DNA from: Escherichia phage FL18 | Sequence record: PP400780 | Direction: 5' to 3' (one strand) | Length of the DNA stretch: 64,000 nucleotides | In this document: positions 1 through 64,000 of the stretch, in pieces | How the letters are laid out: each line of letters opens with the position of its first letter | Position numbering within the stretch: the first letter of the stretch is position 1 | Notes under the pieces: generated by a model | Database searches by the model: none | What the model was told of the DNA's origin: nothing | What the model saw: the letters and a program-made list of their open reading frames with translations, nothing else | Translations under genes and position numbers: made by a program

Positions 1-128
1 CCAAAACAAATGGAGAACAAAATGAAACTTTTGCTTATTGCTTATGTTATAGTACAATACAATTATCCAATGTTTACGTATAACATGGTAAATGGTGTAA
101 TGAATCTTATTGAAGCGAGTATGGTAAA

Positions 129-308
129 ATGACACGTGAACAAGCTAATAAATTGATGGACCTTATCCGTGACTTACGTGAAGCCGATTCAGATTTGAAT
201 GATGTAGCTTATCATGCGGTAAATGATAACGGAGACTTTTATGAAAATCAGGTTGATGCTTGTCAGAATGATTTGGTGAATTTTGTTGAAACTTTAATTG
301 GTGAATAA
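129..308 (+). CDS. hypothetical small protein (59 aa)
   Basis: ATG at 129, TAA at 306-308, immediately upstream of next gene; below ORF-track size cutoff, found by manual translation. Confidence 0.3.
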   Translation: MTREQANKLMDLIRDLREADSDLNDVAYHAVNDNGDFYENQVDACQNDLVNFVETLIGE

Positions 309-309
309 T

Positions 310-840
310 ATGAAAACTGTAATTGAAACGACTGAGTTGTTTGGTGATTTATGTATCGAAAAACGTGGTTATGCTTACGTTCTGACACAAGAAGATGATG
401 CGGTTACTATTCTTCCTATGGAACTGGACAAGATTTTGAAACTCAATCCATCAGGCCATGCATCTGTAATTAACATTGGTGAAGACCTTCAAGTTCGTTT
501 TTATCACGGACTTTATAGTGGGGTTAATATCGAAACCGAAGATGAATGTTTTTCTATTAATAATTGGAAAACATTTGTCACTAAGGTGAAAGAATTCATG
601 GAATCTGAAACAGCCAAAAAGGCCAAACTTCAATGGGCTAAATGCCGTAATGCTTTTATTACAAATCAGGACCGCCCTGACTATACAACAGTCCTAGGCG
701 TTAATCCTTCTTATGAAGATGGTGATGTCATAGTTATTCGCCAAATTGATGACCTTCGTCAACATATCATTACATTAGACAAAGATGAGGCAGTTGCTCT
801 TAAAGCTTATCTCGATTCTATTATCCCGACTTTGAAATAA
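310..840 (+). CDS. hypothetical protein
   Basis: ORF track 298..840; first ATG at 310 (MKTVIETTELF...) taken as start. Confidence 0.55.
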   Translation: MKTVIETTELFGDLCIEKRGYAYVLTQEDDAVTILPMELDKILKLNPSGHASVINIGEDLQVRFYHGLYSGVNIETEDECFSINNWKTFVTKVKEFMESETAKKAKLQWAKCRNAFITNQDRPDYTTVLGVNPSYEDGDVIVIRQIDDLRQHIITLDKDEAVALKAYLDSIIPTLK

Positions 841-849
841 GGAATTATT

Positions 850-1323
850 ATGATTATCAATGAAAACTCTTGGCACTTTAAAATTTATACCGCGTTTAAT
901 AGTACATGGAATCGTCCGAAAACGTTGTGTGCTTATTTTTGGAAAACGTTAATCCCAGTATTGGCTGCTTCAATTATTGGATTTGCGATTTTAGCAGCAG
1001 TCACAATCATTGGCCAGGAAATTTTAACTAAATTCTTTGTTTTTAGCAGTCTATGGACATTAGTTCCGGCTTCAATTGGTGTAGGCATTTTAATGGTAGC
1101 AGTCATGGCTTTTATTGCTACCGGGTTGGTAATTGGTCCGTCTTGGTTGTTAGACAAATATAACGACAGAAAATATTATAAAGAAATTGAGCTCATTGCG
1201 CAAAACCAAGAACGAATTAAAAATGGACTTGAGCCTATTGAACGTAAGAAATCATTAATAGGTGAATACCTTAAAGCTCGTAAAGAAAAAGTCTGTCCTA
1301 CTCTTGAATATAAGGCTAAATGA
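850..1323 (+). CDS. predicted membrane protein
   Basis: long hydrophobic segments (LIPVLAASIIGFAILAAVTIIG; LVPASIGVGILMVAVMAFIATGLVIGP); stop overlaps next start. Confidence 0.55.
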   Translation: MIINENSWHFKIYTAFNSTWNRPKTLCAYFWKTLIPVLAASIIGFAILAAVTIIGQEILTKFFVFSSLWTLVPASIGVGILMVAVMAFIATGLVIGPSWLLDKYNDRKYYKEIELIAQNQERIKNGLEPIERKKSLIGEYLKARKEKVCPTLEYKAK

Positions 1324-2309
1324 TGAAAACGATTGTTAAGTCTTACTTTGGTAGCCACCTTTATGGAACGTCTACTCCTGAATCTGACGTCGATTTTAAA
1401 GAAATTTATGTCCCTCATGCTCGTGATATCTTGACCGGTAACGTTAAAGAACATATGAGCAAGAACACGAATAACACATCTTCTAAGAACACAAAAGACG
1501 ATGTGGATCATGAGTTGTATAGTCTCAAATATTTCTTTAAACTAGCTGCGGATGGTGAAACCGTCGCATTAGATATGCTTCACACTCCACCAAGTCTAGT
1601 AGTTAAATCTGATTTGCCTGATGTATGGAAGTATATTCAAGATAACAGGTCTCGTTTCTATACTACTAACATGAAATCTTATTTAGGGTATGTCCGTAAG
1701 CAAGCTTCTAAATACGGTGTCAAGGGTTCTCGACTGGCTGTTCTTCGTCAAGCCCTTAAACGTTCTAATGAATGGGGACAATACTTTGATAATGGTGCAG
1801 TAATTCGTTTATCACATATGAAGAATGTTCTGCCTGTAGGTGAATTTGCTTCGTGGGTTGAAACCGAAAACGAGAAAACAGGTAAGCAAACATTCTATAA
1901 TCTGTTAGACCGTAAATTCCAAGATACGTTAACCAATAAAGAGTTCAATGCCATCCTGGTTAAACTGGAAGAGAACTATGGCGAACGTGCTCGTAAGGCA
2001 GAAGCCAACGAAGGTATTGACTGGAAAGCATTGAGTCATGCATGTCGTGGTGGACTTCAATTATTGGAAATTTACAAAACCGGCGACCTGGTTTACCCAC
2101 TTCAGGATGCTCCATTTATTCTCGATGTTAAGCTTGGTAAACATACGTTTAAAACTGTACAAGAATTCCTAGAAGATATCGTTGACCAAGTTGAACATGC
2201 GTCAGAACAAGCCGCTAAGAACGGTATGCAACAAAAAGTAGATATGAGTTTCTGGGATGACTTCCTTGAACAAGTCTACTTAGAAAACCACAATTCGTAC
2301 TATAAATGA
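1320..2309 (+). CDS. predicted nucleotidyltransferase (Pol-beta superfamily minimal NTase fold)
   Basis: N-terminal motif GSHLYGTSTPESDVDF (G-S ... D-x-D) typical of minimal nucleotidyltransferase fold; function otherwise unknown. Confidence 0.5.
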   Translation: MMKTIVKSYFGSHLYGTSTPESDVDFKEIYVPHARDILTGNVKEHMSKNTNNTSSKNTKDDVDHELYSLKYFFKLAADGETVALDMLHTPPSLVVKSDLPDVWKYIQDNRSRFYTTNMKSYLGYVRKQASKYGVKGSRLAVLRQALKRSNEWGQYFDNGAVIRLSHMKNVLPVGEFASWVETENEKTGKQTFYNLLDRKFQDTLTNKEFNAILVKLEENYGERARKAEANEGIDWKALSHACRGGLQLLEIYKTGDLVYPLQDAPFILDVKLGKHTFKTVQEFLEDIVDQVEHASEQAAKNGMQQKVDMSFWDDFLEQVYLENHNSYYK

Positions 2310-2311
2310 TA

Positions 2312-2330
2312 AGGGCCTTCGGGCCCTTTA
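2312..2330 (+). terminator. stem-loop (GGGCC-TTCG-GGCCC) after nucleotidyltransferase gene
   Basis: GC-rich inverted repeat with TTCG tetraloop directly after stop codon; weak U-tract. Confidence 0.45.
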
Positions 2331-2351
2331 GGGGGTCAAAATATTTTTAAA

Positions 2352-2392
2352 AAGTAGTGTACACGCTTTTAGGATATGTTATTATAGACCTA
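2352..2392 (+). promoter_or_regulatory. T4-type early promoter (GTGTACA ... TATTATAG) with conserved leader ATGTTATTATAGACCTATCAAAACAAGAGGAG
   Basis: -35-like GTGTACA, AT-rich -10, conserved leader shared with 5 other sites in window. Confidence 0.5.
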
Positions 2393-2415
2393 TCAAAACA
2401 AGAGGAGAAAACAAA

Positions 2416-2634
2416 ATGAAAACCAAAATGTTAGAAATGATTCGTGAAGCAGGTGATAAAGGTCTTATGGTTAACACTCGTGATGCAGACCAACGTCAAG
2501 CATTCGGTGAACTGAAAGCTAAAGGTCTAGTTAAAGCATCCTTAGGAATTGGTAATGCATTACGAGTCACCTTAACCCCAGCCGGTAAAGCAGTGTTCTT
2601 TCAACCTCTTACCAAAAAATCTCGTCGCAAATAA
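2416..2634 (+). CDS. hypothetical protein (72 aa)
   Basis: ORF with GAGGAG SD 8 nt upstream of ATG. Confidence 0.55.
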   Translation: MKTKMLEMIREAGDKGLMVNTRDADQRQAFGELKAKGLVKASLGIGNALRVTLTPAGKAVFFQPLTKKSRRK

Positions 2635-2672
2635 TTGTTTACTTTTGCTTTAAACATGTTATTATAGACCTA
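2634..2672 (+). promoter_or_regulatory. early/middle promoter (TTGTTTAC plus TGCTTTA MotA-box-like, conserved leader)
   Basis: ttgtttacttttgctttaaacatgttattatagacctatc upstream of 2683 ORF. Confidence 0.45.
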
Positions 2673-2682
2673 TCGAAACGAA

Positions 2683-3684
2683 ATGAGTAAATTGGAGAAT
2701 AAAATGTTCAACGTTCAAATCAAAAAAGGTATCTATCGTAATAACGAAATCTCTGGTTCTTATGTTGCCACAAAGACCTGGTTCCCGGCAAAGCTTAATC
2801 CTGAATGTTCCCACTTAGGTGATGGTAAAATTTTCGTTATGATTGATGGTTCTGAACGTGGAGTATGGGTCTTCAAATCAGACATCATAATGGAAGGAGT
2901 TGAGACATCGCCAGTTGCAGTTGTTGAAAGCACTGAAGATATGAAAACTCGTATCAACAAACGCTTTAAAGTAATGAACATGATGACGAATGGCATTATC
3001 GATGGCAAAATTCGTTCACTCATTATTTCAGGTGCAGCTGGTATTGGTAAGACGTATTCTCTGGATAAAGCACTTAATAATGCTAATGATAACGGTTTCA
3101 TCAAATACAAAAGCATTAATGGTAAAATCTCTGGTATTGGCCTTTACGAACAACTTTGGCCCAACCGTGATGCAGACAGCGTTCTCTTAATCGACGACGT
3201 TGACGTATTCTCAGATATGGACATCTTGAACCTTCTTAAAGCAGCATTAGATACCGGAGATAAACGCAAAGTTTGTTGGAGCACTGCGTCATCTTATCTC
3301 GACGATAAGGGTATTGATAAAGAATTTGAGTTTGAAGGTACTATCGTTTTCATTACAAACGTTGATATCGATAAAGAGTTAGAACGCGGTTCTAAACTTG
3401 CTCCACACCTTCAAGCTTTAGTATCTCGTTCAGTGTATCTCGACCTTGGAGTACACTCTAATGAAGAGATTATGGTTCGAGTTGAAGATGTAATATTATC
3501 TACTGACATGATGCAGAAACGTGGTCTGACGGATGCAGAAACGTATAAAGCATTGTCCTGGATGAAGGCTAACGTATCTCGTCTTCGCAATGTATCATTA
3601 CGTACGGCTCTTTATGTAGCAGATTTTATTTCAACTGATAAAGATGGTTGGGAAGAAATCTCGGAAGTTACTTTACTGAAATAA
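2683..3684 (+). CDS. P-loop NTPase (AAA-like ATPase)
   Basis: Walker A GAAGIGKT and Walker B-like LLIDDVD in translation. Confidence 0.55.
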   Translation: MSKLENKMFNVQIKKGIYRNNEISGSYVATKTWFPAKLNPECSHLGDGKIFVMIDGSERGVWVFKSDIIMEGVETSPVAVVESTEDMKTRINKRFKVMNMMTNGIIDGKIRSLIISGAAGIGKTYSLDKALNNANDNGFIKYKSINGKISGIGLYEQLWPNRDADSVLLIDDVDVFSDMDILNLLKAALDTGDKRKVCWSTASSYLDDKGIDKEFEFEGTIVFITNVDIDKELERGSKLAPHLQALVSRSVYLDLGVHSNEEIMVRVEDVILSTDMMQKRGLTDAETYKALSWMKANVSRLRNVSLRTALYVADFISTDKDGWEEISEVTLLK

Positions 3685-3822
3685 GCTTATAGGAAGTTCT
3701 GAGGTAACAAAAGCCATAAAGATGAATAATCATATGGCTTACCTCAAAGAAGGACACCAGGAACCTACTGAGGGCATAGAAATATTTAAAAATAATGATG
3801 TACAAATCAAAGAGGATATGTT

Positions 3823-4110
3823 ATGGATTTTATGCAAAAAATTAAAGCCGCAGTCGAACTCTATGCTCATCGTATGGTTAGTTCTACAATGCAATATAGC
3901 GAGGAGGTTCGCCAGGACTCTTCCTTGAAAGGAAAAACTAAAGCCTTAATTACCTTAGATCGTTTGCAAAAGAATGCTATAGAGATGCTCCAGTACGACA
4001 AGGGTGTATATAAGAAAGAGCAGGAAGAGAAACTTAAATCTGAAAAATTACAAAAAATCCCGAAGTCTGTTTGGTTCAGTGGAAAAAATACCGAAAAAAG
4101 TTTCTTTTAG
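3823..4110 (+). CDS. hypothetical protein (95 aa)
   Basis: ORF with GAGGA SD 6 nt upstream of ATG. Confidence 0.45.
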   Translation: MDFMQKIKAAVELYAHRMVSSTMQYSEEVRQDSSLKGKTKALITLDRLQKNAIEMLQYDKGVYKKEQEEKLKSEKLQKIPKSVWFSGKNTEKSFF

Positions 4111-4150
4111 TTGTTTACAAGGTCTATGGTTATGTTATTATAGACCTATC
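4111..4150 (+). promoter_or_regulatory. T4-type early promoter with stem-loop-embedded -10 (GGTCTA ... TAGACC)
   Basis: ttgtttacaaggtctatggttatgttattatagacctatc; inverted repeat GGTCTA/TAGACC flanks the -10. Confidence 0.5.
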
Positions 4151-4168
4151 AACTACTGGAGGTAAAAC

Positions 4169-4696
4169 ATGAACGCTAAAGATATTTTCAACCTGGTAAA
4201 TTATAACGACGGTAAATTTAAATCTGAAGCACAAAGTAAGTTCTTTAATGACATTGCTTATGGTAATGAGATTACCGTGGACGGAGGTCAGATTTTCAAA
4301 TCTCGCTGGAATTGGATTGTTATCATAGATTCAGTTGGAATTGTTGAAGTCTACAAAAACACTAACAAAAAACGTACATTATTCTGGTCTCGTGAAACTA
4401 ACGAGCAGTACAAAAAGGATAAAGCATCTCGTTTATCCAAAGTAACCCAGGAAGATATCGAGTTTATCAAGAAAGATATCGAGATGTACGAAAATTTAAT
4501 TGCTGAAGACCAGGCAGTACTCGATAAGTTTGATGAAATTAAAGCTTCTCGTGAAATCCCTGACTTCATGAAAGAAACAGTAAACGAACGATACGCTCTC
4601 ACTTCAGAACGTATTGCAAACTATACAAAACAGAAAGCAGAACGTATTAGTACTCTTCGGAAATTTGAAGAACGTTTAAAGACGGTTCACGCATAA
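4169..4696 (+). CDS. hypothetical protein (175 aa)
   Basis: ORF with GGAGG SD upstream. Confidence 0.5.
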   Translation: MNAKDIFNLVNYNDGKFKSEAQSKFFNDIAYGNEITVDGGQIFKSRWNWIVIIDSVGIVEVYKNTNKKRTLFWSRETNEQYKKDKASRLSKVTQEDIEFIKKDIEMYENLIAEDQAVLDKFDEIKASREIPDFMKETVNERYALTSERIANYTKQKAERISTLRKFEERLKTVHA

Positions 4697-4758
4697 ACGC
4701 TTTACCCAAGGACGGGTTATAATGGTTTTGAGTTCCAATTCAATCTGAGGAAATAGTT

Positions 4759-5754
4759 ATGAGCATTACATCTTATGCGGTAAAACATGAAATTAACGGT
4801 TTATGTGCTTCACAGATTAAAGTGTGGTTTAAAGACCATAATGATCGCAGAGCACTTAATTATGAACAAATTGCTATCCAAGTTCATCAATTACTGGTTA
4901 GTAAATTTGATTTTCATATGCCGTCTGAAATCTATACTAATCTACCGCGAGCGCTTATTAAAGCGTGTAAAGGTTATGGAAAATCAATGGCTGATGGAAT
5001 CTTCAGCGCGCTGAATAAACTTAACGTTCTGTCGATGATTAACTCTAACAATATCCTGCGTAATTTAGGACGTACTGATTTGTTCGGTCGTGAACAGGGT
5101 AAAATGCCTTTGAAATGGATTGTTGCTCATCTTAACGAGAACCAAACACGTTTTCTGGCTGTATCAGCACGTTTACAAATGGGCCTAGATCGTCAGATGA
5201 ACTTTAAAACTCATCCACGTTATTCAGGTTCAACAGACTTTTATAAATGTGAGCTTCAAAAGGTCGGTGGCAAAACTGTCTTAGTAGTTCGTGTAACTTT
5301 TGAAGGACGACGTCAAGGATATTTTAACCTAATTGGCTCTGGTCTTAAACATTGCGGATTTATCGACGAAGTTGATATCAAGCGAGACGGCATTGGATAT
5401 CGTATTGGATATGTTTGTACTCTTAAAGAAGAGATTTTAGGCCCGATCCCAGGACTAAAAGACGTTAGATATAAAGACGAGCTCGTTGAAGAAATAAAAG
5501 AAGTTGAATATGATATCAACCAAGAAGATGCTCTTAAAGACCTTATTGATGAACTAAACCAAGACGTTATTCCGGTTCAGAAATTTGAATCAAAACATGC
5601 TGAGCAAATCAAATACTTTGAAGCTTTGATTAACGAACTTAATGTAACTATTCAACAGACTGACGATGAAATCTCACGATTAGCAGGCTTAAACGGTAAA
5701 AATAAAACAGAACGAGCTAATCTTATTCAAGTAGTAAAACTTCTTAAGGAATGA
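4759..5754 (+). CDS. hypothetical protein with C-terminal coiled-coil-like region
   Basis: 331-aa ORF preceded by promoter-like TTTACCC...TATAAT at 4698-4723. Confidence 0.5.
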   Translation: MSITSYAVKHEINGLCASQIKVWFKDHNDRRALNYEQIAIQVHQLLVSKFDFHMPSEIYTNLPRALIKACKGYGKSMADGIFSALNKLNVLSMINSNNILRNLGRTDLFGREQGKMPLKWIVAHLNENQTRFLAVSARLQMGLDRQMNFKTHPRYSGSTDFYKCELQKVGGKTVLVVRVTFEGRRQGYFNLIGSGLKHCGFIDEVDIKRDGIGYRIGYVCTLKEEILGPIPGLKDVRYKDELVEEIKEVEYDINQEDALKDLIDELNQDVIPVQKFESKHAEQIKYFEALINELNVTIQQTDDEISRLAGLNGKNKTERANLIQVVKLLKE

Positions 5755-5811
5755 TGTACAACCAAGGATGGTTGGAGTATAATGAATCTATCTTAACGAG
5801 AGGAAAATATT

Positions 5812-6765
5812 ATGACACGTTCACATTACATTGATTATTTTGCAGGTCTTATCGCTAACGTTCATGCCCAACGTGCTTCTGGTTCATTAGGATTTGATGT
5901 TCCACACCGAGTTGTAGTAAGTGGTATTCTTCGCGATTTTGGTACATACACAGGCCAAGAAAATCATATCTGTAAAGATACTCAGAATGCGTATTCTCAT
6001 TCATTAGGGACACTGCTTCAATGGTTCAAACGTTCTCGTTTATTATCTTCGACTGTAGCTCGCGATAACATTAAAAACTTTATGAAGCCGAGCTTTATTA
6101 AATCTGCGACATCTAAAACCGATTTGGTTGAATTCACTATTGTTAATGATGTTAAAAAGACTCATTTGGCTGATTGGTTATCTACCATTCCTGAAACTAA
6201 ATTTGCTGATAAATTTGCTTGTGAATTCAATAACCAAGTGAATATGCTTTTTAAACATTCTCGTAAATTATTTACAGGTGGCGATGGTCGTACAAATAAA
6301 GTTCATGCTAAAGATTGGGTTACTGCAGTATTCAAACCAACCGGTAATGGTAACGCATCATTGTCAATTGATATCCAGGTTCCTTATTACTACTCACGTA
6401 ATCTCGGTACCATGAAAGCCGAAGAAATTAATAAGCGCAACAAAACCGTTCGTTCGCTGTCTTATAAACTTTGTACGATGTTACAGATTATGGATGTTGT
6501 TGAAATGTTCGACGAAACCGAAGATAACGGTTCAATGTTATTCAGTTCTAATATTCGAATTAAGCTGAAGAACCCTAATACATATAAACCTAAGCCTATT
6601 AAAGAACCTAAAGTAGAAAAAGTTGATAACTTAAGAGAAGAACGCGAATATCTCAAATCTCGTCTGAAAGAAGTCGAAGCCCAGATTGCAGAACAGACTA
6701 AATCGTTAAAAGCTCTGAATGCGAAAGCGGATGGTTTACGAAATGCCATTGAGGTATTGAAATGA
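5812..6765 (+). CDS. hypothetical protein with C-terminal coiled-coil-like region
   Basis: 317-aa ORF with GAGG SD; preceded by GTACAACCAAGGATGGTTGGAGTATAAT promoter cassette. Confidence 0.5.
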   Translation: MTRSHYIDYFAGLIANVHAQRASGSLGFDVPHRVVVSGILRDFGTYTGQENHICKDTQNAYSHSLGTLLQWFKRSRLLSSTVARDNIKNFMKPSFIKSATSKTDLVEFTIVNDVKKTHLADWLSTIPETKFADKFACEFNNQVNMLFKHSRKLFTGGDGRTNKVHAKDWVTAVFKPTGNGNASLSIDIQVPYYYSRNLGTMKAEEINKRNKTVRSLSYKLCTMLQIMDVVEMFDETEDNGSMLFSSNIRIKLKNPNTYKPKPIKEPKVEKVDNLREEREYLKSRLKEVEAQIAEQTKSLKALNAKADGLRNAIEVLK

Positions 6766-7076
6766 AAAAGCGTCTATTAGAAGACATTGCAGCTTCAAGT
6801 AATTCCAGTTTAATTAAAATTATTATGGCCGGTGAAGAAGACGATCTGGAAATGCGCGGAAAGATTCATGGTTGTGATGATTATAGCAGCCCTATTAATT
6901 GGAATTCTGTAATGGTCATGGTTGAACGCCGCGAACGTGCTTCTAAAAACGTTCCTAATTGCCCTGAATGTGGAACTGAACAGGTGCAATTGGTCCATTG
7001 GCAGACTAATAATCTTCGTTATAAATGTCGCCATTGTAAACACCGATTTGACCGAGAAGAAAATGACCAAGCGTAA
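6762..7076 (+). CDS. zinc-ribbon protein
   Basis: CPECG ... CRHC paired Cys motifs near C-terminus. Confidence 0.5.
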
Positions 7077-7221
7077 AGAATATATGGAGACTGCTGAAAA
7101 GGCAGTCCGTGAATTAGCAATAGCTTATTATAATGAACATGGTAAATTTCCTGATAGATACAGCGTGCTTAAATCAGCTTTAACTCGTTCATATAAAAAA
7201 TATGCTATCAGAAGTAAGTGA
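7063..7221 (+). CDS. hypothetical small protein (52 aa)
   Basis: in-frame ATG inside ORF-track entry 6922..7221; the upstream part of that entry overlaps the previous gene. Confidence 0.3.
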
Positions 7222-7307
7222 TATTATATACAAACATAAAGAACAAACGGGCCAAAGTCTTGATTACGACGAGACTTTTAAACAAGTACTAGGAATTAAG
7301 GAATAAT

Positions 7308-7571
7308 ATGTTTAAAGTATATGGTTATGATAGCAACATCCATAAATGTGTGTATTGCGATAATGCAAAACGTCTTTTGACCGTGAAGAAACAGCCATTT
7401 GAATTTATCAATATTATGCCGGAAAAAGGTGTTTTTGATGATGAGAAAATTGCTGAGCTTCTGACTAAACTAGGTCGTGATACTCAAATCGGCTTGACAA
7501 TGCCTCAGGTATTTGCTCCTGATGGAAGTCATATTGGTGGATTTGACCAACTGCGAGAATATTTTAAATGA
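7308..7571 (+). CDS. nrdC: glutaredoxin/thioredoxin (T4 NrdC-like)
   Basis: 87 aa, CVYC active-site motif, near-identical to recalled T4 NrdC sequence. Confidence 0.85.
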   Translation: MFKVYGYDSNIHKCVYCDNAKRLLTVKKQPFEFINIMPEKGVFDDEKIAELLTKLGRDTQIGLTMPQVFAPDGSHIGGFDQLREYFK

Positions 7572-7903
7572 ACGATATTGATTTTGCCAAAGCATATAAA
7601 TTTGTAGCAACTCTTCTCGGCCCTGACGCTCCTACTAAGCTTGAAGTTTTAAATTCGATTCCGACTTCATTGGTTCGAGATGCTGAAATATGGACATGGG
7701 ACGACCCAGCTGTTTGTGAAGACCTGTACATTCTGATGAATGACATGATGGTTAAAAAGCCTGAAACAATGGTTACTATTACTGTTGAAGAATATAATCG
7801 CCTACAAGCCATCGAAGAGCTTCTGTGGAATGTTGAATCTGATTTGCCATCTGGGCTAGAATCCTGGGTTGATTATGAAGAGCTCAATAAGCTCCGCGGT
7901 TAA
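7568..7903 (+). CDS. hypothetical protein (111 aa)
   Basis: ORF translationally coupled to nrdC (ATGA overlap). Confidence 0.45.
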   Translation: MNDIDFAKAYKFVATLLGPDAPTKLEVLNSIPTSLVRDAEIWTWDDPAVCEDLYILMNDMMVKKPETMVTITVEEYNRLQAIEELLWNVESDLPSGLESWVDYEELNKLRG

Positions 7904-8004
7904 ACCGTGGTATTCGGCTCGACTGTCTCCCATCGAGCCAGACGTCGAAACAGTTTACAACGACGAAGAAACATGTTATGATGAGCCTTCAATAAATGAA
8001 TTAA

Positions 8005-8202
8005 TTGATATGGAAATGGGAAGAGATTATTATGCAAGTTAAATTATTGTACCGTTTATTAAAAAATGGCAAGCATGATTGGTATTTGCTTATTAAAACC
8101 GATCAGAATTTTTTCTCCGGACACCCATTTACAGTTCGTCCTACTAAACGTCAGCTTCGCAAAGCTAAACGTTCTCATCGTAACTTTTATAACGTTTACT
8201 AA
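8005..8202 (+). CDS. hypothetical small basic protein
   Basis: C-terminal motif VRPTKRQLRKAKRSH resembles C-terminus of ORF 35942..36154 (VRPTKRQIRQEKRKF). Confidence 0.35.
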   Translation: MIWKWEEIIMQVKLLYRLLKNGKHDWYLLIKTDQNFFSGHPFTVRPTKRQLRKAKRSHRNFYNVY

Positions 8203-8204
8203 AT

Positions 8205-8241
8205 TATAAATACCCTTATCTATTTAAGGTAAGGGTTTATC
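8205..8241 (+). promoter_or_regulatory. late promoter TATAAATA plus RBS-sequestering hairpin upstream of gene 49
   Basis: TATAAATA at 8205-8212; inverted repeat ACCCTTA (8212-8218) / TAAGGGT (8230-8236) includes SD AAGGG; ATG at 8242. Confidence 0.5.
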
Positions 8242-8715
8242 ATGTTATTATCAGGCGCAAAATATAAAGAAGAAAAACAAAAATTTTATGATGCACAGAA
8301 TGGTAAGTGTCCTATTTGCCACCGTGAATTAGACCCTGATGTTCAAGGTAACCATCTTGACCACGACCACGAATTAAACGGGCCAAAAGCCGGTAGAGTT
8401 CGTGGATTACTCTGTAATCTGTGCAACGCAGCAGAAGGTCAAATGAAGCATAAGTTCAACCGTTCCGGTCTTAAAGGACGTGGTGTCGACTACCTCGAAT
8501 GGCTTGAAGCTCTTCTTGTTTATTTGAAACAAGATTATTCTGATAATAATATCCATCCTAATTTTGTTCCAGACAAAACTAAAGAGTTCTCAAGACTAGG
8601 TAAAGAGGAAATGATGGCTGAGATGCTTCAAAGAGGATTTGAATATAATGAATCTGACACCAAAACACAGTTAATAACTTCATTTAAGAAGCAGCTTAGA
8701 AAGAGTTTAAAATGA
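8242..8715 (+). CDS. 49: endonuclease VII (Holliday junction resolvase)
   Basis: 157 aa, near-identical to recalled T4 gp49 (MLL.GK.YKEEKQKFYDAQNGKC ... HLDHDHELNGPKAG). Confidence 0.9.
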   Translation: MLLSGAKYKEEKQKFYDAQNGKCPICHRELDPDVQGNHLDHDHELNGPKAGRVRGLLCNLCNAAEGQMKHKFNRSGLKGRGVDYLEWLEALLVYLKQDYSDNNIHPNFVPDKTKEFSRLGKEEMMAEMLQRGFEYNESDTKTQLITSFKKQLRKSLK

Positions 8716-9380
8716 ATGTAGTATATAAACTATCATTTATTAGTAGAATTAATGCTAAAACCCCGCCATATTATTATATTGGAAGTAAAACCAATTGCAC
8801 TTTTGACGGAACGAATATTATTGATAAAAATGGTAAATTTTATTATTCGTCTTCGTCATCTTCCGAATTTCAAAAAGCTTTGTTGAAAGAAACACCGAAA
8901 GTTGAAATATTATATTTTCAATTAGTCGGAGATGAACAAATAACTAGCATTGAAGCTGAATTTCAAAAGAATATAGAAAAAGATATATGGAATAAAGAGT
9001 ATTTTAATTTAGCATATGCTAATGGTCAATTTACAACGTACGGTGTTTCTCCTTCTAAAGAAACTAGAGAAAAGCAATCAATAACCATGATTAAAAGAAA
9101 TCGTAATAAAGGTAAAAATCATGGATTTTATGGAAAGCATCATACTAATTTAGCCAGAAAGAAAATATCAGAAGCTTCTAAAAAATACTGGAAAGAAAAT
9201 CCACATCATGGATTTTCGCACACAAAGGAAGCTAAAATTAAAATTGGAATTTCATCTTCTATCAGGCATAAAGGAAGTGGAAATCCGATGTACGGCGTAA
9301 AACCTTGGAAAACTCCTAGCGTTGTTCCATGGAATTTAGGTAAAATGAAAGAAATGGTAAAACGAGTAAAACATGCATAG
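8712..9380 (+). CDS. Seg-like homing endonuclease (GIY-YIG-like N-terminus, NUMOD-like repeats)
   Basis: VYKLSF ... YYYIGSK motif; repeated K/R-rich helix motifs; GNPMYG; paralogous to ORF 18918..19451. Confidence 0.55.
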   Translation: MNVVYKLSFISRINAKTPPYYYIGSKTNCTFDGTNIIDKNGKFYYSSSSSSEFQKALLKETPKVEILYFQLVGDEQITSIEAEFQKNIEKDIWNKEYFNLAYANGQFTTYGVSPSKETREKQSITMIKRNRNKGKNHGFYGKHHTNLARKKISEASKKYWKENPHHGFSHTKEAKIKIGISSSIRHKGSGNPMYGVKPWKTPSVVPWNLGKMKEMVKRVKHA

Positions 9381-10203
9381 GTATTATATAATTTATAAAA
9401 TAACAAATATAATTAATTCAAAGGAATATATCGGTGCGCATAGCACCGATAACATAAATGATGGTTATATGGGATCAGGAACATTGATTCGTGCCGCTTT
9501 ATTAAAATATGGTAGAAAAAATTTTAATAAAGAAATTTTACATGTTTTTGATAATGAAAAACAAATGTATGATAAAGAAGCTGAACTCGTAACCGAAGAG
9601 TATTGTCTAAAAGAAAATACATATAATATTAAACCTGGTGGAAAAGGTGGAACTGCCTATGAACAGACACTTGAACATCGCCGCAAAAATAGTTTAGCAA
9701 ATAAAGGTAAAAAGAGAACAGAAGAAACTAAAATAGCTATTTCACGTGCTTTAAAGAAATATAAACGTACGCCAGAGCATCAAGCAAATTTAAATAAAGC
9801 CGTAAGCATAGCTATGAAGCGAAAAGATGTTAGAAGTAAATTAGCTGGAGAGCGGTCTGAGAAAGATAAATTACCTATATCAAACGGTGTTAAAAAATAT
9901 TACAATTCTTTGAGTGAAGAAGAACGCGAACTTCATCGCAAGCGAATTATTGAAGGTAAAAAGAATTCTCCCATGTCATTGGAATCTAGACAAAAGCTTT
10001 CAAAAGCTTTAAAAGGACTTCAAGTTGGTTCAAAAAATCCAATGTATGGAAAAATTTCTCCAACTAGCAAAACCGTTTCAGTTGACGGTATTAAATATGA
10101 TTCAATTAAAAAGTGCTCAAATGCCATAAAAGTTTCTAGACATCTTATACTAAAACGCTGTAATTCTACTGATGAAGCTTGGAAAAATTGGATATTATTA
10201 TGA
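9373..10203 (+). CDS. GIY-YIG homing endonuclease (Seg-like)
   Basis: YYIIYKITNIINSKEYIGAHST (GIY ... YIG), downstream N/E residues, NUMOD3-like repeats (TEETKIAISRALK; SLESRQKLSKALKG; NPMYGK). Confidence 0.75.
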   Translation: MHRYYIIYKITNIINSKEYIGAHSTDNINDGYMGSGTLIRAALLKYGRKNFNKEILHVFDNEKQMYDKEAELVTEEYCLKENTYNIKPGGKGGTAYEQTLEHRRKNSLANKGKKRTEETKIAISRALKKYKRTPEHQANLNKAVSIAMKRKDVRSKLAGERSEKDKLPISNGVKKYYNSLSEEERELHRKRIIEGKKNSPMSLESRQKLSKALKGLQVGSKNPMYGKISPTSKTVSVDGIKYDSIKKCSNAIKVSRHLILKRCNSTDEAWKNWILL

Positions 10204-10670
10204 ATTATGACAGAATATACCCGTGTTGCTTTGTGAATGGCCCTGGATGCAGGGTCGTTCTTTTCGTTACAGGTTGTTTGCATAAATGCGAAGGGTGTTA
10301 TAATAAATCAACATGGAATGCTAGAAATGGTGTTCCATTCACTGGTGAAACACTAGAACAATTAATTGAATGTTTGAATAATGATTATATAGAAGGATTG
10401 ACTATAACCGGAGGTGACCCTCTTTATCCTGATAACAGAGACGTGATTCACTCTGTGGTTCAAACTATTAAAAATCTTTATCCCAATAAAAGCATTTGGT
10501 TGTGGACAGGATATAAGTTTGAAGATATTAAACAACTAGAAATGCTTAAATATGTTGATGTTATTATTGATGGGAAGTATGAGAAAAATCTTCCGACTAA
10601 AAAGCTGTGGCGAGGATCAGATAATCAGCGACTTTGGTCAAATACCGATGTGGTGTGGAAACATGATTAA
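10200..10670 (+). CDS. nrdG: anaerobic ribonucleotide reductase activating protein (radical SAM)
   Basis: 156 aa from ATG at 10200 (MNYDRIYPCCFVNGPGCRVVLFVTGCLHKCEGCYN); matches recalled T4 NrdG. Confidence 0.85.
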   Translation: MNYDRIYPCCFVNGPGCRVVLFVTGCLHKCEGCYNKSTWNARNGVPFTGETLEQLIECLNNDYIEGLTITGGDPLYPDNRDVIHSVVQTIKNLYPNKSIWLWTGYKFEDIKQLEMLKYVDVIIDGKYEKNLPTKKLWRGSDNQRLWSNTDVVWKHD

Positions 10671-10785
10671 ATTGAATTATATTATGGATACTATAAATGA
10701 TATGATTTTTCATTTTGGTCCAGAATTTTATTCGCAGTATAGTTTAGTGCTTATCAATGCTTGGTTAATCAATTAAGGGTAAAAT

Positions 10786-11001
10786 ATGTATAAATTTCGT
10801 AAAGGTTTAGCTGATTTTCTTACAACTGTAACATTCTTTCTGTTTATGGCAGTTGGAGCTATTTTCCTTATTCCTTTTATTGCTATATTTTTCGTGATTA
10901 GTTTGATTTCTCCAGAAAAAGGACTATCTTCTAGTGAGTTCAATGAGCGTCTGGATAAAATTACTAACAAGCTGAATGCGGTTCTTGATAAAAAGGATTA
11001 A
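10786..11001 (+). CDS. small membrane protein (71 aa)
   Basis: hydrophobic core LTTVTFFLFMAVGAIFLIPFIAIFFVISLI. Confidence 0.45.
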   Translation: MYKFRKGLADFLTTVTFFLFMAVGAIFLIPFIAIFFVISLISPEKGLSSSEFNERLDKITNKLNAVLDKKD

Positions 11002-11003
11002 TT

Positions 11004-11315
11004 ATGATTAGTTTTGAGCGGTATGTAGTAGAGAGTTGGAATGGTTTTGATATGTTCGGTAATGACTATTATTTCTATGAATGTAGTCTGAACCCAAGCT
11101 TCTGGGCTGGACGTGAACAAGACCTCGAAGAAATCAACGCTCGTGCCGATTTGTTAGGTGAACTGCCTACGGTTTATTTTACCTTTGATGAATCCGGCTT
11201 CGTTATCCAGGTTTATTTTCCTGAAGAAAACTCTGGTGAGGATTCTGTTAATCCTCCTTATTGGGCTTACCAAGGAATTATTTCTCGTGGAACAAAACTC
11301 GAACTTAAAGAATAA
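11004..11315 (+). CDS. hypothetical protein (103 aa)
   Basis: ORF-track entry, early-operon orientation. Confidence 0.45.
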   Translation: MISFERYVVESWNGFDMFGNDYYFYECSLNPSFWAGREQDLEEINARADLLGELPTVYFTFDESGFVIQVYFPEENSGEDSVNPPYWAYQGIISRGTKLELKE

Positions 11316-11316
11316 G

Positions 11317-11610
11317 ATTGAAGTCTATGGAATTCCAGATGAAGTAGGTCGTTGTCCTGGATGTCAATCAGTTACAAAACTTCTAAAGGAGCTCAATGCT
11401 CCTTTTACTTTCTATAAAGTTCTTACAAATAATGGTAAGATTGAGTATGATCGTCCACTGATTGTATCTCTTGCTAAACGCGCTGGATTCACATCTCTTA
11501 ACATTCGTTATCCAGTCATTTTCATTAATGATTCTAGACAAAAGAATATTAAACACTTCAAAGAAACTCTCATTTCACTTGGATATGATAGAGATATCAT
11601 AGAAGATTAA
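11317..11610 (+). CDS. glutaredoxin-like protein (NrdH-like, CPGC motif); start codon uncertain
   Basis: IEVYGIPDEVGRCPGCQS redox motif; no in-frame ATG/GTG after upstream gene stop, possible ATT start at 11317; syntenic with T4 nrdH. Confidence 0.45.
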   Translation: MEVYGIPDEVGRCPGCQSVTKLLKELNAPFTFYKVLTNNGKIEYDRPLIVSLAKRAGFTSLNIRYPVIFINDSRQKNIKHFKETLISLGYDRDIIED

Positions 11611-11613
11611 GAC

Positions 11614-11634
11614 GGGCCCTCTGGGCCTTTCTTT
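11614..11634 (+). terminator. stem-loop GGGCCC-TCT-GGGCC followed by T-rich tract
   Basis: inverted repeat immediately after stop at 11610. Confidence 0.5.
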
Positions 11635-11704
11635 CTCACATTCTGTATATTACCATTCTAAGCTATCGTTCCTTTCTTATCATTCCCTAAAATATTTTTC
11701 ACAA

Positions 11705-11742
11705 AGTTGTTTACAACGAGCTCAAACCGTGGTATTATTAAC
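11705..11742 (+). promoter_or_regulatory. T4-type early promoter (GTTTACAA ... TATTATTA)
   Basis: aaagttgtttacaacgagctcaaaccgtggtattatta. Confidence 0.5.
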
Positions 11743-11768
11743 ATATGAATTGCCTTTGAGGATTTGAT

Positions 11769-11951
11769 ATGGTTGTGGTTGATAAAGAAATTAAAAAGGG
11801 ACAGTATTATCTTATTAATGGTAATGCTGTTCGCGTTACCTACGTAAATGGTTATGATGTTTATTATCTTATACTTAAGTTACATAAACACATGATTTGT
11901 GACCGTGCTGTATTTAGTTCAGTTGCTAAGGAAATTAAACTCCATGGGTAA
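11769..11951 (+). CDS. hypothetical protein (60 aa)
   Basis: ORF-track entry following promoter. Confidence 0.4.
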   Translation: MVVVDKEIKKGQYYLINGNAVRVTYVNGYDVYYLILKLHKHMICDRAVFSSVAKEIKLHG

Positions 11952-12237
11952 AACGTATCGTCGTAAAGACTTAAAAGTGCGTGATTATGACTATTTCGGA
12001 AAGCGTAAAGCTCCTGACGGTGTAAGTCATAAAGATATGGTTGAAAACATTTTTCGCTCAGATAAATGGCGTAGAATGAAAGGTATTGATTCAGAAGTTA
12101 AAGATGAGTTAAATCGTCAATTACGCGGTGAAGTAAGAAAGTTGAAAAAATCAGTTTACATTGACGATGATTTTGATTATAATACTTCTCAACGAGTTGC
12201 TAAACGTAAATCAAACGAGTGTTATCGTTACAGCTGA
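11944..12237 (+). CDS. hypothetical basic protein (97 aa)
   Basis: in-frame ATG (MGKTYRRKDLK...) within ORF-track entry 11899..12237. Confidence 0.45.
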   Translation: MGKTYRRKDLKVRDYDYFGKRKAPDGVSHKDMVENIFRSDKWRRMKGIDSEVKDELNRQLRGEVRKLKKSVYIDDDFDYNTSQRVAKRKSNECYRYS

Positions 12238-12376
12238 GGAAAATATGAATATCAAACGCATGCTTTTTAAGCAAGGGCTATATACTTTAAATGTTACTCC
12301 AAAAGGCGATACAACTAAGTGGTCAGTAAATGACTGGATTAAATTTATTGATGAAAACGGTAATTGGGAAATTTAA

Positions 12377-12577
12377 ATGAATCCTGAATCTAAATTATCG
12401 CAGCGAATTGCTGAAGAACGCGCCAAATTTTTCCAGAACATGAAACACAATGGTATTGAGGATGAAGTTTTTCTAAATTGGTTCTGGAATAATAAGTATG
12501 CAGCATGTGAAGGAGCTTTGTCATTGTCAGTCGCAATGATGTACGAAGGCTGGAAGGGTGCCAAAAAGTTTAGCTAA
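12377..12577 (+). CDS. hypothetical protein (66 aa)
   Basis: ORF-track entry; followed by terminator. Confidence 0.45.
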   Translation: MNPESKLSQRIAEERAKFFQNMKHNGIEDEVFLNWFWNNKYAACEGALSLSVAMMYEGWKGAKKFS

Positions 12578-12595
12578 GGGCTTCGGCCCTTTTTG
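12576..12595 (+). terminator. rho-independent terminator (AAGGGC-TTCG-GCCCTT-TTTT)
   Basis: perfect 6-bp GC stem, TTCG loop, T-tract. Confidence 0.6.
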
Positions 12596-12630
12596 GATAA
12601 TAAAATTTTTAACGTAATTGAGGATAATGT

Positions 12631-12957
12631 ATGACTATTCAAATTAAAAACGCCATCAATTCTTACGCATATGATAAAGTAGTTTCTTTGCTAGAAAAAG
12701 GCGATATTGTAACTCCTCAAATTTTGGATAAATGGGAAAAAGAGCTTCATCAAATGATGAAACAGAATGATCAGAAGATTGGACGCAACACTGTACGTGA
12801 ATTGTTGGTTCAATATATCTTGTCAGAATTTGATGTTAAAGCTTTTGGTGTAGAATCTAAAGCTTATCAAAAGCATGAAATTTCCGATAAAACTATTCGT
12901 CGCATGAAAAATCAACGCAAGAAAAAAATTGCAGACCTGAAAATTACTAAGGTATAA
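12631..12957 (+). CDS. hypothetical protein (108 aa)
   Basis: ORF with GAGGA SD upstream. Confidence 0.45.
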   Translation: MTIQIKNAINSYAYDKVVSLLEKGDIVTPQILDKWEKELHQMMKQNDQKIGRNTVRELLVQYILSEFDVKAFGVESKAYQKHEISDKTIRRMKNQRKKKIADLKITKV

Positions 12958-12959
12958 TT

Positions 12960-13175
12960 ATGAACGAAGCTCTTATTAACGATTTGCGTCTTGCTGGATA
13001 TGAAGTAAATACAAATGGCATTGGTTTAACTCAAATTGAAGGAAACGGATTCATCCTTGAGTATGAATTTAGCCAATGGTGGTTATATGCCAATTACGGC
13101 GAATTGATTGAATATGTTGACCAATTTGATTCACTAGATGCAGCTCTTGAAGCGGCTAAGTTGATGAATGTATGA
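12960..13175 (+). CDS. hypothetical protein (71 aa)
   Basis: tightly packed ORF. Confidence 0.45.
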   Translation: MNEALINDLRLAGYEVNTNGIGLTQIEGNGFILEYEFSQWWLYANYGELIEYVDQFDSLDAALEAAKLMNV

Positions 13176-13441
13176 AATTTATTAATATTTCTATTACTAT
13201 TGAAAATTATGGCATTTTCTATGTTGACCAATACATGAAAATTTCATTTTTCCCAAATAAGACTGGTGTTGGATATTGGGAAAGTCATGTTTCTGAATTA
13301 AATGAAAGTGAATATGTTAGCACACATGAAAAGTTTTTAGACTTTTTATATCATGCAGATTTAACTAGTCATTATATAGATATTCATGAATTTAAAAAGA
13401 TGATGGAGAAAGTGTTCCAAGCATACTGTTTACTTAGATAA
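13172..13441 (+). CDS. hypothetical protein (89 aa)
   Basis: ATGA-overlapping ORF. Confidence 0.45.
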   Translation: MKFINISITIENYGIFYVDQYMKISFFPNKTGVGYWESHVSELNESEYVSTHEKFLDFLYHADLTSHYIDIHEFKKMMEKVFQAYCLLR

Positions 13442-13454
13442 CTGATATCCTCTA

Positions 13455-13492
13455 TGCTTTAAGATAGATCTTCAAATATTATGATATAATAG
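13455..13492 (+). promoter_or_regulatory. promoter-like region upstream of gene 55 (TATAAT at 13485-13490 flanked by ATAGATCT repeats)
   Basis: aagatagatcttcaaatattatgatataatagatctatg. Confidence 0.4.
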
Positions 13493-13519
13493 ATCTATGA
13501 ATTGAGCTAAGAGGTGAAA

Positions 13520-14077
13520 ATGTCAGAAACTAAGCCTAAATATAATTACGTAAACAATAAAGAGCTTTTACAAGCTATTATTGATTGGAAAACAGAATTA
13601 GCAAATAATAAAGACCCAAATAAAGTAGTTCGTCAGAATGATACTATCGGATTAGCCATTATGCTTATTGCAGAAGGCTTATCTAAACGTTTCAACTTTT
13701 CAGGATACACCCAGTCTTGGAAACAAGAGATGATTGCAGATGGGATTGAAGCCTCTATTAAGGGACTTCATAATTTCGACGAAACTAAGTACAATAACCC
13801 GCATGCATACATAACTCGAGCTTGTTTTAATGCTTTTGTCCAACGTATCAAAAAAGAACGTAAGGAAGTTGCAAAGAAATATAGTTACTTCGTTCATAAT
13901 GTCTACGACAGTCATGACGATGATATGGTAGCGTTGGTAGATGAAACGTTTATTCAAGACATCTACGATAAAATGACGCATTATGAAGAATCCGCTTATA
14001 AAGCTCCTGGGGCTGAAAAGAAGGAAGTTGTTAGCGATTCGCCTAGTTTGGATTTTTTATATGAGGACGACAATTGA
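13520..14077 (+). CDS. 55: late-transcription sigma factor gp55
   Basis: [33 protein letters not shown] ... near-identical to recalled T4 gp55; ATG at 13520 with GAGG SD (ORF-track start 13514 is an upstream GTG). Confidence 0.9.
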
Positions 14078-14276
14078 CATCTCTAACTACTTAGAAGAAC
14101 CTTTTGACGAAGCAATCCCTTATTTGGTAAAACTGTTGGGTCGAGAATTTAAAATTAATTTTGACATCGACCCTTTGAACCCACATGACGTGTCATTTTC
14201 GATAAATGGGACTCCAGTTGAGTACGAGTTCCGTATTGAAGAGGACGGACGTTTTTATTTTAATTTAATGAGATAA
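14061..14276 (+). CDS. hypothetical protein (in T4 alpha-gt interval)
   Basis: ORF-track entry 13983..14276 trimmed to in-frame ATG at 14061. Confidence 0.3.
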
Positions 14277-14277
14277 T

Positions 14278-14601
14278 ATGACTACCGAGATTATTGAAAA
14301 TAAAGAAGCAGAAGATGCAGTAGCTAAAATGCTACAAGAAATCCAAAAGAAAAATGAAGCTGAAGCACGTAAAAAATCCGAAAAGATTCTTAAAAAGAAT
14401 CGTTTTGAACTAAACCGTCTTTATGCTCATGCTCAAGAAGCAGCAATTCAAAACAACTTCGAAGCTTACGAATATGCTATTAAGAAATCTCGGGATATTC
14501 TACGACAACCATATAATGACAAGTTAATTAAAATCCAGTGGGTTACTACTCGTCAGGCTATTGAGGACATCATTAATGGCGCTAGTTCAAACAAAGTTTA
14601 A
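14278..14601 (+). CDS. hypothetical protein (107 aa, charged/helical)
   Basis: ORF-track entry. Confidence 0.45.
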   Translation: MTTEIIENKEAEDAVAKMLQEIQKKNEAEARKKSEKILKKNRFELNRLYAHAQEAAIQNNFEAYEYAIKKSRDILRQPYNDKLIKIQWVTTRQAIEDIINGASSNKV

Positions 14602-14782
14602 ACGTCTGAAGCTGAACGCAGGGTTCACCCTTAAATTGGGAGGTCCTCTTTGTGTTAAAATTTCTGAAAAGGAATATCACGACGGTTCTATTACAGAAAT
14701 TTGTCCGCCTATTGTAAAGGCACACCCAAAACAACTCGTGTGGGTTGATTCATTTCAAGTTAAGAAATGGTGGAAACGATGA
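14576..14782 (+). CDS. hypothetical protein (68 aa)
   Basis: in-frame ATG within ORF-track entry 14561..14782. Confidence 0.35.
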   Translation: MALVQTKFKRLKLNAGFTLKLGGPLCVKISEKEYHDGSITEICPPIVKAHPKQLVWVDSFQVKKWWKR

Positions 14783-14821
14783 GAGAAATTGATTTAGGCA
14801 TTTTCTGAGAGGTGCTTATGC

Positions 14822-14995
14822 ATGACGAACATCCCGACTTCTGAAAATTTCGATAAAATCCGTAAAGGCAAAGCAGAAAGAATGAGACGTTTTAAAGAGT
14901 CTTATGATAAAGCTAAAGCCGAAGGAACTATTACATACAAGCCCATTCGATTTAAAAGTTCAAATGAGCCTCTGTACGGTGTACTATGTGGATAG
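14822..14995 (+). CDS. hypothetical small protein (57 aa)
   Basis: manual translation MTNIPTSENFDKIRKGKAERMRRFKESYDKAKAEG...; ends at terminator. Confidence 0.3.
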   Translation: MTNIPTSENFDKIRKGKAERMRRFKESYDKAKAEGTITYKPIRFKSSNEPLYGVLCG

Positions 14996-15019
14996 GAACT
15001 CTTCGGAGTTCCTTTTTTG
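14995..15019 (+). terminator. rho-independent terminator (GGAACTC-TTCG-GAGTTCC-TTTTTT)
   Basis: 7-bp stem, TTCG loop, T6 tract. Confidence 0.65.
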
Positions 15020-15064
15020 CTTTATAAACGGATGATAGAATGAATTAACTAATGAGGAAATAAT

Positions 15065-16084
15065 ATGAAAATTTTGCACTTAGGCGACTTCCATATCGGA
15101 GTCAAACAAGACGACCCATGGGTTCAAGATATTCAACGTGATGGTATTCGACAAGCAATTGAATACTCTAAGAAACACGGGATTAAAACTTGGATTCAGT
15201 ACGGTGATTGGTTTGACGTCCGTAAAGCAATAACACATCGTACAATGGAATTCAATCGTGAAATCGTTGATATGATTTCTAAAGCAGGCATTCACGTTCA
15301 TGTCACGATAGGAAACCATGACATGGCGTTTAAGAATACAATAACACCTAACACTGTTTCTGAATTGTTAACTCAATTTGAAAACTTTACTATTTACGAG
15401 CATCCGACTACTGTAGATTTTGACGGATGTCTGATTGATATCGTTCCATGGATGTGTGAAGAAAATACAGGTGAAATCTTAGAGCACATCAAGACTTCTT
15501 CTGCCGCATATTGTGTTGGGCACTGGGAACTGAATGGCTTTTATTTCTATAAAGGGATGAAGTCTCATGGGCTTGAACCTGATTTCTTAAAGACCTATAA
15601 ACAAGTCTGGTCTGGCCACTTCCATACAATCTCTGAAGCTGCTAACGTCAAATATATTGGGACACCATGGACCCTTACTGCAGGTGATGAGAACGACCCT
15701 CGCGGATTCTGGGTATTTGACACTGATGTTGAACGTATGGAATTTATTCCTAATGAAACAACATGGCATCGACGAATCACTTATCCATTTAAAGGCAAAA
15801 TCAATTATTCTGATTATACTAATCTAGCCGTACGTGTTATAGTATCAGAAATTGATTCAGAGTTGACTAAGTTTGAATCTGAACTTGAAAAAGTAGTTCA
15901 CTCTCTTCGTATGGTTTCTAAAGTTGATAACAGTGTTGAATCTGATGACGACCAGGAAATCGAGATTAAATCACTTCAAGATATCATTAAAGAATATATT
16001 GACGCGATTCCAGATATCTCAGACGAAGACAGAGAAGCGCTGGTCAAATATTCCAACGAACTTTATATTGAGGCGACACAATGA
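15065..16084 (+). CDS. 47: recombination endonuclease subunit gp47 (Mre11/SbcD-like)
   Basis: 339 aa; phosphoesterase motifs (LHLGDFH, GNHD); synteny with gp46. Confidence 0.9.
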   Translation: MKILHLGDFHIGVKQDDPWVQDIQRDGIRQAIEYSKKHGIKTWIQYGDWFDVRKAITHRTMEFNREIVDMISKAGIHVHVTIGNHDMAFKNTITPNTVSELLTQFENFTIYEHPTTVDFDGCLIDIVPWMCEENTGEILEHIKTSSAAYCVGHWELNGFYFYKGMKSHGLEPDFLKTYKQVWSGHFHTISEAANVKYIGTPWTLTAGDENDPRGFWVFDTDVERMEFIPNETTWHRRITYPFKGKINYSDYTNLAVRVIVSEIDSELTKFESELEKVVHSLRMVSKVDNSVESDDDQEIEIKSLQDIIKEYIDAIPDISDEDREALVKYSNELYIEATQ

Positions 16085-16338
16085 CTTTAGATGAATTTAA
16101 TAATGCTGGTCTTGGGCTTGAAGTTGAAATAGACGTTAAAGATGATGATGGATTCGAGAACACTATCAAGTATTGGATTGAACCATTACGTGTTGAAGGC
16201 AATGAAGTTAAAGCAGTTCATGTCTGCACCGACTGGGCTATTGAATTTAGCTTTAATATAATGGACAACGATACTCCCGGCTCTATTCTTAAAATGGCTG
16301 AAGCGTGTATTGAGGATGCGTATAATGACGAAGACTGA
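16081..16338 (+). CDS. hypothetical protein (85 aa, acidic)
   Basis: ORF between 47 and 46. Confidence 0.5.
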   Translation: MTLDEFNNAGLGLEVEIDVKDDDGFENTIKYWIEPLRVEGNEVKAVHVCTDWAIEFSFNIMDNDTPGSILKMAEACIEDAYNDED

Positions 16339-16564
16339 TTATGAAATCCATCGTCATGAATTTAGTATTGGTGACGGTTATATTGGTATCGTTGAATGGA
16401 CTGAGAATTACGAGGAATCAACTCCTCGTTTCTTTGGAACAATGTATGTTACCTGTGAGTACGCACCAGGTGTTGTTATGTATGCAGAACTAGATGAATA
16501 TTTTGCTGATAGGGATGACATGTTAAAATATGTAGAGGACTTCATTCGAAGAGAATACATATGA
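16310..16564 (+). CDS. hypothetical protein (84 aa)
   Basis: ORF between 47 and 46. Confidence 0.5.
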   Translation: MRMRIMTKTDYEIHRHEFSIGDGYIGIVEWTENYEESTPRFFGTMYVTCEYAPGVVMYAELDEYFADRDDMLKYVEDFIRREYI

Positions 16565-18249
16565 AATCATTTAAATTAAATCGTGTTCGTTATCAAAACA
16601 TCATGTCGGTAGGTGGGAATCCTATTGATATCCAATTAGATAAAGTCCAAAAGACATTAATCACCGGTAAAAATGGCGGCGGTAAATCTACGATGTTAGA
16701 AGCCGTTACTTTCGGACTTTTCGGTAAACCATTTCGTGATGTTAAGAAAGGACAAATCATTAATAGCACGAACAAGAAAGAGCTCTTAGTTGAGCTTTGG
16801 ATGGAATTCGATGATAAAAAATACTTCATTAAACGTGGCCAAAAGCCCAATATTTTCGAAATCTCCGTTGACGGTGTTCGTCTCGATGAATCTGCCAGCA
16901 GTCGTGACTTCCAAGAAGAATTTGAACGTAGCATCGGAATGTCATACGCGTCTTTTAAACAGATCGTTGTGCTTGGGACGGCAGGGTATACCCCTTTCAT
17001 GGCTCTTAGCACCCCTGCTCGTAGAAAACTTGTCGAAGACCTTTTAGAAGTCGGCACACTCGCTGAAATGGATAAAATCAATAAGTCTCAAGTTCGCGAA
17101 CTTAATTCTCAGGGACAAGTTCTTGATGCCAAGAAAGATGGTGTTATCCAACAAATTAAGATTTATAACGAGAATATCGAACGTCAAAAGAAATTATCTG
17201 GTGATAATGTAGCGCGTCTACAGAATATGTATGACGACCTAGCCAAAGAAGCTCGTTCATTAAAAGCAGAAATCGAAGAAGCTAATGAGCGACTACTTAA
17301 TATCGTTCTTGATGAAGACCCTACTGAGGCATTCAACAAGATAGGACAAGAAGCATTCTTGATTAAATCTAAAATCGACTCATACAACAAAGTTATTAAG
17401 ATGTATCATGACGGTGGCACATGTCCTACTTGTGCATCACAATTGCACCAGGGTGACCCTATTGTCTCTAAGATTACCGATAAGCTTCATGAATGTAATC
17501 ACTCATTCGAGCAACTTACCTGTCACAGAGATAATCTGAGTGTCCTAGTTGATGAATATAGAGCTAATGTTAAGACTAAGCAGGACCTTGCATCTGATAT
17601 TCGTACCAAGAAACAAGCAATGATTGCCACTATTGATAAAGCTAAGAAAGTTAAAGCTGCAATAGAACAAGCCTCGGCGGAATTTATCGACCATGCTGAT
17701 GAGGTAGCTTTGCTTCAAAAAGAACTTGATAAAATCATTAAAACAAAATCAGATATCGTTCTTGAAAAATATCATCGTGGTATTATCACAGATATGTTAA
17801 AAGATTCTGGTATTAAAGGTGCTATCATTAAAAAATATGTGCCTCTGTTTAATAAGCAGATTAACCATTATCTTAAAATCATGGAAGCCGATTACGTGTT
17901 TTCTATTGACGAAGAATTCAATGAATCTATAAAATCACGTGGCCGTGAAGAGTTCAGTTATGCTTCATTTAGTCAAGGTGAAAAGGCACGTATCGATATC
18001 GCATTGTTGTTTACATGGCGAGATATTGCTGAAAAGGTTTCTGGTGTTAAAATCAACACTCTAATTCTTGATGAGGTTTTTGATGGTGCTGTCGATTCTG
18101 AGGCTGTTAAGGCTATAGATACCATCCTTGGTAGTTTACAAAATACTAACGTGTTCATTATCTCTCATCGAGACCATGACCCTCAACGTTATGGACAACA
18201 TCTTCAAATGAGCAAAGTTGGACGATTTACTGTGATGACTGTCTCATAA
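16561..18249 (+). CDS. 46: recombination endonuclease subunit gp46 (Rad50/SbcC-like ATPase)
   Basis: 562 aa; Walker A GKNGGGKST, zinc hook CPTC, near-identical to recalled T4 gp46. Confidence 0.95.
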   Translation: MKSFKLNRVRYQNIMSVGGNPIDIQLDKVQKTLITGKNGGGKSTMLEAVTFGLFGKPFRDVKKGQIINSTNKKELLVELWMEFDDKKYFIKRGQKPNIFEISVDGVRLDESASSRDFQEEFERSIGMSYASFKQIVVLGTAGYTPFMALSTPARRKLVEDLLEVGTLAEMDKINKSQVRELNSQGQVLDAKKDGVIQQIKIYNENIERQKKLSGDNVARLQNMYDDLAKEARSLKAEIEEANERLLNIVLDEDPTEAFNKIGQEAFLIKSKIDSYNKVIKMYHDGGTCPTCASQLHQGDPIVSKITDKLHECNHSFEQLTCHRDNLSVLVDEYRANVKTKQDLASDIRTKKQAMIATIDKAKKVKAAIEQASAEFIDHADEVALLQKELDKIIKTKSDIVLEKYHRGIITDMLKDSGIKGAIIKKYVPLFNKQINHYLKIMEADYVFSIDEEFNESIKSRGREEFSYASFSQGEKARIDIALLFTWRDIAEKVSGVKINTLILDEVFDGAVDSEAVKAIDTILGSLQNTNVFIISHRDHDPQRYGQHLQMSKVGRFTVMTVS

Positions 18250-18285
18250 ACGCTTTAACATGATGTGGTTATAATGACCACATCA
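18250..18285 (+). promoter_or_regulatory. promoter with -10 TATAAT inside inverted repeat GATGTGG / CCACATC; MotA-box-like CGCTTTA upstream
   Basis: cgctttaacatgatgtggttataatgaccacatc. Confidence 0.45.
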
Positions 18286-18291
18286 AATTAA

Positions 18292-18492
18292 ATGGAGAAC
18301 AACATGGAGTATTCAACCGGTCAACATCTTCTTGTTGTCCCTGAAATTAAAAAATATGTTTTGACCAATACGTTTTCAGGTGAAGAACATATTGTTACTG
18401 AACAAATGCTCAAATCTGCTTTTAAAGATGAGTATAATAAAATAATGTCTAATCGCAATTCCGCATGGACAGTTACCGACTTCTACGAATAA
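18292..18492 (+). CDS. hypothetical protein (66 aa)
   Basis: ORF-track entry. Confidence 0.45.
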   Translation: MENNMEYSTGQHLLVVPEIKKYVLTNTFSGEEHIVTEQMLKSAFKDEYNKIMSNRNSAWTVTDFYE

Positions 18493-18504
18493 GAGAGAAA
18501 TAAT

Positions 18505-18921
18505 ATGTTTACTACTGTTAAAGGTTTCACTGCTGCTGATCTGAAAGTTACTTCTATCCGTACTGACGCTAACCCACATAACCATAATCGTGTTCGTAAA
18601 GCATGGGTCCTGCATTGTGATGAAGCAAGTGCTAAAAAACTCCAATCTTTGCCACAAGAAACTCGTTTTATGATTTATGGTTTTATTGATAACGATGTAT
18701 CTGATATGTGGATTCATCTGATGCGTAAGCACTATAAAGATTCTATCGAAGCAGGTGCTAAAATCGTTCTTGATAAAGACGGTTCTGAGCGTCTGGAAGA
18801 TTTCTACTGTGTTGATGCCGACGAACAACTAATTGCAGCTGGCGAAATTGTTGCTTCTAAAATTCCAGAATATATTGAATCACTGCCTGAAGCTATTAAA
18901 AAGCAGATGGTTGCTGCTTGA
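18505..18921 (+). CDS. hypothetical protein (138 aa); candidate RpbA-like by synteny
   Basis: sits where T4 has rpbA between 46 and 45; no sequence confirmation. Confidence 0.4.
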   Translation: MFTTVKGFTAADLKVTSIRTDANPHNHNRVRKAWVLHCDEASAKKLQSLPQETRFMIYGFIDNDVSDMWIHLMRKHYKDSIEAGAKIVLDKDGSERLEDFYCVDADEQLIAAGEIVASKIPEYIESLPEAIKKQMVAA

Positions 18922-19451
18922 TAATTATGAATTTAATATATCTTATAACCTTTTATAATCGTGAGATTAAAAATGAATACCCGTGTTATTATATAGGTTC
19001 TAAAGTTTCGTGTCATTTTAATGGAAAGGATATTATTGAAGATTCTACCGGTAAAATATATACCGGTAGTGTTAATTCCTCGTATTCTCCTTTATATAAC
19101 AGATTAATAGACCAAGGCGAATATTCTGTAAAAATTTTAGGCGAAACCACATTAGACCCTAGAAGAATAGAAAGACTATTCCAACTCAATGTTAAAGCCG
19201 TTTCAAATGAAAAATATTTTAATAAGGCTTATGCTAACGAGAAGTCTAGAATATCAGCTAAAGGATATGCACCGTATAAAAATTTAAAAACAGGCAAAAT
19301 AGTAAAACTTTCTAAAAACGAAATAAACGAAGATTACGTCGGTGTTAGAAAAAATTGCAAATTGTCGGAGAATCATTTAAACGCAATTAGAGAATTTCAA
19401 AAAAACATATTGGACCAAAGAACGAAGAGAGAAAGTTTCTATTCGTTCTAA
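18918..19451 (+). CDS. Seg-like homing endonuclease N-terminal module (paralog of 8712..9380)
   Basis: IYLITFYNREIKNEYPCYYIGSK ... KYFNKAYANEK parallels VYKLSFISRINAKTPPYYYIGSK ... EYFNLAYANG. Confidence 0.5.
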   Translation: MIIMNLIYLITFYNREIKNEYPCYYIGSKVSCHFNGKDIIEDSTGKIYTGSVNSSYSPLYNRLIDQGEYSVKILGETTLDPRRIERLFQLNVKAVSNEKYFNKAYANEKSRISAKGYAPYKNLKTGKIVKLSKNEINEDYVGVRKNCKLSENHLNAIREFQKNILDQRTKRESFYSF

Positions 19452-19455
19452 AAAA

Positions 19456-19818
19456 ATGTTTAACGATAGAGATTTTGCTTTAAAATTTAAAGATATAATG
19501 AATTCTCCTAATGTTAAAGATAAAATAAAAATATCTAAAACATTGTATTGGTCTAAACCTGAAAATAGAGCAAAGGCCTCTATCGCAGCTTCGAAAAGAA
19601 ATGCAACCAAAGAATTTAAGGATAAATTCAGAAAATCTAAAGCTAGAGGTACATGGATATTTCATGAACAAAAATTAAAGGAATTGTGGATTGCTTTAGG
19701 AAAACCAAGTTATATTACATTTAGAAAACATGCAATTCAGCATGGTTTTAATGATGAATCATACCAAGGTGCTATCCGGTCTTGGACAAATTATTATGCT
19801 AATAGGAAACCTAAATGA
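19456..19818 (+). CDS. basic DNA-binding-like protein; possible C-terminal part of split homing endonuclease
   Basis: starts 4 nt after the stop of 18918..19451 in a different frame; K/R-rich. Confidence 0.4.
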   Translation: MFNDRDFALKFKDIMNSPNVKDKIKISKTLYWSKPENRAKASIAASKRNATKEFKDKFRKSKARGTWIFHEQKLKELWIALGKPSYITFRKHAIQHGFNDESYQGAIRSWTNYYANRKPK

Positions 19819-20501
19819 AACTTAGCCGTGAAACCGTAAATATTCTGAAAAACTTCGCTTCTATTAACTCTGGCATTCTGCTGAGTCAAGGTAAATTTAT
19901 TATGACTCGTGCAGTTAATGGCACCACTTATGCGGAAGCAAATATCTCTGATGAAATTGATTTTGACGTAGCACTTTATGATTTGAATAGCTTCTTAAGC
20001 ATTTTGAGTCTAGTGTCTGATGATGCTGAAATTTCAATGCACACTGATGGCAATATTAAAATTGCAGATACACGTTCCACAGTTTATTGGCCTGCCGCTG
20101 ACAAGAGCACCATTGTTTTTCCTAATAAGCCAATTCAATTCCCAGTGGCTTCTGTGATTACTGAAATTAAAGCTGAAGACCTTCAACAATTGCTTCGAGT
20201 TTCACGTGGACTTCAGATTGATACAATTGCTATTACAAATAAAGATGGTAAAATTGTTATCAATGGCTATAATAAAGTTGAAGATTCCGGACTAACTCGT
20301 CCTAAGTATTCTTTGACTCTTACTGATTATGACGGTTCTAATAACTTTAACTTCGTAATCAATATGGCTAATATGAAAATCCAGCCAGGTAACTATAAAG
20401 TAATGTTGTGGGGAGCTGGTGATAAAGTTGCAGCTAAGTTTGAAAGCTCTCAAGTAAGTTATGTTATTGCGATGGAAGCCGATTCTACTCACGACTTCTA
20501 A
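19815..20501 (+). CDS. 45: sliding clamp gp45
   Basis: 228 aa, near-identical to recalled T4 gp45 (MKLS..T...LKNFA.INSGI ... EADSTHDF). Confidence 0.95.
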   Translation: MKLSRETVNILKNFASINSGILLSQGKFIMTRAVNGTTYAEANISDEIDFDVALYDLNSFLSILSLVSDDAEISMHTDGNIKIADTRSTVYWPAADKSTIVFPNKPIQFPVASVITEIKAEDLQQLLRVSRGLQIDTIAITNKDGKIVINGYNKVEDSGLTRPKYSLTLTDYDGSNNFNFVINMANMKIQPGNYKVMLWGAGDKVAAKFESSQVSYVIAMEADSTHDF

Positions 20502-20534
20502 GTCAAAGCTTTACGTTTATTGTGATACGATTAT

Positions 20535-20582
20535 GGAGGAGAAATCCTCCAGTTTAATGATAATGAGGAAAATTACATGATT
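20535..20582 (+). promoter_or_regulatory. intercistronic hairpin (GGAGGA-GAAA-TCCTCC) and putative RegA operator at gene 44 start
   Basis: hairpin 20535-20550; sequence AAAATTACATGATTACT around the gene 44 ATG resembles the T4 gene 44 RegA target. Confidence 0.35.
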
Positions 20583-21539
20583 ACTATCAATTCCAAAGAA
20601 CACATTCTAGAACAGAAATATCGTCCTTCTTCCATTGACGAATGTATTCTGCCTGCGTATGACCATGAAACATTCAAGTCTTTAGTATCTAAAGGAAAAC
20701 TTCCTCATATTATTTTGCACTCTCCATCTCCTGGTACCGGTAAAACAACCGTAGCAAAAGCATTATGTAATGATATCAATGCCGAAATGATGTTCGTCAA
20801 CGGTTCTGATTGTAAGATTGATTTTGTGCGTGGTCCATTAACTGCATTCGCTCGTTCAGTCTCAATGGAAGGCAAGCCTAAAGTTATTGTTATTGATGAA
20901 TTTGACCGTAGTGGCCTCGCCGAATCACAACGGCACCTTCGTACATTCATGGAAGAATTCTCTAGTAACTGTTCTATTATTATTACTGCCAACAACATCG
21001 ATGGAATTATTGAACCATTACGTAGTCGTTGTCGAGTTATCGAATTCGGACGTCCAACCGAAGAAGATAAAATCTCAATGATGAAGAAAATGATTCATCG
21101 TATGGTTGAAATCTGTAAGAACGAAAATATCGAAATCGCTGATATGAAAGTTGTTGCAGCTCTGGTTAAAAAGAACTTCCCAGACTTTCGTCGTACAATT
21201 GGTCAATTAGACCAGTACTCGTCTAAAGGTGTTCTTGATGCGGGTATTTTGTCTATCGTAACTAATGACCGTGGCACAGTCTCTGATGTTATCGAAGCAA
21301 TGAAGAACAAAGATATCAAACAGCTTCGTGCATTAGCTCCAAAATATGCCGCTGATTATTCATGGTTCATCGATAAATTAGTTTCAGAATGTTATGACCA
21401 AGTTGCGCCTGGTAAAAGTATTATTTCGCTTTACGAAATTGCAGGTGAAAATAATAAGTTTCATGGACTAGCTAGTAATATTGAATTACATGTTATGTAT
21501 ATGCTTCTTCAACTGACTTGTGAATTGACTTGGAAATAA
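20577..21539 (+). CDS. 44: clamp loader large subunit gp44 (AAA+)
   Basis: 320 aa; Walker [11 protein letters not shown]; near-identical to recalled T4 gp44. Confidence 0.95.
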
Positions 21540-21540
21540 T

Positions 21541-22104
21541 ATGAACTTATTTGATGATGACGTCCAGCTTAACGAGCACCAAATTGCATGGAAGTCTAAC
21601 GACGCTGATGCGATTCAAAAATGTGCTGACATGTTTAAAGAAAAACCTGAGAATGAATTCTTTAAAATCATTAATGCTATTAATGAAAAGAAATCTATGT
21701 CAATTGCTCAGGTCGACTACTCAAAATTTATGGTTGAGAACTCATTATCCCAGTTCCCAGAATGTATGCCAGCCGTTTACATGATGAACTTAGTCGGTTC
21801 TGAATTAAGTGATGAAGCGCACTTCAACTATATGATGGCGGCAATTCCACGTGGCCGACGATTCTCTAAATGGGCTAAACTAGTCGAAGACACTTCAGAG
21901 TTACTAGTTATCAAACTGTTGATGAAACATTACACAATCAACATGAATGATGCTACCGAGTATAAGCGGCTCCTTGAAAAAAATAACAAGTTGCCAATAG
22001 TCCTTAAAGAACTGAAGGCCATGGTCACTGATGAGTTTCTCAAAGAAGTTACAAAAAATGTGAAAGAACAAAAACAATTTAAAAAATTAGCATTGGAATG
22101 GTAA
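21541..22104 (+). CDS. 62: clamp loader small subunit gp62
   Basis: 187 aa, position between 44 and regA. Confidence 0.85.
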
Positions 22105-22106
22105 AA

Positions 22107-22475
22107 ATGATCGAAATTAAATTGAAGAACCCCGAAGATTTTCTGAAAGTCAAAGAGACTCTGACCCGTATGGGCATCGCTAATAACAAGGATAAAGTTC
22201 TTTATCAGTCCTGTCATATCCTCCAAAAGCAAGGTAAATATTACATCGTCCACTTTAAAGAAATGCTGCGTATGGACGGACGTCAGGTTGATATTGATGG
22301 TGAAGACTATCAGCGACGTGATTCGATTGCTCAGTTGCTTGAAGACTGGGGCTTGATTGTTATTGAAGACTCTGCTCGTGAAGATCTGTTTGGCCTGACT
22401 AATAACTTCCGTGTTATCTCTTTTAAACAGAAAGATGACTGGACTTTGAAAGCAAAATATACAATTGGTAATTAA
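22107..22475 (+). CDS. regA: translational repressor RegA
   Basis: 122 aa from ATG at 22107 (MIEIKLKNPEDFLKVKETLTRMGIANNKDKVLYQSCHILQK...), matches recalled T4 RegA. Confidence 0.9.
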   Translation: MIEIKLKNPEDFLKVKETLTRMGIANNKDKVLYQSCHILQKQGKYYIVHFKEMLRMDGRQVDIDGEDYQRRDSIAQLLEDWGLIVIEDSAREDLFGLTNNFRVISFKQKDDWTLKAKYTIGN

Positions 22476-22480
22476 AGCAA

Positions 22481-22499
22481 TGGGACTTCGGTCCCATTT
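22481..22499 (+). terminator. stem-loop TGGGAC-TTCG-GTCCCA followed by TTTGG
   Basis: inverted repeat after regA stop. Confidence 0.5.
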
Positions 22500-22528
22500 G
22501 GAGTATAATAAGTTCATCAACAAACAAA

Positions 22529-22556
22529 AGACAATAACTCGTCTAAAGGAAATTAA
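22529..22556 (+). promoter_or_regulatory. putative gp43 translational operator hairpin plus SD
   Basis: AGAC-AATAACTC-GTCT hairpin (8-nt loop) followed by AAGGA SD and ATG at 22557; resembles the T4/RB69 gene 43 autoregulatory operator. Confidence 0.45.
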
Positions 22557-25268
22557 ATGAAAGAATTTTACTTAACGGTTGAACAGATTGGTGATTCAAT
22601 TTTTGAACGTTACATCGATTCTAATGGCCGTGAACGTACTCGTGAAGTAGAATATAAACCATCACTGTTTGCTCATTGTCCAGAAAGTCAGGCTACGAAA
22701 TATTTCGATATCTACGGTAAGCCGTGTACTCGTAAGTTGTTCGCTAATATGCGTGATGCCTCCCAATGGATTAAACGCATGGAAGATATCGGACTTGAAG
22801 CACTTGGCATGGACGATTTCAAATTGGCGTATTTGTCTGACACTTATAACTATGAAATCAAATACGACCATACAAAAATTCGTGTGGCTAACTTCGACAT
22901 CGAAGTAACATCTCCGGATGGGTTCCCTGAGCCATCACAAGCAAAACATCCGATTGATGCTATCACCCATTATGACTCAATTGACGACAGGTTCTACGTA
23001 TTTGATCTATTGAATTCTCCATATGGTAATGTAGAAGAATGGTCTATTGAAATCGCTGCTAAGCTTCAAGAACAAGGCGGTGATGAAGTTCCATCTGAAA
23101 TTATCGATAAAATCATTTATATGCCGTTCGATAACGAAAAAGAATTGTTGATGGAATATCTCAACTTCTGGCAACAGAAAACTCCTGTCATTTTGACTGG
23201 ATGGAACGTTGAGTCATTCGATATTCCATATGTGTATAACCGAATCAAGAATATTTTTGGCGAATCTACTGCGAAACGTTTATCACCGCATCGTAAAACT
23301 CGTGTTAAAGTTATCGAAAACATGTATGGTTCTCGTGAAATCATTACATTGTTCGGTATCTCTGTTCTTGATTACATTGACCTTTACAAAAAATTCTCTT
23401 TTACCAATCAACCGTCGTATTCTCTGGATTACATTTCAGAATTTGAATTGAACGTTGGTAAACTGAAATATGATGGCCCTATTTCTAAGCTTCGTGAAAG
23501 CAATCACCAACGATATATAAGCTATAACATCATCGACGTGTATCGTGTATTGCAAATTGATGCTAAGCGTCAGTTCATCAACTTGAGTTTGGACATGGGT
23601 TATTATGCTAAGATACAGATTCAATCTGTGTTTAGCCCAATTAAAACATGGGATGCTATTATTTTTAATAGCCTTAAAGAGCAGAACAAGGTGATTCCAC
23701 AAGGTCGTTCTCACCCGGTTCAACCTTATCCCGGCGCTTTTGTTAAGGAACCTATTCCAAATCGATACAAATATGTAATGAGTTTCGACCTTACATCTCT
23801 GTATCCAAGTATTATTCGCCAAGTGAATATTAGCCCGGAAACAATAGCAGGAACGTTTAAAGTAGCTCCATTGCATGATTATATTAACGCAATCGCTGAA
23901 CGTCCTTCAGATGTGTACAGTTGCTCTCCTAACGGCATGATGTATTATAAAGACCGTGATGGTGTAGTTCCAACTGAAATCACTAAGGTCTTTAATCAAC
24001 GTAAAGAACATAAAGGTTACATGCTTGCAGCTCAACGTAATGGTGAAATAATTAAAGAGGCATTGCATAATCCTAATCTTTCTGTTGACGAACCATTAGA
24101 TGTTGATTATCGTTTCGACTTCAGCGATGAGATTAAAGAAAAGATTAAAAAGTTGTCTGCTAAATCTCTTAATGAAATGTTGTTTAGAGCTCAACGTACT
24201 GAAGTTGCAGGTATGACTGCACAAATTAACCGTAAATTGCTTATCAACTCGCTTTATGGTGCACTTGGAAACGTTTGGTTCCGTTATTACGATTTGCGTA
24301 ATGCAACTGCAATCACAACATTCGGGCAAATGGCTTTACAGTGGATTGAACGTAAAGTTAATGAATATCTGAATGAAGTTTGTGGTACAGAAGGTGAAGC
24401 TTTCGTTCTATATGGTGATACAGACTCCATTTATGTATCTGCAGATAAAATTATTGATAAGGTTGGTGAATCTAAATTCCGTGATACCAACCATTGGGTA
24501 GACTTCTTAGATAAGTTTGCACGTGAACGTATGGAACCTGCTATTGATAGAGGTTTCCGTGAAATGTGCGAATACATGAACAATAAACAACACTTAATGT
24601 TCATGGACCGAGAAGCTATCGCTGGGCCTCCGCTTGGTTCTAAAGGTATTGGCGGATTTTGGACTGGTAAGAAACGTTATGCATTAAACGTGTGGGATAT
24701 GGAAGGTACTCGTTACGCTGAGCCTAAACTCAAAATCATGGGTCTAGAAACTCAGAAATCTTCGACCCCTAAAGCAGTACAGAAAGCTCTTAAAGAATGT
24801 ATTCGTCGTATGCTTCAAGAAGGTGAAGAATCATTACAAGAATATTTTAAAGAGTTTGAAAAAGAATTCCGTCAATTGAATTATATTAGCATCGCGTCGG
24901 TATCTTCTGCGAATAACATTGCTAAATATGACGTAGGTGGATTCCCTGGTCCTAAATGCCCGTTCCATATTCGTGGAATTCTGACATATAACCGAGCTAT
25001 CAAAGGTAATATCGATGCACCACAAGTTGTAGAAGGTGAAAAAGTATATGTTCTGCCTTTACGTGAAGGAAACCCATTCGGTGATAAATGTATCGCATGG
25101 CCTTCTGGTACTGAAATCACAGATTTAATTAAAGACGATGTACTTCATTGGATGGACTACACTGTTCTCCTTGAGAAGACATTTATTAAACCACTTGAAG
25201 GATTCACATCAGCAGCGAAACTCGATTATGAGAAGAAAGCATCTCTGTTCGATATGTTCGATTTTTGA
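22557..25268 (+). CDS. 43: DNA polymerase gp43 (family B, RB69-type)
   Basis: 903 aa; exonuclease motif FDIEV, polymerase motifs DLTSLYPSII and YGDTDS; N-terminus matches recalled RB69 gp43. Confidence 0.97.
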   Translation: MKEFYLTVEQIGDSIFERYIDSNGRERTREVEYKPSLFAHCPESQATKYFDIYGKPCTRKLFANMRDASQWIKRMEDIGLEALGMDDFKLAYLSDTYNYEIKYDHTKIRVANFDIEVTSPDGFPEPSQAKHPIDAITHYDSIDDRFYVFDLLNSPYGNVEEWSIEIAAKLQEQGGDEVPSEIIDKIIYMPFDNEKELLMEYLNFWQQKTPVILTGWNVESFDIPYVYNRIKNIFGESTAKRLSPHRKTRVKVIENMYGSREIITLFGISVLDYIDLYKKFSFTNQPSYSLDYISEFELNVGKLKYDGPISKLRESNHQRYISYNIIDVYRVLQIDAKRQFINLSLDMGYYAKIQIQSVFSPIKTWDAIIFNSLKEQNKVIPQGRSHPVQPYPGAFVKEPIPNRYKYVMSFDLTSLYPSIIRQVNISPETIAGTFKVAPLHDYINAIAERPSDVYSCSPNGMMYYKDRDGVVPTEITKVFNQRKEHKGYMLAAQRNGEIIKEALHNPNLSVDEPLDVDYRFDFSDEIKEKIKKLSAKSLNEMLFRAQRTEVAGMTAQINRKLLINSLYGALGNVWFRYYDLRNATAITTFGQMALQWIERKVNEYLNEVCGTEGEAFVLYGDTDSIYVSADKIIDKVGESKFRDTNHWVDFLDKFARERMEPAIDRGFREMCEYMNNKQHLMFMDREAIAGPPLGSKGIGGFWTGKKRYALNVWDMEGTRYAEPKLKIMGLETQKSSTPKAVQKALKECIRRMLQEGEESLQEYFKEFEKEFRQLNYISIASVSSANNIAKYDVGGFPGPKCPFHIRGILTYNRAIKGNIDAPQVVEGEKVYVLPLREGNPFGDKCIAWPSGTEITDLIKDDVLHWMDYTVLLEKTFIKPLEGFTSAAKLDYEKKASLFDMFDF

Positions 25269-25308
25269 TATAATGTCATGGACGGTAAACTAATTAAATG
25301 AGAGAAAT

Positions 25309-25944
25309 ATGAAAACTACTCCTATTACTATCGCTATTGACGCAATCATAAAACAAGCTTCTTCTTTGGCCGCTATGGCCAAAGTAATTAGTCAAAACCC
25401 TGCTCGTTATAATGCTATTCTAGAAACTCTTCGACGCCCTGGACTTAGTAATTATGAAAGCCGGGTAATTATTACAGGTGTTGGTAAGAATGCTAATATC
25501 GCAACTAAAGCTTCCGAGACATTTGCTTCACTAGGTATTCCTAGCATGTATTTGAACACTGGGCATTATTCTCACGGTGATGCAGGATTCATTGCGCCTA
25601 ATGATGTGTTGATTCATATTAGTCGTTCTGGTAAGACTGAAGAAATGATAGGTGTTGCTAAACATCTTCGTATGATTCGTCCTCAGGTTAAACAGATTCT
25701 GTTACATTGTAACCCAGACATTCCACAAGAATACGAAGCTCTTTTTGATTATACGTTCTGTACTGGCATCGCGGTAGAGGTTGATGAGAATTCTCTGGCT
25801 CCGACTATGTCCACTACATTGTTGTTAGCGCTTATCGATACGTTTGCTATCAACCTTTCGTCTGAACGTGGATTTACCTCTAATGATTTCCTTAAGTTCC
25901 ATCCAGGCGGTGCACTAGGTGCCATGTTACGAGGCGAACAATGA
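25309..25944 (+). CDS. SIS-domain sugar-phosphate isomerase (arabinose-5-phosphate isomerase KdsD/GutQ-like, no CBS domains)
   Basis: ITGVGKNANIATK ... HGDAGFIAPNDVLIHISRSGKTEE ... APTMSTTLLLALID ... FHPGGALG align with recalled KdsD SIS-domain motifs. Confidence 0.7.
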   Translation: MKTTPITIAIDAIIKQASSLAAMAKVISQNPARYNAILETLRRPGLSNYESRVIITGVGKNANIATKASETFASLGIPSMYLNTGHYSHGDAGFIAPNDVLIHISRSGKTEEMIGVAKHLRMIRPQVKQILLHCNPDIPQEYEALFDYTFCTGIAVEVDENSLAPTMSTTLLLALIDTFAINLSSERGFTSNDFLKFHPGGALGAMLRGEQ

Positions 25945-26084
25945 AAGCAATAACAATAGGACTTTTACTATTGATGCTTGTCATGACTATCTACTGGAGC
26001 TTAACGGCTCCGGTAATGATTCCAACACTTGTAATTGGATGGATTATGATTGGACTACAAGCAAAGTATGAATGCTTTAACTAG
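25941..26084 (+). CDS. small membrane protein (47 aa)
   Basis: manual translation MKAITIGLLLLMLVMTIYWSLTAPVMIPTLVIGWIMIGLQAKYECFN; ATGA overlap with SIS gene stop; below ORF-track cutoff. Confidence 0.4.
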   Translation: MKAITIGLLLLMLVMTIYWSLTAPVMIPTLVIGWIMIGLQAKYECFN

Positions 26085-26097
26085 AATAGTGTACAAT
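26070..26097 (+). promoter_or_regulatory. putative MotA-dependent middle promoter (MotA box AATGCTTTA, -10 TACAAT 12 nt downstream)
   Basis: aatgctttaactagaatagtgtacaat upstream of nucleotidyltransferase-kinase gene. Confidence 0.4.
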
Positions 26098-26125
26098 ACT
26101 CCTACTTACCAATGAGGACTTTAAC

Positions 26126-27811
26126 ATGAAAAAAGCTGTTATTCTTGGTGCTGGACTGGCAACTCGTTTGTATCCAATAACGCATCATATTCCTAAGGTG
26201 CTTGTTAACTATAAACAAGATACTATTCTGAGCAATTTGTATACAATTTATTCTGACCTTGGCGCAGATGAAATTATTGTAGTAGTTCATTCAAAATTTG
26301 CTGAAACTGTTCGAGCTTATTGTGAACAAGAAGGGTTCAATGTGACTATTCGTACAGTTGATGAAGCGTATGGTTCTGCTTATGCTCTTGCTAAATTACA
26401 CAAAGATTTAGACGGCCATAATGTAATTGTTAACTGGTGTGATATTATTCCTGATTTTGGTTCATGGTCTTGGAATGTTAACGCAATCTATGTTAAGGGT
26501 GACGAATGTCGATATAATTTCGACGGTGAAAATATCACTAACGTAGGTTCAACAGGTGGTAATGTTGTAGGAATTTATCAGTTCAAAGACTGGGAATTCT
26601 ATATGGGTTCTACTGATGAGGAAATTCATGAATACTGCAAAGGACGTGATTTCGTAGAATTCCTTTACGGCAGCGCATTCAATAAATCAGAGCTTATGAA
26701 TCTAATTGATTTAGGTGATATGCCTAAACTTGAAAAAGCTCATGAAGTTCGTGAACTTAATCGTAGTTTTAATGCAGTTGAAATTGGTGAAGAAACTGTA
26801 ACTAAATTCGCATTAACCGAACAGGGTCGAGCTCTTCAGAAAGATGAGATTTCGTGGTATCTTAAAGTGAAATCAGATTCAGTTCCTCAGTTAGTTTCTG
26901 TTAATGAAAATAACTTTGAAATGGAACGCATTAAAGGTAAGCCTGCATTTGAATATATTAAATCCAAATCAAGTCTTGCTCGTCCACAAATTGTTGATGC
27001 AATTTTAGATGCACTGAAATTCAGCACAGACACTTATTTTGTAAGTCCTGAAACTGTTCGTCGTGATTTCACTAAAGAATTCTATACGAAAGTTATTGAT
27101 CGTTGTGAAAGCATTCAACCATTGATTGATTCATTTGGTAAAATCACACATGTGAACTACACTAAGATTGGACGTCTGAAGCCAATGCTGAAACAAGCTT
27201 TAGAACACCTCATTCGTTATCATAACCGTTCTCAGGGACAGTACTCTGTTATTCACGGTGACCCGAACTTCAGTAATACTATGATTACTGATAATGGCGA
27301 AGTCAAGTTTATCGACCCTCGTGGATATTTTGGTGAAACCAAGATTTACGGGCCAAAATTGTACGATGAAGCTAAAGTGCTTTATGCTGTTTCAGGTTAT
27401 GATGAATTCAATGCTAATCCGACCTGGGGGCAGTTTACTATTGATGAAACAACTTGTAATGTGACTATTAACATCAATCCATTAGTTTACAAATATAGAA
27501 AGATGAGTTCGTTTAACGAGTATCATCATTTGGCAGTGGCAATTATCTGGATTGCATTAGGCGGTTATTTCAAGAATAATCCACTTAAAGCGGTAGCCGC
27601 ATATTATAAAGGTATGGAACTTCTGACTAAGCAATTACGTAACATGGGCCGTGTACTTCAGGACGGCTCTATTAGTTATGACGTAGCAGAACCTGTAACG
27701 GCTACTCTGATTACAAAAAATCCTGGTAAATGGGTACTAACTGATAAAGAAACTGGTGTTTCCTATCGTCCAATCGGTGGCGATATCACTCATCAATGGG
27801 AACGAATCTAA
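26126..27811 (+). CDS. bifunctional sugar-1-phosphate nucleotidyltransferase / kinase-like fusion protein
   Basis: N-terminus MKKAVILGAGLATRLYPITHHIPKVLV (sugar nucleotidyltransferase G-rich loop); C-terminal region has protein-kinase-like HGDPNFSNTMI (catalytic loop) and FIDPRGYFG (DFG-like) as in APH/choline-kinase-type small-molecule kinases. Confidence 0.65.
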   Translation: MKKAVILGAGLATRLYPITHHIPKVLVNYKQDTILSNLYTIYSDLGADEIIVVVHSKFAETVRAYCEQEGFNVTIRTVDEAYGSAYALAKLHKDLDGHNVIVNWCDIIPDFGSWSWNVNAIYVKGDECRYNFDGENITNVGSTGGNVVGIYQFKDWEFYMGSTDEEIHEYCKGRDFVEFLYGSAFNKSELMNLIDLGDMPKLEKAHEVRELNRSFNAVEIGEETVTKFALTEQGRALQKDEISWYLKVKSDSVPQLVSVNENNFEMERIKGKPAFEYIKSKSSLARPQIVDAILDALKFSTDTYFVSPETVRRDFTKEFYTKVIDRCESIQPLIDSFGKITHVNYTKIGRLKPMLKQALEHLIRYHNRSQGQYSVIHGDPNFSNTMITDNGEVKFIDPRGYFGETKIYGPKLYDEAKVLYAVSGYDEFNANPTWGQFTIDETTCNVTININPLVYKYRKMSSFNEYHHLAVAIIWIALGGYFKNNPLKAVAAYYKGMELLTKQLRNMGRVLQDGSISYDVAEPVTATLITKNPGKWVLTDKETGVSYRPIGGDITHQWERI

Positions 27812-28197
27812 TGCACCGTGTAGAAAACATGCTTAATCTTTGTTTTGATGTCGATGATTGTATAACAGAGTGGAATAACAATCGTGATTACGTGAACTTC
27901 AAACCTGACGTCGAAATGGTGTCTGCCATTAATGCCCTGTATGATGCAGGGCATACCATAACGCTTTACACTGCTCGCGGTATGAAGTCAGTAGGTCCTG
28001 GACGTATAGCAATTGACATTCTCCCAAGTCTGATTCAGAACTTGGAAAACATTGGTTTGAAGTACCATAATTTGCTAACACATAAACCAGTATATGATTG
28101 GATTATCGACGACAAAGCTATGCGTCCTGACGAATTCAAAGCTCTTATGAATAAAGGCGAATTCGAAACATTTAAATCGTATAAACCGAATCTATAA
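27811..28197 (+). CDS. HAD-superfamily phosphatase-like protein (start uncertain: 27796, 27811 or 27829)
   Basis: N-terminal LCFDVDDCIT (motif I-like DxD), TITLYTARG (motif II-like), WIIDDK (motif IV-like). Confidence 0.5.
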   Translation: MHRVENMLNLCFDVDDCITEWNNNRDYVNFKPDVEMVSAINALYDAGHTITLYTARGMKSVGPGRIAIDILPSLIQNLENIGLKYHNLLTHKPVYDWIIDDKAMRPDEFKALMNKGEFETFKSYKPNL

Positions 28198-28253
28198 TAA
28201 TTTAAGTAAGACCTGCAAAAACCATCGCGTCAATTAACGTGAGATGCAAAAAA

Positions 28254-29414
28254 ATGAATACTTTTAAAATTGGAACGAATTTTGATTTAGCTCTTCTTGA
28301 TAAAATCGTAGAGCTCAATAAAACTTATCCTAATAGCTTGATAAACGAAGTATACGGCTCTACAAGAGAAATGGCTTTTGTAGCAGCCAGACCTGATTTT
28401 AGGCTTCCTGACGTTGACAAAAAGATGTTAGAAGATTACGTTAAACGTTGTAACGAATTAGGTATTTGCTTTAACTATACACTCAACACGATAAATCCTG
28501 GTTCAAAAAGAGAACTAGTTGAGTGGAAGAAGAAAGCTATTCAGGATTATGTTCAGTATCTTTGGTCAATAGGTGTATGGCGTATTACTATCGCTAACCC
28601 TGTTGTTATGGAAATTGTTCGTGAAGTCAATAAAGACATTGAGATTGAAGTTTCAACAATTCTACATGTCGATGCTGTAACTCAAATCAAATACTTGCAT
28701 GACCAGTATAATATCAAAAAGGTCTGCTGTGGAATTCATAAGAACCGTTCAGTTTCTTTCCTGAAGCGTGCAGCAGAGTTTTGCAATAAGAACAATATAA
28801 TATTTGAAGTTCTTGTAAATGAGTTCTGTTCTAATGCTGGTAAAGGGTATACAACACATTGTAGCTATCGTGACTCTTGCTATATTTTCCATAGTACTGA
28901 TGTTACAGCTGATGATGCTAAATCCTTAAACGGATATCCTATGCAGCACTGTATTAAAGCTCGTGATACAGACCCATTTAACTGGTTGAGAACTCGTTTT
29001 GTTCGTCCTCAAGATTTGAAACTTTATAATGATATTGGTATCACTCAATTCAAAGTTTCAGGACGTACAGGTAGCACAGACTACATTTTGAAAGTTCTTG
29101 AAGCATACGCTTCTGAAAAGTTTGAAGGTAATTTGTTAGAACTGTGGAAGCCTTTAGAGACTATTTTCACTCTTGAAAACGAAACTGAGTTTTCACATAC
29201 AGTAAATATTGAAACCTCTTTGTTAGATGGCTTTTTAGAAAAAAGGTGGTTCAGACATCCAGATTTCGATTGTGCTAATGAAATCTGCGGGACGACGTGT
29301 ACATATTGTGAAAGATATTATAAACGTCAATTATCTAAAAACGGGTTAGCAGAAAACTCTATATCTATTATTGATATAACTAACTCTGATGACGCTTTGA
29401 GGTACCCGGAATGA
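28254..29414 (+). CDS. Cys-rich protein of unknown function (candidate metallo/Fe-S enzyme)
   Basis: 386 aa from ATG at 28254; Cys clusters CCGIH, FCSNAGKGYTTHCSYRDSC and C-terminal CANEICGTTCTYC (contains CX3CX2C). Confidence 0.5.
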   Translation: MNTFKIGTNFDLALLDKIVELNKTYPNSLINEVYGSTREMAFVAARPDFRLPDVDKKMLEDYVKRCNELGICFNYTLNTINPGSKRELVEWKKKAIQDYVQYLWSIGVWRITIANPVVMEIVREVNKDIEIEVSTILHVDAVTQIKYLHDQYNIKKVCCGIHKNRSVSFLKRAAEFCNKNNIIFEVLVNEFCSNAGKGYTTHCSYRDSCYIFHSTDVTADDAKSLNGYPMQHCIKARDTDPFNWLRTRFVRPQDLKLYNDIGITQFKVSGRTGSTDYILKVLEAYASEKFEGNLLELWKPLETIFTLENETEFSHTVNIETSLLDGFLEKRWFRHPDFDCANEICGTTCTYCERYYKRQLSKNGLAENSISIIDITNSDDALRYPE

Positions 29415-29650
29415 TTTCTAGAAAAACTTTTAATCACCAACTTAATGAAGAGATTTTGACTACGAAACTGAACACTAACGAACAAATTCTTAAAAAGGCC
29501 CTTATGGGCCTGTTTGAAACCAAAGCGGCTAAAGTGATTAAAGGACCTGTTCAATTAGAATATTACGCTGATACATTTCTTCATAGTGTTCTTGGAAGTA
29601 TCGATGCTGAAGCTTTACGTTATATCAACATTGCCAAGAAATTCAAATAA
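29411..29650 (+). CDS. hypothetical protein (79 aa)
   Basis: ATGA-overlapping ORF at end of sugar cassette. Confidence 0.45.
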   Translation: MISRKTFNHQLNEEILTTKLNTNEQILKKALMGLFETKAAKVIKGPVQLEYYADTFLHSVLGSIDAEALRYINIAKKFK

Positions 29651-29692
29651 GCTTTACGAATTGAGTATATAATAAATTGTATTGAGGTAAAC

Positions 29693-30409
29693 ATGGGGAA
29701 ACATAACACAATGAAATATATCAAAGCCGCAGATTTTCAAACCGCATTTAAAGCAGTCAATCGTGAAATTTTAGAAAACCCGGAATTCGTAACTGATTCT
29801 CGTATTGGACGTTGTAATGAAATTGGGTCTATGACAGTAGTTGTTGACACTCCATCATCATTCAAAATGACTGACCCACGTATTAACCGCATCTCTTATG
29901 AATATGCCGAAGACTTCTGGAAGTTTATGATTTCTGGTGGTACCAACGCAGAAGAAGCGTTTAAGGCATATCCTAATGTCGCTAAATTTATTTCTAAACC
30001 AAAATCAGATGTTTTGCCGGCGAACTTCAATACTTTCTATGGTCCTCGCATTGCGGCCCAATTACCAGCTCTTCTAAAAGAACTTAAAGAGAAGCCTAAC
30101 TCTCGAAGAGTTGTGTTCCAAATTCTAGAAAGTTCTGATCAGGCTTTGCTTGATTCGGATGAAACGCTTGAATATCCATGTACTGACTCAGTGACTTATT
30201 ATATTCGTGATGGTAAGCTTTATACCCACTGTCATATGCGTTCTCAGAACTGTGCTGTTGTTATGCAGTTGGATTTTTATCTCCAAGGAAAATTACTTCA
30301 TTATATCGCTAACGAATGCGGTGTAGAAGTTGGTGATTATACTCATACCATGGTAAGTGCCCATGTGTTTGAACGTGATTTTGATTATGTTAAAGGATTC
30401 CTTGACTAA
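29693..30409 (+). CDS. 42: deoxynucleotide hydroxymethylase, thymidylate-synthase family (T4 gp42 dCMP hydroxymethylase-like)
   Basis: YPCTDSVTYYIRDGKLYTHCHMRSQNCAVVMQLDFY matches the TS/dCH catalytic core (PC nucleophile, MRS motif); synteny downstream of 43. Confidence 0.75.
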   Translation: MGKHNTMKYIKAADFQTAFKAVNREILENPEFVTDSRIGRCNEIGSMTVVVDTPSSFKMTDPRINRISYEYAEDFWKFMISGGTNAEEAFKAYPNVAKFISKPKSDVLPANFNTFYGPRIAAQLPALLKELKEKPNSRRVVFQILESSDQALLDSDETLEYPCTDSVTYYIRDGKLYTHCHMRSQNCAVVMQLDFYLQGKLLHYIANECGVEVGDYTHTMVSAHVFERDFDYVKGFLD

Positions 30410-31308
30410 TGGCTATTTTCCGCGTACCAATCTTGAGTATGCGGTCTTATGAAACTGGACAGTATGCTATCCTTAAGGATGGCAACTTCCAACTTCATTT
30501 GCACCGTGCTAATCCGGGTGATGTGATTACATATCCACGTAATGCATCTGATATTAAAGAATGCGAACGTCTTTTCCCAGAATTTAAGTTTGTTCCATTA
30601 TGGTATAAAGATAACGCTTATAACACTCGTAAATATTTCTGGTCTGAAAATGAATTTGTGGTTGATTCATTAATTGCTTATTATGATTGCGATTTTCTAA
30701 TCACAGATATAACTGGATATGACGGCGCTTTTGATGTAGAATTCAATTTCAATATCACTGCAGACCCTAATAAACCACGTTTTTATATTGACGAATTCTT
30801 AAAAACCGACATGTTGTCGGTTAATCGTTCAATCCAAACAACTGTGTTGAATGAACGTCAAAAAGAAGTGCTGGTTAACGCAGGTGCAGATGGTAATAAG
30901 ATTATCGTAACGCAGAAAGTTATACGTCCTTCCATCATGCAGCGTCTTGTAGGTGATTTGGCTCCTATTTATCTAGATGGTATTTTTCATCCATTTCGAA
31001 TTAGTGACCCGTGCTATCGTTTTGAACAAGTGGTTGAATGTGCAATTCAATTAGGTCAACCGCTTTATATAACCGATCCAAATAATAGCTTTGACAGAAA
31101 TAAGTATCCTGAAGAAGCGTTGATTCGAATTTTTAAACCAACTAAAACTGAGTACTATCAAATTCTTAAAGGACGTCCGAAGATTCAATATTTCGAAAAT
31201 CCTGAAGAGGTATTTCATCCAGGTCTTGGTGAGTTCATCTACTTTAATGCTTTAATTTCTTCACCGTATAATATACCTAAATATGAAGATGTCGTAATCG
31301 AGGAATAA
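30409..31308 (+). CDS. hypothetical protein occupying the T4 beta-glucosyltransferase locus (candidate DNA sugar transferase)
   Basis: 299 aa ORF between gene 42 and uvsX; no similarity to recalled T4 beta-GT. Confidence 0.45.
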   Translation: MAIFRVPILSMRSYETGQYAILKDGNFQLHLHRANPGDVITYPRNASDIKECERLFPEFKFVPLWYKDNAYNTRKYFWSENEFVVDSLIAYYDCDFLITDITGYDGAFDVEFNFNITADPNKPRFYIDEFLKTDMLSVNRSIQTTVLNERQKEVLVNAGADGNKIIVTQKVIRPSIMQRLVGDLAPIYLDGIFHPFRISDPCYRFEQVVECAIQLGQPLYITDPNNSFDRNKYPEEALIRIFKPTKTEYYQILKGRPKIQYFENPEEVFHPGLGEFIYFNALISSPYNIPKYEDVVIEE

Positions 31309-31309
31309 A

Positions 31310-31858
31310 ATGGCTAAAATTATTTTAGTAGATGGCCCGGATAATGCTGGTAAAACAACTTTCATTAATGACATAATGGAAATTAGTGAAAGATATGTAA
31401 AAATTGATTTCCCTAAACGAACAGTTGATGGACGTTTCGATGTTAAGTCTCGAAATGAAGTTGGCTGTTTTGAAACGATGTTGAATTATTTAGACCCTAC
31501 TAAGATTTATCTGTTAGACCGTGGATATATTAGTAACTGGGTTTACGGACGTATTCGACAAGATGCGGACTCGGTTCTTGACGTTTATGAACAGGATTAT
31601 ATTCGTCTTTGCCAAAACCATGATGTGTTCACAATTATTTTAACACGTAACGAAATGACTGAAAGTTTTGAAGACGACCTTATTACTTTGTCTTCATTCG
31701 GTTTTAATACAGTCATTTCACATTTTGAAGAGTTTGCAATTCATAACAAAATCCAAACGTATCAATTACTTAATCATGATGGTGCTAACAAAGTTATAGG
31801 ATTTAATGCAAGCGAACGTAATGGTTTGATTACAGAAATCATCAAATGGGCTCGTTAA
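31310..31858 (+). CDS. P-loop nucleoside/nucleotide kinase-like protein
   Basis: Walker A GPDNAGKTT near N-terminus; LLDRGYISNWVYG resembles the DR(Y) motif of TMK/dNK-type kinases. Confidence 0.5.
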   Translation: MAKIILVDGPDNAGKTTFINDIMEISERYVKIDFPKRTVDGRFDVKSRNEVGCFETMLNYLDPTKIYLLDRGYISNWVYGRIRQDADSVLDVYEQDYIRLCQNHDVFTIILTRNEMTESFEDDLITLSSFGFNTVISHFEEFAIHNKIQTYQLLNHDGANKVIGFNASERNGLITEIIKWAR

Positions 31859-31957
31859 GAGCCATTTAAAGTTTTAAATGCTGTATAACCCTTAGTATAT
31901 AATCATCTTATCTTTTAAACATGAGTAAAATATAATGATGCCTATGGAAAAAATACA

Positions 31958-33130
31958 ATGTCTGATTTAAAATCTCGTCTGATTAAAGCTTCTACTTCTA
32001 AAATGACTGCAGACTTGACTAAGTCTAAGCTGTTTAATAATCGTGATGAAGTCCCTACTCGTATTCCGATGTTGAATATTGCACTAGGTGGTGCTCTGAA
32101 TGCAGGATTGCAATCAGGCTTGACTATTTTTGCTGCACCTTCTAAACACTTTAAAACGTTGTTTGGACTGACCATGGTTGCAGCATATATGAAGAAATAT
32201 AAAGATGCAATCTGTTTGTTTTATGACTCAGAATTCGGTGCTTCAGAATCTTATTTTCGTTCAATGGGTGTTGATTTAGACCGTGTAGTTCATACACCAA
32301 TTCAGTCAGTCGAACAACTTAAAGTTGATATGACTAATCAGCTTGACGCTATTGAACGCGGTGATAAAGTTATTATCTTTATCGATTCAATCGGTAATAC
32401 TGCATCTAAGAAAGAAACCGAAGATGCATTGAACGAGAAAGTTGTAGGTGATATGTCTCGTGCTAAGGCACTTAAATCTCTTTTCCGTATTGTGACTCCT
32501 TATCTGACTATTAAAGATATTCCATGTGTTGCAATCAACCATACCGCAATGGAAATTGGTGGATTGTACCCTAAAGAGATTATGGGCGGCGGTACAGGTA
32601 TTCTTTACTCGGCTAACACTGTATTCTTTATCTCTAAACGTCAGGTTAAGGATGGCACTGAATTGACCGGTTATGACTTCACGTTGAAAGCAGAAAAATC
32701 TCGTACAGTTAAAGAGAAATCTACTTTCCCAATCACAGTTAATTTTGATGGTGGTATCGACCCATTCAGTGGCTTGTTAGAAATGGCAACTGAAATCGGT
32801 TTTGTAGTTAAGCCTAAAGCTGGTTGGTATGCTCGTGAATTCCTTGACGAAGAAACAGGTGAAATGATTCGTGAAGAGAAATCATGGCGTGCTAAAGCTA
32901 CTGATTGTGTAGAATTCTGGGGTCCTTTGTTTAAACACAAACCTTTCCGAGATGCAATTGAAACTAAATATAAACTAGGTGCTATCTCTTCTATTAAAGA
33001 AGTTGATGACGCTGTTAATGACCTTATTAATTGCAAAGCAACAACTAAAGTTCCGGTTAAAACTTCTGATGCTCCGTCTGCAGCAGATATAGAAAACGAC
33101 CTTGACGAAATGGAAGATTTCGATGAATAA
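31958..33130 (+). CDS. uvsX: recombinase UvsX (RecA/Rad51 family)
   Basis: 390 aa; MSDLKSRLIKASTSK ... near-identical to recalled T4 UvsX. Confidence 0.95.
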   Translation: MSDLKSRLIKASTSKMTADLTKSKLFNNRDEVPTRIPMLNIALGGALNAGLQSGLTIFAAPSKHFKTLFGLTMVAAYMKKYKDAICLFYDSEFGASESYFRSMGVDLDRVVHTPIQSVEQLKVDMTNQLDAIERGDKVIIFIDSIGNTASKKETEDALNEKVVGDMSRAKALKSLFRIVTPYLTIKDIPCVAINHTAMEIGGLYPKEIMGGGTGILYSANTVFFISKRQVKDGTELTGYDFTLKAEKSRTVKEKSTFPITVNFDGGIDPFSGLLEMATEIGFVVKPKAGWYAREFLDEETGEMIREEKSWRAKATDCVEFWGPLFKHKPFRDAIETKYKLGAISSIKEVDDAVNDLINCKATTKVPVKTSDAPSAADIENDLDEMEDFDE

Positions 33131-33464
33131 TCTCGATGATTTAAATCTAGAAATCATTGATGAATCCCCTTCTTCGGAAGGGGAGGACATTCGCAAAGAA
33201 CGAGTGTTTAATGAATCTCTTAAAATTATCCGTTCAGCAATGGAAAATGTCATTCAAGAGATTCTGATTACACTTGAAGACGGTTCCCATCATATAGTCT
33301 ATATTACAAAACTAGACTGGGTTGATGGTAAAATCGTAATGGACTTTGCAGTTCTTGACCAGGACAGAAAAGCAGAACTTGCACCACATGTTGAAAAATG
33401 TGTTACAATGCAAGTACAACAAGCTTTTAATGAACGAACCAAGAAAAAATTTAAATTCTTTTAA
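33123..33464 (+). CDS. hypothetical protein (113 aa) at the T4 gene 40 position
   Basis: in-frame ATG within ORF-track entry 33102..33464; synteny only. Confidence 0.45.
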   Translation: MNNLDDLNLEIIDESPSSEGEDIRKERVFNESLKIIRSAMENVIQEILITLEDGSHHIVYITKLDWVDGKIVMDFAVLDQDRKAELAPHVEKCVTMQVQQAFNERTKKKFKFF

Positions 33465-33473
33465 GGAGTTATC

Positions 33474-34916
33474 GTGGTAGAAATTATTTTGTCTCATCTC
33501 GTATATGACCAGGCTTATTTTTCTAAGGTCTGGCCTTATATGGATTCTGAGTATTTTGAGCGTGGACCAGCAAAAAATGTCTTTAAAATTATAAAGAGCC
33601 ACGTTAACGAATATAATGCAATGCCATCTATCAATGCGTTAAAGGTGGCTTTAGATAACAGTTCTTTAACTGAAGCCGAATATAAAGGAACTTCAGACCT
33701 AATTGAAAAATTGGCTGATACTCCTGAAGACCATGAATGGTTGGTTAAAGAAACTGAGAAATATGTCCAGCAAAAAGCGATGTATAATGCTACATCCAAA
33801 ATCATTGAGATTCAGTCTAATGCTGAACTACCTCCAGAACAACGTAACAAGAAAATGCCTGACGTAGGAGCTATTCCTGATATTATGCGTCAAGCACTTT
33901 CAATTTCGTTCGATAGTTATGTTGGACATGACTGGATGGAAGACTACGAAGCACGCTGGCTTTCTTATCTAAATAAAGCGCGTAAGGTCCCGTTCAAATT
34001 AAACATTTTGAATAAAATCACTAAAGGTGGTGCTGAAACAGGTACACTAAACGTTTTAATGGCCGGTGTTAACGTTGGTAAATCTTTAGGCCTTTGTTCA
34101 CTTGCTGCAGATTATCTTCAAACAGGTCATAATGTTCTTTATATTTCCATGGAAATGGCTGAAGAAGTTTGTGCTAAGCGTATAGATGCAAACATGCTTG
34201 ACGTATCACTCGATGATATCGATGATGGTAACGTATCTTATGCTGAATATAAAGCCAAGATGGAAAAATGGCGTTCAAAAACAACATTAGGACGTTTAGT
34301 AGTTAAACAGTATCCTACTGGCGGAGCTAATGCTAATACATTCCGTGCATTGCTTAATGAGTTAAAACTTAAGAAGAACTTTGTGCCATCTGTAATCATG
34401 GTTGATTACTTAGGTATTTGTGGGTCTTGTCGTATCAGAGTTTACACTGAAAATAGCTACACATTAGTTAAAGCTATCGCAGAAGAACTTCGTGCATTAG
34501 CAGTAGAATCTGAAACAGTTCTATGGACTGCAGCTCAAGTAGGACGTGCAGCATGGGATGCTTCAGACATGAACATGAGTGATATCGCAGAATCAGCAGG
34601 TTTACCAGCAACGGCAGATTTCATGTTGGCTGTAATTGAAACCGAAGAACTTGCACAAGCCGAACAACAACTTATCAAACAAATCAAATCACGATATGGT
34701 GATAAGAATAAGTGGAATAAATTCCTGATGGGTGTACGTAAAGGCAATCAGAAATGGGTTGAGATTGAGCAAGAAGGCATGAACACACCTAACACAGTAA
34801 ATGAAAACGCAGGTGCTCAGATGCGTCAGGCAGAGGTGAATCGTACGGAACGCGTAGGTAAAGCCAAAGCAACACGTGCTGACCTAGATAGCTTAGCCAA
34901 TGAGTTAAAATTTTAA
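33474..34916 (+). CDS. 41: replicative DNA helicase gp41 (DnaB-like)
   Basis: 480 aa, GTG start with AAGGAG SD; Walker A GVNVGKS; synteny. Confidence 0.9.
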   Translation: MVEIILSHLVYDQAYFSKVWPYMDSEYFERGPAKNVFKIIKSHVNEYNAMPSINALKVALDNSSLTEAEYKGTSDLIEKLADTPEDHEWLVKETEKYVQQKAMYNATSKIIEIQSNAELPPEQRNKKMPDVGAIPDIMRQALSISFDSYVGHDWMEDYEARWLSYLNKARKVPFKLNILNKITKGGAETGTLNVLMAGVNVGKSLGLCSLAADYLQTGHNVLYISMEMAEEVCAKRIDANMLDVSLDDIDDGNVSYAEYKAKMEKWRSKTTLGRLVVKQYPTGGANANTFRALLNELKLKKNFVPSVIMVDYLGICGSCRIRVYTENSYTLVKAIAEELRALAVESETVLWTAAQVGRAAWDASDMNMSDIAESAGLPATADFMLAVIETEELAQAEQQLIKQIKSRYGDKNKWNKFLMGVRKGNQKWVEIEQEGMNTPNTVNENAGAQMRQAEVNRTERVGKAKATRADLDSLANELKF

Positions 34917-34920
34917 TAAA

Positions 34921-34943
34921 AAGGAGACTTCGGTCTCCTTTCG
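34921..34943 (+). terminator. stem-loop GGAGAC-TTCG-GTCTCC followed by T-rich tract
   Basis: inverted repeat after gene 41 stop. Confidence 0.55.
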
Positions 34944-35004
34944 GGGTTTACATCTTCCTCTAGGCATGATATGATGTACTTACACAAACCAAGAGGAAAA
35001 CATT

Positions 35005-35379
35005 ATGAATATGTCTCAAGCAATTTTTACTGCAATCACCGAAAACACAACTGTTGAAGTAGTTTCTCCGCTGGCAACCTACGTTATTCTTGCTCCTAAA
35101 ACTATTGTATCTCGTATGGAAAACATGGGCAAACGTATCGTACAAATTGTTGGAGCTGGAAATCAAAAACTTGATTATCTACGAACCATCAAAGCTTATG
35201 AACATTTCCAACTCGAAAAAGGTTCTCCTATCCAGGTAGAACTCGTAAATGGTGATATCGTTCGAGCAATGTTCCATCATTTCTATGCATTGAATGACCC
35301 ATCTAAAGCGGTTCGTTTAATTGCATATGACGCAAACCAAAACGAAATCAACGCAGATGTATCTAAATTACGTTTTTAA
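35005..35379 (+). CDS. hypothetical protein (124 aa)
   Basis: ORF with GAGGA SD. Confidence 0.5.
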   Translation: MNMSQAIFTAITENTTVEVVSPLATYVILAPKTIVSRMENMGKRIVQIVGAGNQKLDYLRTIKAYEHFQLEKGSPIQVELVNGDIVRAMFHHFYALNDPSKAVRLIAYDANQNEINADVSKLRF

Positions 35380-35380
35380 G

Positions 35381-35426
35381 TTTACTTCTCCGGTAGTTGT
35401 GTTATTATAGATCTATCAACTACTGG
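35381..35426 (+). promoter_or_regulatory. T4-type early promoter with -10 between long inverted repeat (CCGGTAGTTG / CAACTACTGG)
   Basis: gtttacttctccggtagttgtgttattatagatctatcaactactgg. Confidence 0.5.
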
Positions 35427-35434
35427 AGAACAAA

Positions 35435-35752
35435 ATGAAAACCATCGATTGTAAAGCAGAATTTAAGATTTTTTATCATGGTTCAAGTAGTTCAGCTAAC
35501 ATCGAAAACATGCTTTGTCCTCCTGAAGAAACAGGAGTTCTGTCTGAAACTGGACGTAAGAAAAACTTGGATCGTGTATTCTTTACTGAAGATATCGGTT
35601 TAGCAAAGATTTATGCAGGACGAGCAGCACGCTCTTATGGAGGTGAACCACGTCTCTATCGAGTAATTTCTCCGGTAGATGTAGTTCAAATGAATGATAC
35701 TAAAGGTGCTACAGTTTATCACGCTGAATGGGCATTTTGCGAGGAAATATGA
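35435..35752 (+). CDS. hypothetical protein (105 aa)
   Basis: ORF-track entry. Confidence 0.5.
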   Translation: MKTIDCKAEFKIFYHGSSSSANIENMLCPPEETGVLSETGRKKNLDRVFFTEDIGLAKIYAGRAARSYGGEPRLYRVISPVDVVQMNDTKGATVYHAEWAFCEEI

Positions 35753-35940
35753 GCAAATTAACTAAAGTTACTTTTATCGGTTGGTTTAAAAGCGGTGAGA
35801 TGTTCACTAAAGATATCATGTTATCAGGTGATCGCGAAGAAATCGAGTGGGTTACGGTACAACTTGCTGAAGTGAACAATGCATTAGTTAAAGCATTTAT
35901 TAATGACGAGAAAGTTTTTGAAGCTGATTTCAGAGGATAA
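35749..35940 (+). CDS. hypothetical protein (63 aa)
   Basis: in-frame ATG within ORF-track entry 35728..35940. Confidence 0.4.
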   Translation: MSKLTKVTFIGWFKSGEMFTKDIMLSGDREEIEWVTVQLAEVNNALVKAFINDEKVFEADFRG

Positions 35941-35941
35941 T

Positions 35942-36154
35942 ATGTATTCAACTGTGTTTAAACCATCAGCATACGAATTTGCATCAACTACACAATGGAA
36001 AGCTCTTATTCTGGAAGGATGGGAACTAATGATGGACTGTGAAGCATCTGAAAAGTTTCCACACGGCAAAGTGGACTTCGTTAAATTTGCTGTGCGTCCG
36101 ACTAAACGACAGATTCGTCAAGAAAAACGCAAATTTCGAAAAAGTTTAAAATAG
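35942..36154 (+). CDS. hypothetical small basic protein (70 aa)
   Basis: in-frame ATG within ORF-track entry 35903..36154; C-terminal VRPTKRQIRQEKRKF motif shared with 8005..8202. Confidence 0.4.
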   Translation: MYSTVFKPSAYEFASTTQWKALILEGWELMMDCEASEKFPHGKVDFVKFAVRPTKRQIRQEKRKFRKSLK

Positions 36155-36190
36155 CTGTTTACAAGCACCACATACTGTGTTACTATATTT
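36154..36190 (+). promoter_or_regulatory. T4-type early promoter (GTTTACAA ... TACTAT)
   Basis: ctgtttacaagcaccacatactgtgttactatatttctatc. Confidence 0.45.
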
Positions 36191-36214
36191 CTATCAACTA
36201 CAGAGGAAATTGAA

Positions 36215-36583
36215 ATGAAAAAATTAATCGCTTTAGCAATGGTGTTCGGATTAACTGGATGTGGTGCTCATGGCTTTATCCCTAATAACGTTGGCCAACT
36301 GATTTACAATCCGAATGTTAAACAGTACAACCAACCTAAAGTTGAAGTGGAAGACCCGGTTACTGTAGGTAATCGAATGATTCAAGCTGATGCCCATGCT
36401 CAACGTTATCGTGATTCTGATACCGTAGCGTTGTCAAAAGAACAACGCGTTAAAGAACATTGCTTACAGGCTACTGAAATCGCATTCATTCGCTATGTTG
36501 AAACAACTGGTAAAGAGCCTACCCAGAAACAAATCGCGAATAACTACGTCCAGTGTATTGAACGTTTAAACAAATTTAATTAA
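36215..36583 (+). CDS. predicted lipoprotein (signal peptide with lipobox LTGC)
   Basis: MKKLIALAMVFGLTGCGAHG N-terminus. Confidence 0.55.
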   Translation: MKKLIALAMVFGLTGCGAHGFIPNNVGQLIYNPNVKQYNQPKVEVEDPVTVGNRMIQADAHAQRYRDSDTVALSKEQRVKEHCLQATEIAFIRYVETTGKEPTQKQIANNYVQCIERLNKFN

Positions 36584-36644
36584 TTGGTTTACGCAAAAGT
36601 TAAAACAAGATACTATAAACATAACAAATCAAGAGGAAATTAAC

Positions 36645-36893
36645 ATGGAATTATTCGTAGCTAGTTCAGTAGCAGTTTTAATCGCAGGTATTGGTTCAAT
36701 CATCATTTACATGTTGCCTTGGGTAATCGCACTTATTCGTGGCACAAAAAGCACAACAGCAATCTTCTTTGTATCTTTACTCTTTAACTGGACGATGATT
36801 GGTTGGATTGGAACTTTAATTTGGTCTATCGTTGCCGAAAAGAAATCTGCTCAGCAGCCTCAACAAGTAATTATTATTCGCGAAAAAGAATAA
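36645..36893 (+). CDS. imm: small membrane protein, superinfection-immunity (Imm)-like
   Basis: 82 aa, two TM segments, NWTMIGWIGTLIWSIV motif resembling the T4 Imm family; assignment from memory. Confidence 0.45.
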   Translation: MELFVASSVAVLIAGIGSIIIYMLPWVIALIRGTKSTTAIFFVSLLFNWTMIGWIGTLIWSIVAEKKSAQQPQQVIIIREKE

Positions 36894-36894
36894 A

Positions 36895-36936
36895 CTTGTT
36901 TACATTATAGATGGACTATGGTATAGTAGTCCTATC
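36895..36936 (+). promoter_or_regulatory. T4-type early promoter with -10 in stem-loop (GGACTA TGGTATAG TAGTCC)
   Basis: cttgtttacattatagatggactatggtatagtagtcctatc. Confidence 0.5.
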
Positions 36937-36956
36937 AAATCAACTAAGGAGTTAAA

Positions 36957-37250
36957 ATGAAAAAGTTATCATTGGCAGCAATCTTACTTGCAGTATCATG
37001 TGCACCGGCTCCAGTTACGGCAGGTTATGATAAAGACCTCTGTGAGTGGTCAATGACTGCAAATCAAGAAGATGTTGAACAACAAATCTTCTCTGATATC
37101 ATGAACATCACTAAACGAGACCGTCCTAATATGGTTAATAAAGTTGTTGAACAACTTAAGTCTGGCGGTATCATGCAGTACAACTATGTTTTGTATTGTG
37201 ACCCTAATTTCGATAACAAAGATATCGTAACCGAAATCACAGGTGAATAA
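36957..37250 (+). CDS. sp: periplasmic protein Spackle-like (superinfection exclusion)
   Basis: 97 aa, signal peptide, GYDKDLCEWSMTA ... GGIMQYNYVLYCD matches recalled T4 Sp (gene 61.3). Confidence 0.6.
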   Translation: MKKLSLAAILLAVSCAPAPVTAGYDKDLCEWSMTANQEDVEQQIFSDIMNITKRDRPNMVNKVVEQLKSGGIMQYNYVLYCDPNFDNKDIVTEITGE

Positions 37251-37251
37251 T

Positions 37252-37902
37252 ATGATTTATTACATGCACAAAAACGCACCATTTAAATATGGTAAATTTC
37301 CTAATGCACAATGTTATAATATAACGCCGAATGAAAATAATAACGGATACCATATTGGTGTAATTTTTGTAATTGTTAAAGATAACGAAATCGTTGCCTG
37401 GGCAGATTTTAAAGGTACAACATATGATGTTAATCCTGTGCCTTTCACATATTACAATATAATGGATTTGGCATATGATTATAATTGGTTTACTCATGAC
37501 ACGTTGGCTCATATTGAAGGTGTAGGATTTGACATCTCTTATTCTAGCTATTCATTATGTCCTATGAGCCGAGCTCACGGTAAAGATGTATCATATCTTT
37601 CAATTCGGAAACGTGTAAACTTCAAACGTAGTACAGAGTATGTTGGTGGACTCTTTGTTAAAGATAATAAAATAACCCGTATTAGTTATCCTTTAAGTGT
37701 AGGTCAAAAAGATGTTGATGTTGATTTAGACTTAACTGAAAGTAACATTAATCGTATTGCTTCTGTATATTTTGATATCGATGAAAAAATTGTAGTGTGT
37801 GGATACGAATTACCACCTGAAGAAAAGGCTGAAACAATTGAAGTCGAATTAGAAATTTCTGTTGATGACCAAATATTTAACGCATTTATGAATCGAGGTT
37901 AA
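37252..37902 (+). CDS. hypothetical protein (216 aa)
   Basis: in-frame ATG within ORF-track entry 37243..37902. Confidence 0.5.
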   Translation: MIYYMHKNAPFKYGKFPNAQCYNITPNENNNGYHIGVIFVIVKDNEIVAWADFKGTTYDVNPVPFTYYNIMDLAYDYNWFTHDTLAHIEGVGFDISYSSYSLCPMSRAHGKDVSYLSIRKRVNFKRSTEYVGGLFVKDNKITRISYPLSVGQKDVDVDLDLTESNINRIASVYFDIDEKIVVCGYELPPEEKAETIEVELEISVDDQIFNAFMNRG

Positions 37903-37903
37903 A

Positions 37904-38101
37904 ATGACTACTGCAATTTGCACTGGTTCTAAAATTAGTGTTTTTACAAGTTTTGAAGATTATGAAGTTGTTTCAAAACACCAATGCCATATTAGCGTAA
38001 AAGCTAATGATGGTGTAATTTGGAATATTCCACACTATGAAGACACTACATATGAAGTCACAGATGCGAACGGTGATAAAGCGATCTTTGTGATTGATTA
38101 A
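37904..38101 (+). CDS. hypothetical protein (65 aa)
   Basis: ORF-track entry. Confidence 0.45.
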   Translation: MTTAICTGSKISVFTSFEDYEVVSKHQCHISVKANDGVIWNIPHYEDTTYEVTDANGDKAIFVID

Positions 38102-38120
38102 ATATACTCAGGAGGTACCT

Positions 38121-38588
38121 ATGGGTATTATTAACACTGCAATAGATTCTGTTTATGCATATAAGTTTATTCGACTAATGCAAAAACCTTTTACTGAATG
38201 GAAAGCATACGAAGCCAAAATCATCGATGAACGTGGAAGTGTTCTTAAACGTCCTTCTACTCCAGAAGAGAAAGCGGCTTATACACCTTTTCATGCTTCA
38301 GTTCGTTCAATGAAGCGAATGATGAGCACTGTTCCAGGTCTTAATGGAATGGCCTCAATGATGTCTGCCTGGAGTGCTGTAGCTTCACGCTATAACATTA
38401 CAGAAGAACAACAGAAAGAAATATTTAAAGAACTCCCTTTATTTGAGGATATGGTTGCTGGTGATTCAGGTGGCAGCCCTCAAGCTATTGCATCAGGAAC
38501 AACTACAGGTGCAGTCGTAAATAAAGGCCCCGAACAAATTCCTTCCAAGAAAAGAAAGCGAATTAAAGTAAATATTAATAAGTTGTGA
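38121..38588 (+). CDS. hypothetical protein (155 aa)
   Basis: ATG at 38121 preceded by AGGAGG SD; within ORF-track entry 38094..38588. Confidence 0.5.
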   Translation: MGIINTAIDSVYAYKFIRLMQKPFTEWKAYEAKIIDERGSVLKRPSTPEEKAAYTPFHASVRSMKRMMSTVPGLNGMASMMSAWSAVASRYNITEEQQKEIFKELPLFEDMVAGDSGGSPQAIASGTTTGAVVNKGPEQIPSKKRKRIKVNINKL

Positions 38589-38627
38589 TAAGATGGCCTT
38601 ATTAATTTAAGGCCTCTGGAGAATACT

Positions 38628-39650
38628 ATGGCTGAATGGATAGATAATGAATTTGCTTATCGTGCGTTTTCTCACCTACCTCGTTTTAGACAAATCAATA
38701 ATTCAAGCACATTTAAATTAACATTTCGATGTCCAGTTTGTGGCGACTCCCAGACAGATGCAATGAAAGCTCGCGGATGGTATTACGGTGGTACTCCTGG
38801 TAATGTACATTGCTATAACTGTCAATACCACAATACAATTTCCGGATACTTAAAAGAGTACGATGAAGAGCTTTATCGCGAATATCTAATGGAAGTTCGT
38901 AAAGAAAAAGCTAGAATGGAACCAAAGATTGAAAAGGTTCCTGAAGCTAAGCCGGAGCCAGAGAAAAAGACTATAAATTCTTTGCCGTCTTGTTCTCGTC
39001 TGGACAAGTTGCCTGAAGAGCATCCTATTGTGAAATATGTTAAGTCTCGGTGTATTCCTAAAGAATCATGGAACAGATTATGGTTCACATTAGAATGGCC
39101 CAAATTGGTCAACAAGATTCAACCTGGTACGTATAAGAAAGAGATTCCCGAACCACGTTTAGTGATTCCTATTTTTAATAAAGACGGGAAGGCCGAGTCA
39201 TTCCAAGGACGTGCACTTCGTAAAGATGCTCCTCAGAAATATATCACTATTAAAGCATTTGAGTCTGCAACAAAAATTTATGGTGTTGAACGTGTTAAGG
39301 AAGGAGACGTCTGGGTAATGGAAGGCCCTATTGATAGTTTATTCATACCCAATGCAATCGCTATTACAGGCGGCTCAATAGATTTAGATGTGGTACCATT
39401 TAAAGAACGTCGGGTATGGGTAATGGATAATGAACCTAGGCATCCGGATACTATAGCTCGCATGAAGCGATTAGTTGATGCAGGCGAACGTGTCATGTTC
39501 TGGGACCGAGCTCCATGGAGTTCAAAGGATGTGAATGATATGGTAATGAAAGAAAATGCAACACCACAAGAAATTTTAGAATATATGAAACAGAATATTT
39601 CAAGTGGGTTGCATGCTAAAATGAGATTATCTCGTTATTCGAAGATTTAA
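38628..39650 (+). CDS. 61: DNA primase gp61
   Basis: 340 aa; zinc-binding CPVCGDS ... CYNC and Toprim region; near-identical to recalled T4 gp61. Confidence 0.95.
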   Translation: MAEWIDNEFAYRAFSHLPRFRQINNSSTFKLTFRCPVCGDSQTDAMKARGWYYGGTPGNVHCYNCQYHNTISGYLKEYDEELYREYLMEVRKEKARMEPKIEKVPEAKPEPEKKTINSLPSCSRLDKLPEEHPIVKYVKSRCIPKESWNRLWFTLEWPKLVNKIQPGTYKKEIPEPRLVIPIFNKDGKAESFQGRALRKDAPQKYITIKAFESATKIYGVERVKEGDVWVMEGPIDSLFIPNAIAITGGSIDLDVVPFKERRVWVMDNEPRHPDTIARMKRLVDAGERVMFWDRAPWSSKDVNDMVMKENATPQEILEYMKQNISSGLHAKMRLSRYSKI

Positions 39651-39844
39651 ACCAGACCTATAATAGCAAAGGCCAAATCAACTACAGTATCCAATGGAAC
39701 AGAAGGAACTATAATACCATGGGCAACTAACAATGGTGCAATCCCGAAGTTCCATGAAATAATGCCACCTACAACTATTGCAGCGATAGCAGTTTTCTTT
39801 TTATTGCCTTTAATAGCGTTGATTAACGATGGAAGTTTAAACAT
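39647..39844 (-). CDS. small membrane protein (65 aa), encoded on the minus strand
   Basis: reverse complement of 39844..39836 is ATGTTTAAA (MFK); AAGGAG SD upstream on minus strand; ORF track lists it as + but the + strand at 39647 reads TTA. Confidence 0.5.
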   Translation of the reverse strand: MFKLPSLINAIKGNKKKTAIAAIVVGGIISWNFGIAPLLVAHGIIVPSVPLDTVVDLAFAIIGLV

Positions 39845-39933
39845 AATATCTCCTTAGTTACCTTATTATTTATTACGCTTTATAAAATTAATGTTAGAAT
39901 TAACTCTCTTATACTGAATTGAAAGGAAAAATA

Positions 39934-40455
39934 ATGGCACACTTTAACGAATGTTCACAACTTATTTCTGGTGTTGATAAAGCAGAAGAAGCTTATTTTA
40001 ATGCTCTGATTCACGAAGATAAAGACCCACTGCAGGTAATGCTTGATATGCAGAAATCTTTACAGGTTCTTCTGGCAAATGACAAGCCTGAACATAACAA
40101 ACATCCTGATGAATTGGCTACTGCTGGTGATGTTGTTGATTGGCTGCGTAATCAGAAAGATTATATTGATGATGAATTTCGTGAACTGCTGACTTCACTT
40201 GGCGGTATGAGCAATGGTGAAAAAGCTGCCAGCAGTGTATGGAAGCCGTGGAAGGCACAACACGCTGAATATCGAAATCGTCGTATCGATGAACTGTCTC
40301 CTGAAGACCAGCTTGAAATTAAATTTGAAATGATTGATATTCTGCATTTCGTTCTAAATATGTTCCAAGGTCTAGGACTTTCTGCTGAAGAAATCTTCAA
40401 ACTGTATTATCTGAAAAACCAACACAACTTTGAACGTCAGGATAATGGTTACTAA
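39934..40455 (+). CDS. 56: dCTP pyrophosphatase gp56 (MazG-like dCTPase/dUTPase)
   Basis: MAHFNECSQLISGVDKAEE ... matches recalled T4 gp56; ATG at 39934 preferred over upstream TTG. Confidence 0.8.
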   Translation: MAHFNECSQLISGVDKAEEAYFNALIHEDKDPLQVMLDMQKSLQVLLANDKPEHNKHPDELATAGDVVDWLRNQKDYIDDEFRELLTSLGGMSNGEKAASSVWKPWKAQHAEYRNRRIDELSPEDQLEIKFEMIDILHFVLNMFQGLGLSAEEIFKLYYLKNQHNFERQDNGY

Positions 40456-40461
40456 TTAAGT

Positions 40462-40469
40462 TATAAATA
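40462..40469 (+). promoter_or_regulatory. late promoter TATAAATA upstream of soc
   Basis: exact TATAAATA; AAGGAG SD at 40489-40494; ATG at 40501. Confidence 0.55.
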
Positions 40470-40500
40470 CACCTGTAATTAAACAACAAAGGAGTTAATT

Positions 40501-40737
40501 ATGGGTGGTTATGTAAACATCAAAACCTTTACGCATCCTGCTGGTGAAGGTAAAGAAGTTAAAGGTATGGAAGTTTCTGTACCGTTTGAGATTTATTCAA
40601 ACGAACATCGGATTGCAGATTCTCATTACCAAATCTTTCCATCAGAAAAGGCAGCTTATTCTACTGTAGTTTCTGATGCAGCTGACTGGAAAACTAAGAA
40701 CGCTGCAATGTTTACCCCTACACCAGTAAGCGGTTAA
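40501..40737 (+). CDS. soc: small outer capsid protein Soc
   Basis: 78 aa; GYVNIKTF ... HYQIFPSEKAAYSTV matches recalled T4 Soc. Confidence 0.8.
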   Translation: MGGYVNIKTFTHPAGEGKEVKGMEVSVPFEIYSNEHRIADSHYQIFPSEKAAYSTVVSDAADWKTKNAAMFTPTPVSG

Positions 40738-40746
40738 ATAATTTAA

Positions 40747-40775
40747 GGAATCCTTCGGGATTCCTTTTTTTTTTT
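40747..40775 (+). terminator. rho-independent terminator (GGAATCC-TTCG-GGATTCC-T11)
   Basis: 7-bp stem, TTCG loop, 11-nt T tract. Confidence 0.7.
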
Positions 40776-40782
40776 GTTTCTA

Positions 40783-40815
40783 CAGTTTACAACCACTAAA
40801 AACTGTGTTAAGATA
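40783..40815 (+). promoter_or_regulatory. T4-type early promoter (GTTTACAACC ...)
   Basis: tacagtttacaaccactaaaaactgtgttaagat. Confidence 0.4.
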
Positions 40816-40842
40816 TTTTTACTTACTCAAGAGGAGAACAAT

Positions 40843-41070
40843 ATGTTAAATCGTTGGATTAAACCTAATAACACATTAGGTGCTTTGATTGCTCAAGAAG
40901 TTTCGTTGAAATACGGTCTTGGATATTACGATGATGTGGTCGTACACTCATTCATGATGGATGGTGAAGACGTCAAATTTAATGCCGAAATCCGTTGGGA
41001 TGATGGTGGTGTTCGTTTTGTTCGAGGAACAATTAATGCTTACGATACTGAAGAAGTTGTTTGCTGTTAA
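40843..41070 (+). CDS. hypothetical protein (75 aa)
   Basis: ATG at 40843 after GAGGAG SD; within ORF-track entry 40774..41070. Confidence 0.5.
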   Translation: MLNRWIKPNNTLGALIAQEVSLKYGLGYYDDVVVHSFMMDGEDVKFNAEIRWDDGGVRFVRGTINAYDTEEVVCC

Positions 41071-41083
41071 ACCAGGCGAAGGT

Positions 41084-41272
41084 ATGATGCCTATTCCTGA
41101 TACACACGAAAAAAGTTGTGAATATATCGGTGACGGAATGATGGAAGAAGTTGTTCGTCCTAAGTCTGCTTCAAGCTCTTCAAGTTATAATCATTCATAC
41201 GTATCGTCTTGGCCTGGTGATTCTGGGTCAAGTTATTCTGATTGTGGTTCAAGCTCAGGGAGCTGCGAATGA
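41084..41272 (+). CDS. hypothetical Ser-rich small protein (62 aa)
   Basis: in-frame ATG within ORF-track entry 40961..41272. Confidence 0.4.
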   Translation: MMPIPDTHEKSCEYIGDGMMEEVVRPKSASSSSSYNHSYVSSWPGDSGSSYSDCGSSSGSCE

Positions 41273-41448
41273 ACAAGATAGTTAAATGGTTTAAAAGCTG
41301 GGACGATGGTGTCGGTCCAGAAGATTGGCTGGATGTTCTTGAAGAGAATATGGTTAAAGAATTCCAGAAACACGAAGAGAAGATCATCGAAGATGAAGGC
41401 GAACGTATTGTAAAACTTTATATGGGTGAACCATCGAGGAAATTATAA
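41269..41448 (+). CDS. hypothetical protein (59 aa)
   Basis: in-frame ATG within ORF-track entry 41242..41448; ATGA overlap. Confidence 0.4.
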   Translation: MNKIVKWFKSWDDGVGPEDWLDVLEENMVKEFQKHEEKIIEDEGERIVKLYMGEPSRKL

Positions 41449-41912
41449 TGGATGCTATGTTATTTAAAATGTATTTGCTTGAAGCCAAGTCGTTTAAACA
41501 TATACCAGTAGAAGATAAGACTCCACTAGAAATAGCTATTCTCATTAACAAAAGTCTAAATAATCCGCAATATATCGTAGAAGAATTCTGCAAATTGCAG
41601 ATTCCTAAAGGTTACAAAATTCGTGTAGATCGAGTTGGAGCTATTACTCATTCTAAAAATTCTCCGTTTAGTCTTGAAGAAGGCATAAAGGACTTAGGTT
41701 ATGAATCTACGGAAAATGCCGTTTATGTGAATCCTGAAAAGCGTTTAGACTTGTTTGAAAAGCGAGACCATAAGTATTTTGCCAAAAAATACTTTATTAC
41801 ATCATTAGCAGATTTAATCCATTTGCAACGAGCTATTTGGAAATTTTTTAAGACAAAAGGTGTAGCACTAGAAACATTCTCTGAACCTGCTAGTTTTTAT
41901 TTAGGTGAATAA
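41448..41912 (+). CDS. hypothetical protein (154 aa)
   Basis: ORF-track entry. Confidence 0.5.
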   Translation: MDAMLFKMYLLEAKSFKHIPVEDKTPLEIAILINKSLNNPQYIVEEFCKLQIPKGYKIRVDRVGAITHSKNSPFSLEEGIKDLGYESTENAVYVNPEKRLDLFEKRDHKYFAKKYFITSLADLIHLQRAIWKFFKTKGVALETFSEPASFYLGE

Positions 41913-41913
41913 T

Positions 41914-42102
41914 ATGGACTTGATGAGTATGTTTGATGAGCCTGAAGTTGAGTCTCCTAAAGTGCATCGTAGTGAACTTGTTGATGAACTAGATAGTATT
42001 ATACAACGTCATGGCTTTAGTTTACCTGTTGAAGCCCTGAAAGACCTTGCCTCTTATTATGACGACCCTCCACCATGGAGTCCTTGGAGTCCTTGGAAAT
42101 GA
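41914..42102 (+). CDS. hypothetical protein (62 aa) with C-terminal PWSPWSPW repeat
   Basis: in-frame ATG within ORF-track entry 41905..42102; DNA tandem repeat GGAGTCCTT x2. Confidence 0.4.
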   Translation: MDLMSMFDEPEVESPKVHRSELVDELDSIIQRHGFSLPVEALKDLASYYDDPPPWSPWSPWK

Positions 42103-42263
42103 AAGAGAAATTGAAAGAGAAATTCTTACTAGAAATCAAGGAAAAAGACTTTGAGACATGGTATCGAATGGTGAAAGGGTTGACATTGCTTTTTAAAACA
42201 TCCTTATTCATGTTAGAACAACCTGGCCCTGATGGACCTTTAGTAGGAAAGCTTAAAAAGTAG
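42099..42263 (+). CDS. hypothetical protein (54 aa)
   Basis: in-frame ATG within ORF-track entry 42075..42263. Confidence 0.35.
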   Translation: MKEKLKEKFLLEIKEKDFETWYRMVKGLTLLFKTSLFMLEQPGPDGPLVGKLKK

Positions 42264-42318
42264 TTTACATTCCCTCCTCTCGTGTTATGATAGGCTTATC
42301 TTTAAATGGAGGACTATC

Positions 42319-42900
42319 ATGACATGTCAATCTGAACTTCAAGAACGCGAATACCTAACAAATCTGATTGATAGCAAATTCACCCGCCAAGAACAAAACA
42401 TTCTCTGGGCTTGCACCGATTCTAAGGAAGACCCGGATTTCCACTATGAATTAGACCATCTTGTTCGTAAGCATATGACTTCTACAGTACCAATAGAACT
42501 CTACCGTGGTGTAACTCCTGAAGAAGTAGAACGTCTTTCCCTTCTTTCTGTTGGATGTCATTGGTCTCCTGGACGAGTAACATCGTTCACAACTGATTTC
42601 AGTACAGCTCGTCAATTCTCTGGGAGTTGGGAATATCAGACGTACACTATTCTTAGTCTCAGGAATGCTCCATTCATTTTTGATTACTACCAAAACATGA
42701 TTAACATTGTACTTGCCGGAAAGAACCCTAAGCATGTTATGGAAGAAAAGCGTGTTGACGTCCTAGATATGATTGAATCTGAACAAGAGTATATGGTCTC
42801 AGGTATCTCTAGATTTGAGATTGTGGAAATTGAAGACTTAGAATATGACCCTTTATCTCGATTATACAAAATCATTCATTTGAAAATGTTGAATTTTTAG
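42319..42900 (+). CDS. Mod-like ADP-ribosyltransferase (R-S-E type)
   Basis: YRG ... TSFTTDFSTA ... ESEQEYM (Arg, S-x-S, E-x-E elements); synteny with T4 modA/modB between soc and dda. Confidence 0.55.
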   Translation: MTCQSELQEREYLTNLIDSKFTRQEQNILWACTDSKEDPDFHYELDHLVRKHMTSTVPIELYRGVTPEEVERLSLLSVGCHWSPGRVTSFTTDFSTARQFSGSWEYQTYTILSLRNAPFIFDYYQNMINIVLAGKNPKHVMEEKRVDVLDMIESEQEYMVSGISRFEIVEIEDLEYDPLSRLYKIIHLKMLNF

Positions 42901-42932
42901 TGTACAAACTCTACCGACGATGATACTATACT
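42899..42932 (+). promoter_or_regulatory. T4-type early promoter (GTGTACAAA ... TACTATAC)
   Basis: gtgtacaaactctaccgacgatgatactatac. Confidence 0.4.
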
Positions 42933-42957
42933 TTTATCAACCAGAGGAGAAACCTAA

Positions 42958-43566
42958 ATGTTTATGCCATATAACGAGTGTGAAATTGAAGAAATGGTTC
43001 GTCGTGCTCAAAACCCCGAATATCAAGATGTATTGCAGTACGAAATTGATAGTCAATTCAGCGACATTGAACAAAGTGTACTGTGGCAGTGTATGGAAAA
43101 CAAGCCAGACAGCATCCAACAAGATTTAAGTGCAATTGTTCGTAGAAATTGGTCGTCTTCTGTTCCTGAGACAATGTATCGTGGAATCTCTAAGAAAACT
43201 ATGGCCACACTCGATGATAAAGGCATTGGTAGTATTATTAAATTTGACAGAGTAATGAGCTTCAGCCCAGTGTTCGGTGTAGCACGTAACTTTGCTTCGT
43301 ATAATTTTTACGGAACATTTAATATGTTCTGCATCAAAGATGCACCATTTGCTTTCAACTTCCGTGAACATATGCTTAACATGATTCTGGCTGCGCCATC
43401 TTGTGAGTTCAATGGAGCTTTCCCTGAAGCGACAAGACGGTCTAATGCTAGACTTATATCTGACGAATGTGAATTTATGCTCCCTATAGGGACTACACTG
43501 CGTGTAGATTCTATTATTCAAGATGGACGTTATACAATCTGGAATCTGTCTATTGTCAGTTACTGA
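42958..43566 (+). CDS. Mod-like ADP-ribosyltransferase (R-S-E type), paralog of previous
   Basis: YRG ... SFSPVFGVA ... DECEFML; shared WQC/WAC motif near N-terminus with 42319 ORF. Confidence 0.55.
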   Translation: MFMPYNECEIEEMVRRAQNPEYQDVLQYEIDSQFSDIEQSVLWQCMENKPDSIQQDLSAIVRRNWSSSVPETMYRGISKKTMATLDDKGIGSIIKFDRVMSFSPVFGVARNFASYNFYGTFNMFCIKDAPFAFNFREHMLNMILAAPSCEFNGAFPEATRRSNARLISDECEFMLPIGTTLRVDSIIQDGRYTIWNLSIVSY

Positions 43567-43639
43567 CTGAATTGGAATAACCGGATGGAACTCAGAACCA
43601 TTATAACACATAAAAAATTAAAGCATTTTATGAAAAAAG

Positions 43640-43672
43640 AGTGTACACTACCTGAGGGCATGATATTATAAA
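43640..43672 (+). promoter_or_regulatory. T4-type early promoter (GTGTACAC ... TATTATA)
   Basis: gtgtacactacctgagggcatgatattataaag. Confidence 0.4.
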
Positions 43673-43719
43673 GCTTATCAGCTAAATGACCTAACGTCCG
43701 TAAGACAGAGGAAAATATT

Positions 43720-44466
43720 ATGTTATCAAATAATAAAATTAACAAAATCAATCGTCGTCTTGACCACACCAGAGCTTCTGCGAAGAGACGCTCTAAGGAT
43801 TTTAACTTAGACTTTAATTACCTTAAAAACATTCTTGATCAAAAGGTCTGCGCTTACTCAGGTGAATCTTTTAATAACTCTGTTGAAGGTGAGAAATTAT
43901 CCTTAGAACGTTTTAATAATGATATAGGCTACATTAAAGGTAATGTTATTCCGGTTAAGAAAAAATATAACACGGCTCGTTCTGATTTAACATTAGAAGA
44001 ACTTATTGAGAAACGTGATGCCATTGCAAGACGTATCGCTAATCCTTCTGTCCGTAAAGTAGAGAAACTTAATCTCGACGAGAAGAAATGGGCCCAAATT
44101 AAAAAGGTTTATGATACTATTTTAAAAATCCGGGCAAAACGTGAAAATCGTGTTAAGCATATGGCGAACATGATGAAAAATCAACCTTTATCTAACGAAT
44201 CTAAACTTAGAATTGTTGCTTTGAAAGCACGCATTAATGGCTCACATCAAGCAGAAGGCCATGAACTTACTAAACTCAACGTTCTTCTTAAAGGCTCTGA
44301 CTGGAAAACTAAAACTAAATTAACTGACGCTGAATCGCTTTTCGATACATATGATAAAGTTATCCAAGGTCTGCAACGTTTTGAAAAGATTAGTTTCATT
44401 GGTAAATTAAAATTGAAACGTGGCTTACCACTTAGCGCATCATTATTCCAACTGATTAAAGGTTAA
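43720..44466 (+). CDS. hypothetical basic protein (248 aa); Srd-like by position
   Basis: sits where T4 has srd upstream of dda; no sequence confirmation. Confidence 0.35.
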   Translation: MLSNNKINKINRRLDHTRASAKRRSKDFNLDFNYLKNILDQKVCAYSGESFNNSVEGEKLSLERFNNDIGYIKGNVIPVKKKYNTARSDLTLEELIEKRDAIARRIANPSVRKVEKLNLDEKKWAQIKKVYDTILKIRAKRENRVKHMANMMKNQPLSNESKLRIVALKARINGSHQAEGHELTKLNVLLKGSDWKTKTKLTDAESLFDTYDKVIQGLQRFEKISFIGKLKLKRGLPLSASLFQLIKG

Positions 44467-44468
44467 TT

Positions 44469-44780
44469 ATGGTTTATGTATATGCAATAGTTTATCGAGA
44501 TATGGAAGGATTTACTGTCCCGGTTCCACTTGATGAGCATCGTCCTGCAGTATTTTTTAGAAAGGATATTGCAGATAAAGTTTTCGATACTTTGAAAACA
44601 CAGTATAAAACAGATTTAAAAATGGGAGTTCTAAGAATGGTCGAAACTCCGCGTAAGTTCTGGTTTAATAAGCTTGAAATGAAACACGTTAAACTAGATG
44701 CGGAGACGCAAAGATTGTATCAACGAATCCTGGACACAGGCCGTATTGTTAGTATTCCAATTGCAGGGACTTTACGATGA
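44469..44780 (+). CDS. hypothetical protein (103 aa)
   Basis: ORF-track entry, overlaps dda start. Confidence 0.5.
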   Translation: MVYVYAIVYRDMEGFTVPVPLDEHRPAVFFRKDIADKVFDTLKTQYKTDLKMGVLRMVETPRKFWFNKLEMKHVKLDAETQRLYQRILDTGRIVSIPIAGTLR

Positions 44781-46090
44781 CATTTGATGATTTGACTGAA
44801 GGCCAGAAAAACGCCTTCAACGTTGTTATGAACGCTATTAAAGAAAAGAAACATCACGTAACTATTAATGGGCCTGCTGGTACAGGTAAAACAACCCTTA
44901 CTAGATTCATCGTTGAAGCCCTTATTTCTTCTGGAGAATCAGGTATTATTTTAGCGGCCCCTACACATGCTGCTAAAAAGGTTCTAAGCAAACTTGCTGG
45001 TCAAGAAGCATCGACTATTCATAGCATTCTTAAAATCAACCCAACTACATACGAAGAAAATGTATTGTTTGAACAGAAAAAGGTTCCCGACTTAGCCTTG
45101 TGTCGTGTACTGTTATTTGATGAAGCGTCAATGTGCGACCGTTCTCTGTTTAAAATAATGTTAGCTAGTATCCCTAAATGGTGCACAGTAATTGGAATCG
45201 GCGACCGATGCCAGATTCGTCCGGTAGACCCAGGCGAATCAACTGCGTATCTAAGTCCTTTCTTCACTCACAAAGACTTCGTGCAATGCAACCTTACAGA
45301 AGTTAAACGTAGCAATGCACCAATTATTGATGTTGCGACTGACATTCGTAATGGCAAATGGATTTACGATAAAGTAGTTGACGGGCATGGTGTTCATGGA
45401 TATACAGACCTTAAATCGTATATGACGAACTATTTTAACGTCGTTAAAACTCCTGAAGACCTTTTTGAAAATCGAATGATGGCATTCACAAATAAGTCGG
45501 TGGACAAGTTAAATTCAATTATTCGCCGAAAACTTCTTGAAACAGAAAAACCATTTATTAAAGACGAAGTCATTGTTCTACAAGAGCCATTTACTAAGAC
45601 ATATAAGCTAGATGGTAAAAATATGACCGAAATGCTTTTCAATAACGGGCAATTCGTTCGTATTCGAGATGCTGTAGAAACGTCTACATTCGTTAAAGCA
45701 CGTGGTGTTTCAGGCGAATATATGATACGATACTGGAATCTTACAGTAGAAACATATGGGGATGATGAAGAATACATCCGCGAAGATATAAAGGTTATTT
45801 CTTCTGAAGAAGAGCTTTATAAATTCAATTTGTTTTTGGCTAAGACCGCAGAAACATACAAATTTTGGAATAAAGGTGGTAAAGCTCCGTGGAGCGAATT
45901 CTGGGATGCTAAACGTATGTTCACTAAGGTGAAGGCACTACCGGTATCAACCTTCCATAAGGCCCAGGGTATGTCTGTTGACACGGCCTTTGTTTATACA
46001 CCGTGTATCCATTATGCTGATTCAGAATTAGCTAAACAGTTATTGTATGTCGGCACAACTCGTGGTCGTTTTGACGTCCATTTTATTTGA
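44777..46090 (+). CDS. dda: DNA helicase Dda (SF1B)
   Basis: 437 aa; Walker A GPAGTGKT, Walker B LFDEASM; synteny. Confidence 0.9.
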   Translation: MTFDDLTEGQKNAFNVVMNAIKEKKHHVTINGPAGTGKTTLTRFIVEALISSGESGIILAAPTHAAKKVLSKLAGQEASTIHSILKINPTTYEENVLFEQKKVPDLALCRVLLFDEASMCDRSLFKIMLASIPKWCTVIGIGDRCQIRPVDPGESTAYLSPFFTHKDFVQCNLTEVKRSNAPIIDVATDIRNGKWIYDKVVDGHGVHGYTDLKSYMTNYFNVVKTPEDLFENRMMAFTNKSVDKLNSIIRRKLLETEKPFIKDEVIVLQEPFTKTYKLDGKNMTEMLFNNGQFVRIRDAVETSTFVKARGVSGEYMIRYWNLTVETYGDDEEYIREDIKVISSEEELYKFNLFLAKTAETYKFWNKGGKAPWSEFWDAKRMFTKVKALPVSTFHKAQGMSVDTAFVYTPCIHYADSELAKQLLYVGTTRGRFDVHFI

Positions 46091-46099
46091 GAGAAAATT

Positions 46100-46777
46100 A
46101 TGAGCACTGATGTTATTATAGATTTTGAAACATTCGGCAATACATCAAAAGCGGCTGTTATTGACCTTGCGGTTATTGCATATAATTCAGACCCTGAAGT
46201 TGTTGAATCATTTGAAGAACTTGTTCAACGAGGTAAGCGAATTAAATTTAATTTAGCTTCTCAAAAAGGGAAGCGAGTTTTCGCTAAATCCACTATGAAA
46301 TGGTGGAAAGAACAATCAGCAGAAGCACGTAAAAACCTGGCCCCGTCTGAAGACGATGTCACTACGCTTGAAGGCATTAAAATCTTTTTAGACTATTGCC
46401 GAGCTAATAAAGTTGACCAATGGAAATCACAGATGTGGTGCCGTGGTATGAGCTTTGACTTCCCGATCTTGGTCGATTTGATTCGTGACCTCTATCGTGA
46501 TGAAGGTGTTCTTGAACCAGATATTGATACTGATAAATTAGAACCTGTTAAATTCTGGGCTCAACGTGATATTCGTACGGCAATCGAAGCTTACTCGTTG
46601 ACACGAGGAGTAAGTATGTGTCCATTACCGATGGGTACGCTAAAAGGATTCGTTGCCCATGATAGTATTCATGATTGTGCTAAAGATATTTTGATGTTAA
46701 AATATGCTCAGCGTTATGCGCTTGGCCTTGAAGATGTCCCTGAGAATCCTGACCCGTTAAGTGTAAAACAGCGATAA
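46100..46777 (+). CDS. dexA: exonuclease A (DexA-like 3'-5' exonuclease)
   Basis: 225 aa; N-terminal IIDFETFG (DEDD-type motif) ; synteny after dda. Confidence 0.7.
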   Translation: MSTDVIIDFETFGNTSKAAVIDLAVIAYNSDPEVVESFEELVQRGKRIKFNLASQKGKRVFAKSTMKWWKEQSAEARKNLAPSEDDVTTLEGIKIFLDYCRANKVDQWKSQMWCRGMSFDFPILVDLIRDLYRDEGVLEPDIDTDKLEPVKFWAQRDIRTAIEAYSLTRGVSMCPLPMGTLKGFVAHDSIHDCAKDILMLKYAQRYALGLEDVPENPDPLSVKQR

Positions 46778-46781
46778 AATC

Positions 46782-46813
46782 AGTTTACAACCAAGGACGG
46801 TTGGAGTATAATC
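46782..46813 (+). promoter_or_regulatory. T4-type early promoter cassette GTTTACAACCAAGGACGGTTGGAGTATAAT
   Basis: near-identical copies at 5755-5783 and 47339-47371. Confidence 0.55.
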
Positions 46814-46843
46814 TTTCTATCTTAACCAAACAGGAAAAACATT

Positions 46844-47338
46844 ATGAATATCAATACTACGGCTACTTACATCCTGAAAGACGAAAAACAAATTAACTGG
46901 TATGGTGCTTCAGTGCGAGCTTATGAAAAGTTTTGTGAAATTTTAGGTGCCACTCAAGGTAATAGTTTCACTATTGTTAACTTCATCAAACAAGCTGAAG
47001 GCCCTTGGTTATTCTTAGAAATTAAAAATTCATATGGTACAATTTCTACTACCGCCCTTCCAAGCACCGACTTTGAACTGTTGATTGAAGAAGTAGAACC
47101 CGTTAAAGATATCTGTATTGATATGGATATCGCTTGTATGTACGGTACTCTGATTAAGCCTATTGAGCCTACTGATTTGTTGTGTAAAGCTGTTTCAATT
47201 CGACGTCCGTTCGCAGGTCCAGTAAATGGATGGGTGACTGATCAGTGGATTGAAGACGGTGTTGAACTTCTGAACGTTGTTCATGCAGGTGATTTTAGTG
47301 TAGTTCCACGTAGTGCTGTGGTTAATATCCTTAATTAA
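46844..47338 (+). CDS. hypothetical protein, member 1 of tandem paralog family
   Basis: C-terminus DQWIEDGVELLNVVHAGDFSVVP shared with two downstream ORFs. Confidence 0.55.
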   Translation: MNINTTATYILKDEKQINWYGASVRAYEKFCEILGATQGNSFTIVNFIKQAEGPWLFLEIKNSYGTISTTALPSTDFELLIEEVEPVKDICIDMDIACMYGTLIKPIEPTDLLCKAVSIRRPFAGPVNGWVTDQWIEDGVELLNVVHAGDFSVVPRSAVVNILN

Positions 47339-47372
47339 TGTTGTACATCCAAGGATGGATGGAGTATAATGA
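47338..47372 (+). promoter_or_regulatory. T4-type early promoter cassette GTTGTACATCCAAGGATGGATGGAGTATAAT
   Basis: copy of the 46782 cassette. Confidence 0.5.
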
Positions 47373-47400
47373 ATTCAACTTAAACAAAGAGAGAAAAATT

Positions 47401-47865
47401 ATGATTACTATTGGTGAAATTAAGCGTGTATCAACTGCATCCCGTTCTAAAGCCGCAGGTCGTCTGGTTGAAGTTGTCGGACTTCGCACAAATGGCATGG
47501 GACGTATTAAAGAAGTTAAAGTTCGAATCATTCCTAGTTTTGGACGTCAGGATACTCAGTACGCTTACGTAAGTCCTAAATTCTTGGAAACTCGTGTAAG
47601 TGCCCACTTTGCTTCAAGCGATATCGTTGAGCCTACTACACAGTTCAAATGGGCCCTTTGCAAAGGTGTTGAATTCCAGACTGATAAAGAATTTGACTTC
47701 ATCGATGAATACGGTTATCCAAGCAAAACTGATACTATGTGTGGCTTTATTAGTGACCAATGGGTTGAAGATGGTGAAAAGTTATACAATATCGTATTCT
47801 TAGGTGACTTCCGAGTTGTTAAAGAATCTGAAATCACTCGCTATGTGTCTCCTCGTAAAGCTTAA
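47401..47865 (+). CDS. hypothetical protein, member 2 of tandem paralog family
   Basis: ATG at 47401; C-terminus DQWVEDGEKLYNIVFLGDFRVV. Confidence 0.55.
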   Translation: MITIGEIKRVSTASRSKAAGRLVEVVGLRTNGMGRIKEVKVRIIPSFGRQDTQYAYVSPKFLETRVSAHFASSDIVEPTTQFKWALCKGVEFQTDKEFDFIDEYGYPSKTDTMCGFISDQWVEDGEKLYNIVFLGDFRVVKESEITRYVSPRKA

Positions 47866-47874
47866 GGAATTATT

Positions 47875-48294
47875 ATGAATATTGTAAATCTCTCTACAGG
47901 TGATTACGTATATGTATCTGTTGCTTCTCGCTCTAAAGTTGCCGGGAAGTTGGTTGAAGTTCTTTCTGTGAGTGATCCGGTTTTTGGACGTAACGAAGTT
48001 AAAGTTCGTGATGCTGATGGTAACATTGGTTACGTTAAAAGCCAATTCATTGAACCAGAAGAAAAAGCGTTCAAATGGGGACTATGCAGATCAGTTTCTG
48101 TTGAAAAAGACCATGAATTCACTATTGCTGCGGCAACTGATGGAACACCGTGGAAAACTAAGCAAATCGCCGGATTTATTAGCGACCGTTGGGTAGAAGA
48201 TGGTGTTAAGCTTTATAACATCGTTTTCGCTGGTCAGTTCATGGTAGTTCCTGAATTCCAAATTAAAAAATATAGCCCAGCTGCTTTCGCATAA
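47875..48294 (+). CDS. hypothetical protein, member 3 of tandem paralog family
   Basis: C-terminus DRWVEDGVKLYNIVFAGQFMVVP; N-terminal VSVASRSKVAGKLVEV similar to member 2. Confidence 0.55.
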   Translation: MNIVNLSTGDYVYVSVASRSKVAGKLVEVLSVSDPVFGRNEVKVRDADGNIGYVKSQFIEPEEKAFKWGLCRSVSVEKDHEFTIAAATDGTPWKTKQIAGFISDRWVEDGVKLYNIVFAGQFMVVPEFQIKKYSPAAFA

Positions 48295-48296
48295 AA

Positions 48297-48348
48297 TTGT
48301 TTACTTCTCCTCTGGTTTTGATATTATAACCATATCAACCAGAGGAGA
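48297..48348 (+). promoter_or_regulatory. T4-type early promoter with -10 flanked by perfect 11-bp inverted repeat (CTCCTCTGGTT / AACCAGAGGAG)
   Basis: ttgtttacttctcctctggttttgatattataaccatatcaaccagaggag; 3' arm contains the SD. Confidence 0.55.
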
Positions 48349-48353
48349 ATAAT

Positions 48354-48878
48354 ATGTTAGTTTACCGCGTAGAACGTAGTTTTTGTACTCAACGTGAATC
48401 ATTACCAGGAATTGCTATCGAAGACGGTAAAGCCGTCAGAATTTGGGAAACCTCTTGGAATAAAGAACCTCGCTCGCCATACGGTTGGTCGGGTGCCGAC
48501 AACTCTGAAGAAACATGGGAGTTCCTTGATAAACATGGAATAATCTCAGGTAACTTCTACCATCACGGCGACAACTATAATGTCCCTAATCGTCCTACAG
48601 TAAATGAAGACAAACTCCTTGAACAAAATATCTTAAGATACTATAGAATTGAGCACGCATTTGAATTGAGTGAAGATTGGGCTCAAGGGTTCTATTTTGG
48701 ATTTGAAAGTGTTGACGCGGTTTATGCATGGTTTGATGACCAGGTGGATGTTGAACTCTTGAAAGCTAAAGGATACTACATCGCGGTCTATGAAGCACCT
48801 GATTTCATCCTCGGAAGTTGTCAATTAATGTTTAGACGTTCATTGGCAGAACAAGTTGATTTTATTTTGCTAAAATGA
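48354..48878 (+). CDS. hypothetical protein (174 aa)
   Basis: ORF-track entry. Confidence 0.5.
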   Translation: MLVYRVERSFCTQRESLPGIAIEDGKAVRIWETSWNKEPRSPYGWSGADNSEETWEFLDKHGIISGNFYHHGDNYNVPNRPTVNEDKLLEQNILRYYRIEHAFELSEDWAQGFYFGFESVDAVYAWFDDQVDVELLKAKGYYIAVYEAPDFILGSCQLMFRRSLAEQVDFILLK

Positions 48879-48879
48879 T

Positions 48880-48929
48880 GTACAACAACTATGGTCTATG
48901 ATACTATAGACCTATCAAAACAAGAGGAG
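48880..48929 (+). promoter_or_regulatory. T4-type early promoter with stem-loop (GGTCTA / TAGACC) and conserved leader
   Basis: tgatgtacaacaactatggtctatgatactatagacctatcaaaacaagaggag. Confidence 0.5.
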
Positions 48930-48935
48930 AATATT

Positions 48936-49163
48936 ATGAAACGTCAAATCATTAAAAACGTAACTACTGATTCAAACATCGATGAGTTTGAAGATGTTCT
49001 GTTTAATCCTGATTTAGTTGTTGTACAGAAAAACTGGACCGAATTTTTATGCTACACCGAAGTGGTTTACGTTTACGAAAAACTCGGCGATGAAATGCCT
49101 ATCTATGGTATCTTCCGTGAAATCACTGAAAATGGTACAACTTATTGGAAGGAAACTTACTAA
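48936..49163 (+). CDS. hypothetical protein (75 aa)
   Basis: ATG at 48936 after GAGGAG SD; ORF-track start 48891 lies in the promoter. Confidence 0.5.
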
Positions 49164-49573
49164 TGGCTAATAAATTCCGCGTTAACTCATGGTACCAATT
49201 TATAGATAAACGTGCCCAAGAAGAGTTTATTAAAGACCACACTGATAATGGGATTTATTCACGACGTCTTGGCATGGAACCATTTAAAGTATTAGATGTT
49301 GACCATCTTGGACGTCCTACTAAAATTGTGACATCTACTGGCACGGTTGGATATGCATCAGGCGGTGATATCCTTGATGAAAACTTTATCTGGCTTTCCA
49401 CGAATGAAGCAGAGTTCTTTGACGAAGTTGAAAATCCGTATCAAGCGTCCGAAGAGCAAGATTCTGGTGAACTTGATGAATTGTCTGAATTTCCGGCGAT
49501 GACGATTACTATCGAAAATAACGACCAGGCATGGTCTTTGTATCAAATGTTGAAAGCACATTTTAAGGAATAA
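49163..49573 (+). CDS. hypothetical acidic protein (136 aa)
   Basis: ATG at 49163 (TAATG overlap) within ORF-track entry 49145..49573. Confidence 0.5.
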
Positions 49574-49575
49574 TA

Positions 49576-49755
49576 ATGCCGTTATACGACTATAAATGCC
49601 AATCTGAAGATTGTGGACATGAATATGAAAAAATTAAAAGGATTTCTGAACGAGAAAACGATGTTTGCCCTGAATGTCATCGTCTGTCTACTCGTCGGGT
49701 TTCTGCTCCTAAACATGTGAACGGTGGTTTTTACGACTTACTTAAGAAGGGTTAA
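49576..49755 (+). CDS. zinc-ribbon protein (FmdB-like, 59 aa)
   Basis: manual translation MPLYDYKCQSEDCGHEYEKIKRISERENDVCPECHR...; two CxxC pairs; below ORF-track cutoff. Confidence 0.5.
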   Translation: MPLYDYKCQSEDCGHEYEKIKRISERENDVCPECHRLSTRRVSAPKHVNGGFYDLLKKG

Positions 49756-49757
49756 TT

Positions 49758-50183
49758 ATGGCTTTTAAAGGTTTTGAAGTTGGTAAGAAATATCGTATTA
49801 TCAAAGGACAGGAAGATAATTTCTTGAGAATTCTTAATACGACTGGTAAACGTCTTAATACTAATCTGCATACTACTTTATTGTCCAAAGATTTTATTGT
49901 GGAAGAGATGATTGGTTACGGTGTTTCGGTTATTGCTGTAGAAGCCGTAGGCGATTATGGCCGAACTATTCATAGTATGCAAGGTGATATTCTGCTTTAT
50001 GGTGCAGAATTTAAATTCTTTGAAGAAGTTCCGGAACCAGATACAGCTGTCGATTTCAAAAAAGGCTCTATAGAATTTGTTGATGGTTCGGTGATCGTAT
50101 CAGGCGATGTGGTCATTACAGTTAAAAGTGAACAAGGGCGTTTGGCTGCAATCGATACACTTCAGAAAATTAAATTTAAATAA
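49758..50183 (+). CDS. hypothetical protein (141 aa)
   Basis: ORF-track entry; followed by terminator. Confidence 0.5.
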   Translation: MAFKGFEVGKKYRIIKGQEDNFLRILNTTGKRLNTNLHTTLLSKDFIVEEMIGYGVSVIAVEAVGDYGRTIHSMQGDILLYGAEFKFFEEVPEPDTAVDFKKGSIEFVDGSVIVSGDVVITVKSEQGRLAAIDTLQKIKFK

Positions 50184-50200
50184 GGGCTTCGGCCCTTTTT
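50182..50200 (+). terminator. rho-independent terminator (AAGGGC-TTCG-GCCCTT-TTT), same motif as at 12576
   Basis: identical stem-loop sequence to the 12576 terminator. Confidence 0.6.
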
Positions 50201-50246
50201 GCTTTAGATTTCGGATGATAGAATACCTTCATAACGAGGAGACAAC

Positions 50247-52064
50247 ATGATTAAAAATGAAATTAAGGTATTGACAGATGTAGAACATATTAAGAAACGT
50301 AGTGGTATGTATATTGGTTCTTCGGCTAAAGAAGCACATGAGCGTTTTTTGTTTGGTAAATATCAACAAGTTGAATATGTTCCTGGTCTGGTTAAATTAA
50401 TCGATGAGATTATTGACAACTCGGTTGATGAAGCTATTCGTACATCATTTAAGTTTGCAAATAAAATTGATGTGCAAATTAAAAATAATCAAGTTTCGGT
50501 GGAAGATAACGGACGTGGTATTCCTCAAGGTTTAGTTACTGACCAAACAGGTGAACAAATTCCTGGTCCTGTAGCGGCCTGGACTATTCCAAAGGCTGGT
50601 GGTAACTTTGGTGATGATTCTGAACGCAAGACTGGTGGTATGAACGGCGTCGGGAGTAGTTTAACTAATATCTTCTCTACGTTGTTTACAGGCATCACGT
50701 CAGATGGCGAAAACGAAATCACTGTTAACTGTTCAAACGGAATGGAAAACAAATCATGGTCTTCTAAGAAATCTAAAGGTAAAGGCACTAAAGTAATCTT
50801 CACTCCTGATTTCTCTTCATTTGAAGAACATAATTTATCTCAAATTTATTTAGATATTACTTTAGACCGACTTCAAACATTGGCAGTCGTTTATCCTGAT
50901 ATCAAGTTCACATTTAATGGTAAAAAGGTTGATGGTAATTTTAAACGATTTGCTAAACAATTTGGTGAAGATAACATCATTCAAGAAAATGATAAAGTCT
51001 CTATAGCATTCACAACATCACCAGATGGCTTCCGTCATTTAACTTATGTGAATAACATCCATACTAAAAATGGTGGCCATCATGTTGAATGCGTAATGGA
51101 TGATATCTGCGAACATCTTTTGCCGGGTATTAAAAAGAAATATAAGGGTATTGAAGTCACTAAAGCTCGTGTTAAAGAATGCCTCACAATGTTGATGTTT
51201 ATTAGAGACATGAGCAACATGCGTTTTGATTCTCAGACTAAAGAACGTTTAACGTCAACGTATGGTGATATTCGTAATCATATCCAATTAGATGCTAAGA
51301 AAATTGCTCAGGCACTTCTTAAAAACGAAGCCTTGATTATGCCTATTGTTGAAGCAGCATTAGCTCGTAAATTGGCAGCAGAAAAGGCTGCAGAAACTAA
51401 AGCAGCTAAAAAGGCAACTAAAGCTAAGGTTCATAAGCATATTAAAGCTAACCAATGTGGTAAAGATGCAGATACGACATTGTTTTTAACAGAAGGTGAT
51501 TCGGCAATTGGTTATCTCATTGATGTTCGTGACCGTGAACTACACGGCGGATTCCCATTACGTGGTAAGGTGATGAATAGCTGGGGTATGTCATATGCTG
51601 ATATGATGAAGAACAAAGAGCTCTTTGATATCTGTGCTATCACAGGTCTTATTCTTGGTGAAAAGGCAGAGAATACGAACTATCGTAATATTGCAATTAT
51701 GACCGATGCCGATCACGACGGTCTTGGAAGTATTTATCCTGCTTTGCTTGCTTTCTTTAGTAATTGGCCCGAATTGTTTGAACAAGGACGTATTCGCTTT
51801 GTTAAAACACCTGTAATTATTGCACAAATTGGCAAAACTCAAAAATGGTTTTATACTGTAGCTGAGTATGAAGAAGTTAAAGATACACTGCCTAAGCATA
51901 GTATTCGATACATCAAGGGATTAGGCTCCCTTGAAAAGTCAGAGTATCGTGAAATGATTCAGAACCCTGTGTACGACGTAGTTAAACTTCCTGAAAATTG
52001 GAAAGAACTCTTTGAAATGTTGTTGGGTGATGATTCAGAACTTCGTAAAGAATGGATGTCCTAA
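50247..52064 (+). CDS. 39: DNA topoisomerase II large subunit (fused gene 39 + gene 60 equivalent; GyrB-like ATPase + Toprim)
   Basis: 605 aa single ORF; GHKL motifs (EIIDNSVDE, EDNGRGIP) and C-terminal MTDADHDGLGSIYPALLAFFSNWPELFEQGRIRF matching recalled T4 gp60; no interruption. Confidence 0.9.
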   Translation: MIKNEIKVLTDVEHIKKRSGMYIGSSAKEAHERFLFGKYQQVEYVPGLVKLIDEIIDNSVDEAIRTSFKFANKIDVQIKNNQVSVEDNGRGIPQGLVTDQTGEQIPGPVAAWTIPKAGGNFGDDSERKTGGMNGVGSSLTNIFSTLFTGITSDGENEITVNCSNGMENKSWSSKKSKGKGTKVIFTPDFSSFEEHNLSQIYLDITLDRLQTLAVVYPDIKFTFNGKKVDGNFKRFAKQFGEDNIIQENDKVSIAFTTSPDGFRHLTYVNNIHTKNGGHHVECVMDDICEHLLPGIKKKYKGIEVTKARVKECLTMLMFIRDMSNMRFDSQTKERLTSTYGDIRNHIQLDAKKIAQALLKNEALIMPIVEAALARKLAAEKAAETKAAKKATKAKVHKHIKANQCGKDADTTLFLTEGDSAIGYLIDVRDRELHGGFPLRGKVMNSWGMSYADMMKNKELFDICAITGLILGEKAENTNYRNIAIMTDADHDGLGSIYPALLAFFSNWPELFEQGRIRFVKTPVIIAQIGKTQKWFYTVAEYEEVKDTLPKHSIRYIKGLGSLEKSEYREMIQNPVYDVVKLPENWKELFEMLLGDDSELRKEWMS

Positions 52065-52090
52065 GCTCCTTCGGGAGCTTCATTTTAATT
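52063..52090 (+). terminator. stem-loop AAGCTCC-TTCG-GGAGCTT followed by T-rich tract
   Basis: inverted repeat overlapping gene 39 stop. Confidence 0.5.
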
Positions 52091-52106
52091 TTAATAAGGC
52101 TTAATT

Positions 52107-53207
52107 ATGAAAGTTATGTTTATCCCATCTCGCGCAGTCCCATTTAACCCAGAACGTGTACAAGGTGGTCTTGAAGCAGTACATTTAAATGTGTTGAAAT
52201 ATCTTGTGTCCATCGGTGCTGATATTGATTATATCGGCTTTGATAATGACACGTTTGGTGACTGGAAGGTTAATCATCATCCTGTTGGTCATCTGACTAA
52301 ATTCAGTCTAGGTATGAGTTATACTATGGCTCGTAAGATTGTTGAACTAGCCGGCATTAATGAGTACGATTTCGTTGTTACAATGGAACCGACCAAACTA
52401 ACCGTTCAGGCAATTAAAGACGCAGGTCTCTCTAAAGTTCATAAGAATTTTATGGCAACACCATTTGAACCAGTATCTCGTGGCATTGTTCAAATTTGGG
52501 ACCAGACTATTCAAATTCATAAGAACGGTGGTAAGAGTTATGCTCCTACTAAAGCCTTCCGTGAATTTGAACGCAAATATTGTTATATGACTTCAGGTCT
52601 GACTGACAAAATTGATTATGATTATTGGCGAGCAAATCCGTTGTTTGAAGCCGAAGATTATCCGGTTATTTGTTTGAATGATAAACCTGAAGTTCTTCCG
52701 GCGACGGATCTGATTATTAGTGCACAACGTTATGACACTAAAATGCGTCGTACTGATGTTGCTCTTGAAGCGATTAAAGCACTAGGCGAAAATGGTGCAG
52801 GATACTGTCCAAGCAAATGGGCGCCACCGGCTAAATATCCTGTTATTATTGATGCTCCACACAGTGAAATTATGGAACGTCTTAAAACAGCTAAAGCACT
52901 TATTAATACGTGTCCTGACACAGGTACGGTAGAGAATAGTTCTATTGAAGCCATCTCTAAAGGTGTCCCTGTAATCCAGTTAGTTTTTAAGGATTATCCT
53001 CATGCGACATTTGAATACGACCCAGATACTGTGCGTGTAGAAATTGATTCCTCTACTCCTAAGAAAGAAGTAGTTGCGCTTTACACAAAAGCTGTATTAG
53101 AATTCACTGACACATACGAAGCTCGAGTTAAACGTGCTGAAGCTGTATGGAAGAAGTATAACCGAGATGCAGTTGTTGCGATGTGGGATAAAATCTTCAC
53201 AGCGTAA
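52107..53207 (+). CDS. putative glycosyltransferase (GT-B fold, GT4-like)
   Basis: N-terminus MKVMFIPSRAVPFNPERVQGGLEAVHLNVLKYL and C-terminal ENSSIEAISKGVPVIQ resemble GT4 N-terminal and EX7E-region motifs; judged by eye. Confidence 0.45.
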   Translation: MKVMFIPSRAVPFNPERVQGGLEAVHLNVLKYLVSIGADIDYIGFDNDTFGDWKVNHHPVGHLTKFSLGMSYTMARKIVELAGINEYDFVVTMEPTKLTVQAIKDAGLSKVHKNFMATPFEPVSRGIVQIWDQTIQIHKNGGKSYAPTKAFREFERKYCYMTSGLTDKIDYDYWRANPLFEAEDYPVICLNDKPEVLPATDLIISAQRYDTKMRRTDVALEAIKALGENGAGYCPSKWAPPAKYPVIIDAPHSEIMERLKTAKALINTCPDTGTVENSSIEAISKGVPVIQLVFKDYPHATFEYDPDTVRVEIDSSTPKKEVVALYTKAVLEFTDTYEARVKRAEAVWKKYNRDAVVAMWDKIFTA

Positions 53208-53299
53208 ATCCTGAATAGCCTGAGGCACTATTACACATAAGATGATAGATTATATGGTCTTTAGTAATAGTGCCCTAGGAATCTACTGAAGAGAATATT

Positions 53300-53500
53300 A
53301 TGAGAACATATAACGTGGACTTGGAACTTTTTGATAAAGCAGTGCTCCGGGAATTCCGGCTTATCCAAAGATTTTTTGATATCGAGTCAGCAGAGTCCTT
53401 TAAAGAACGCTTTAAAGAAATTCGATATAAAATACAAACCGATACAGCTACTAAAGAAGAACTTCTCGAAGTGGCAGAAATTTTTAAACGTAACTTGTGA
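53300..53500 (+). CDS. hypothetical protein (66 aa)
   Basis: ORF-track entry. Confidence 0.45.
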   Translation: MRTYNVDLELFDKAVLREFRLIQRFFDIESAESFKERFKEIRYKIQTDTATKEELLEVAEIFKRNL

Positions 53501-53512
53501 TGAGAGAAAAAT

Positions 53513-54325
53513 ATGATTATTGAAACGGCTAAAGAAACGATTATTGGTTCTGGTGGTAAAAGCACAGCATTTACTATTCAAGGCAATAGCAAAGTTTATA
53601 AGATTTTGTCTAATGACCTTTATACAAACAAAGAATTGGCTTGTGTACGTGAATTAATCACAAACTGTATCGATGGACAAATTCTTAATGGTTGCACTGA
53701 TAAGTTTATTGTTCAGGCTCCAGGTCGTTTAGACCCACGTTTTGTAGTTCGAGACTTTGGTCCTGGTATGAGTGATTTCACCATTCGAGGTAATGACGAA
53801 GAGCCAGGAATCTATAACTCATATTTTGCTTCAACTAAAACATCGAGTAACGATTTCATTGGTGGATTCGGACTCGGCTCTAAAGCTCCACTAGCATATA
53901 CCGATACGTTTAACATTACTTCTTATCATAATGGTGAAGTTCGTGGTTATGTAATTTATCAAGATGACAGTGGTCCACAGATTAAGCCAACCTTCGTAGA
54001 TAAGATGGGTCCTGATGACCGGACCGGCGTTGAAGTAGTTGTGCCTGTTAACCCAGAAGATTTTGAAAAGTTCGCATCCGAAATTGCATATGTTATGCGT
54101 CCTCTAGGTGATATTGCAGAAGTTCGCGGTGTTAAAGATATCAAATACTTTCCTGAATTCGATGATGTTTATTTAGCCAAGGAAGCTCCATGGGGTGAAC
54201 GTGGTAATATCATGGCTGTTTATGGTGGTATTGTATATCCAATCGGAAGTGTTATTAAAGAACAAACCTGGATGATGACGCGATGCACACTACGGCTGGT
54301 TAGAATGCAACGAAGTTGTTATTGA
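53513..54325 (+). CDS. rIIA: rIIA-like protein, N-terminal GHKL ATPase domain (apparently truncated/frameshifted)
   Basis: GHKL N-box ELITNCID, G1 box DFGPGM, G2 box GGFGLGSK; only 270 aa before stop versus about 725 aa in T4 rIIA. Confidence 0.6.
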
Positions 54326-54467
54326 AATCCCACCGGTAGATGCAGAATATCTTGAAGAAGGAGACCGCATTTATTTTGGCGAACTACACATCAGAGGTAT
54401 CTATGGTAAAGACGAACTTGGGGCTGTTGAGGCTGAAGAGTCTTCCGACATTTATCCTGTCGAATGA
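54279..54467 (+). other. open frame-0 segment plausibly continuing rIIA after a +1 frame change
   Basis: translation [40 protein letters not shown]... resembles recalled T4 rIIA region ...NWLSIRNEVNYIKFP... Confidence 0.35.
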
Positions 54468-54960
54468 GTTTTTGACTAGCGAAATGAAGGTTAAGATCGC
54501 TGATACTGCTCGGTACTCGTTGAAACAAGATCCAGACCAAAACAAAGAAGATGTAGTTCGACGTTGTAAGGTTGCGGTCTTTGCAGAGTATGTAGTAGCA
54601 AATTGGCTAGACGGATATGTTAATAAAGGTATTGAAGACGTAGAAGACCCGTACACGTATGCATGGGACGTGTTAGCCCATCCCAAGTATTGTGGAATTC
54701 GTGTAGAAGTCAAGACACACCAGATAGATTCTAAATGGATTTCGGTTACCACAGGATACAGTGGTGATTATCCGGGTGGTAATGGAATCAATATAGGGCC
54801 CTTCCTTAATCATCGAGTCGCAGATTGCATTATTATATTAGATGTCAAAGAAACCTCACCTGACGTCTTCTCTTATTCTATAAAGTTCGTGGGAGACCAT
54901 GAAGACCTAAAGAAAATCGTCCGTAAGAGCAACTACAACGGGTGGTATCTTCATCTTTAA
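54340..54960 (+). CDS. hypothetical protein in a third frame (possible rIIA C-terminal remnant or separate gene; weak PD-(D/E)xK-like signature)
   Basis: AWDVLAHPKYCGIRVEVKT contains D ... E-x-K pattern; first ATG downstream of the frame-0 stop is at 54481. Confidence 0.4.
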   Translation: MQNILKKETAFILANYTSEVSMVKTNLGLLRLKSLPTFILSNEFLTSEMKVKIADTARYSLKQDPDQNKEDVVRRCKVAVFAEYVVANWLDGYVNKGIEDVEDPYTYAWDVLAHPKYCGIRVEVKTHQIDSKWISVTTGYSGDYPGGNGINIGPFLNHRVADCIIILDVKETSPDVFSYSIKFVGDHEDLKKIVRKSNYNGWYLHL

Positions 54961-54970
54961 TTTCATAAAA

Positions 54971-55010
54971 ATGTTTACAACTAAGTAGGACTATGATATA
55001 GTAGTCCTAT
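54971..55010 (+). promoter_or_regulatory. T4-type early promoter with -10 in stem-loop (AGGACTA TGATATAG TAGTCCT)
   Basis: atgtttacaactaagtaggactatgatatagtagtcctatc. Confidence 0.5.
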
Positions 55011-55028
55011 CTAAAAGAGGATAACATC

Positions 55029-55292
55029 ATGAAATTTAAATTTTTCTACGCAAAACATAAAGTGACCGGTGAGTTTGTTTCAATGTACAACACTGTAGAT
55101 GACGAAGGGATGATTTATACTCATTTAAGTCTATCTCATTGGGACTCAGACGTGCCTTATATGTCATCTGAAGCCGAAATAACTCGTTTAGTTAATGGAC
55201 ATATGAACGACCATTTTGGTGTTATTCTTTCTAAAGACCTTAAAGAGGTTATCAACAAAGGATATATGGAACTCGCGGAAGTTGAGATATGA
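55029..55292 (+). CDS. hypothetical protein (87 aa)
   Basis: ORF-track entry with GAGGA SD. Confidence 0.5.
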   Translation: MKFKFFYAKHKVTGEFVSMYNTVDDEGMIYTHLSLSHWDSDVPYMSSEAEITRLVNGHMNDHFGVILSKDLKEVINKGYMELAEVEI

Positions 55293-55482
55293 GCTCTAAA
55301 ATGTGGATAGGAATATGGTTGCTTAGTATCCCAATGATTTGTATAATATTTTCAATTGTGTTGAGGTACTTATGAAAAATGCACTTCTTATTGTACTAAG
55401 AACAATTTGTGATGCGTGGTTTTACATTGCATGTTCGTTCACTGGAACATGGTTGGCTTTAACATATTTTAATGTAATTTAA

Positions 55483-55525
55483 TTGTTTACATCAAGGTAG
55501 GATTATGGTATAGTAGTCCTATCAA
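55483..55525 (+). promoter_or_regulatory. T4-type early promoter with -10 in stem-loop (same cassette family as 36895 and 54971)
   Basis: ttgtttacatcaaggtaggattatggtatagtagtcctatc. Confidence 0.5.
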
Positions 55526-55542
55526 ATCAAGAGGAAAACAAA

Positions 55543-55743
55543 ATGGCTAAGCTTTTTAAAGATGTTGAAATTGGTGAAAAATTTGTCCTGAATAATGGTC
55601 AGCAGCTTATTCGTGTAGCTTCTATAGCCGGACAAACTCATAACTGTATCGCCCCAACGTGTTGGGCCCGATTCTTTATTGAGGATGACACCGAATGTTT
55701 AACTGTTGAAGAGCTTTTTGAACGTTCTGATATGGCCGAATAA
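55543..55743 (+). CDS. hypothetical protein (66 aa)
   Basis: ORF-track entry. Confidence 0.5.
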   Translation: MAKLFKDVEIGEKFVLNNGQQLIRVASIAGQTHNCIAPTCWARFFIEDDTECLTVEELFERSDMAE

Positions 55744-55745
55744 AA

Positions 55746-55781
55746 TTGTACAAACTCTTGAGAGCAGAGTATAATGCTCTC
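55746..55781 (+). promoter_or_regulatory. T4-type early promoter with -10 TATAAT between inverted repeat GAGAGC / GCTCTC
   Basis: ttgtacaaactcttgagagcagagtataatgctctc. Confidence 0.5.
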
Positions 55782-55819
55782 ATGGATTACAAAAACATTA
55801 ATCAATTGAGGAAATTAGC

Positions 55820-56266
55820 ATGACCAAATATTTAACTCGTAAAGACCTTCTGGCAGTTGGCGGTGAAGTTGTTGCAGTAGTTCGTAATGGCGAATACGGT
55901 TCTGAAGTTTCTAAAGAGTTTCGTTCTCGTGAAGGTTTTTACTTCTTCGTTAAAGGTTCATCTGATTGGCGACAAGTAGCAGCACGATTCTTTGTAGGAC
56001 GTCAACGTTCTAAACAAGGGTTGGATGCAATTCTTTCTCATATTCGTCAAGGCCGTTCGCAACTAGCCCGTACCATGGGCACTAACAATATTGAATATGA
56101 TGTAATCTTTGTTTCAGCTAAGAACATGAAACCTCTGACTACTGGTTATGGTAAAGGTCAATTGGCTCTGGCGTTCACTCGCAATCATTCATCAGAATAT
56201 CAAACACTCACTGAAATGAACCGTCTTCTGGCAGATAATTTCAAATTCATTCTGCAGAGTTACTAA
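55820..56266 (+). CDS. ndd: nucleoid disruption protein Ndd-like
   Basis: 148 aa; GFYFFVKG ... [30 protein letters not shown] ... [38 protein letters not shown] resembles recalled T4 Ndd; synteny upstream of 52. Confidence 0.5.
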
Positions 56267-56273
56267 TTTATAT

Positions 56274-56305
56274 AGGCCTATTAAGTTGGGCCTTTAATTT
56301 ATTTT
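56274..56305 (+). terminator. stem-loop AGGCC ... GGCCT followed by T-rich tract
   Basis: inverted repeat after ndd-like stop. Confidence 0.4.
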
Positions 56306-56318
56306 TGAGGTAATTAAA

Positions 56319-56465
56319 ATGATAGCATGGATTATTGCATTGCTGTGTTGGTCGTTTTTATTCGTTAACACTTTAGTTACAGGCGAAACAACAGTATTTC
56401 AACAGGCGGTATCACAAGGTACCTTAGCGGTCTTAGCTCTTCTTAACGTATTAAAAGGCGAGTAA
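56319..56465 (+). CDS. small membrane protein (48 aa)
   Basis: manual translation MIAWIIALLCWSFLFVNTLVTGETTVFQQAVSQGTLAVLALLNVLKGE. Confidence 0.35.
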   Translation: MIAWIIALLCWSFLFVNTLVTGETTVFQQAVSQGTLAVLALLNVLKGE

Positions 56466-56605
56466 TGATTAAGAAAATCTTAGCAGGAGCCTTCGGGCTC
56501 TTGTTGTTGCTTACGGTTCTGTACTACGGTGTGATGTTTGGGCTAATCCAAGTAGTGCTTTTCATTTCAGATGTTATAATGGTTATTCGTTCATTAATAT
56601 GGTGA
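56465..56605 (+). CDS. small membrane protein (46 aa)
   Basis: manual translation MIKKILAGAFGLLLLLTVLYYGVMFGLIQVVLFISDVIMVIRSLIW; ATGA-type overlap. Confidence 0.35.
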   Translation: MIKKILAGAFGLLLLLTVLYYGVMFGLIQVVLFISDVIMVIRSLIW

Positions 56606-56609
56606 AAAT

Positions 56610-57935
56610 ATGCAATTGAATTCTCGTAATCTAAAAAGTATTATTGATAACGAAGCCTTAGCATATGCGATGTACACCGTTGAAAACCGTGCAATCCCAA
56701 ACATGATTGATGGATTTAAGCCGGTTCAACGTTTTGTGGTTCATCGTGCGTTAGATTTGGCTCGTGGTAATAAAGAAAAATTTCATAAACTTGCGTCAAT
56801 TGCAGGCGGTGTTGCAGATTTAGGTTATCACCATGGTGAATCTTCTGCACAAGATGCAGGTGCATTGATGGCTAACACATGGAACAACAACTATCCACTG
56901 TTAGATGGCCAAGGCAACTTTGGTTCTCGAACAGTCCAAAAAGCTGCAGCATCTCGTTATATTTTTGCTCGTGTAAGTAAAAATTTCTATAACGTATATA
57001 AAGATACTGAATATGCTCCAGCTCATGAAGATAAAGAACACATTCCACCAAAATTCTATCTTCCTATTATTCCGACAGTTCTTTTGAATGGTGTCTCTGG
57101 TATTGCAACCGGTTACGCAACAAATATTCTGCCTCATAGTTTTAAATCAGTCAAAAAGGCTGTATTACAAGCTCTTCAAGGTAAAAATGTCACTAAGCCA
57201 AAAGTTGAATTCCCGGAATTCCGTGGTGAAGTACATGAAGTTGATGGGCGTTATGAGATTCACGGAACATATAAGTTCACATCTCGCACTCAAATGCAGA
57301 TAACTGAAATCCCATATAAATTCGACCGTGAAACGTATGTGAGTAAGGTTCTTGACCCGTTGGAAGACAAAGGTCTAATCTCATGGGAAGATGATTGTGG
57401 TGAACACGGCTTTGGGTTTAAGGTGAAGTTCCGTAAAGAGTACTCGCTTCCTGATGATGAAGAGCTACGTCATGAAAAAATCATGAAAGATTTTAGTCTC
57501 ATCGAACGTCGTTCACAAAACATCACAGTGATTAATGAAAAGGGTAAATTAGCTGTCTACGATAACGTAGTGGACTTAATCAAAGATTTTGTTGAAGTCC
57601 GTAAGACTTACGTTCAGAAACGTATTGACAACAAAATCCTTGAATCTGAAAAAGCATTTAAACTGGCTTTTGCTAAGGCACACTTCATCAAAAAAGTTAT
57701 CAACGGTGAAATTGTGATTCAGGGCAAGACTCGTAAAGCTTTGACTGAAGAGCTAGCACAAATCGAAATGTATAAAGAACATGTCGATAAACTGGTAGGT
57801 CTTAACATCTTCCATATCACTTCTGACGAAGCACGTAAACTAGCAGAAGAAGCTAAAGCTAAGAAAGAAGAAAATGAGTATTGGAAGTCTACTGATGTTG
57901 TGACAGAGTATACTAAAGACTTGGAGGCACTTTGA
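56610..57935 (+). CDS. 52: DNA topoisomerase II medium subunit gp52 (GyrA-like)
   Basis: 441 aa; AMYTVENRAIPNMIDGFKPVQR and active-site region matching type IIA topoisomerase A subunit; recalled T4 gp52. Confidence 0.9.
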   Translation: MQLNSRNLKSIIDNEALAYAMYTVENRAIPNMIDGFKPVQRFVVHRALDLARGNKEKFHKLASIAGGVADLGYHHGESSAQDAGALMANTWNNNYPLLDGQGNFGSRTVQKAAASRYIFARVSKNFYNVYKDTEYAPAHEDKEHIPPKFYLPIIPTVLLNGVSGIATGYATNILPHSFKSVKKAVLQALQGKNVTKPKVEFPEFRGEVHEVDGRYEIHGTYKFTSRTQMQITEIPYKFDRETYVSKVLDPLEDKGLISWEDDCGEHGFGFKVKFRKEYSLPDDEELRHEKIMKDFSLIERRSQNITVINEKGKLAVYDNVVDLIKDFVEVRKTYVQKRIDNKILESEKAFKLAFAKAHFIKKVINGEIVIQGKTRKALTEELAQIEMYKEHVDKLVGLNIFHITSDEARKLAEEAKAKKEENEYWKSTDVVTEYTKDLEAL

Positions 57936-58011
57936 GTGCCCTAGCCTTAGGATTTCTCAGTGCAATAGCTGCACTAGTGATTTGGCTATATTGGTTGGAC
58001 AAACATGATTA

Positions 58012-58030
58012 GGGAGCTTCGGCTCCCTTT
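58012..58030 (+). terminator. rho-independent terminator (GGGAGC-TTCG-GCTCCC-TTT)
   Basis: 6-bp GC stem, TTCG loop, T-rich tail. Confidence 0.55.
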
Positions 58031-58050
58031 GTGCATTTTCCTCACAAAAC

Positions 58051-58096
58051 AGTTTACACGTGCTTCAAACATGATATTATAGACCTATCAAAACAA
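58051..58096 (+). promoter_or_regulatory. early/middle promoter upstream of motA (GTTTACA, TGCTTCA MotA-box-like, conserved leader)
   Basis: agtttacacgtgcttcaaacatgatattatagacctatcaaaacaa. Confidence 0.5.
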
Positions 58097-58119
58097 AACA
58101 ACCAAATTGGAGAAATAAA

Positions 58120-58752
58120 ATGTCTAAAGTTACTTACATCATCAAAGCTTCTGAAAACGTTCTGAATGAAAAAACTGCTGCAATAATGGTTTATATCATT
58201 AAGAACAACTTCACAACTGCTGCCAATGTCCGTGAAGCTCTGGAAGCAGAATACAATGCATCAGTTGTTAACTCTAACATTGGTGTATTGATTAAGAAAG
58301 GTTTAGTCGAAAAATCTGGTGATGGACTTGTAGCAACAGGCGAAGCAATGGATATTATCCAAAAAGCTGCAGACCTATTTGCTCAAGAAAATGCTCCAGA
58401 ACTTCTTCAGAAACGTAACACCAGAAAAGCACGTGGAGTTACTCCTGAAATGCATGAACTAGCAAACTTTGTTTTTGAAAATATTAAAGATAAAGTTGAA
58501 GTTAAAGAAATTGGTGAAAACCGTAGTAACTTGGAAGTTCGATTTGCAAAACGAGTTCTAGGTATTCGTCAGATCGAAATTCGTCGAGATGGCGCTCTTA
58601 GAATCTTTGCATACAACATGTCAGAAACTGAATCAAAGCTGTTTACTTCTCTTGAAAATGATGTTAAGATTAAGATCGGTGGTAAATATACCTACATTGA
58701 CTTCCCTAATGTGTCCAAAGAAATCATTACCCTTGTAACTAACGTACTGTGA
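58120..58752 (+). CDS. motA: middle-transcription activator MotA
   Basis: 210 aa; MSKVTYIIKAS ... VVNSNIGVLIKKGLVEKSGDGL matches recalled T4 MotA. Confidence 0.85.
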   Translation: MSKVTYIIKASENVLNEKTAAIMVYIIKNNFTTAANVREALEAEYNASVVNSNIGVLIKKGLVEKSGDGLVATGEAMDIIQKAADLFAQENAPELLQKRNTRKARGVTPEMHELANFVFENIKDKVEVKEIGENRSNLEVRFAKRVLGIRQIEIRRDGALRIFAYNMSETESKLFTSLENDVKIKIGGKYTYIDFPNVSKEIITLVTNVL

Positions 58753-58762
58753 GGAATACATA

Positions 58763-59092
58763 ATGAATAAGCTGAATATTATTAACGAACTTCGTAAATG
58801 TGCAGAACCTACTCAGGAAGGATGGGATATTTGGTACCACGGGGCTTATTTAGGGACAATTGTAAAGATTAAAGCAGGCCAATATACGGTTATTCGTGAA
58901 AATAATGACGCGCCATTTGGCCTTCGTAAAAACTACATGGCAGCGATCAGTTCATTTGTTGATGCAGCTTACGAAATCTATAAAGAAGATTATAAAGAAT
59001 ATCAGCAGTCACAACCGGTTATTCGTTCGATTGGTGTAAATAAACAAGCACAAAAATCTATTTGGCAACGTATTAAGGAATGGTTTAAATGA
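58763..59092 (+). CDS. hypothetical protein (109 aa)
   Basis: ORF-track entry. Confidence 0.5.
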
Positions 59093-59550
59093 AAACTTTT
59101 AAAGAACGTTTAGCTCTGTTAGATAAAGCTTTGTCGCGTGAGACTCCGGAAAGTCTGGCTGCTAAATTAGCTTCTTACGGTGGTGAATATACAGAACAAA
59201 ATGTTTTAGACGAAGTTCCTGAAATCTGTTGGCAGACTGTGTATTGGGATGAAAACCAAAAGTATCAACGACGAATTGTCTGTGCAGCCAACCGTTTTAA
59301 ATTAAAAGATGGACGAACTCTTGTTATTCCAGGTGCTCGTCATTATTCTAAAGATATGGCAGAAGTTTTAGATGTAGTTAAACCTCAATTAGTTACTCAG
59401 CAAGTTTGTGATGATGACCAAGGGTTTATTGATCAATATAGTAATTATTGGACACGTGAAGAAGCAATGATTATTGCAACTTACGCTGGACAAGTACGTA
59501 TTGAACGTGGTGGTAATGAAAAAGAACTTTACTCTGAGGACCTTTACTAA
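59089..59550 (+). CDS. hypothetical protein (153 aa)
   Basis: ORF-track entry. Confidence 0.5.
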
Positions 59551-59846
59551 TGAATATTAAAAAGTTTCAAATTGATGGAATTACGAATCAAATTAAGGCA
59601 TTGGAATATGCTAACAAAATGATGTCAACTAATTGGGGAATTTATACCAATGAGCCGGGATTTAAGTTCTGCGATATGGAATTCGCCAAAAAGCTTGTAG
59701 GAAAAGATTATGTATGTCCATTTAGTTCTCCAGTAAATGGAATGCTAAAACCTGCTTTACGCGATCTTTATATTGCGATGAACGAAGAAATGATAAAAGA
59801 GTTAAAACGTCAACTGAAGGTGATTCAATTTGGCCAGGGAAATTAA
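59550..59846 (+). CDS. hypothetical protein (98 aa)
   Basis: ORF-track entry. Confidence 0.5.
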   Translation: MNIKKFQIDGITNQIKALEYANKMMSTNWGIYTNEPGFKFCDMEFAKKLVGKDYVCPFSSPVNGMLKPALRDLYIAMNEEMIKELKRQLKVIQFGQGN

Positions 59847-60048
59847 TTCAAAATCTGATTATTTTAATTCTCTCAATGATAAAGATAAAAATCTAATAAG
59901 GCATTTTATTGTTGAGATGGGATATACGGATACACACGATTTAAGAGAACATATATTTGAATGTGGTGTAGCTAAAAAGTTTTCATTCACATGCAAATGT
60001 TTGAGAGAGGTAATTCAGCACTATGAACAATTTAGTCGCAAAACATAA
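59830..60048 (+). CDS. hypothetical protein (72 aa)
   Basis: ORF-track entry. Confidence 0.4.
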   Translation: MAREINSKSDYFNSLNDKDKNLIRHFIVEMGYTDTHDLREHIFECGVAKKFSFTCKCLREVIQHYEQFSRKT

Positions 60049-60131
60049 TTTTAATAAAGCTTCTGTTCATAAAGATAAGAAGAAAGCGTTTAAAGAATCT
60101 AATCGCAAACAGAAACATAAGGGGAAGGTCT

Positions 60132-60410
60132 ATGATTATTGATTCTCAGTCCGTGGTTCAATACACAATCAAAATTGATATTCTAGAAAAGCTATATAAG
60201 TTTCTACCAAATTTATACCACTCAATTGTCAGTGAATTAGTTGAAGAACTGCATCTTGAGAATAATGATTTCTTGATTGGAACTTATAAAGACCTCTCAA
60301 AAGCAGGATATTTTTACGTAATTCCAGCTCCAGGAAAAAGTATCGATGATGTATTAAAAACTATAATGATTTATGTCCATGATTACGAAATTGAAGATTA
60401 TTTCGAATGA
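60132..60410 (+). CDS. hypothetical protein (92 aa)
   Basis: ORF-track entry. Confidence 0.45.
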   Translation: MIIDSQSVVQYTIKIDILEKLYKFLPNLYHSIVSELVEELHLENNDFLIGTYKDLSKAGYFYVIPAPGKSIDDVLKTIMIYVHDYEIEDYFE

Positions 60411-60559
60411 GTCATAATCTTGAAAAGGTAATCGAGCATAATGTAGCTCAGGAACGTGAGTCGTTCAAAGAATTCGTAGAAAAAATTTTTGAAGAAAATA
60501 ACACAGACCAGTTTACAAATCAAGCGTCTGATGATATTATAACAAAGTCAACTAATTGA
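60407..60559 (+). CDS. hypothetical small protein (50 aa)
   Basis: manual translation; overlaps the asiA promoter, so may not be expressed independently. Confidence 0.25.
   Translation: MSHNLEKVIEHNVAQERESFKEFVEKIFEENNTDQFTNQASDDIITKSTN
60509..60545 (+). promoter_or_regulatory. T4-type early promoter upstream of asiA (GTTTACAAAT ... TATTATAA)
   Basis: cagtttacaaatcaagcgtctgatgatattataac. Confidence 0.5.
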
Positions 60560-60571
60560 GTGGTATAGTTA

Positions 60572-60844
60572 ATGAATAAAAATATTGATACAGTTCGTGA
60601 AATTATTACTGTTGCGTCTATTTTGATTAAATTTTCCAGAGAAGATATTGTTGAAAATCGTGCTAATTTTATTGCATTTCTGAATGAGATTGGAGTAACG
60701 CATGAAGGTAGAAAATTAAATCAGAATTCATTCCGTAAAATTGTTTCTGAATTAACTCAAGAAGATAAGAAAACCCTCATCGACGAATTCAACGAGGGTT
60801 TTGAGGGTGTATATCGATATCTAGAGATGTATACGAACAAATAA
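60572..60844 (+). CDS. asiA: anti-sigma70 factor AsiA
   Basis: 90 aa; MNKNIDTVREIITVASILIKFSREDIVENRANFIAFLNEIGV ... matches recalled T4 AsiA. Confidence 0.9.
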   Translation: MNKNIDTVREIITVASILIKFSREDIVENRANFIAFLNEIGVTHEGRKLNQNSFRKIVSELTQEDKKTLIDEFNEGFEGVYRYLEMYTNK

Positions 60845-61501
60845 TTATTTAGCCCTTCCTAATATTCTGGCCGCCTGAGCACATATTGATTCAAGGCGGT
60901 CATTACTTATATGATCATTTCTATACCAGTACATGGTTATCGTTCCAGCATAGATATTATCCAAATTAAAATATGGACAACTGTACATGTAGTTTATTTC
61001 GGGAGTAGGCTTTTTAGTTGGTAAAAAAGCAAATTTTGAGTTGGAATAATAATGACGTCCATTTAAATGAACTGTATATTCATCCATAGTTTTATCAACA
61101 GGATATCCTCCAAGTGATTTTTCACTTATTGTTGAAGGTAATTTTCCTTCGTATGCTATAATATCAACAAAATAGTTTAAGTTTTTAGGGCGGAAAGAAT
61201 ACACCGCACTAAAGTCTGCCTCAGATGATATATGAACTATCTGGAGTTGTTCCAGGGCGACAGATTCAAAGCGTGCAGTTCTTTCCTTTTCAATAATTTC
61301 ACGGTATGTTTCATACTTTGATTGCTTATAGTACTCAAAGAAACTATCTCCCCTATACCAAACAATCGCCATTATAAACAAAAGAATTACGACAGCTACC
61401 CGGGAAGCAAGAACTTTCCCGGTAGCGTTATCTTTGAACAAGCGATCTAGAACACCAAATAGAATATCAGAGGGCGAAAATGATATTCTAGGTGCTGCCA
61501 T
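60845..61501 (-). CDS. t: holin T
   Basis: 218 aa; MAAPRISFSPSDILFGVLDRLFKDNATGKVLASR ... single TM then large periplasmic domain; matches recalled T4 gp t; AAGGAGGG SD. Confidence 0.9.
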   Translation of the reverse strand: MAAPRISFSPSDILFGVLDRLFKDNATGKVLASRVAVVILLFIMAIVWYRGDSFFEYYKQSKYETYREIIEKERTARFESVALEQLQIVHISSEADFSAVYSFRPKNLNYFVDIIAYEGKLPSTISEKSLGGYPVDKTMDEYTVHLNGRHYYSNSKFAFLPTKKPTPEINYMYSCPYFNLDNIYAGTITMYWYRNDHISNDRLESICAQAARILGRAK

Positions 61502-61532
61502 AGACCCTCCTTTTAAGGATATTTATTCAAAA

Positions 61533-62306
61533 TTATACTCTTGAACCGTATATTGTACCAACCTTAGTCCATGTTGGGGCATTTCCGGTAACAGCTTTAC
61601 CTGCTGCGCCGCCGTTATATTCTGTACCGTTACCTTGAGTATTACATCTTCCTCCAGCAGCACCAACGTTACCGCCCGCACCGCCTGTATATGCACTAAG
61701 AGACCCCTCACCAACAGATCCTTTACCAGGAGCGGAAATAGTACCAGCAGTTGCACCGGAACTCATATGAGAGGAAGACCCACCAGCACCGAATGGGCAC
61801 CCACCGCCACCGCCAAATATTAGTTTACCCCTGTTACCGCCGCCACCGCCGCCGCCGCCGCCTGCAATAGCTCCGCCATTATTAATTCTTAGTCTCCCAC
61901 CAATATCGTTTTGAATACAATGACCCCCAGCTGAGCCAGGACTATTGCTACCACCATTACCTCCACGACCATACATTGTTACGCCATGTATATTTAACTG
62001 AACATATTCATTTGGTGTATCTCCGTACATGAAGAATAAAGGAACATCTTTAGAATATGATACTAAATCTCCAGTGATATTAAACACTATAGGTGCACTA
62101 CCTGCCTCAAAACATCTATCTCGGAACCATTGACCATTGAAGTTATGGTCTGCTCCAAGTGTGTGAATTACTTCAACAGATCGACCTATCATATTACTCA
62201 TCCAAAACGGAATTCCCATTCTCAATCTCTGTGCGGCACCACCCATCCAAGGATCTCCAGTCTGTACCCTCGCAGACCATCCTACCCACGGTCCTTCAAC
62301 TGCCAT
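61533..62306 (-). CDS. 38: long tail fibre adhesin gp38 (T2-type, glycine-rich motifs)
   Basis: multiple poly-Gly stretches (GGGGGGGGG, GGGGG) separated by short variable segments; ATG at 62306 with GGAG SD preferred over ORF-track GTG at 62312. Confidence 0.7.
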
Positions 62307-62314
62307 ATACACCT

Positions 62315-62336
62315 CCGAGGGGCTGAAGCCCCTCTT
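62315..62336 (-). other. intercistronic hairpin between gene 37 and gene 38 (GAGGGGC-TTCA-GCCCCTC on the minus strand)
   Basis: perfect 7-bp GC-rich inverted repeat between the 37 stop and the 38 SD. Confidence 0.4.
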
Positions 62337-62337
62337 A

Positions 62338-64000
62338 TTATTTTAACAATGATTTAACTAATTTTTTAAGCTCTTCAATCTCTGACTTAAGTTCTGCAAT
62401 TTCTGCAGTATGTTCATTGATTGCAGCTGTATTTAAACCAATTACACCGTTATAGTTCAAACGAAGTAAAGCTTCGCCATCAGGGTCACCTTCAACTAAT
62501 TCAGGCAAAATAGCTTGAACTTCTTGAGCTATCAAACCGGCGTTTGGTTCCCATTTCTGATTACCATCTTCGTCAGTTCCACGTTTCTGCATATATGTGT
62601 AACCATTAATTTTGGAAAGCTTCTCAGAAGCATTTTCAAATTTAATTAAATCCTTTTTAACACGAATATCAGAACGAACATAAACATCGCGGACATATGT
62701 AGAATAGGCATCGCTCTGTTGGACTAAATGACCATGAGAAACGATAGCTCTTCCGGTTTCTGTCCAAAAAGCACCAGTTGTATCCCAAAGCCCAGGATGA
62801 GATTGATAGCCTGCTCCCCAGTTTGCAATATGTATACCATTGGCAACCATATTGATTCGGCCGTCACCACCATGAACTAATCCTGTATCATTATCACCAA
62901 TAACAAGACATGGTCCAGTCCACACTGGGTCGCCACCGCCAGCCGATAATCTTGCTCCGGTTTTAACCATGTTAGGAACATACATAACTCCATTGTGGTG
63001 AAATTCATAGATGGCTTGTGGGCCGGAACCATTTTCCTGATTACCTACACGAATAATACCTTGTGCCCATATATTAGGGGCACGGCGCATACCAAAATCT
63101 ACGCCGGAAAAATATCCTTCATTCGTAATACCAGATCTTCCTTTAATAATAGGATAATAACAGTCATTACTGACACTACCAAAATCCACAAATACAGGAG
63201 CTTCTAAGCCCCATTGGTCACCCCATGCACCGGATTGATGGGCCGACCATTGTGCAGCCTTTATATAAAGGCGGTCCCTATTAAAATAAAAAGTATCCGA
63301 CCCTTGAGGAGCTAAACTAATTTCCCCGCTATTATGAATATTAACACCCGAATTAGTTTGGAAACTATAAAACGATAGGGCGTTATGAGCGCCGCCATTG
63401 CCCACATACCAGTTATTAACGCCTGCTTTTTGTCCTTTCACATAACCAGATTCAGTTGCCGCACTGTTAATAACAATAGCATCCGAGTTTGTATTCAGAG
63501 TTAAACGGCCGGTCATCGTGTCGCCTTCTTTAGAAACACGGGTAGCAATAGCGTCACGGATATTTGTAGTGTCTCCTGCTGAAGTAAACGATTTCCAAAT
63601 ATCCGAGAAAATATTACCATTTCTAGCAATAGTAGCTTCACCGCCGCCGACCTGAACGTTATCTGGGAAGTTAACAGTACCGTCTTGATTAAAACGAGAC
63701 GTATGGCCTTGTGATCCATCTTCTTTGATATGGTGTAAAACAAATGTACCCGAATTAATTTCAGTACCTAAAGACCAAACGCATTTACCGTTTAAAAACT
63801 TCTGTTTAACAATAGGATAATATTTGCTTACAGCATCATCGATTTCCTGGAAAATAGGAGCCGCTTGAGCATATTGAATGTCATAACCGCCAGCTCCCGC
63901 ACCGTGACCAGTAAATTTAATATAGCCGTTTGCTGCGAACGTATTGTAACTTGATTGTAAATCTGGAATAGTAACTTTACCAGTATCTAAAGCCATACTA
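62338..64000 (-). CDS. 37: long tail fibre distal subunit gp37, C-terminal part (5' end lies beyond the window)
   Basis: C-terminal intramolecular-chaperone-like domain ([31 protein letters not shown] ... [14 protein letters not shown]); open to window edge. Confidence 0.75.

Follow-up and report, generated by a model that had tools for sequence, protein, structure and literature searches.

The window analyzed here, a 64,000-nucleotide (64-kb) stretch of Escherichia phage FL18 (sequence record PP400780), carries between DNA polymerase gene 43 and uvsX a gene that resembles thymidylate synthase (TS), and the locus raises the question of which reaction its product catalyzes. A sequence-only reading of this DNA had named the gene, at 29693-30409, a gp42-type hydroxymethylase and had called the hmC pathway complete. 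We conclude, with a probability of roughly 93%, that it encodes the Mosigvirus 5-hydroxy-2'-deoxycytidylate synthase, which hydroxylates dCMP by means of flavin and O2 and feeds the production of arabinosyl-5-hydroxycytosine DNA. Identity, residues, and gene content were computed here; the chemistry comes from published experiments, done on the RB69 protein (99% identical) and on a crystallised homolog that is ~98% identical. The function of the gene is already known from published work (2025-2026).

Fold, specificity residue, and folate pocket

The open reading frame (ORF) begins with ATG and encodes 238 amino acids followed by a stop codon.

29693..30409, + strand: assigned as 5-hydroxy-dCMP (5hodCMP) synthase, TS fold, RB69 gp48 ortholog (236/238 identity, residue table, published function); key residues Cys163 (nucleophile), Glu160, Arg183/Ser184, Asn186 (signature), and Asp194 (cytosine specificity)

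The protein matches Pfam Thymidylat_synt (PF00303) with E=2.3e-15 and 56.9 bits (cutoff 24.3) and PHROG 160 'thymidylate synthase' with E=7e-47; the resemblance to TS is therefore not due to chance. The motifs YPCTDSV, MRS, and QLDFY occupy residues 161-167, 182-184, and 192-196, and these scores, together with Cys163 and Arg183/Ser184, bear out the TS-family core with PC nucleophile and MRS motif that had been read from the letters.

Is the protein then an ordinary thymidylate synthase that converts dUMP to dTMP? This is the name borne by its best Pfam, PHROG, and NCBIfam matches and used in many phage records. However, the NCBIfam TS equivalogs all score far under their cutoffs (e.g., 68 vs 174 bits), the residues at E. 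coli ThyA positions 177, 143, and 169 are Asp not Asn, Glu not Leu, and Asn not Asp, and the C-terminal folate-closing segment is missing: in the alignments, the protein stops at about ThyA residue 220. We give this function next to no weight.

The active site was compared in a six-sequence MAFFT alignment, a sixteen-sequence MAFFT alignment, and a BLASTP pair with T4 gp42. In all 3, Cys163 lines up with the catalytic cysteines of T4 gp42 (Cys148) and E. coli ThyA (Cys146), in a column that is invariant, and Asp194 lines up with T4 gp42 Asp179 and ThyA Asn177. The Asp of QLDFY thus lies where a manual alignment to T4 gp42 had put it, and an Asp at the pyrimidine-specificity position upholds the choice of dCMP rather than dUMP as substrate. 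Asp194 predicts the dCMP substrate correctly; it does not indicate the nature of the added group. The sequence-only reading had proposed a multiple alignment with thymidylate synthases and hydroxymethylases as a check, and that alignment returns Asp, not Asn, at the specificity position. The Asp-versus-Asn test cannot part hydroxymethylases from hydroxylases because both carry Asp.

The ThyA active-site columns were tabulated in sixteen proteins. Eleven are from the protein's own clade (FL18 included), sampled from Mosigvirus, Winklervirus, Marfavirus, Tegunavirus, Proteus phages, an Acinetobacter Lazarusvirus, and an Agrobacterium Pootjesviridae phage; 4 are T4-type gp42 proteins (T4, STP4-a, KP179, and Aes012).

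ThyA Cys146 column: own clade Cys; four T4-type gp42 Cys
ThyA Arg166/Ser167 column: own clade Arg/Ser; four T4-type gp42 Arg/Ser
ThyA Tyr94 column: own clade Tyr; four T4-type gp42 Tyr
ThyA Asn177 column: own clade Asp; four T4-type gp42 Asp
ThyA Leu143 column: own clade acidic (Glu); four T4-type gp42 acidic (Asp)
ThyA Asp169 column: own clade Asn (Asn186 in FL18); four T4-type gp42 Asp
ThyA Gly173 column: own clade Val (Val190 in FL18); four T4-type gp42 Gly
ThyA Trp80 column: own clade no Trp in the corresponding segment; four T4-type gp42 Trp

The clade and the T4-type gp42 proteins have their catalytic and specificity residues in common and differ in the folate pocket. The Asp169 position holds Asn in every aligned clade member (11/11) and Asp in every T4-type gp42 (4/4). 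A search for Trp in residues 86-116 of the FL18 protein, the region where the equivalents of Trp80/Trp83 are expected, found none. The equivalent of Glu58 varies with the alignment: it is Phe75 or Asp74, or Glu73 if a 2-residue gap is allowed. An Asn in the Asp169 column has been published as the mark of 5hodCMP synthases and was validated by experiment with nine diverse homologs (Lee et al. NAR 2026, PMC13326640). The diagnostic residue is Asn186 at this position, not Asp194, and to read hmC from the letters whenever Asp replaces Asn177 gives an entire clade of phage enzymes the wrong name.

RB69 gp48, its published chemistry, and the arabinosylation cluster

Over 3.8 kb around the gene, FL18 matches many coliphages of the genus Mosigvirus (RB69-like, T4-type) at 98-99.5% identity. 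The FL18 protein and RB69 gp48 are identical at 236 of 238 residues (99.2%), and the 2 substitutions (Asn85 in FL18 for Asp, Val107 for Ala) both lie outside the published active-site residues. Identity is ~98% to the chains of PDB 9IQC/9IR2/9IQU, with five differences; those seen against 9IQC beyond the 2 RB69 ones are at positions 17, 31, and 87. These structures are deposited under the name 'thymidylate synthase', and most database records give the protein as either thymidylate synthase or dCMP hydroxymethylase. Identity within the clade is 69-99%, with 69% to the Lazarusvirus (DLP3-type) homolog, as against 24-26% to the four gp42 proteins.

The chemistry of RB69 gp48 has been worked out by experiment. 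Together with a phage dNMP kinase in E. coli, it gives rise to 5-hydroxy-dC in DNA; in the same assay, both retention time and mass set its product apart from the 5-hydroxymethyl-dC of T4 gp42; 18O2 labelling in vivo traces the oxygen to O2; and the purified protein carries FMN, such that flavin, not methylene-THF, is used (PMC13326640). Other 5hodCMP synthases include DLP3 gp80 and the enzyme of phage HY126 (PMC13326640). For the latter, according to the account given in PMC13326640, He et al. (Nat Chem Biol 2026) present a crystal structure with flavin and an in vitro reconstitution.

The DNA of these phages has been analyzed as well. RB69 and related phages carry mono- and di-arabinosyl-5-hydroxycytosine, not hmC (PMC13390438, PMC13326640). 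In the Mosigvirus NicPhage, which shares 98.4% nucleotide identity with FL18 over the cluster, HPLC/MS detects 5-ara-dC and 5-ara-ara-dC, without a methylene bridge (PMC13390438). An earlier study had given arabinosyl-hmC for RB69 (Thomas et al. 2018, PMC6024577), a report now called erroneous (PMC13390438). We infer that FL18 DNA carries arabinosyl-5-hydroxycytosine.

These data bear on the designation as a T4-type dCMP hydroxymethylase that makes 5-hydroxymethyl-dCMP with methylene-THF. The alignment of Asp194 with T4 Asp179, of Glu160 with T4 Asp145, and of Cys163 with Cys148 speaks for it, as do the T4 gene 42 slot between gene 43 and uvsX, the presence of a gp56 dCTPase, the records that say dCMP hydroxymethylase, and the assumption of hmC in RB69 by Thomas et al. 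Yet identity to T4 gp42 is 25% by BLASTP; tblastn against Tequatrovirus gp42 reaches E-values of only 1e-4 to 1e-5; and the best 60 PDB matches listed include ordinary thymidylate synthases and MilA and no T4 gp42 structure. The four T4-type enzymes keep Asp, Gly, and Trp where the FL18 protein has Asn186, Val190, and no Trp in residues 86-116, and the 99% identical RB69 enzyme yielded 5hodC, unlike the 5hmdC of T4 gp42 (PMC13326640). A gp42-type hydroxymethylase is thus very improbable, and that label, set against 99.2% identity to the RB69 gp48 hydroxylase, does not hold.

The 5-hydroxy-dCMP synthase assignment is matched by the gene content around it. From upstream to downstream, the order is gene 43, isomerase, 47-aa ORF, bifunctional nucleotidyltransferase/kinase, phosphatase, U32, 79-aa ORF, TS homolog, glycosyltransferase, kinase-like gene, and uvsX. 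It is the gp55-to-gp45 cluster of RB69, and the FL18 proteins share 92-100% identity with their RB69 counterparts; the isomerase, bifunctional enzyme, phosphatase, both glycosyltransferases (GT1 and GT2), and kinase are 98-100% identical.

22557..25268, + strand: gp43 DNA polymerase, upstream border of the cluster (99.9% identical to RB69 gp43, synteny)
25309..25944, + strand: arabinose-5-phosphate isomerase, RB69 gp55 ortholog (NCBIfam KpsF/GutQ 5e-32, KdsD 2e-30; 98% to RB69)
25941..26084, + strand: conserved 47-aa ORF, RB69 gp54 (PHROG 3610 6.8e-27; 100% to RB69)
26126..27811, + strand: bifunctional sugar-1-phosphate nucleotidylyltransferase/sugar kinase, RB69 gp52:53, HY126 AfhE-like (99.4-99.5% to RB69 ORFs 53 and 52)
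27796..28197, + strand: HAD-type sugar phosphatase, RB69 gp51, AfhF-like (NCBIfam capsule biosynthesis phosphatase 1.9e-13; 98.5% to RB69)
28254..29414, + strand: U32-family protein, RB69 gp50 (Pfam Peptidase_U32 7.5e-11; 99.5% to RB69)
29411..29650, + strand: 79-aa ORF, RB69 gp49 (PHROG 8601 3e-49)
30409..31308, + strand: DNA arabinosyltransferase 1, RB69 gp46:47 (98-99% to RB69 ORFs 47 and 46; assignment from PMC13326640 Table 1)
31310..31858, + strand: P-loop nucleotide kinase, thymidylate-kinase-like, RB69 gp45 (PHROG 761 6.8e-45; 98.4% to RB69 gp45)
39934..40455, + strand: gp56 dCTPase/dUTPase, MazG-like, 173 aa (PHROG 173, Pfam dUTPase_2)
52107..53207, + strand: DNA arabinosyltransferase 2, RB69 gp3 (98.9% to RB69p003; assignment from PMC13326640 and PMC13390438)

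Two of these genes are intact in FL18 where RB69 has paired ORFs: 26126-27811 is one 561-aa ORF that covers RB69 ORFs 53 and 52, its N-terminal 110 aa matching nucleotidyltransferase families, and 30409-31308 is a single 299-aa ORF that covers RB69 ORFs 47 and 46. In the published scheme, the isomerase (RB69 gp55) starts the synthesis of the arabinose donor, the bifunctional enzyme (RB69 gp52:53) makes UDP-arabinofuranose in a pathway that is partly predicted, and RB69 gp45 is given as a 'nucleotide kinase' (PMC13326640). The second arabinosyltransferase gene lies apart, between topoisomerase gene 39 and rIIA. The gene 56 dCTPase noted earlier is present as described: it is 71% identical to T4 gp56 over its full 173 aa and 96.5% identical to RB69 gp56. 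A PDB sequence search with it gave no match. We also looked through the 64-kb window for another gp42 of the T4 type and for a beta-glucosyltransferase and found neither; the sole gp42 match is the 29693-30409 protein, at 25% identity.

Because of the RB69 gp48 orthology, Asn186, and the full RB69 arabinosylation cluster, we assign the FL18 pathway to 5-hydroxycytosine, not hmC. The statement that the hmC pathway is complete is better replaced by a 5-hydroxycytosine/arabinose pathway that is largely present, given that RB69 gp48 makes 5-hydroxy-dC (PMC13326640).

The proposed pathway would run as follows. Cys163 would attack C6 of dCMP, with Asp194 selecting cytosine through its N3/N4 face. 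C5 would then be hydroxylated by flavin (FMN), with O2 as the source of oxygen and no one-carbon unit from methylene-tetrahydrofolate. The gp56 dCTPase would drain dCTP and supply dCMP to the synthase. The 5hodCMP would be phosphorylated by a phage dNMP kinase encoded outside the window (a T4-gp1-type dNMP kinase was not found within the 64 kb) and subsequently by host NDP kinase, and gp43 would put 5hodCTP into DNA. After replication, the glycosyltransferases at 30409-31308 and 52107-53207 would modify the 5-OH with one or two arabinofuranosyl groups, and the UDP-arabinose donor would come from the isomerase, kinase/pyrophosphorylase, and phosphatase encoded at 25309-28197.

In this family, the fold of a folate enzyme has been switched to flavin/O2 hydroxylation, feeding arabinosyl-5-hydroxycytosine DNA. 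The chemistry of 5-hydroxycytosine bears on restriction evasion, Type IV restriction targeting, and phage therapy.

A U32-family protein and a possible anaerobic route

Two ORFs upstream of the TS homolog lies the U32-family gene (28254-29414). Profile-profile comparison (hhalign) with E. coli UbiU/UbiV/RlhA/TrhP gives a probability of 92.7%; single-sequence hhalign and hmmsearch gave no significant placement in any one of these four E. coli subfamilies, and a PDB sequence search returned no match. Glu185, Cys203, and Cys209 align with UbiU Glu161, Cys169, and Cys176, and all 3 are invariant in 7 phage orthologs; the phage protein also has an invariant C-terminal CX4CX3CX2C cluster of its own. 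No other protein in the comparison is as well conserved: FL18 and LC53 share 82% identity in the U32 protein and 79% in DNA polymerase, the latter over part of the LC53 polymerase. Its carriers comprise 221 phage records, all at least 80% identical, from phages of Enterobacterales and Shewanella only. More distant homologs were not found at E<=1e-3, and the gene is absent from the otherwise equivalent cluster of an Acinetobacter phage (Kimel locus).

The slot that separates the U32 gene from the TS homolog was inspected in 17 related U32-carrying loci. In LC53 and PWKp16 (Winklervirus and Marfavirus), it holds a chorismate mutase gene, with Pfam CM_2 matches of 1.7e-11 and 6.7e-10, above cutoff; in about 12 further loci of the 17, the slot ORF is assigned by its sequence likeness to these two chorismate mutases rather than by individual Pfam scan. 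In Winklervirus, Tegunavirus, and locus L024, the chorismate mutase is fused to or sits beside a small gp49-type protein. In Mosigvirus, including FL18, the slot holds the gp49-type protein alone, and the FL18 window contains no chorismate mutase gene.

We considered whether the 79-aa ORF is itself a diverged chorismate mutase, and we reject this. It has no Pfam match even at E<=10, it is 12-20% identical to phage chorismate mutases, and in loci L017, L020, and L024 it is a separate gene beside chorismate mutase.

Published work connects the E. coli relatives of the U32 protein with hydroxylation that does not depend on O2. RlhA is needed for 5-hydroxycytidine (ho5C2501) in 23S rRNA, where Fe-S clusters and prephenate are required (PMC5727448). 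TrhP is the prephenate-dependent, O2-independent counterpart of the O2-dependent TrhO in the formation of tRNA ho5U34 (PMC6599085). UbiU/V act in ubiquinone synthesis under anaerobiosis, with prephenate as the oxygen donor (PMC10990095). By analogy, we tentatively infer that the phage U32 protein might provide a second, O2-independent and prephenate-dependent route to 5-hydroxycytosine, an idea that we hold to be possible but somewhat less probable than its opposite. In this hypothesis, it would act as a pyrimidine C5 hydroxylase under anaerobiosis. The idea draws on the O2 requirement of the TS-fold enzyme, which is sufficient in air, and on RB69 DNA, which bears no extra group that would require another enzyme. 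It also draws on the Glu/Cys/Cys motif, the chorismate mutase genes in the neighbouring slot of related phages, the strong conservation of the U32 protein, and its limitation to phages of Enterobacterales and Shewanella. Such a route may mirror the host pairs TrhO/TrhP and UbiI-H-F/UbiU-V, and it may let phages of facultative anaerobes keep full cytosine replacement when the flavin/O2 enzyme is idle.

A bolder form holds that the 29693-30409 hydroxylase is not the sole or main source of 5-hydroxycytosine in the oxygen-poor gut, where the U32 protein would take the hydroxyl from prephenate. Consistent with this are the membership in the U32 family with a conserved Glu/Cys/Cys motif, the chorismate mutase gene that most related genera carry in the slot before the TS homolog, the occurrence of the U32 gene in phages of facultative anaerobes only, and the chemistry documented for RlhA, TrhP, and UbiU/V (PMC5727448, PMC6599085, PMC10990095). 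Against it stand the lack of a chorismate mutase gene in the FL18 window, the aerobic sufficiency of RB69 gp48 alone (PMC13326640), and the tentative classification of the U32 protein by Lee et al. as a 'sugar or heterocycle reductase' (PMC13326640). We judge this form unlikely, a step below the second route as such.

Two further searches touch the subject. A phage anaerobic ribonucleotide reductase was considered as a sign of anaerobic growth and set aside: nrdG is present in the 64-kb window and nrdD is absent from it. In the searchable literature, we found no paper that links phage U32 proteins to prephenate. If true, no virus before would have been known to use prephenate-dependent U32 hydroxylation, the U32 protein would be the first such enzyme in DNA precursor synthesis, and the route would explain DNA modification by these phages in the anoxic gut.

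Comparison with known systems

The U32 protein shares with RlhA, TrhP, and UbiU/UbiV the Pfam U32 domain and the motif of a Glu and two Cys, and in related phages its gene is linked to prephenate supply through that of chorismate mutase. It differs in its own C-terminal Cys cluster, and its relationship to any of the E. coli paralogs is distant.

For the 29693-30409 protein, the comparison extends across the TS fold. Among distant PDB matches, the CMP 5-hydroxymethylase MilA (PDB 5JNH, 5B6D) gives the longest alignment (residues 14-237, E ~4e-11), and MilA is the top structural neighbour of RB69 gp48 according to Lee et al. (PMC13326640). MilA differs in its substrate, the ribonucleotide CMP, and in the group that it transfers, a folate-derived hydroxymethyl. 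E. coli ThyA has the same fold, and the equivalents of Cys146, Arg166/Ser167, Arg126/Arg127, Tyr94, and His207 are kept in FL18; identity to it is ~20%, with the replacements N177D, L143E, and D169N, a lost C-terminal segment, and another substrate, cofactor, and product.

T4 gp42 (EC 2.1.2.8) shares the TS fold, the catalytic Cys, the Asp that specifies cytosine, and an acidic residue where ThyA has Leu143, as well as the dCMP substrate, the genomic slot flanked by gene 43 and uvsX, and the gp56 dCTPase partner. The FL18 protein differs from it by Asn at the Asp169/171 position, by Val for Gly173, and by the lack of an equivalent of Trp80, which is Trp82 in T4; by analogy with RB69 gp48, it would use flavin and O2 as opposed to methylene-THF, and its product would lack the CH2 bridge. 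The closest known system is RB69 gp48 itself: the FL18 protein has the same length, start, set of Cys163, Glu160, Asn186, and Asp194, neighbours, and gene order, and it is set apart by two conservative substitutions, at positions 85 and 107.

Neighbors of the thymidylate synthase homolog

The U32-family gene lies 5' of the thymidylate synthase (TS) homolog, with one small gene in between. We compared this interval (window 28254-29650) with related phage loci L008, L009, L012-L021, and L024. In the majority of related genera, the small gene is a chorismate mutase, assigned by Pfam CM_2 in the 2 loci that were scanned (LC53 and PWKp16) and by resemblance in the remaining loci; in the window, it encodes a 79-aa protein that carries no chorismate mutase assignment. 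This neighborhood suggests a prephenate-dependent, O2-independent route of hydroxylation.

Two further members of the cluster for arabinosyl-5-hydroxycytosine (5hoC) DNA are as follows:
25941-26084, 47-aa open reading frame (ORF), kept in both clusters checked (RB69 and LC53)
31310-31858, thymidylate-kinase-like P-loop protein, the counterpart of RB69 gp45

The gp45-type protein is kept in 5hoC clusters from Mosigvirus through to Acinetobacter phages, and it differs from the gp1-type dNMP kinase of the published assays. The 47-aa ORF resembles the translated intergenic region between T4 genes 42 and imm (57% identity over a 30-residue match), which hints that it may be a remnant reflecting common ancestry of the 2 loci.

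Intact reading frames and a doubtful annotation

Two enzymes are each encoded by a single intact ORF in the window and are split in the RB69 reference:
26126-27811, bifunctional enzyme (RB69 ORFs 52/53)
30409-31308, glycosyltransferase 1 (RB69 ORFs 46/47)

A published account (PMC13326640) states that the RB69 splits are sequencing errors; the intact window counterparts support this view.

A protein of Agathobaculum phage AB434P3 (locus L032, 2911-3573) is annotated as "deoxyuridylate hydroxymethyltransferase." In the alignment, it carries Asp at the position of Asn177 in Escherichia coli ThyA and also at position 169. By the residue logic applied to the TS homolog, dCMP would be its expected substrate, so the label may be wrong.

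The rIIA and nrdG regions

At 53513-54960, rIIA is truncated to a 270-aa ORF, and homology to full-length rIIA stops near 54288; phiE142 and RB69 carry approximately 2.5 kb here that the window lacks. The next gene encodes a DenB-like endonuclease IV (206 aa, PHROG 1360), and no rIIB was found within the 64-kb window.

Between endonuclease VII and nrdG (window 8242-10670) lie 2 ORFs:
8712-9380, homing-endonuclease-like
9373-10203, homing-endonuclease-like

The large subunit of anaerobic ribonucleotide reductase, nrdD, has no match in the whole 64-kb window, whereas phage NRG-P0074 carries nrdD at the spot occupied here by these ORFs.

Follow-up and report, generated by a model that had tools for sequence, protein, structure and literature searches.

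The three ORFs located at 36215-37250 of the window analyzed here, a stretch of 64,000 nucleotides from Escherichia phage FL18 (PP400780), are, as judged from sequence comparison, the already annotated RB69-type genes imm.1, imm, and spackle (sp). They very probably represent orthologues of T4 imm.1, imm, and sp and belong to the early genes, the T4-type imm.1-imm pair having been gained beside sp and the copy after gene 43 having been lost. The imm.1-imm-sp order is the normal layout of the genus Mosigvirus and has been known since the RB69 record of 2003. The adjacency of imm and sp is genus-wide and publicly annotated, and the locus does not constitute a newly assembled functional module.

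Identification of imm.1, imm, and sp

All three genes are located on the plus strand, and a Shine-Dalgarno sequence was found 6-9 nt before the ATG codon of each. The gene imm.1 (36215-36583) encodes a predicted lipoprotein of 122 aa (DUF5481/phrog_1754), imm (36645-36893) encodes a superinfection immunity membrane protein of 82 aa, and sp, or gene 61.3 (36957-37250), encodes a Spackle precursor of 97 aa with a signal peptide at residues 1-22. The coordinates, strand, and lengths given in a preliminary description of the region were exact. The window derives from an RB69-like T4-type phage of the genus Mosigvirus with approximately 98% identity to RB69. Over positions 35000-39000, the identity to RB69 was 98.2%, and 154 phage records span at least 80% of this segment. 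The GenBank record of RB69 (AY303349, 2003) names imm.1, imm, and sp between genes 61.4 and 61.2. The RB69 proteins Imm.1 (AAP75939), Imm (AAP75938), and Sp (AAP75937) shared 100%, 98.8%, and 99% identity with those of the window, and the order and position of the genes were identical, with essentially no difference between the two phages. The T4 counterparts were 32% (Imm.1), 65% (Imm), and 66% (Sp) identical to the window proteins. The Pfam and PHROG matches of all three ORFs were far above chance level. As a discovery, the locus carries little weight, as the names and order of the genes were made public in 2003 and are repeated in over 150 sequenced relatives.

The 97-aa protein had been recognized as Spackle, which is corroborated by the Pfam family T4_Spackle (PF25676; 145 bits against a gathering threshold of 27, E = 1.1e-42), a PHROG match (E = 2.9e-42), PDB entry 6x6o (E = 1.4e-39 over residues 1-97), and an end-to-end match to the T4 protein. 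The crystallized mature chain (7cn6) aligns to residues 23-97. The N-terminus, consisting of KK, a hydrophobic core, and VTA|G, is predicted to form a cleavable signal peptide (residues 1-22). In comparison with T4 Spackle (gp61.3; PDB 6X6O, 6XC0, 6XC1, 7CN6, and 7CN7), Sp shows 66% identity from end to end without gaps, a signal peptide of equal length, and the same genomic slot; its upstream neighbor is imm in the window and 61.4 in T4. The gp5-contact residues are kept: S32, M33, T34, A35, Q37, and N76, reported by Shi et al. as the Spackle contacts with the gp5 lysozyme (PMC7677548), are identical in the gap-free alignment. In the periplasm, T4 Sp blocks the tail lysozyme gp5 of secondary phages (PMC7677548), and by analogy we infer that mature Sp of the window is a periplasmic inhibitor of this enzyme.

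Imm matched the Pfam family Imm_superinfect (PF14373) with 57.2 bits (gathering threshold 27.9, E = 1.5e-15), the alignment spanning all 42 positions of the profile, and also phrog_1039, 'immunity to superinfection' (E = 9.9e-31). Two hydrophobic stretches, approximately at residues 3-31 and 38-64 and parted by R32-G-T-K35, were detected on the Kyte-Doolittle scale (19-residue windows, score above 1.5); residues 48-63 are NWTMIGWIGTLIWSIV. The assignment of the 82-aa product to two-TM proteins of the Imm family therefore holds, as the profile score, the hydrophobic segments, and the identity to T4 Imm agree with it. The two proteins are 65-66% identical over the full length (83 aa in T4 versus 82 aa) and share both hydrophobic segments and the C-terminal QVIIIREKE tail. 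T4 Imm is a plasma-membrane protein that stops genome transfer (PMC6832632 and references therein).

Imm.1 was assigned to Pfam DUF5481 (PF17578; 37.3 bits, gathering threshold 27, E = 3.8e-9) and to phrog_1754 (E = 2.5e-29), and BLASTP aligned it to T4 Imm.1 (E = 1e-18, 32% identity). As proposed earlier, it has the features of a lipobox lipoprotein: KK and a hydrophobic N-terminus are followed by L13-T-G-C16 with Gly at position +2, in accordance with the pattern [LVI][ASTVI][GAS]C (MKKLIALAMVFG-LTGC16). By the +2 rule alone (Gly, not Asp), the protein would probably be sorted to the outer membrane. Across the Imm.1 family, conservation of the lipobox Cys reaches 90% or more, and two further Cys are nearly invariant. 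T4 Imm.1 is likewise a lipobox lipoprotein (approximately 122-125 aa for both) encoded directly upstream of imm, with DUF5481 and phrog_1754 matches and a helical C-terminal part that contains two conserved Cys; it differs in carrying an extra Cys pair (NCSSKF...KCY), which the window protein lacks. In the window, imm.1 is located 61 nt upstream of imm. Imm.1 is thus the usual neighbor of imm and an orthologue of the T4 protein, so the lipoprotein is not the new partner it had been taken for.

Imm.1 has diverged much faster than Imm (32% versus 65% identity to T4). Its family is tiny, comprising 35 clusters (50% identity) in a set of 1.84 billion protein representatives, and every member placed in genomic context was from T4-like phages. 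Hits to giant Ig/cadherin adhesins were traced to one 40-residue stretch matched repeatedly and were judged compositional, not homologous. Imm.1 gave no match in NCBIfam or PADLOC and none in Pfam besides DUF5481, and a search of its profile against PDB sequences yielded only signal-peptide-level hits (E > 0.3). The AlphaFold2 model, built from a 27-sequence alignment, was of moderate confidence (pLDDT 63.7) and consisted of a hairpin and three helices. A Foldseek search of the model against PDB returned nothing below E = 1 and therefore provided no functional lead. A literature search found no paper on the function of Imm.1.

One paper wrongly reports Imm.1 as absent in the RB69 group. In the T4 RefSeq entry (NC_000866, 26636-27013), imm.1 is labeled 'iduronate sulfatase'; nothing supports this label, and the product is a 125-aa DUF5481 lipoprotein. 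In one variant (P0002; locus L019, 718-1086), Phe replaces the lipobox Cys (LAGF), and a signal-peptidase I-like site, AHA|S, is present. This variant, seen on a single 1.5-kb contig only, may be a soluble periplasmic form.

Gene order and origin of the imm.1-imm pair

The T4 order is 43, imm.1, imm, 42, b-gt, segA, uvsX, 40, 41, dmd, 61.4, sp, 61.2, 61.1, and 61, in line with the earlier statements that T4 imm lies between 43 and 42 and T4 sp near gene 61, namely between 61.4 and 61.2. The window contains 43 (22557-25268), a sugar cassette, a 42-like gene (29693-30409), two ORFs (30409-31858), uvsX, 40, and 41, followed by two ORFs, dmd, 61.4, imm.1, imm, sp, 61.2, two small ORFs, 61.1, and 61. 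The sugar cassette does occupy the T4 imm site, as previously noted: the 43-to-42 interval (25309-29650) includes SIS, nucleotidyl-transferase, and U32-like genes. Neither imm nor imm.1 was detected in this interval. The gene sp is in its ancestral slot between 61.4 and 61.2, as in T4, and therefore the imm.1-imm pair is the part that sits elsewhere. T4 imm, located between 43 and 42, is separated from the upstream imm.1 by 11 nt and precedes an ORF of phrog_3610, whereas imm of the window adjoins sp, has its own promoter-like site, and is not followed by a phrog_3610 ORF.

Two observations were made on the genes next to the sugar cassette. The product of the 42-like gene shares approximately 25% identity with T4 gp42 and 99% with RB69 gp48, which is a 5-hydroxy-dCMP synthase in the cytosine-arabinosylation cluster (PMC13326640). 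The next ORF (30409-31308, plus strand) encodes 299 aa and is likewise undivided in Kanagawavirus Q7622. The RB69 record shows two ORFs in its place (ORF047c and ORF046c), a split that points to a stop or a sequencing error in that record.

Five further phages of the sample likewise carry imm after gene 43, each time flanked by an Imm.1-family gene: Gaprivervirus P896, Moonvirus Merlin, Dhakavirus AnYang, Gelderlandvirus STML-198, and Klebsiella phage Roth76; seven genera were sampled overall. In a search with a chimeric Imm+Sp query, imm adjoined sp in 157 of 985 phage records, all the matches listed being RB69-like phages, and in the other records the two genes were at two separate genome places. 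The arrangement is not peculiar to this phage, as shown by these 157 records and by the RB69 record of 2003. Chimeric queries also placed Imm.1 next to Imm in 662 records of the T4 type (Mosigvirus included) and in 149 records of the Klebsiella type. Enterobacter phage vB_EclM_Q7622 (Kanagawavirus, NC_070778) encodes an Imm.1-like lipoprotein directly after gene 43 (locus L014, 15956-16483), and a six-frame scan of its whole 174-kb genome revealed no detectable Imm (best E = 0.095). The linkage of Imm.1 to imm is strong, not absolute.

The 43-to-42 interval of the window retains a hydrophobic phrog_3610 ORF of 47 aa (25941-26084, plus strand) between the SIS and nucleotidyl-transferase genes. 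ORFs of this family are conserved (45-49 aa, motif MIPTLI(L/I)GW...YEC(F/I)N) and follow imm with an ATGA overlap in T4, P896 (Gaprivervirus), and AnYang (Dhakavirus). The position of this ORF in the window suggests that it is a footprint of the ancestral imm site. Further copies were located in T4 (L002, 12231-12377, minus strand) and in locus L005 (3707-3844). The ORF is missing from the AnYang annotation and from T4 RefSeq, and the T4 reference annotation appears to overlook here a conserved 49-aa membrane ORF after imm.

The affinities of gp43 and Imm are reversed. Mosigvirus gp43 is 75-83% identical to those of Dhakavirus, Kanagawavirus, and Gaprivervirus versus 62% to that of T4, and Imm of the window is 66% identical to T4 Imm versus 54-57% to those of Dhakavirus and Gaprivervirus. 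In the sister genera, gene 43 is followed by imm, phrog_3610, and a long Imm.1 (166-175 aa), whereas the pair in the window resembles that of the T4 clade, with imm.1 before imm and a short DUF5481-type Imm.1. Of 27 Imm.1 homologues, only the two short 122-aa forms bore a precomputed Pfam DUF5481 tag. A metagenomic contig of the T4 clade carries, after gene 43, an intermediate Imm.1 (49% identity to the window protein and 47% to T4) with imm and phrog_3610 downstream. This intermediate Imm.1 is one of the two tagged 122-aa forms.

Based on the phrog_3610 ORF left at the old site, the T4 gene order, and the closer similarity of Imm to T4 than to the sister genera, the data suggest that a T4-type imm.1-imm cassette was acquired rather than moved within the genome; the argument for lateral acquisition draws on one 82-aa protein from seven taxa. 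The preliminary description had called imm relocated. This is correct relative to T4 in that imm lies next to sp and not between 43 and 42, but acquisition is favored over a move. A hop of the pair within the genome of the Mosigvirus ancestor, from the 43-to-42 interval to the 61.4/sp junction, with displacement by the sugar-modification cassette and no foreign DNA, is a conceivable but somewhat unlikely alternative. It would account for the arabinosylation cassette that fills the vacated interval (PMC13326640), the early promoter cassettes repeated at both loci could have served as recombination sites, and a move combined with fast divergence could fit, given the short Imm and few taxa. Against such a hop, imm and imm.1 coexist with a related cassette at that site in Dhakavirus, and the presence of the cassette thus does not require the pair to be displaced. 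A hop also agrees poorly with the order of the sister genera (imm, phrog_3610, and long Imm.1), as a short Imm.1 precedes imm in the window, like in T4, with phrog_3610 left behind, and the window Imm is closest to that of T4. The argument for acquisition, in turn, is tempered by the generally noisy phylogeny of Imm: Gelderlandvirus Imm is nearer to Dhakavirus Imm than to T4 Imm.

Parsimony favors loss at the old site combined with acquisition of a T4-type cassette at the junction of 61.4 and sp. According to this scenario, the Mosigvirus ancestor would have received the imm.1-imm pair immediately before sp and lost the post-gene-43 copy usual for the clade. By analogy with related phages, recombination between the early promoter/leader cassettes, which recur beside small early genes, is the most likely route by which the pair arrived. 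The locus would then be a clear-cut case of T4-like lineages with a common host in which a small early-gene cassette was replaced at one position and gained at another.

Promoter-like sites and transcription

One early-type promoter-like site was found 28-30 nt upstream of each start codon: GTTTAC-N18-TACTAT before imm.1 (36157-36186, plus strand) and before imm (36587-36616, plus strand), and GTTTAC-N18-TATAGT before sp (36898-36927, plus strand). The sites were recognized by their match to the consensus and not by mapping of transcript starts. In the window, the pattern GTTTAC-N16-18-TANNNT was counted 22 times (20 on the plus strand) against 2.4 expected, and this number was reached in none of 100 shuffles. 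In the aligned intergenic regions, GTTTAC is invariant and the leaders are similar. In T4, the gap between imm.1 and imm is only 11 nt where the window has the promoter-like site before imm. No terminator-like sites were found between imm.1, imm, and sp, and an Rfam search of 34500-39000 gave no RNA family match.

With its own early-type promoter, each gene could start its own early transcript, and read-through across the three genes is likely. As to a single operon, the sequence patterns comprise three promoter-like sites, one for each gene, and no terminator-like site between the genes. The idea of a consolidated module is not supported in the sense of a functional unit: the early-type promoter-like sites are separate, and sp is in its usual place. 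In T4-like phages, PeSL promoter-terminator cassettes are a known shuffling mechanism (PMC2839356, PMC4122927). The spacers in the window resemble them as repeated intergenic blocks of approximately 60 nt with an early promoter that flank each small early gene; PeSL cassettes, however, carry a stem-loop/terminator part, which was not found in the three spacers.

Proposed functions and neighboring genes

We infer the functions of RB69 Imm and Sp from T4 by orthology. By this analogy, host sigma-70 RNA polymerase would transcribe imm.1, imm, and sp right after infection, each from its own early-type promoter. Sp would be exported to the periplasm with cleavage of the 22-residue signal peptide. 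When a further T-even phage adsorbs, Sp would bind the gp5 lysozyme domain at the tip of that phage's tail, so that neither cell-wall penetration nor lysis from without could proceed. Imm would enter the inner membrane via its two hydrophobic segments and keep incoming DNA from crossing that membrane. Imm.1 is predicted to be made as a lipoprotein, probably sent to the outer membrane. RB69 shows no lysis inhibition (PMC6832632), and the physiological context and details of the mechanism may therefore differ from those in T4.

Imm.1 might be a functional partner of Imm, an outer-membrane lipoprotein that would help to build or target the block at the DNA-injection site. Imm.1 flanks imm in seven genera despite inverted order and changed locus, the pair being adjacent in at least 662 + 149 phage records, and has a conserved lipobox and two nearly invariant Cys; the small size of the family and its occurrence, wherever the context was examined, in T4-like phages also speak for a partnership. 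We nevertheless consider it unlikely, as Q7622 keeps an Imm.1-like lipoprotein with no detectable Imm, Imm.1 evolves far faster than Imm, and the AlphaFold model of moderate pLDDT gave no informative fold match. In addition, imm alone on a plasmid reportedly gives exclusion (Lu and Henning, 1989). If the partnership were real, the Mosigvirus cluster would unite outer-membrane, inner-membrane, and periplasmic exclusion factors.

The more specific proposal that Imm.1 is a third envelope factor of T-even superinfection exclusion, cooperating with Imm at the injection site as an outer-membrane lipoprotein, is also unlikely. If it were true, the lasting linkage to imm, despite inversion, relocation, and lateral exchange, would be a sign of that function, and the phrog_3610 membrane ORF might represent a fourth component of the ancestral cluster. 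It is very improbable that Imm.1 is an exclusion lipoprotein that masks a receptor and, like T5 Llp or lambdoid Cor, keeps competitors from adsorbing. The predicted outer-membrane location, early synthesis, and quick divergence between genera, as in an arms race, would suit such a role, but T-even-infected cells still adsorb secondary phages and exclusion is post-adsorption (PMC6832632), and the searches of PADLOC, NCBIfam, and PDB yielded no match, with only a DUF in Pfam. The way in which T4 Imm blocks DNA entry is poorly understood, and its conserved neighbor Imm.1 is a cheap target for a knockout.

Gene 61.2 (37243-37902, plus strand), located right after sp, gave a full-length match to Pfam AdfA, anti-DarT factor A (E = 3.3e-118). 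With this gene and dmd (35728-35940), early genes for counter-defence and exclusion cluster in the 41-to-61 interval. A 105-aa ORF (35435-35752) was considered as an Arr ADP-ribosyltransferase-like gene and rejected, as family and profile searches gave no support. A hydrophobic ORF of 65 aa (39647-39844, minus strand; RB69ORF029w) between genes 61 and 56 is the sole minus-strand gene nearby.

Follow-up and report, generated by a model that had tools for sequence, protein, structure and literature searches.

[quoted passage not shown] The footprint of H-NS is altered by MotB, and about 75 host genes are upregulated, of which about one in three belongs to the H-NS regulon; the protein works via co-binding of DNA, not by direct binding of H-NS (Patterson-West et al. 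2021, Viruses 13:84, PMC7827196). The same study, which aligned 102 phage homologs, described a C-terminal domain common to MotB and MotB.1 and counted two motB genes and one motB.1 in RB69; its supplementary table includes proteins of RB69, PhAPEC2 and Shf125875. Other H-NS antagonists of phages or plasmids (T7 gp5.5, T4 Arn and the Ler/VirB-type anti-silencers) may be regarded as functional analogs, because H-NS silencing is relieved or altered early in infection, as proposed for MotB (PMC7827196), but they have no sequence or fold relationship with it. The N-terminal domain of MotB.1 is described as having an LSm-like fold in common with GoF and Frd.2, which are Tevenvirinae early proteins, and a T4 motB.1 deletion had no phenotype in laboratory conditions (Kim et al. 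2025, PMC12152347).

Gene content and order of the cluster

The window (the whole stretch of 64,000 nucleotides of Escherichia phage FL18 analysed, record PP400780) contains three consecutive ORFs downstream of dexA (Table 1). Over 3 kb, the sequence here is 97-98% identical to that of many Mosigvirus genomes (such as vB_EQ1, PhAPEC2 and moskry), in which the genes are annotated as MotB-like; therefore the window derives from an RB69-like T-even phage. The ORFs are preceded by srd, dda.1, dda and dexA and followed by a motB.2 homolog, cef, goF and gene 39, and this order, srd-dda.1-dda-dexA-[motB.1, motB, motB', motB.2]-cef-goF-39, has a counterpart in RB69, T4 and PhAPEC2. The RB69 cluster (dexA, motB.1, a 29-aa ORF, motB, ORF010c, motB.2, cef) comprises the same genes in the same order and belongs to the same genus. 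T4 (dexA, motB.2, motB.1, motB, cef, goF) has one motB where two stand in tandem here, and its motB.2 precedes motB.1, whereas here it follows motB'. The initial annotation assigned the genes to a phage early region; this agrees with the placement of the related genes in T4, RB69 and PhAPEC2, and the position between dexA and cef/goF/39 in the Tevenvirinae early region, matched by synteny, suggests early expression.

Table 1. Features of the cluster and related sites, with positions in the window
Feature	Position	Strand	Description
dexA	46100-46777		upstream neighbour of the three ORFs
P1	46784-46812	+	sigma-70-type early promoter-like site before ORF1; TTTACA-17-TATAAT, consensus 11/12
54-nt direct repeat, first copy	46786-46839		carries P1
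ORF1	46844-47338	+	164 aa, MotB.1 ortholog; N-terminal domain aa 1-85, disordered linker aa 86-105, MotB-type C-terminal domain aa ~106-164 (nt 47159-47335)
P2	47342-47370	+	promoter-like site before ORF2; TGTACA-17-TATAAT, consensus 10/12
54-nt direct repeat, second copy	47344-47397		carries P2
ORF2	47401-47865	+	154 aa, MotB ortholog; N-terminal domain aa 1-64 (nt 47401-47592), disordered linker aa 66-79, C-terminal domain aa 80-154 (nt 47638-47862)
ORF3	47875-48294	+	139 aa, second shorter MotB paralog
motB.2 homolog	48354-48878		next gene after ORF3; unrelated in sequence
Third copy of the core motif	5758-5783		ahead of an unrelated 317-aa gene

Family matches together with synteny identify ORF1 as MotB.1, ORF2 as MotB, ORF3 as a second MotB (RB69ORF010c, annotated 'similar to motB') and the next gene as MotB.2. 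ORF2 matched Pfam PF17613 ('motB, modifier of transcription') with 129.8 bits (E=1.1e-37; profile positions 2-157 of 162) and ORF3 with 77.2 bits (E=1.7e-21), and both matched phrog_1671 ('MotB-like transcriptional regulator'; E=7.6e-65 and 1.3e-51, respectively). Their identity to T4 MotB (NP_049626; also PF17613 and phrog_1671) is 46% for ORF2 and 38.5% for ORF3, and to the RB69 proteins 89% and 97%. T4 MotB has the two-domain layout of ORF2 and ORF3, the position between dexA and cef/goF, and an early-type promoter in common with the cluster, and its invariant motifs (SRSK-AG-VE, EVKVR, FKW-L and D-W-E-G-KLYN-VF) are kept in both copies; the biochemistry, however, comes from T4 MotB only, and ORF3 differs from it in being shortened and not basic. 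ORF1 matched phrog_2333 over its full length (residues 1-164, E=8.6e-83), but PF17613 only with aa 84-159, at profile positions 78-153, the C-terminal domain (35.5 bits; gathering cut-off 25 bits). It is 46.9% identical to intact, 143-aa T4 MotB.1, aligns end to end with MotB.1 homologs of 143-169 aa, and its PhAPEC2 counterpart is annotated 'similar to MotB.1'. T4 MotB.1 (NP_049627; phrog_2333) likewise combines a beta-rich N-terminal domain with a MotB-type C-terminal domain and lies directly upstream of motB; compared with it, ORF1 has an extra linker insert of about 23 residues (DMDIACMYGTLIKP...). The motB/motB.1 family identity had not been recognised in the first reading of the sequence.

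The arrangement is widespread. The search with ORF1 matched 739 records, and in 308 the match spans at least 80% of the query; an intact, 164-aa motB.1 occurs in this window and in more than 100 other Mosigvirus records. With ORF3, tblastn found 973 places in 761 phage records; about 207 records, some Tequatroviruses (e.g., RB6) among them, have a gene of the ORF3 type, defined by at least 80% identity. Every listed ORF3-type record has a second motB place except Kelasse, in which the ORF3-type gene is the sole motB.

ORF1 and ORF2 had each been credited with a promoter cassette of their own, and as sequence features the cassettes stand: P1 and P2 lie in the two copies of a 54-nt direct repeat that are 76% identical, and the window contains three copies of the core motif, ACANCCAAGGANGGNTGGAGTATAAT, where 0 are expected by chance. 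From their sequence we infer that P1 and P2 act as promoters. The mechanical ORF of ORF2 opens at 47338; the ATG chosen at 47401 bears a Shine-Dalgarno sequence, lies downstream of P2, and gives an N-terminus that agrees with the MIINIGE of T4 MotB. The consensus scan revealed no promoter of its own for ORF3; the gene begins 9 nt beyond the stop codon of ORF2, with which it presumably shares a transcript. A hairpin at 48305-48349 may block the translation of motB.2 on transcripts that read through it.

Duplication, domain sharing and selection

A C-terminal block common to the three proteins (164, 154 and 139 aa) and an N-terminal block common to ORF2 and ORF3 were described in the initial annotation, which proposed a protein alignment as a check, and BLASTP bears out both: similarity was significant rather than absent. 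ORF2 and ORF3 are 43% identical over 148 columns (E=1e-32), i.e., over essentially their whole length, although ORF3 is shorter by about seven residues in a hairpin of the N-terminal domain and by about 13 in the linker. The match between ORF1 and ORF2 is confined to the final 36 residues (44% identity, E=2e-10), and residues 93-155 of ORF1 match residues 48-126 of ORF3 (E=5e-11). When clean domain profiles were compared with hhalign, the C-terminal domains of the ORF1 family and of the ORF2/ORF3 family were related with a probability of 98.9% (E=3e-17, 48 columns), whereas between the N-terminal domains no homology was detectable (probability 0.4%). Since the N-terminal domain of ORF1 is thus not detectably related to that of MotB, ORF1 is a relative through the C-terminal domain only and not a full member of the MotB family. 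The motifs show the same distribution: the columns SRSKAAG-x-VEV ... EVKVR of the N-terminal KOW/SH3-like domain, invariant in an alignment of 25 sequences, are present in ORF2 (whose N-terminal domain bears the SRSKAAGRLVEV motif and whose C-terminal domain bears DQWVEDGEKLYNIVF) and in ORF3 but absent from ORF1, and the C-terminal motif FKW-L ... I(S/T)DQWVEDG-KLYN-VF is present in all three. A near end-to-end profile alignment of the ORF1 family with the MotB family was discarded as misleading, because the ORF1 alignment held four proteins with a KOW-type N-terminus (P0158, P0164, P0171 and P0174).

For the analysis of selection, sets of 9-14 orthologs per gene were assembled from Mosigvirus genomes, with two Tequatroviruses added for the motB copies, and compared by the pairwise Nei-Gojobori method; the sequences came from GenBank phage records (a related-locus search in IMG/VR gave three loci only). 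Orthologs were compared instead of paralogs because ORF2 and ORF3, at 43% amino-acid identity, have reached saturation in dS. The dN/dS was 0.03 for dexA, 0.11 for motB.1 (ORF1), 0.24 for motB (ORF2), 0.15 for the second motB (ORF3) and 0.11 for motB.2, so all five genes are under purifying selection. Compared with their neighbours dexA and motB.2, the two motB copies have diverged about five times as much, at synonymous as well as at non-synonymous sites (mean dS 0.39 versus 0.08).

This divergence is distributed in blocks. The N-terminal domain of ORF2 falls into classes with about 96-99%, 85-90% and 65% nucleotide identity to the window, whereas the C-terminal domain is 93-99% identical among the Mosigvirus orthologs. 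The two domains of ORF3 also vary independently (AV115: N-terminal 96%, C-terminal 83%; IMGVR_2974739009: N-terminal 87%, C-terminal 97%), among phages that are otherwise about 97% identical. Chimeras occur as well: P0035 combines the ORF2 N-terminal with the ORF3 C-terminal domain, P0099 the T4-MotB N-terminal with an ORF3-type C-terminal domain, and the four proteins P0158, P0164, P0171 and P0174 a KOW-type N-terminal with a MotB.1-type C-terminal domain, which is found joined to several N-termini in proteins of 143-169, 177-183 and 245-250 aa. Block-wise divergence and chimeras together indicate that the diversity stems from modular recombination of old alleles, without detectable positive selection.

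The alternative proposed for this locus is that a single small gene gave rise to three tandem copies which, as an anti-defence or host-takeover family, diverge under positive selection. The C-terminal block in all three proteins, the near-identical promoter/leader cassettes of ORF1 and ORF2, which would fit a duplicated unit, and the five-fold excess divergence of the motB copies speak for it. We nevertheless consider it improbable, because the N-terminal 85 residues of ORF1 have no homologous counterpart in ORF2 and ORF3 and the protein belongs to a separate PHROG. Of the triplication there remain ORF2 and ORF3 as paralogs over the whole gene; ORF1 matches them in a C-terminal domain of about 50 residues alone, and judged by its sequence the locus is a duplication with a domain-sharing neighbour, not a triplication. 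The term diversifying, taken as positive selection, finds no support, since the dN/dS comparison suggested along with it gave purifying values for all three genes (0.11-0.24) and the excess divergence is block-wise, as recombination between old alleles predicts. For anti-defence there is nothing beyond the published H-NS connection: the cited MotB literature reports no such activity, and PADLOC gave no match for the four proteins, which says little because its models represent defence, not anti-defence. A role in host takeover, on the other hand, is supported by homology to T4 MotB, a toxic, DNA-binding protein that alters H-NS binding (PMC6070864, PMC7827196).

The missing hairpin and linker residues, the lack of a promoter of its own, and the loss of the N-terminal net positive charge might also suggest that ORF3 is a redundant, decaying copy, a future pseudogene without a function of its own. 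This seems very improbable to us: its frame is intact in 14 of the 14 sequences, with the low dN/dS given above, the family-invariant residues are all kept, and the ORF3-type gene extends across Mosigvirus and Tequatrovirus and serves Kelasse as its sole motB.

The reference motB.1 sequences of T4 and RB69

The annotated T4 MotB.1 (119 aa) ends with '...DQWIGRWR' and a stop, but the conserved sequence that should follow, 'EDGVELLNVVHAGEYSVVPRSAVVAILN', can be read intact in the next frame; the reference protein is truncated because of one extra G in the reference record and lacks the conserved C-terminal 29 residues. A 50-mer with the extra G was found in AF158101.6 and NC_000866.4 only, whereas the 49-mer without it matched 119 records, 13 of them at 100% identity, and at least 11 T4 genome records are without the G (T4T HM137666, KJ477684-6, MT984581, MZ375356, OL964735/45, OZ209023/57 and OZ035787). 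The intact, 143-aa protein (P0111) occurs in 256 contigs. In the RB69 reference, two separate 1-bp insertions split motB.1, intact in the window, into a 132-aa ORF and the 29-aa RB69ORF012c. Programmed frameshifting was considered for both breaks and rejected, for T4 because the extra G is confined to AF158101/NC_000866 among the T4 records, and for RB69 because the two insertions differ and none is found in relatives. Thus, both reference motB.1 genes look like products of truncation by single-base sequence errors. The 29-aa peptide RB69ORF012c, which the 2021 phylogeny treats as a 'Category 3 peptide', is the displaced C-terminal part of RB69 MotB.1, a point of practical value for work on T4 early genes.

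The expression plasmids for motB.1 were gene-synthesised, NC_000866.4 was cited as the reference, and a monomer of 13.8 kDa was given (Kim et al. 2025, PMC12152347); from this we infer that truncated MotB.1 was the form tested. For those who work on T4 early genes this matters, as the 119-aa protein, apparently the one studied, is without the most conserved part of the family.

Domain structure and function

The AlphaFold2 models show two beta-rich domains connected by a linker with pLDDT below 50 (mean pLDDT 81 for ORF2 and 79 for ORF1), with the N-terminal beta-strands of ORF2 placed within residues 7-57, and they match SH3/Tudor/KOW-like barrels. Among the best 60 structure matches listed there was no OB fold; the fold search in BFVD gave convincing E-values for relatives from T4-like phages only and nothing of known function, and the search of the PDB with the ORF2 sequence had a terpene synthase at E=0.49 as its best hit, which is not meaningful. 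The N-terminal domain of ORF2 is basic (pI 10.6) and its C-terminal domain acidic (pI 4.7), ORF1 has a pI of 4.5 throughout, its C-terminal domain being acidic too, and ORF3 is near neutral (pI 6.6 overall, 6.2 in the N-terminal domain). From these models and charges, most of the DNA binding in ORF2 would fall to the basic, KOW-like N-terminal domain, and the shared C-terminal barrel, given its acidic character in both ORF1 and ORF2, would serve for interaction or oligomerisation and not for binding DNA. ORF3, with an N-terminal domain that is not basic, may not bind DNA like MotB does.

The published model gives the shared C-terminal domain an OB fold that binds DNA; all three proteins would bind DNA or RNA through it, modulated by the N-terminal domains. 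Several observations favour it: residues 69-149 of MotB were assigned to the cold-shock/eIF5A-C OB-fold family by HHpred (PMC7827196), conservation in the family is highest in the C-terminal domain, with its invariant D-W-E-G-KLYN-VF, and the five-stranded barrel modelled there is also compatible with an OB-like topology. We regard it as possible but rather doubtful. It is also conceivable, but unlikely, that the C-terminal barrel of MotB, MotB' and MotB.1 is an acidic Tudor/SH3-like module instead of an OB fold by which the proteins bind each other or one partner, so that a mixed early complex would join a DNA-coating arm (basic, KOW-like) to an RNA- or protein-binding arm (LSm-like); the negative results with T4 MotB.1 would then be uninformative, because the constructs were apparently synthesised from the reference that truncates this module.

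The reading that we prefer, with a probability of roughly 85% as a whole, is that of a motB.1-motB-motB' early cluster of an RB69-like T-even phage (Mosigvirus), which has a function like that of T4 MotB and recombines under purifying selection. ORF2 and ORF3 would each have a small KOW/SH3-like barrel at the N-terminus and another small beta-barrel at the C-terminus, with a flexible linker between them, and ORF1 would combine a different N-terminal barrel, LSm-like according to the published work, with the same kind of C-terminal barrel. By analogy with T4 MotB, the MotB copies would be expressed from early promoters of the sigma-70 type in the first minutes of infection and coat DNA without sequence specificity; the seating of H-NS on DNA would shift, H-NS-silenced genes would be derepressed, and the burst size might rise about two-fold. 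At the levels of identity to T4 MotB given above, DNA binding, toxicity and the effect on H-NS are extrapolated to ORF2 and ORF3. The family itself evolves via duplication and the recombinational swapping of domain-sized alleles under purifying selection.

The gene family, the duplication of the RB69 type and the domain common to MotB and MotB.1 are already known from the literature, Pfam and PHROGs, and our results therefore carry little weight as a discovery. Mildly new are the SH3/Tudor-like instead of OB-like structure matches, the acidic charge of the shared C-terminal domain, the mosaicism of domain cassettes and the errors in the reference sequences. They are of practical use for work on T4 early genes: the models and the way charge is distributed point to the N-terminal domain as the seat of DNA binding and to an SH3/Tudor-like module in the shared C-terminal domain, which would change the domain to be mutated first.

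Reading frame of motB.1 in the reference genomes

Both reference genomes carry a disrupted motB.1. In T4, one extra G cuts the gene to 119 aa; this G occurs in AF158101.6 and NC_000866.4 only. It is missing from 119 records overall, no fewer than 11 of them further genome records of T4, and these encode an intact protein of 143 aa with a conserved MotB-type C-terminus. The published MotB.1 constructs were made by gene synthesis and have a size of 13.8 kDa (PMC12152347), from which we infer that the truncated form was used. In RB69, two separate 1-bp insertions divide the gene into a 132-aa ORF and the 29-aa RB69ORF012c, the latter being the 'Category 3 peptide' of the 2021 MotB phylogeny (PMC7827196). 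An intact motB.1 of 164 aa (ORF1) is present in the window and in more than 100 other Mosigvirus records.

Coordinates of the features discussed
Feature	Record	Position	Strand	Remark
Truncated T4 motB.1	NC_000866.4	4219-4651	minus	compared with KJ477684, 598-1029
Split RB69 motB.1	NC_004928	3377-3873	minus	
motB region	window	46844-48878		compared with NC_000866.4, 3654-5162
motB.1 remnant	BYEP01	1456-1587		
Third cassette copy, exact motif ACANCCAAGGANGGNTGGAGTATAAT	window	5758-5783	+	5' of ORF 5812-6765
Promoter-like site	window	48300-48327	+	-10 box inside hairpin
Strong conserved predicted hairpin	window	48305-48349	+	just 5' of motB.2 homolog 48354-48878
ORF1 linker insert, ~23 residues (…ICIDMDIACMYGTLIKP…)	window	47093-47161	+	ORF1 aa ~84-106

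Gene order and regulatory elements

Gene order differs between the genera: T4 has dexA, motB.2, motB.1, motB, whereas the Mosigvirus window has dexA, motB.1, motB, motB', motB.2 and, unlike T4, lacks dexA.1 and dexA.2 in the dda-dexA interval. Phage AV115 is missing motB.1 entirely, and BYEP01 keeps of it only a 43-aa ORF, the last 28 residues of which match the C-terminus of the C-terminal domain.

The promoter/spacer cassette found before ORF1 and ORF2 (motB) recurs in the window upstream of an unrelated 317-aa ORF. Its unusual, conserved spacer suggests either that such sites form their own sub-class of early promoter or that recombination has spread the cassette.

The hairpin upstream of motB.2 (-23.9 kcal/mol, z = -5.2) is near-invariant in sequence across 8 phages, hence without covariation. 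No T-run follows it, which sets it apart from a typical terminator. Since it holds both the Shine-Dalgarno sequence of motB.2 (GAGGAG, within the 3' arm) and the proximal -10 box, the ribosome-binding site could be hidden on transcripts reading through from the motB promoter, but could not be on those begun at the proximal promoter.

Modular composition of the MotB family

The linker insert of ORF1 is absent from T4 MotB.1, and the ICIDMDIACMYGTLIKP motif is found right at the N-terminal end of further proteins in the family (P0139, P0157 and P0129), as if it were a short peptide module moving within the family. Natural chimeras also exist among the homologous phage proteins: P0035 joins an ORF2-type and P0099 a T4-MotB N-terminal domain to a C-terminal domain of the ORF3 (motB') type, and in P0158, P0164, P0171 and P0174 a KOW-type N-terminal domain precedes a MotB.1-type C-terminal domain. 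These chimeras show free shuffling of the two domain types among T4-like phages.

Follow-up and report, generated by a model that had tools for sequence, protein, structure and literature searches.

The analysed DNA, a 64,000-nucleotide stretch of Escherichia phage FL18 (PP400780) referred to here as the window, was 97–98% identical to Mosigvirus (RB69-group) T4-like phages and contained ~114 genes. Gene-by-gene comparison with T4 and RB69 gave the order of the early region on the + strand as nrdC, 49, 55, 47/46, 45/44/62, 43, uvsX/41, dmd/imm/sp, 61, 56/soc, modB, srd/dda/dexA, the motB family, cef/goF, 39, rIIA, denB/ndd, 52 and motA, with the late genes t/38/37 on the − strand after the early region. 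The inverted repeat that had drawn attention to the locus (48305–48349, + strand) precedes a homolog of motB.2 (48354–48878, + strand; 174 aa) and encloses most of its early promoter. The −35 hexamer of this promoter, GTTTAC (48299–48304, assigned by motif), is common to the orthologous or paralogous cassettes of RB69, IME08, T4 and Klebsiella phage 17-11. It is directly followed by an anti-Shine-Dalgarno (anti-SD) tract, TTCTCCTCTGGT (48305–48316), that fills the spacer and forms the 5′ arm of an outer helix. Next come the extended −10 (TGA) and the hexamer TATTAT (48319–48327, hexamer at 48322–48327), which together with GTTTAC and the 17-bp spacer (TGn-TATTAT) identify a sigma-70 early promoter. 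The 3′ arm of the outer helix, ACCAGAGGAGAA (48338–48349), includes the Shine-Dalgarno sequence (SD) GAGGAG (48342–48347). The original prediction had described this repeat as 11 bp, perfect, at 48307–48348; the repeat is real, and its length is 13 Watson-Crick pairs, TTCTCCTCTGGTT/AACCAGAGGAGAA.

Transcription starts were placed by the rule that +1 lies 7 nt after the −10. Applied to T4, the rule gave exactly the mapped starts of P45.2 (33257, the position given in Hinton's review), P39 (5349) and P45 (32626), and we regard it as validated because these mapped starts were reproduced. At the motB.2 homolog it predicts a start at 48334, which is past the 5′ arm and within the hairpin.

RNA covering the intergenic region (48295–48357) folded at −23.9 kcal/mol (z = −6.6; 0/200 shuffles were as stable) into the 12-bp outer helix (48305–48316 with 48338–48349) and a 6-bp inner helix (48319–48324 with 48332–48337), and the same hairpin was the centroid structure in a 131-nt context. 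RNA beginning at the predicted start was unstructured (z = +0.4). The cost of opening the ribosome binding site (RBS), computed over ATG −14 to +2, was 21.9 kcal/mol in read-through RNA compared with 3.2 kcal/mol in the promoter's own transcript; in these folding models, masking of the RBS was shown solely for the long RNA. A scan between the upstream promoter (46807) and 48300 called no terminator. Read-through into the cassette is expected, given the close packing of the upstream genes with no terminator among them and a distance of 4 nt between the upstream stop codon and the −35. The 3′ arm also matched 10 of the 11 positions of the strong RegB site GGAGRAYARAA (written GG*AGRAYARAA in a review, according to which secondary structure protects from cleavage). 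The best explanation of the cassette, which we consider probable, is that the hairpin insulates translation of the motB.2 homolog from read-through transcription; RegB cleavage is probably insulated by the hairpin in the same way.

Promoter census and hairpin geometries

Twenty-eight intergenic promoters were mapped in the window, 20 of them early and eight with a MotA box. A motif search for the cassettes had been proposed with the original prediction, and the T4-type early promoter motif (GTTTAC-N16-18-TAnnnT) was found 22 times in the window compared with 2.4 expected (0/100 shuffles), on the + strand in 20 of 22 cases. A scan of the window with a generic sigma-70 consensus returned 64 sites vs. 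63.5 expected, which is no enrichment; the T4-type motif is the sole informative promoter scan here, and the generic scan is uninformative. The −10 was bracketed by a perfect stem of at least 7 bp at eight of the 28 promoters, compared with an expectation of 0.73 from spacer shuffles (maximum of 4 in 1000), and the 5′ and 3′ halves of the promoters paired in 28.6% of cognate vs. 5.7% of non-cognate combinations. From these shuffle and cognate/non-cognate counts, the bracketing repeats stand well above chance, and the outcome named as a refutation of the original prediction, a frequency no higher than in shuffled sequence, was not seen. T4 itself has a bracketed −10 at some promoters (P-dmd, 10 bp; P-motB, 7 bp). 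A search of the whole window with Rfam covariance models at gathering score returned no matches.

All seven inverted repeats cited in the original prediction are present, with small transcription errors, and its description of 'many' intergenic regions as carrying them was fair. The further statement that they bracket most small accessory ORFs was too broad, as only ~10 of the 28 promoters are concerned, in a window of ~114 genes. Nor do the examples share one architecture: at least two geometries were distinguished, one that masks the SD (class B) and one that clamps the −10 (class A).

In class B, to which the motB.2 cassette (−10 at 48322) belongs, the 5′ arm begins directly after the −35 and the 3′ arm ends 3–6 nt before the ATG, so that the SD lies inside it; the claim that the 3′ arm overlaps the SD in several cassettes therefore holds. 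RBS masking was confined to two strong and two weak cases among the 20 early promoters. The second strong cassette (35380–35437, + strand) has GTTTAC, a −10 TATTAT (35403–35408) and an ATG at 35435, and its arms, TTCTCCGGTAGTTG (35386–35399) and CAACTACTGGAGAA (35417–35430), form 14 bp with one G.U; the repeat first reported here, at 35390, is present, contains one G.T and extends to this length. Its fold (−20.5 kcal/mol, z −4.6) raised the cost of RBS opening to 16.3 kcal/mol in read-through RNA compared with 3.2 in its own transcript, and its SD matched the strong RegB site at 11/11 positions. Two weaker cassettes have their −10 at 42286 and 34970. The first, before a modB-like gene (42263–42321, + strand), can pair an anti-SD TCCTC (42275–42279) with GAGGA (42309–42313); its minimum free energy fold pairs the −10 region with the start codon rather than the anti-SD with the SD, and RBS opening cost 11.6 (read-through) vs. 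3.5 kcal/mol (own), with a z of −1.2 that is not individually significant. The other (34946–35007, + strand; TTCCTCT at 34955–34961, AGAGGAA at 34992–34998) is preceded by a UUCG terminator, and its values of 7.0 vs. 2.6 kcal/mol go with a z of −0.2, likewise not individually significant. The folds at 42286 and 34970, and those at 48902 and 46807 described below, were not individually significant, and we do not treat these sites as firm members. Agreement with the RegB consensus was considered as a trait specific to class B and rejected, because good matches also occur outside hairpin-bearing promoters.

An SD-masking hairpin that is opened by upstream ribosomes is a known mechanism of translational coupling, and the upstream stop codon lies just 6–11 nt before the 5′ arm in class-B cassettes. 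The downstream gene in the long RNA might then be translated only if a ribosome on the upstream gene melts the SD helix. We consider this improbable. A terminating ribosome, through its helicase activity, unwinds roughly 6 nt past the stop codon, and the arms begin 7 and 11 nt past it, so that at most the first of 12–14 bp would open; the stems are also very stable (−20 to −24 kcal/mol), and coupling gives no reason for a strong promoter in the loop. Insulation from read-through remains our preferred reading of the class-B cassettes.

Class A comprised six early promoters and one MotA-type middle promoter, with clamps of 6–10 bp. The 5′ arm lies in the spacer just upstream of the −10, and the 3′ arm runs from the last two bases of the −10 to about the start site, where it ends shortly before the SD and 15–28 nt from the ATG. 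All seven are on the + strand. The clamp at 4113–4147 (−10 at 4136; z −2.0) pairs AGGTCTAT (4120–4127) with ATAGACCT (4140–4147) around TATTAT, and is thus 8 bp long where a shorter repeat at 4121 had been listed. At P-cef (48879–48912; −10 at 48902), GGTCTAT (48893–48899) and ATAGACC (48906–48912) enclose TACTAT. The repeat AGGACTA/TAGTCCT assigned to 36914 was found at P-sp (36898–36932; −10 at 36922; z −2.3), with only the 6 bp GGACTA (36913–36918)/TAGTCC (36927–36932) pairing around TATAGT. Three clamps lie in the denB-ndd stretch: TAGGACTA (54986–54993)/TAGTCCTA (55002–55009) around TATAGT (54973–55009; −10 at 54997; z −3.0), 8 bp long where a shorter repeat had been cited at 54987; TAGGATTA (55498–55505)/TAGTCCTA (55514–55521), with an internal U.G pair (55485–55521; −10 at 55509; z −4.0); and, at P-ndd (55746–55782; −10 at 55770; z −3.6), TGAGAGCA (55759–55766)/TGCTCTCA (55775–55782) around TATAAT, which lengthens the repeat reported at 55760 to 8 bp. 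The P-ndd clamp is a paralog of P-motB of T4 and IME08. The seventh clamp (18252–18285; −10 at 18270; z −5.0) consists of TGATGTGGT (18261–18269)/ACCACATCA (18277–18285) around TATAAT, 9 bp in place of the cited GATGTGG/CCACATC at 18262. Its promoter, CGCTTTA-N12-TATAAT, had been listed as early; it carries a MotA box and corresponds in position to its T4 ortholog P45.2, which has been mapped as a middle promoter dependent on MotA.

In class A, the costs of opening the RBS in read-through and own transcripts differed by ~0–2 kcal/mol, i.e. the RBS is not masked. A third arrangement, at 46807, 5778 and 4718, places a hairpin wholly within the spacer (ACAACC-AAGGAY-GGTTGG). All three arrangements have at least their 5′ arm upstream of the start of the promoter concerned, and the class-A clamp, too, can form only in read-through RNA.

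Conservation and covariation of the helices

A protein-anchored search of IMG/VR with the motB.2 homolog recovered only three near-identical loci. At orthologs of P-motB.2, the helix was TTCTCC-TCTGGTT/AACCAGA-GGAGAA in the window and RB69 and TTCTCC-TCATG/CATGA-GGAGAA in IME08 (Dhakavirus), and that of T4 needed two G.U pairs and a bulge. Klebsiella phage 17-11 (Jiaodavirus) had a paralogous cassette, 83% identical, with an unrelated gene behind it and a helix with one G.U. For an extension test in IMG/VR and a metagenome collection, GTTTAC plus TTCTCC, TAnnnT and GGAGAA were fixed and the free neighbouring positions were scored. Among the 49 real cassettes (ATG 2–8 nt after the core), 18 had a helix extension of at least 4 bp, which reached 5 bp or more in 14, compared (at least 4 bp) with 0–1/49 when the partner was slid by 1–4 nt, 3% of swapped pairs and 1/15 of the matches that arose by chance and had no ATG. 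The extended cassettes carried at least seven unrelated extension sequences. The helix was also recovered by RNAalifold from a MAFFT alignment, in which 5 of 10 pairs showed double changes; this result is illustrative, as the input consisted of helix-bearing cassettes only. Outside the two fixed cores, class B was not significantly enriched (5 vs. 2.2 expected). The helix had decayed to its 6-bp core in some relatives (L032/L036), and RB69 ORF040c had a mismatch. The class-B helix was thus shown to be far above chance and to be maintained by compensatory change in several genera, with covarying members in Mosigvirus, Dhakavirus, Tequatrovirus and Jiaodavirus and in further unassigned T4-like contigs.

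Inverted repeats are symmetric, so hairpins in DNA are compatible with the sequence alone and the symmetry fits them as well as RNA; the mechanism by which T4 early promoters are shut off has, moreover, been described as not understood. The repeat could in principle extrude as a cruciform, or be bound as DNA, and so modulate or shut off the promoter. Short stems with loops of 6–19 nt, as found here, are poor cruciform formers, and the arm sequences differ at every promoter, on which ground a common protein operator was rejected. In a strand test intended to separate RNA from DNA, internal mispairs comprised five G.U, three A.C and five others; the excess of G.U at helix ends (P about 9e-5) arose from conserved promoter bases at the loop-side ends, and the outer ends had four G.U vs. 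eight A.C, so that the test was set aside as confounded. RNA is favoured over DNA because the SD, an RNA signal, forms one arm of class B specifically and because helices containing G.U were retained. A function at the level of DNA is accordingly very improbable.

Clamps of class A with at least 7 bp occurred in 12 of 67 cassettes that had been chosen independently of the search patterns, compared with 0.83 expected, and differed in sequence between orthologous promoters. At P-motB the arms are GGGACCA/TGGTCCC in T4 and GAGAGCCA/TGGCTCTC in IME08; at P-cef, GGTCTAT/ATAGACC in Mosigvirus, GGTAGGGTA/TACCCTATC in IME08 and the 12-bp TCAGTAGTTGAT/ATCAACTACTGA in T4; and at P45.2, TAGAG/CTCTA in T4 where the window has the 9-bp arms given above. 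Because the clamps are enriched and are kept with different arms at true orthologs, we conclude that class A is selected. Candidate roles are that of a barrier at 3′ ends generated by RegB or RNase E, or that of an attenuator.

The first of these roles belongs to a wider explanation, in which the hairpins, especially those of class A, act in RNA processing and stability, protecting the upstream cistron at its 3′ end once RegB or RNase E has cut the intergenic region and perhaps shielding the SD of long transcripts from RegB, with no part in translation. In early mRNAs, RegB cuts the GGAG of intergenic SDs unless structure prevents it, and class-A stems end 15–28 nt before the ATG, where a barrier to a 3′-exonuclease would sit; that class A leaves the RBS open and yet covaries at orthologous promoters, and is enriched as described, also agrees with such a role. 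The exact placement of the clamps on the −10 and start site is left unexplained, and for class B this explanation overlaps with insulation of translation from read-through instead of competing with it. We regard processing without a role in translation as possible but rather doubtful.

Termination, gene shuffling and related systems

Cassettes of an early promoter, a stem-loop and an SD are known as PeSLs (Arbiol et al. 2010, PMC2839356; Comeau et al. 2014, PMC4122927). Their stems lie between the −35 and −10 or overlap the −10 (RB49/phi1, with G-run/C-run), or lie just upstream of the promoter (PST/T4, nt-1), and were taken as terminators and recombination sites (PMC2839356; PMC4122927). The words translation, ribosome and read-through are absent from the 2010 paper (PMC2839356), and neither paper discusses translation (PMC2839356; PMC4122927). 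Like PeSLs, the cassettes of the window are intergenic composites in which an A/T-rich stretch precedes an early promoter of sigma-70 type and a stem-loop, and which end 3′ in an SD and ATG; they are also repeated through the early region, with paralogs before unrelated genes and some association with gene presence or absence. The RB49 type is matched by the −10 clamps and by the spacer hairpins at 46807 and 5778, and the PST/T4 type by the UUCG terminators upstream of other promoters. The stem at the motB.2 homolog differs in extending between spacer and SD, so that the loop holds the complete −10 and the predicted start, and in having no terminator signature. The label 'PeSL-like' is thus apt for the composite of early promoter, stem-loop and SD, with the qualification that a terminator signature is lacking and that only about a third of promoters are involved.

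As first proposed for PeSLs, the stem-loop would terminate or attenuate upstream transcription, and the cassette would mainly offer a place for homologous recombination, by which the flanked genes are shuffled. In a published reporter assay, one RB49 stem-loop lowered lacZ as a strong terminator would, and mini-circles have also been found. The distribution of stems in the window is compatible with such a function, as the bracketing stems sit in intergenic gaps of 54–76 nt without a separate terminator, and only one of seven promoters preceded by a UUCG terminator has a bracketing stem. An RBS-masked, untranslated cistron would also be open to Rho polarity, which is attenuation-like. Against termination, no U-tract was found 3′ of the bracketing stems, where the following sequence is UAAUAUG or UAUCAAAA. 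Classical terminators (G+C stem, UUCG loop and U-run) were found upstream of other promoters, at 2310, 11611, 12578, 14996, 22476, 34917, 40738, 50184, 52065 and ~58040; a terminator scan of the sense strand called these separate UUCG terminators and did not call the class-B hairpins. Furthermore, neither a terminator nor a recombination site needs a helix that, like that of class B, invariably includes the SD and stops 3–6 nt short of the ATG.

The evidence on gene shuffling, which the original prediction had also proposed, was divided. In relatives, homology to the window stops exactly at the edges of the motB.2 cassette, and phi25-307 lacks motB.2 and has a chimeric cassette, the 5′ half of class-B type and the 3′ half from the cef cassette, joined in the TACTATAGACCTATC core. 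Cassette families recur, nearly identical, at unrelated loci before unrelated genes and in other genera. However, none of the four indel junctions between the window and RB69 (8716–10200, 18924–19841, about 40460 and 54288) lies at a cassette, and the denB-ndd stretch with its three clamps is conserved in ~150 genomes. Sequence comparison thus provides limited evidence for cassette-linked shuffling. Recombination can account for the conservation of sequence and not for compensatory changes that preserve pairing, and we find it unlikely that termination and shuffling are what the hairpins are mainly for. Insulation from read-through accounts for the use of the SD, and its working principle is already known from other systems.

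In the leaders of T4 e, soc, 49 and I-TevI, the SD/AUG lies in a helix in transcripts from far upstream (Uzan and Miller 2010, PMC3014915). There, the promoter lies inside the sequence of the 5′ strand, and the promoter's own transcripts lack that strand and are translated. The cassettes described here are alike in that the SD is paired in upstream-initiated RNA, as supported by thermodynamic prediction and covariation, and in that the predicted start lies downstream of the 5′ strand of the helix. They differ in the promoter, which in those leaders, whose purpose is to block early translation, is a gp55 late promoter and here is a sigma-70 early promoter (middle at one clamp), and in the 5′ arm, which here is the promoter spacer itself. 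The predicted effect is a mirror image, with expression confined to the immediate-early burst.

A second precedent is found in transposons. In IS10/IS50, a sigma-70 start lies between complementary segments, and in transcripts of external origin the upstream segment pairs with the RBS, so that they stay untranslated. Davis, Simons and Kleckner reportedly described in 1985 how this fold-back inhibition shields transposase from external read-through transcription. That structure belongs to a transposon end, with a single copy per element; the present one is a recurring cassette of phage early operons with a probable link to RegB, for which the class-B SDs, matching the consensus at 11/11 and 10/11 positions, are candidate sites comparable to RegB targets in intergenic SDs of T4 early genes. 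What appears to be new is that the helix surrounds an early promoter of sigma-70 type whose spacer is the anti-SD, in a recurring, covarying cassette, and an earlier mention is possible.

A proposed model for expression by origin of the transcript

In the mechanism that we infer for the motB.2 cassette, the anti-SD tract in the spacer would pair with the gene's own SD 20–30 nt downstream, and the −10 and start site would therefore lie in the loop. Read-through RNA initiated upstream would hold both arms, and the resulting hairpin would bury the RBS together with the RegB-like segment. RNA from the gene's own promoter, starting in the loop, would lack the 5′ arm, and its SD would therefore be free. 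The presumed effect on translation is that the motB.2 homolog would be translated, and later inactivated by RegB, only as the immediate-early product of its own promoter; delayed-early or middle read-through RNA would carry it silent and, through the putative protection from RegB, intact. As untranslated RNA is open to Rho, such a masking device could also look like an attenuator.

The likely biological purpose follows from the arrangement of the early region. Immediate-early genes need a short burst of expression, and yet they sit in long operons whose transcription, from early and middle promoters further upstream, goes on. If it does function as proposed, the hairpin would confine expression to the burst without a protein factor, and long transcripts would stay intact despite RegB. 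PeSL-type cassettes would thereby gain a function beyond termination and recombination. For annotation and engineering, a gene moved without its cassette, or a cassette placed behind a strong promoter, could show a non-obvious change in expression.

More tentatively, hairpins that straddle promoters may constitute a general 'origin-of-transcript' code in T4-like phages, by which a cistron is translatable and cleavable by RegB only when transcribed from its own promoter, and the read-through copy is silent, RegB-proof and possibly an entry point for Rho. We put this forward as a distinct possibility that is, on balance, still doubtful. Mismatches between the timing of transcripts and proteins have been reported for T4 infection and are unexplained. 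If true, such a code could partly explain them, the −10 clamps and spacer hairpins would serve as insulators of a related kind that act at RNA ends, and the T4-like phages would possess a previously unrecognised layer of temporal control.

Sequence elements shared by early promoters

Many early promoters carried a conserved block, AGACCTATCAA or AGTCCTATCAA, on the 3' side of the -10 element, frequently extended by TATCAACTACTG (e.g., window 2386-2396, 4142-4158, 35409-35428 and 58081-58091). This block was found at promoters with and without an inverted repeat and was also present in T4, at imm.1 and upstream of cef, which suggests, from sequence comparison, a shared signal of the initial transcribed region.

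Hairpins lying entirely within the promoter spacer were observed at window 46793-46808, 5765-5780 and 4706-4718, as well as in the promoter before motB of RB69. Their loop was constant (AAGGAY) while their stems covaried (ACAACC/GGTTGG, ACATCC/GGATGG and ACCC/GGGT), and none of them was individually significant by folding. They correspond to the RB49-type arrangement of promoter-early stem-loop (PeSL) cassettes, in which the stem is situated "between -35 and -10".

Hairpins at cef and gene 44

The class A clamp of the cef promoter, a short inverted repeat around the -10 element (window 48893-48912), was called terminator-like on the - strand, where a 7-bp stem is followed by ATAGTTGTTG; this call is probably incidental. 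A further hairpin, TGGAGGA-gaaa-TCCTCCA (window 20534-20551), was observed in the leader downstream of the MotA-type promoter that precedes gene 44, and there an SD-like GGAGGA is paired with an anti-SD at a position upstream of the real SD. Unlike class A clamps and class B helices, the latter pairing the promoter spacer with the SD of the downstream gene, this hairpin lies wholly within the promoter's own transcript.

Gene content relative to T4 and RB69

The nrdD gene is absent: a tblastn search of the whole window with RB69 NrdD gave no match, and its place between gene 49 and nrdG is taken by a pair of ORFs, 222 aa and 276 aa long (window 8712-10203). Both have GIY-YIG/seg-like N-termini, the second being 46% identical to T4 SegA. 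The nrdG gene is kept. Relative to RB69, two ORFs (174 and 120 aa) are inserted between rpbA and gene 45 (window 18927-19818); the first has a GIY-YIG-like N-terminus and resembles the ORF at 8712, and no promoter cassette was found at the borders of this insertion. Gene 39 is a fused 60+39 (605 aa), and between it and rIIA.1 lies a 366-aa ORF (window 52107-53207), which corresponds to RB69 ORF003c and lacks a counterpart within 1-50 kb of the T4 genome.

We also observed that rIIA is shortened to about 270 aa and followed almost directly by denB (window 53513-54960; junction at about 54282-54288), the 3' two-thirds of rIIA and the entire rIIB being absent. Phage records matching this part of the window numbered 166; the junction was shared by a single one of them, Escherichia phage AV116 (OR352946), and all others aligned with the window only from about 54282 on.

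A promoter cassette common to ndd and motB

The promoter cassette of ndd (window 55746-55790) shared ~75% identity with two motB promoters, that of T4 (at about 7150-7200) and that of IME08 (in locus L008, at about 4125-4165), although it occupies another locus and precedes another gene. The ndd element is a dispersed paralogous promoter cassette, the arms of which differ through compensatory swaps.
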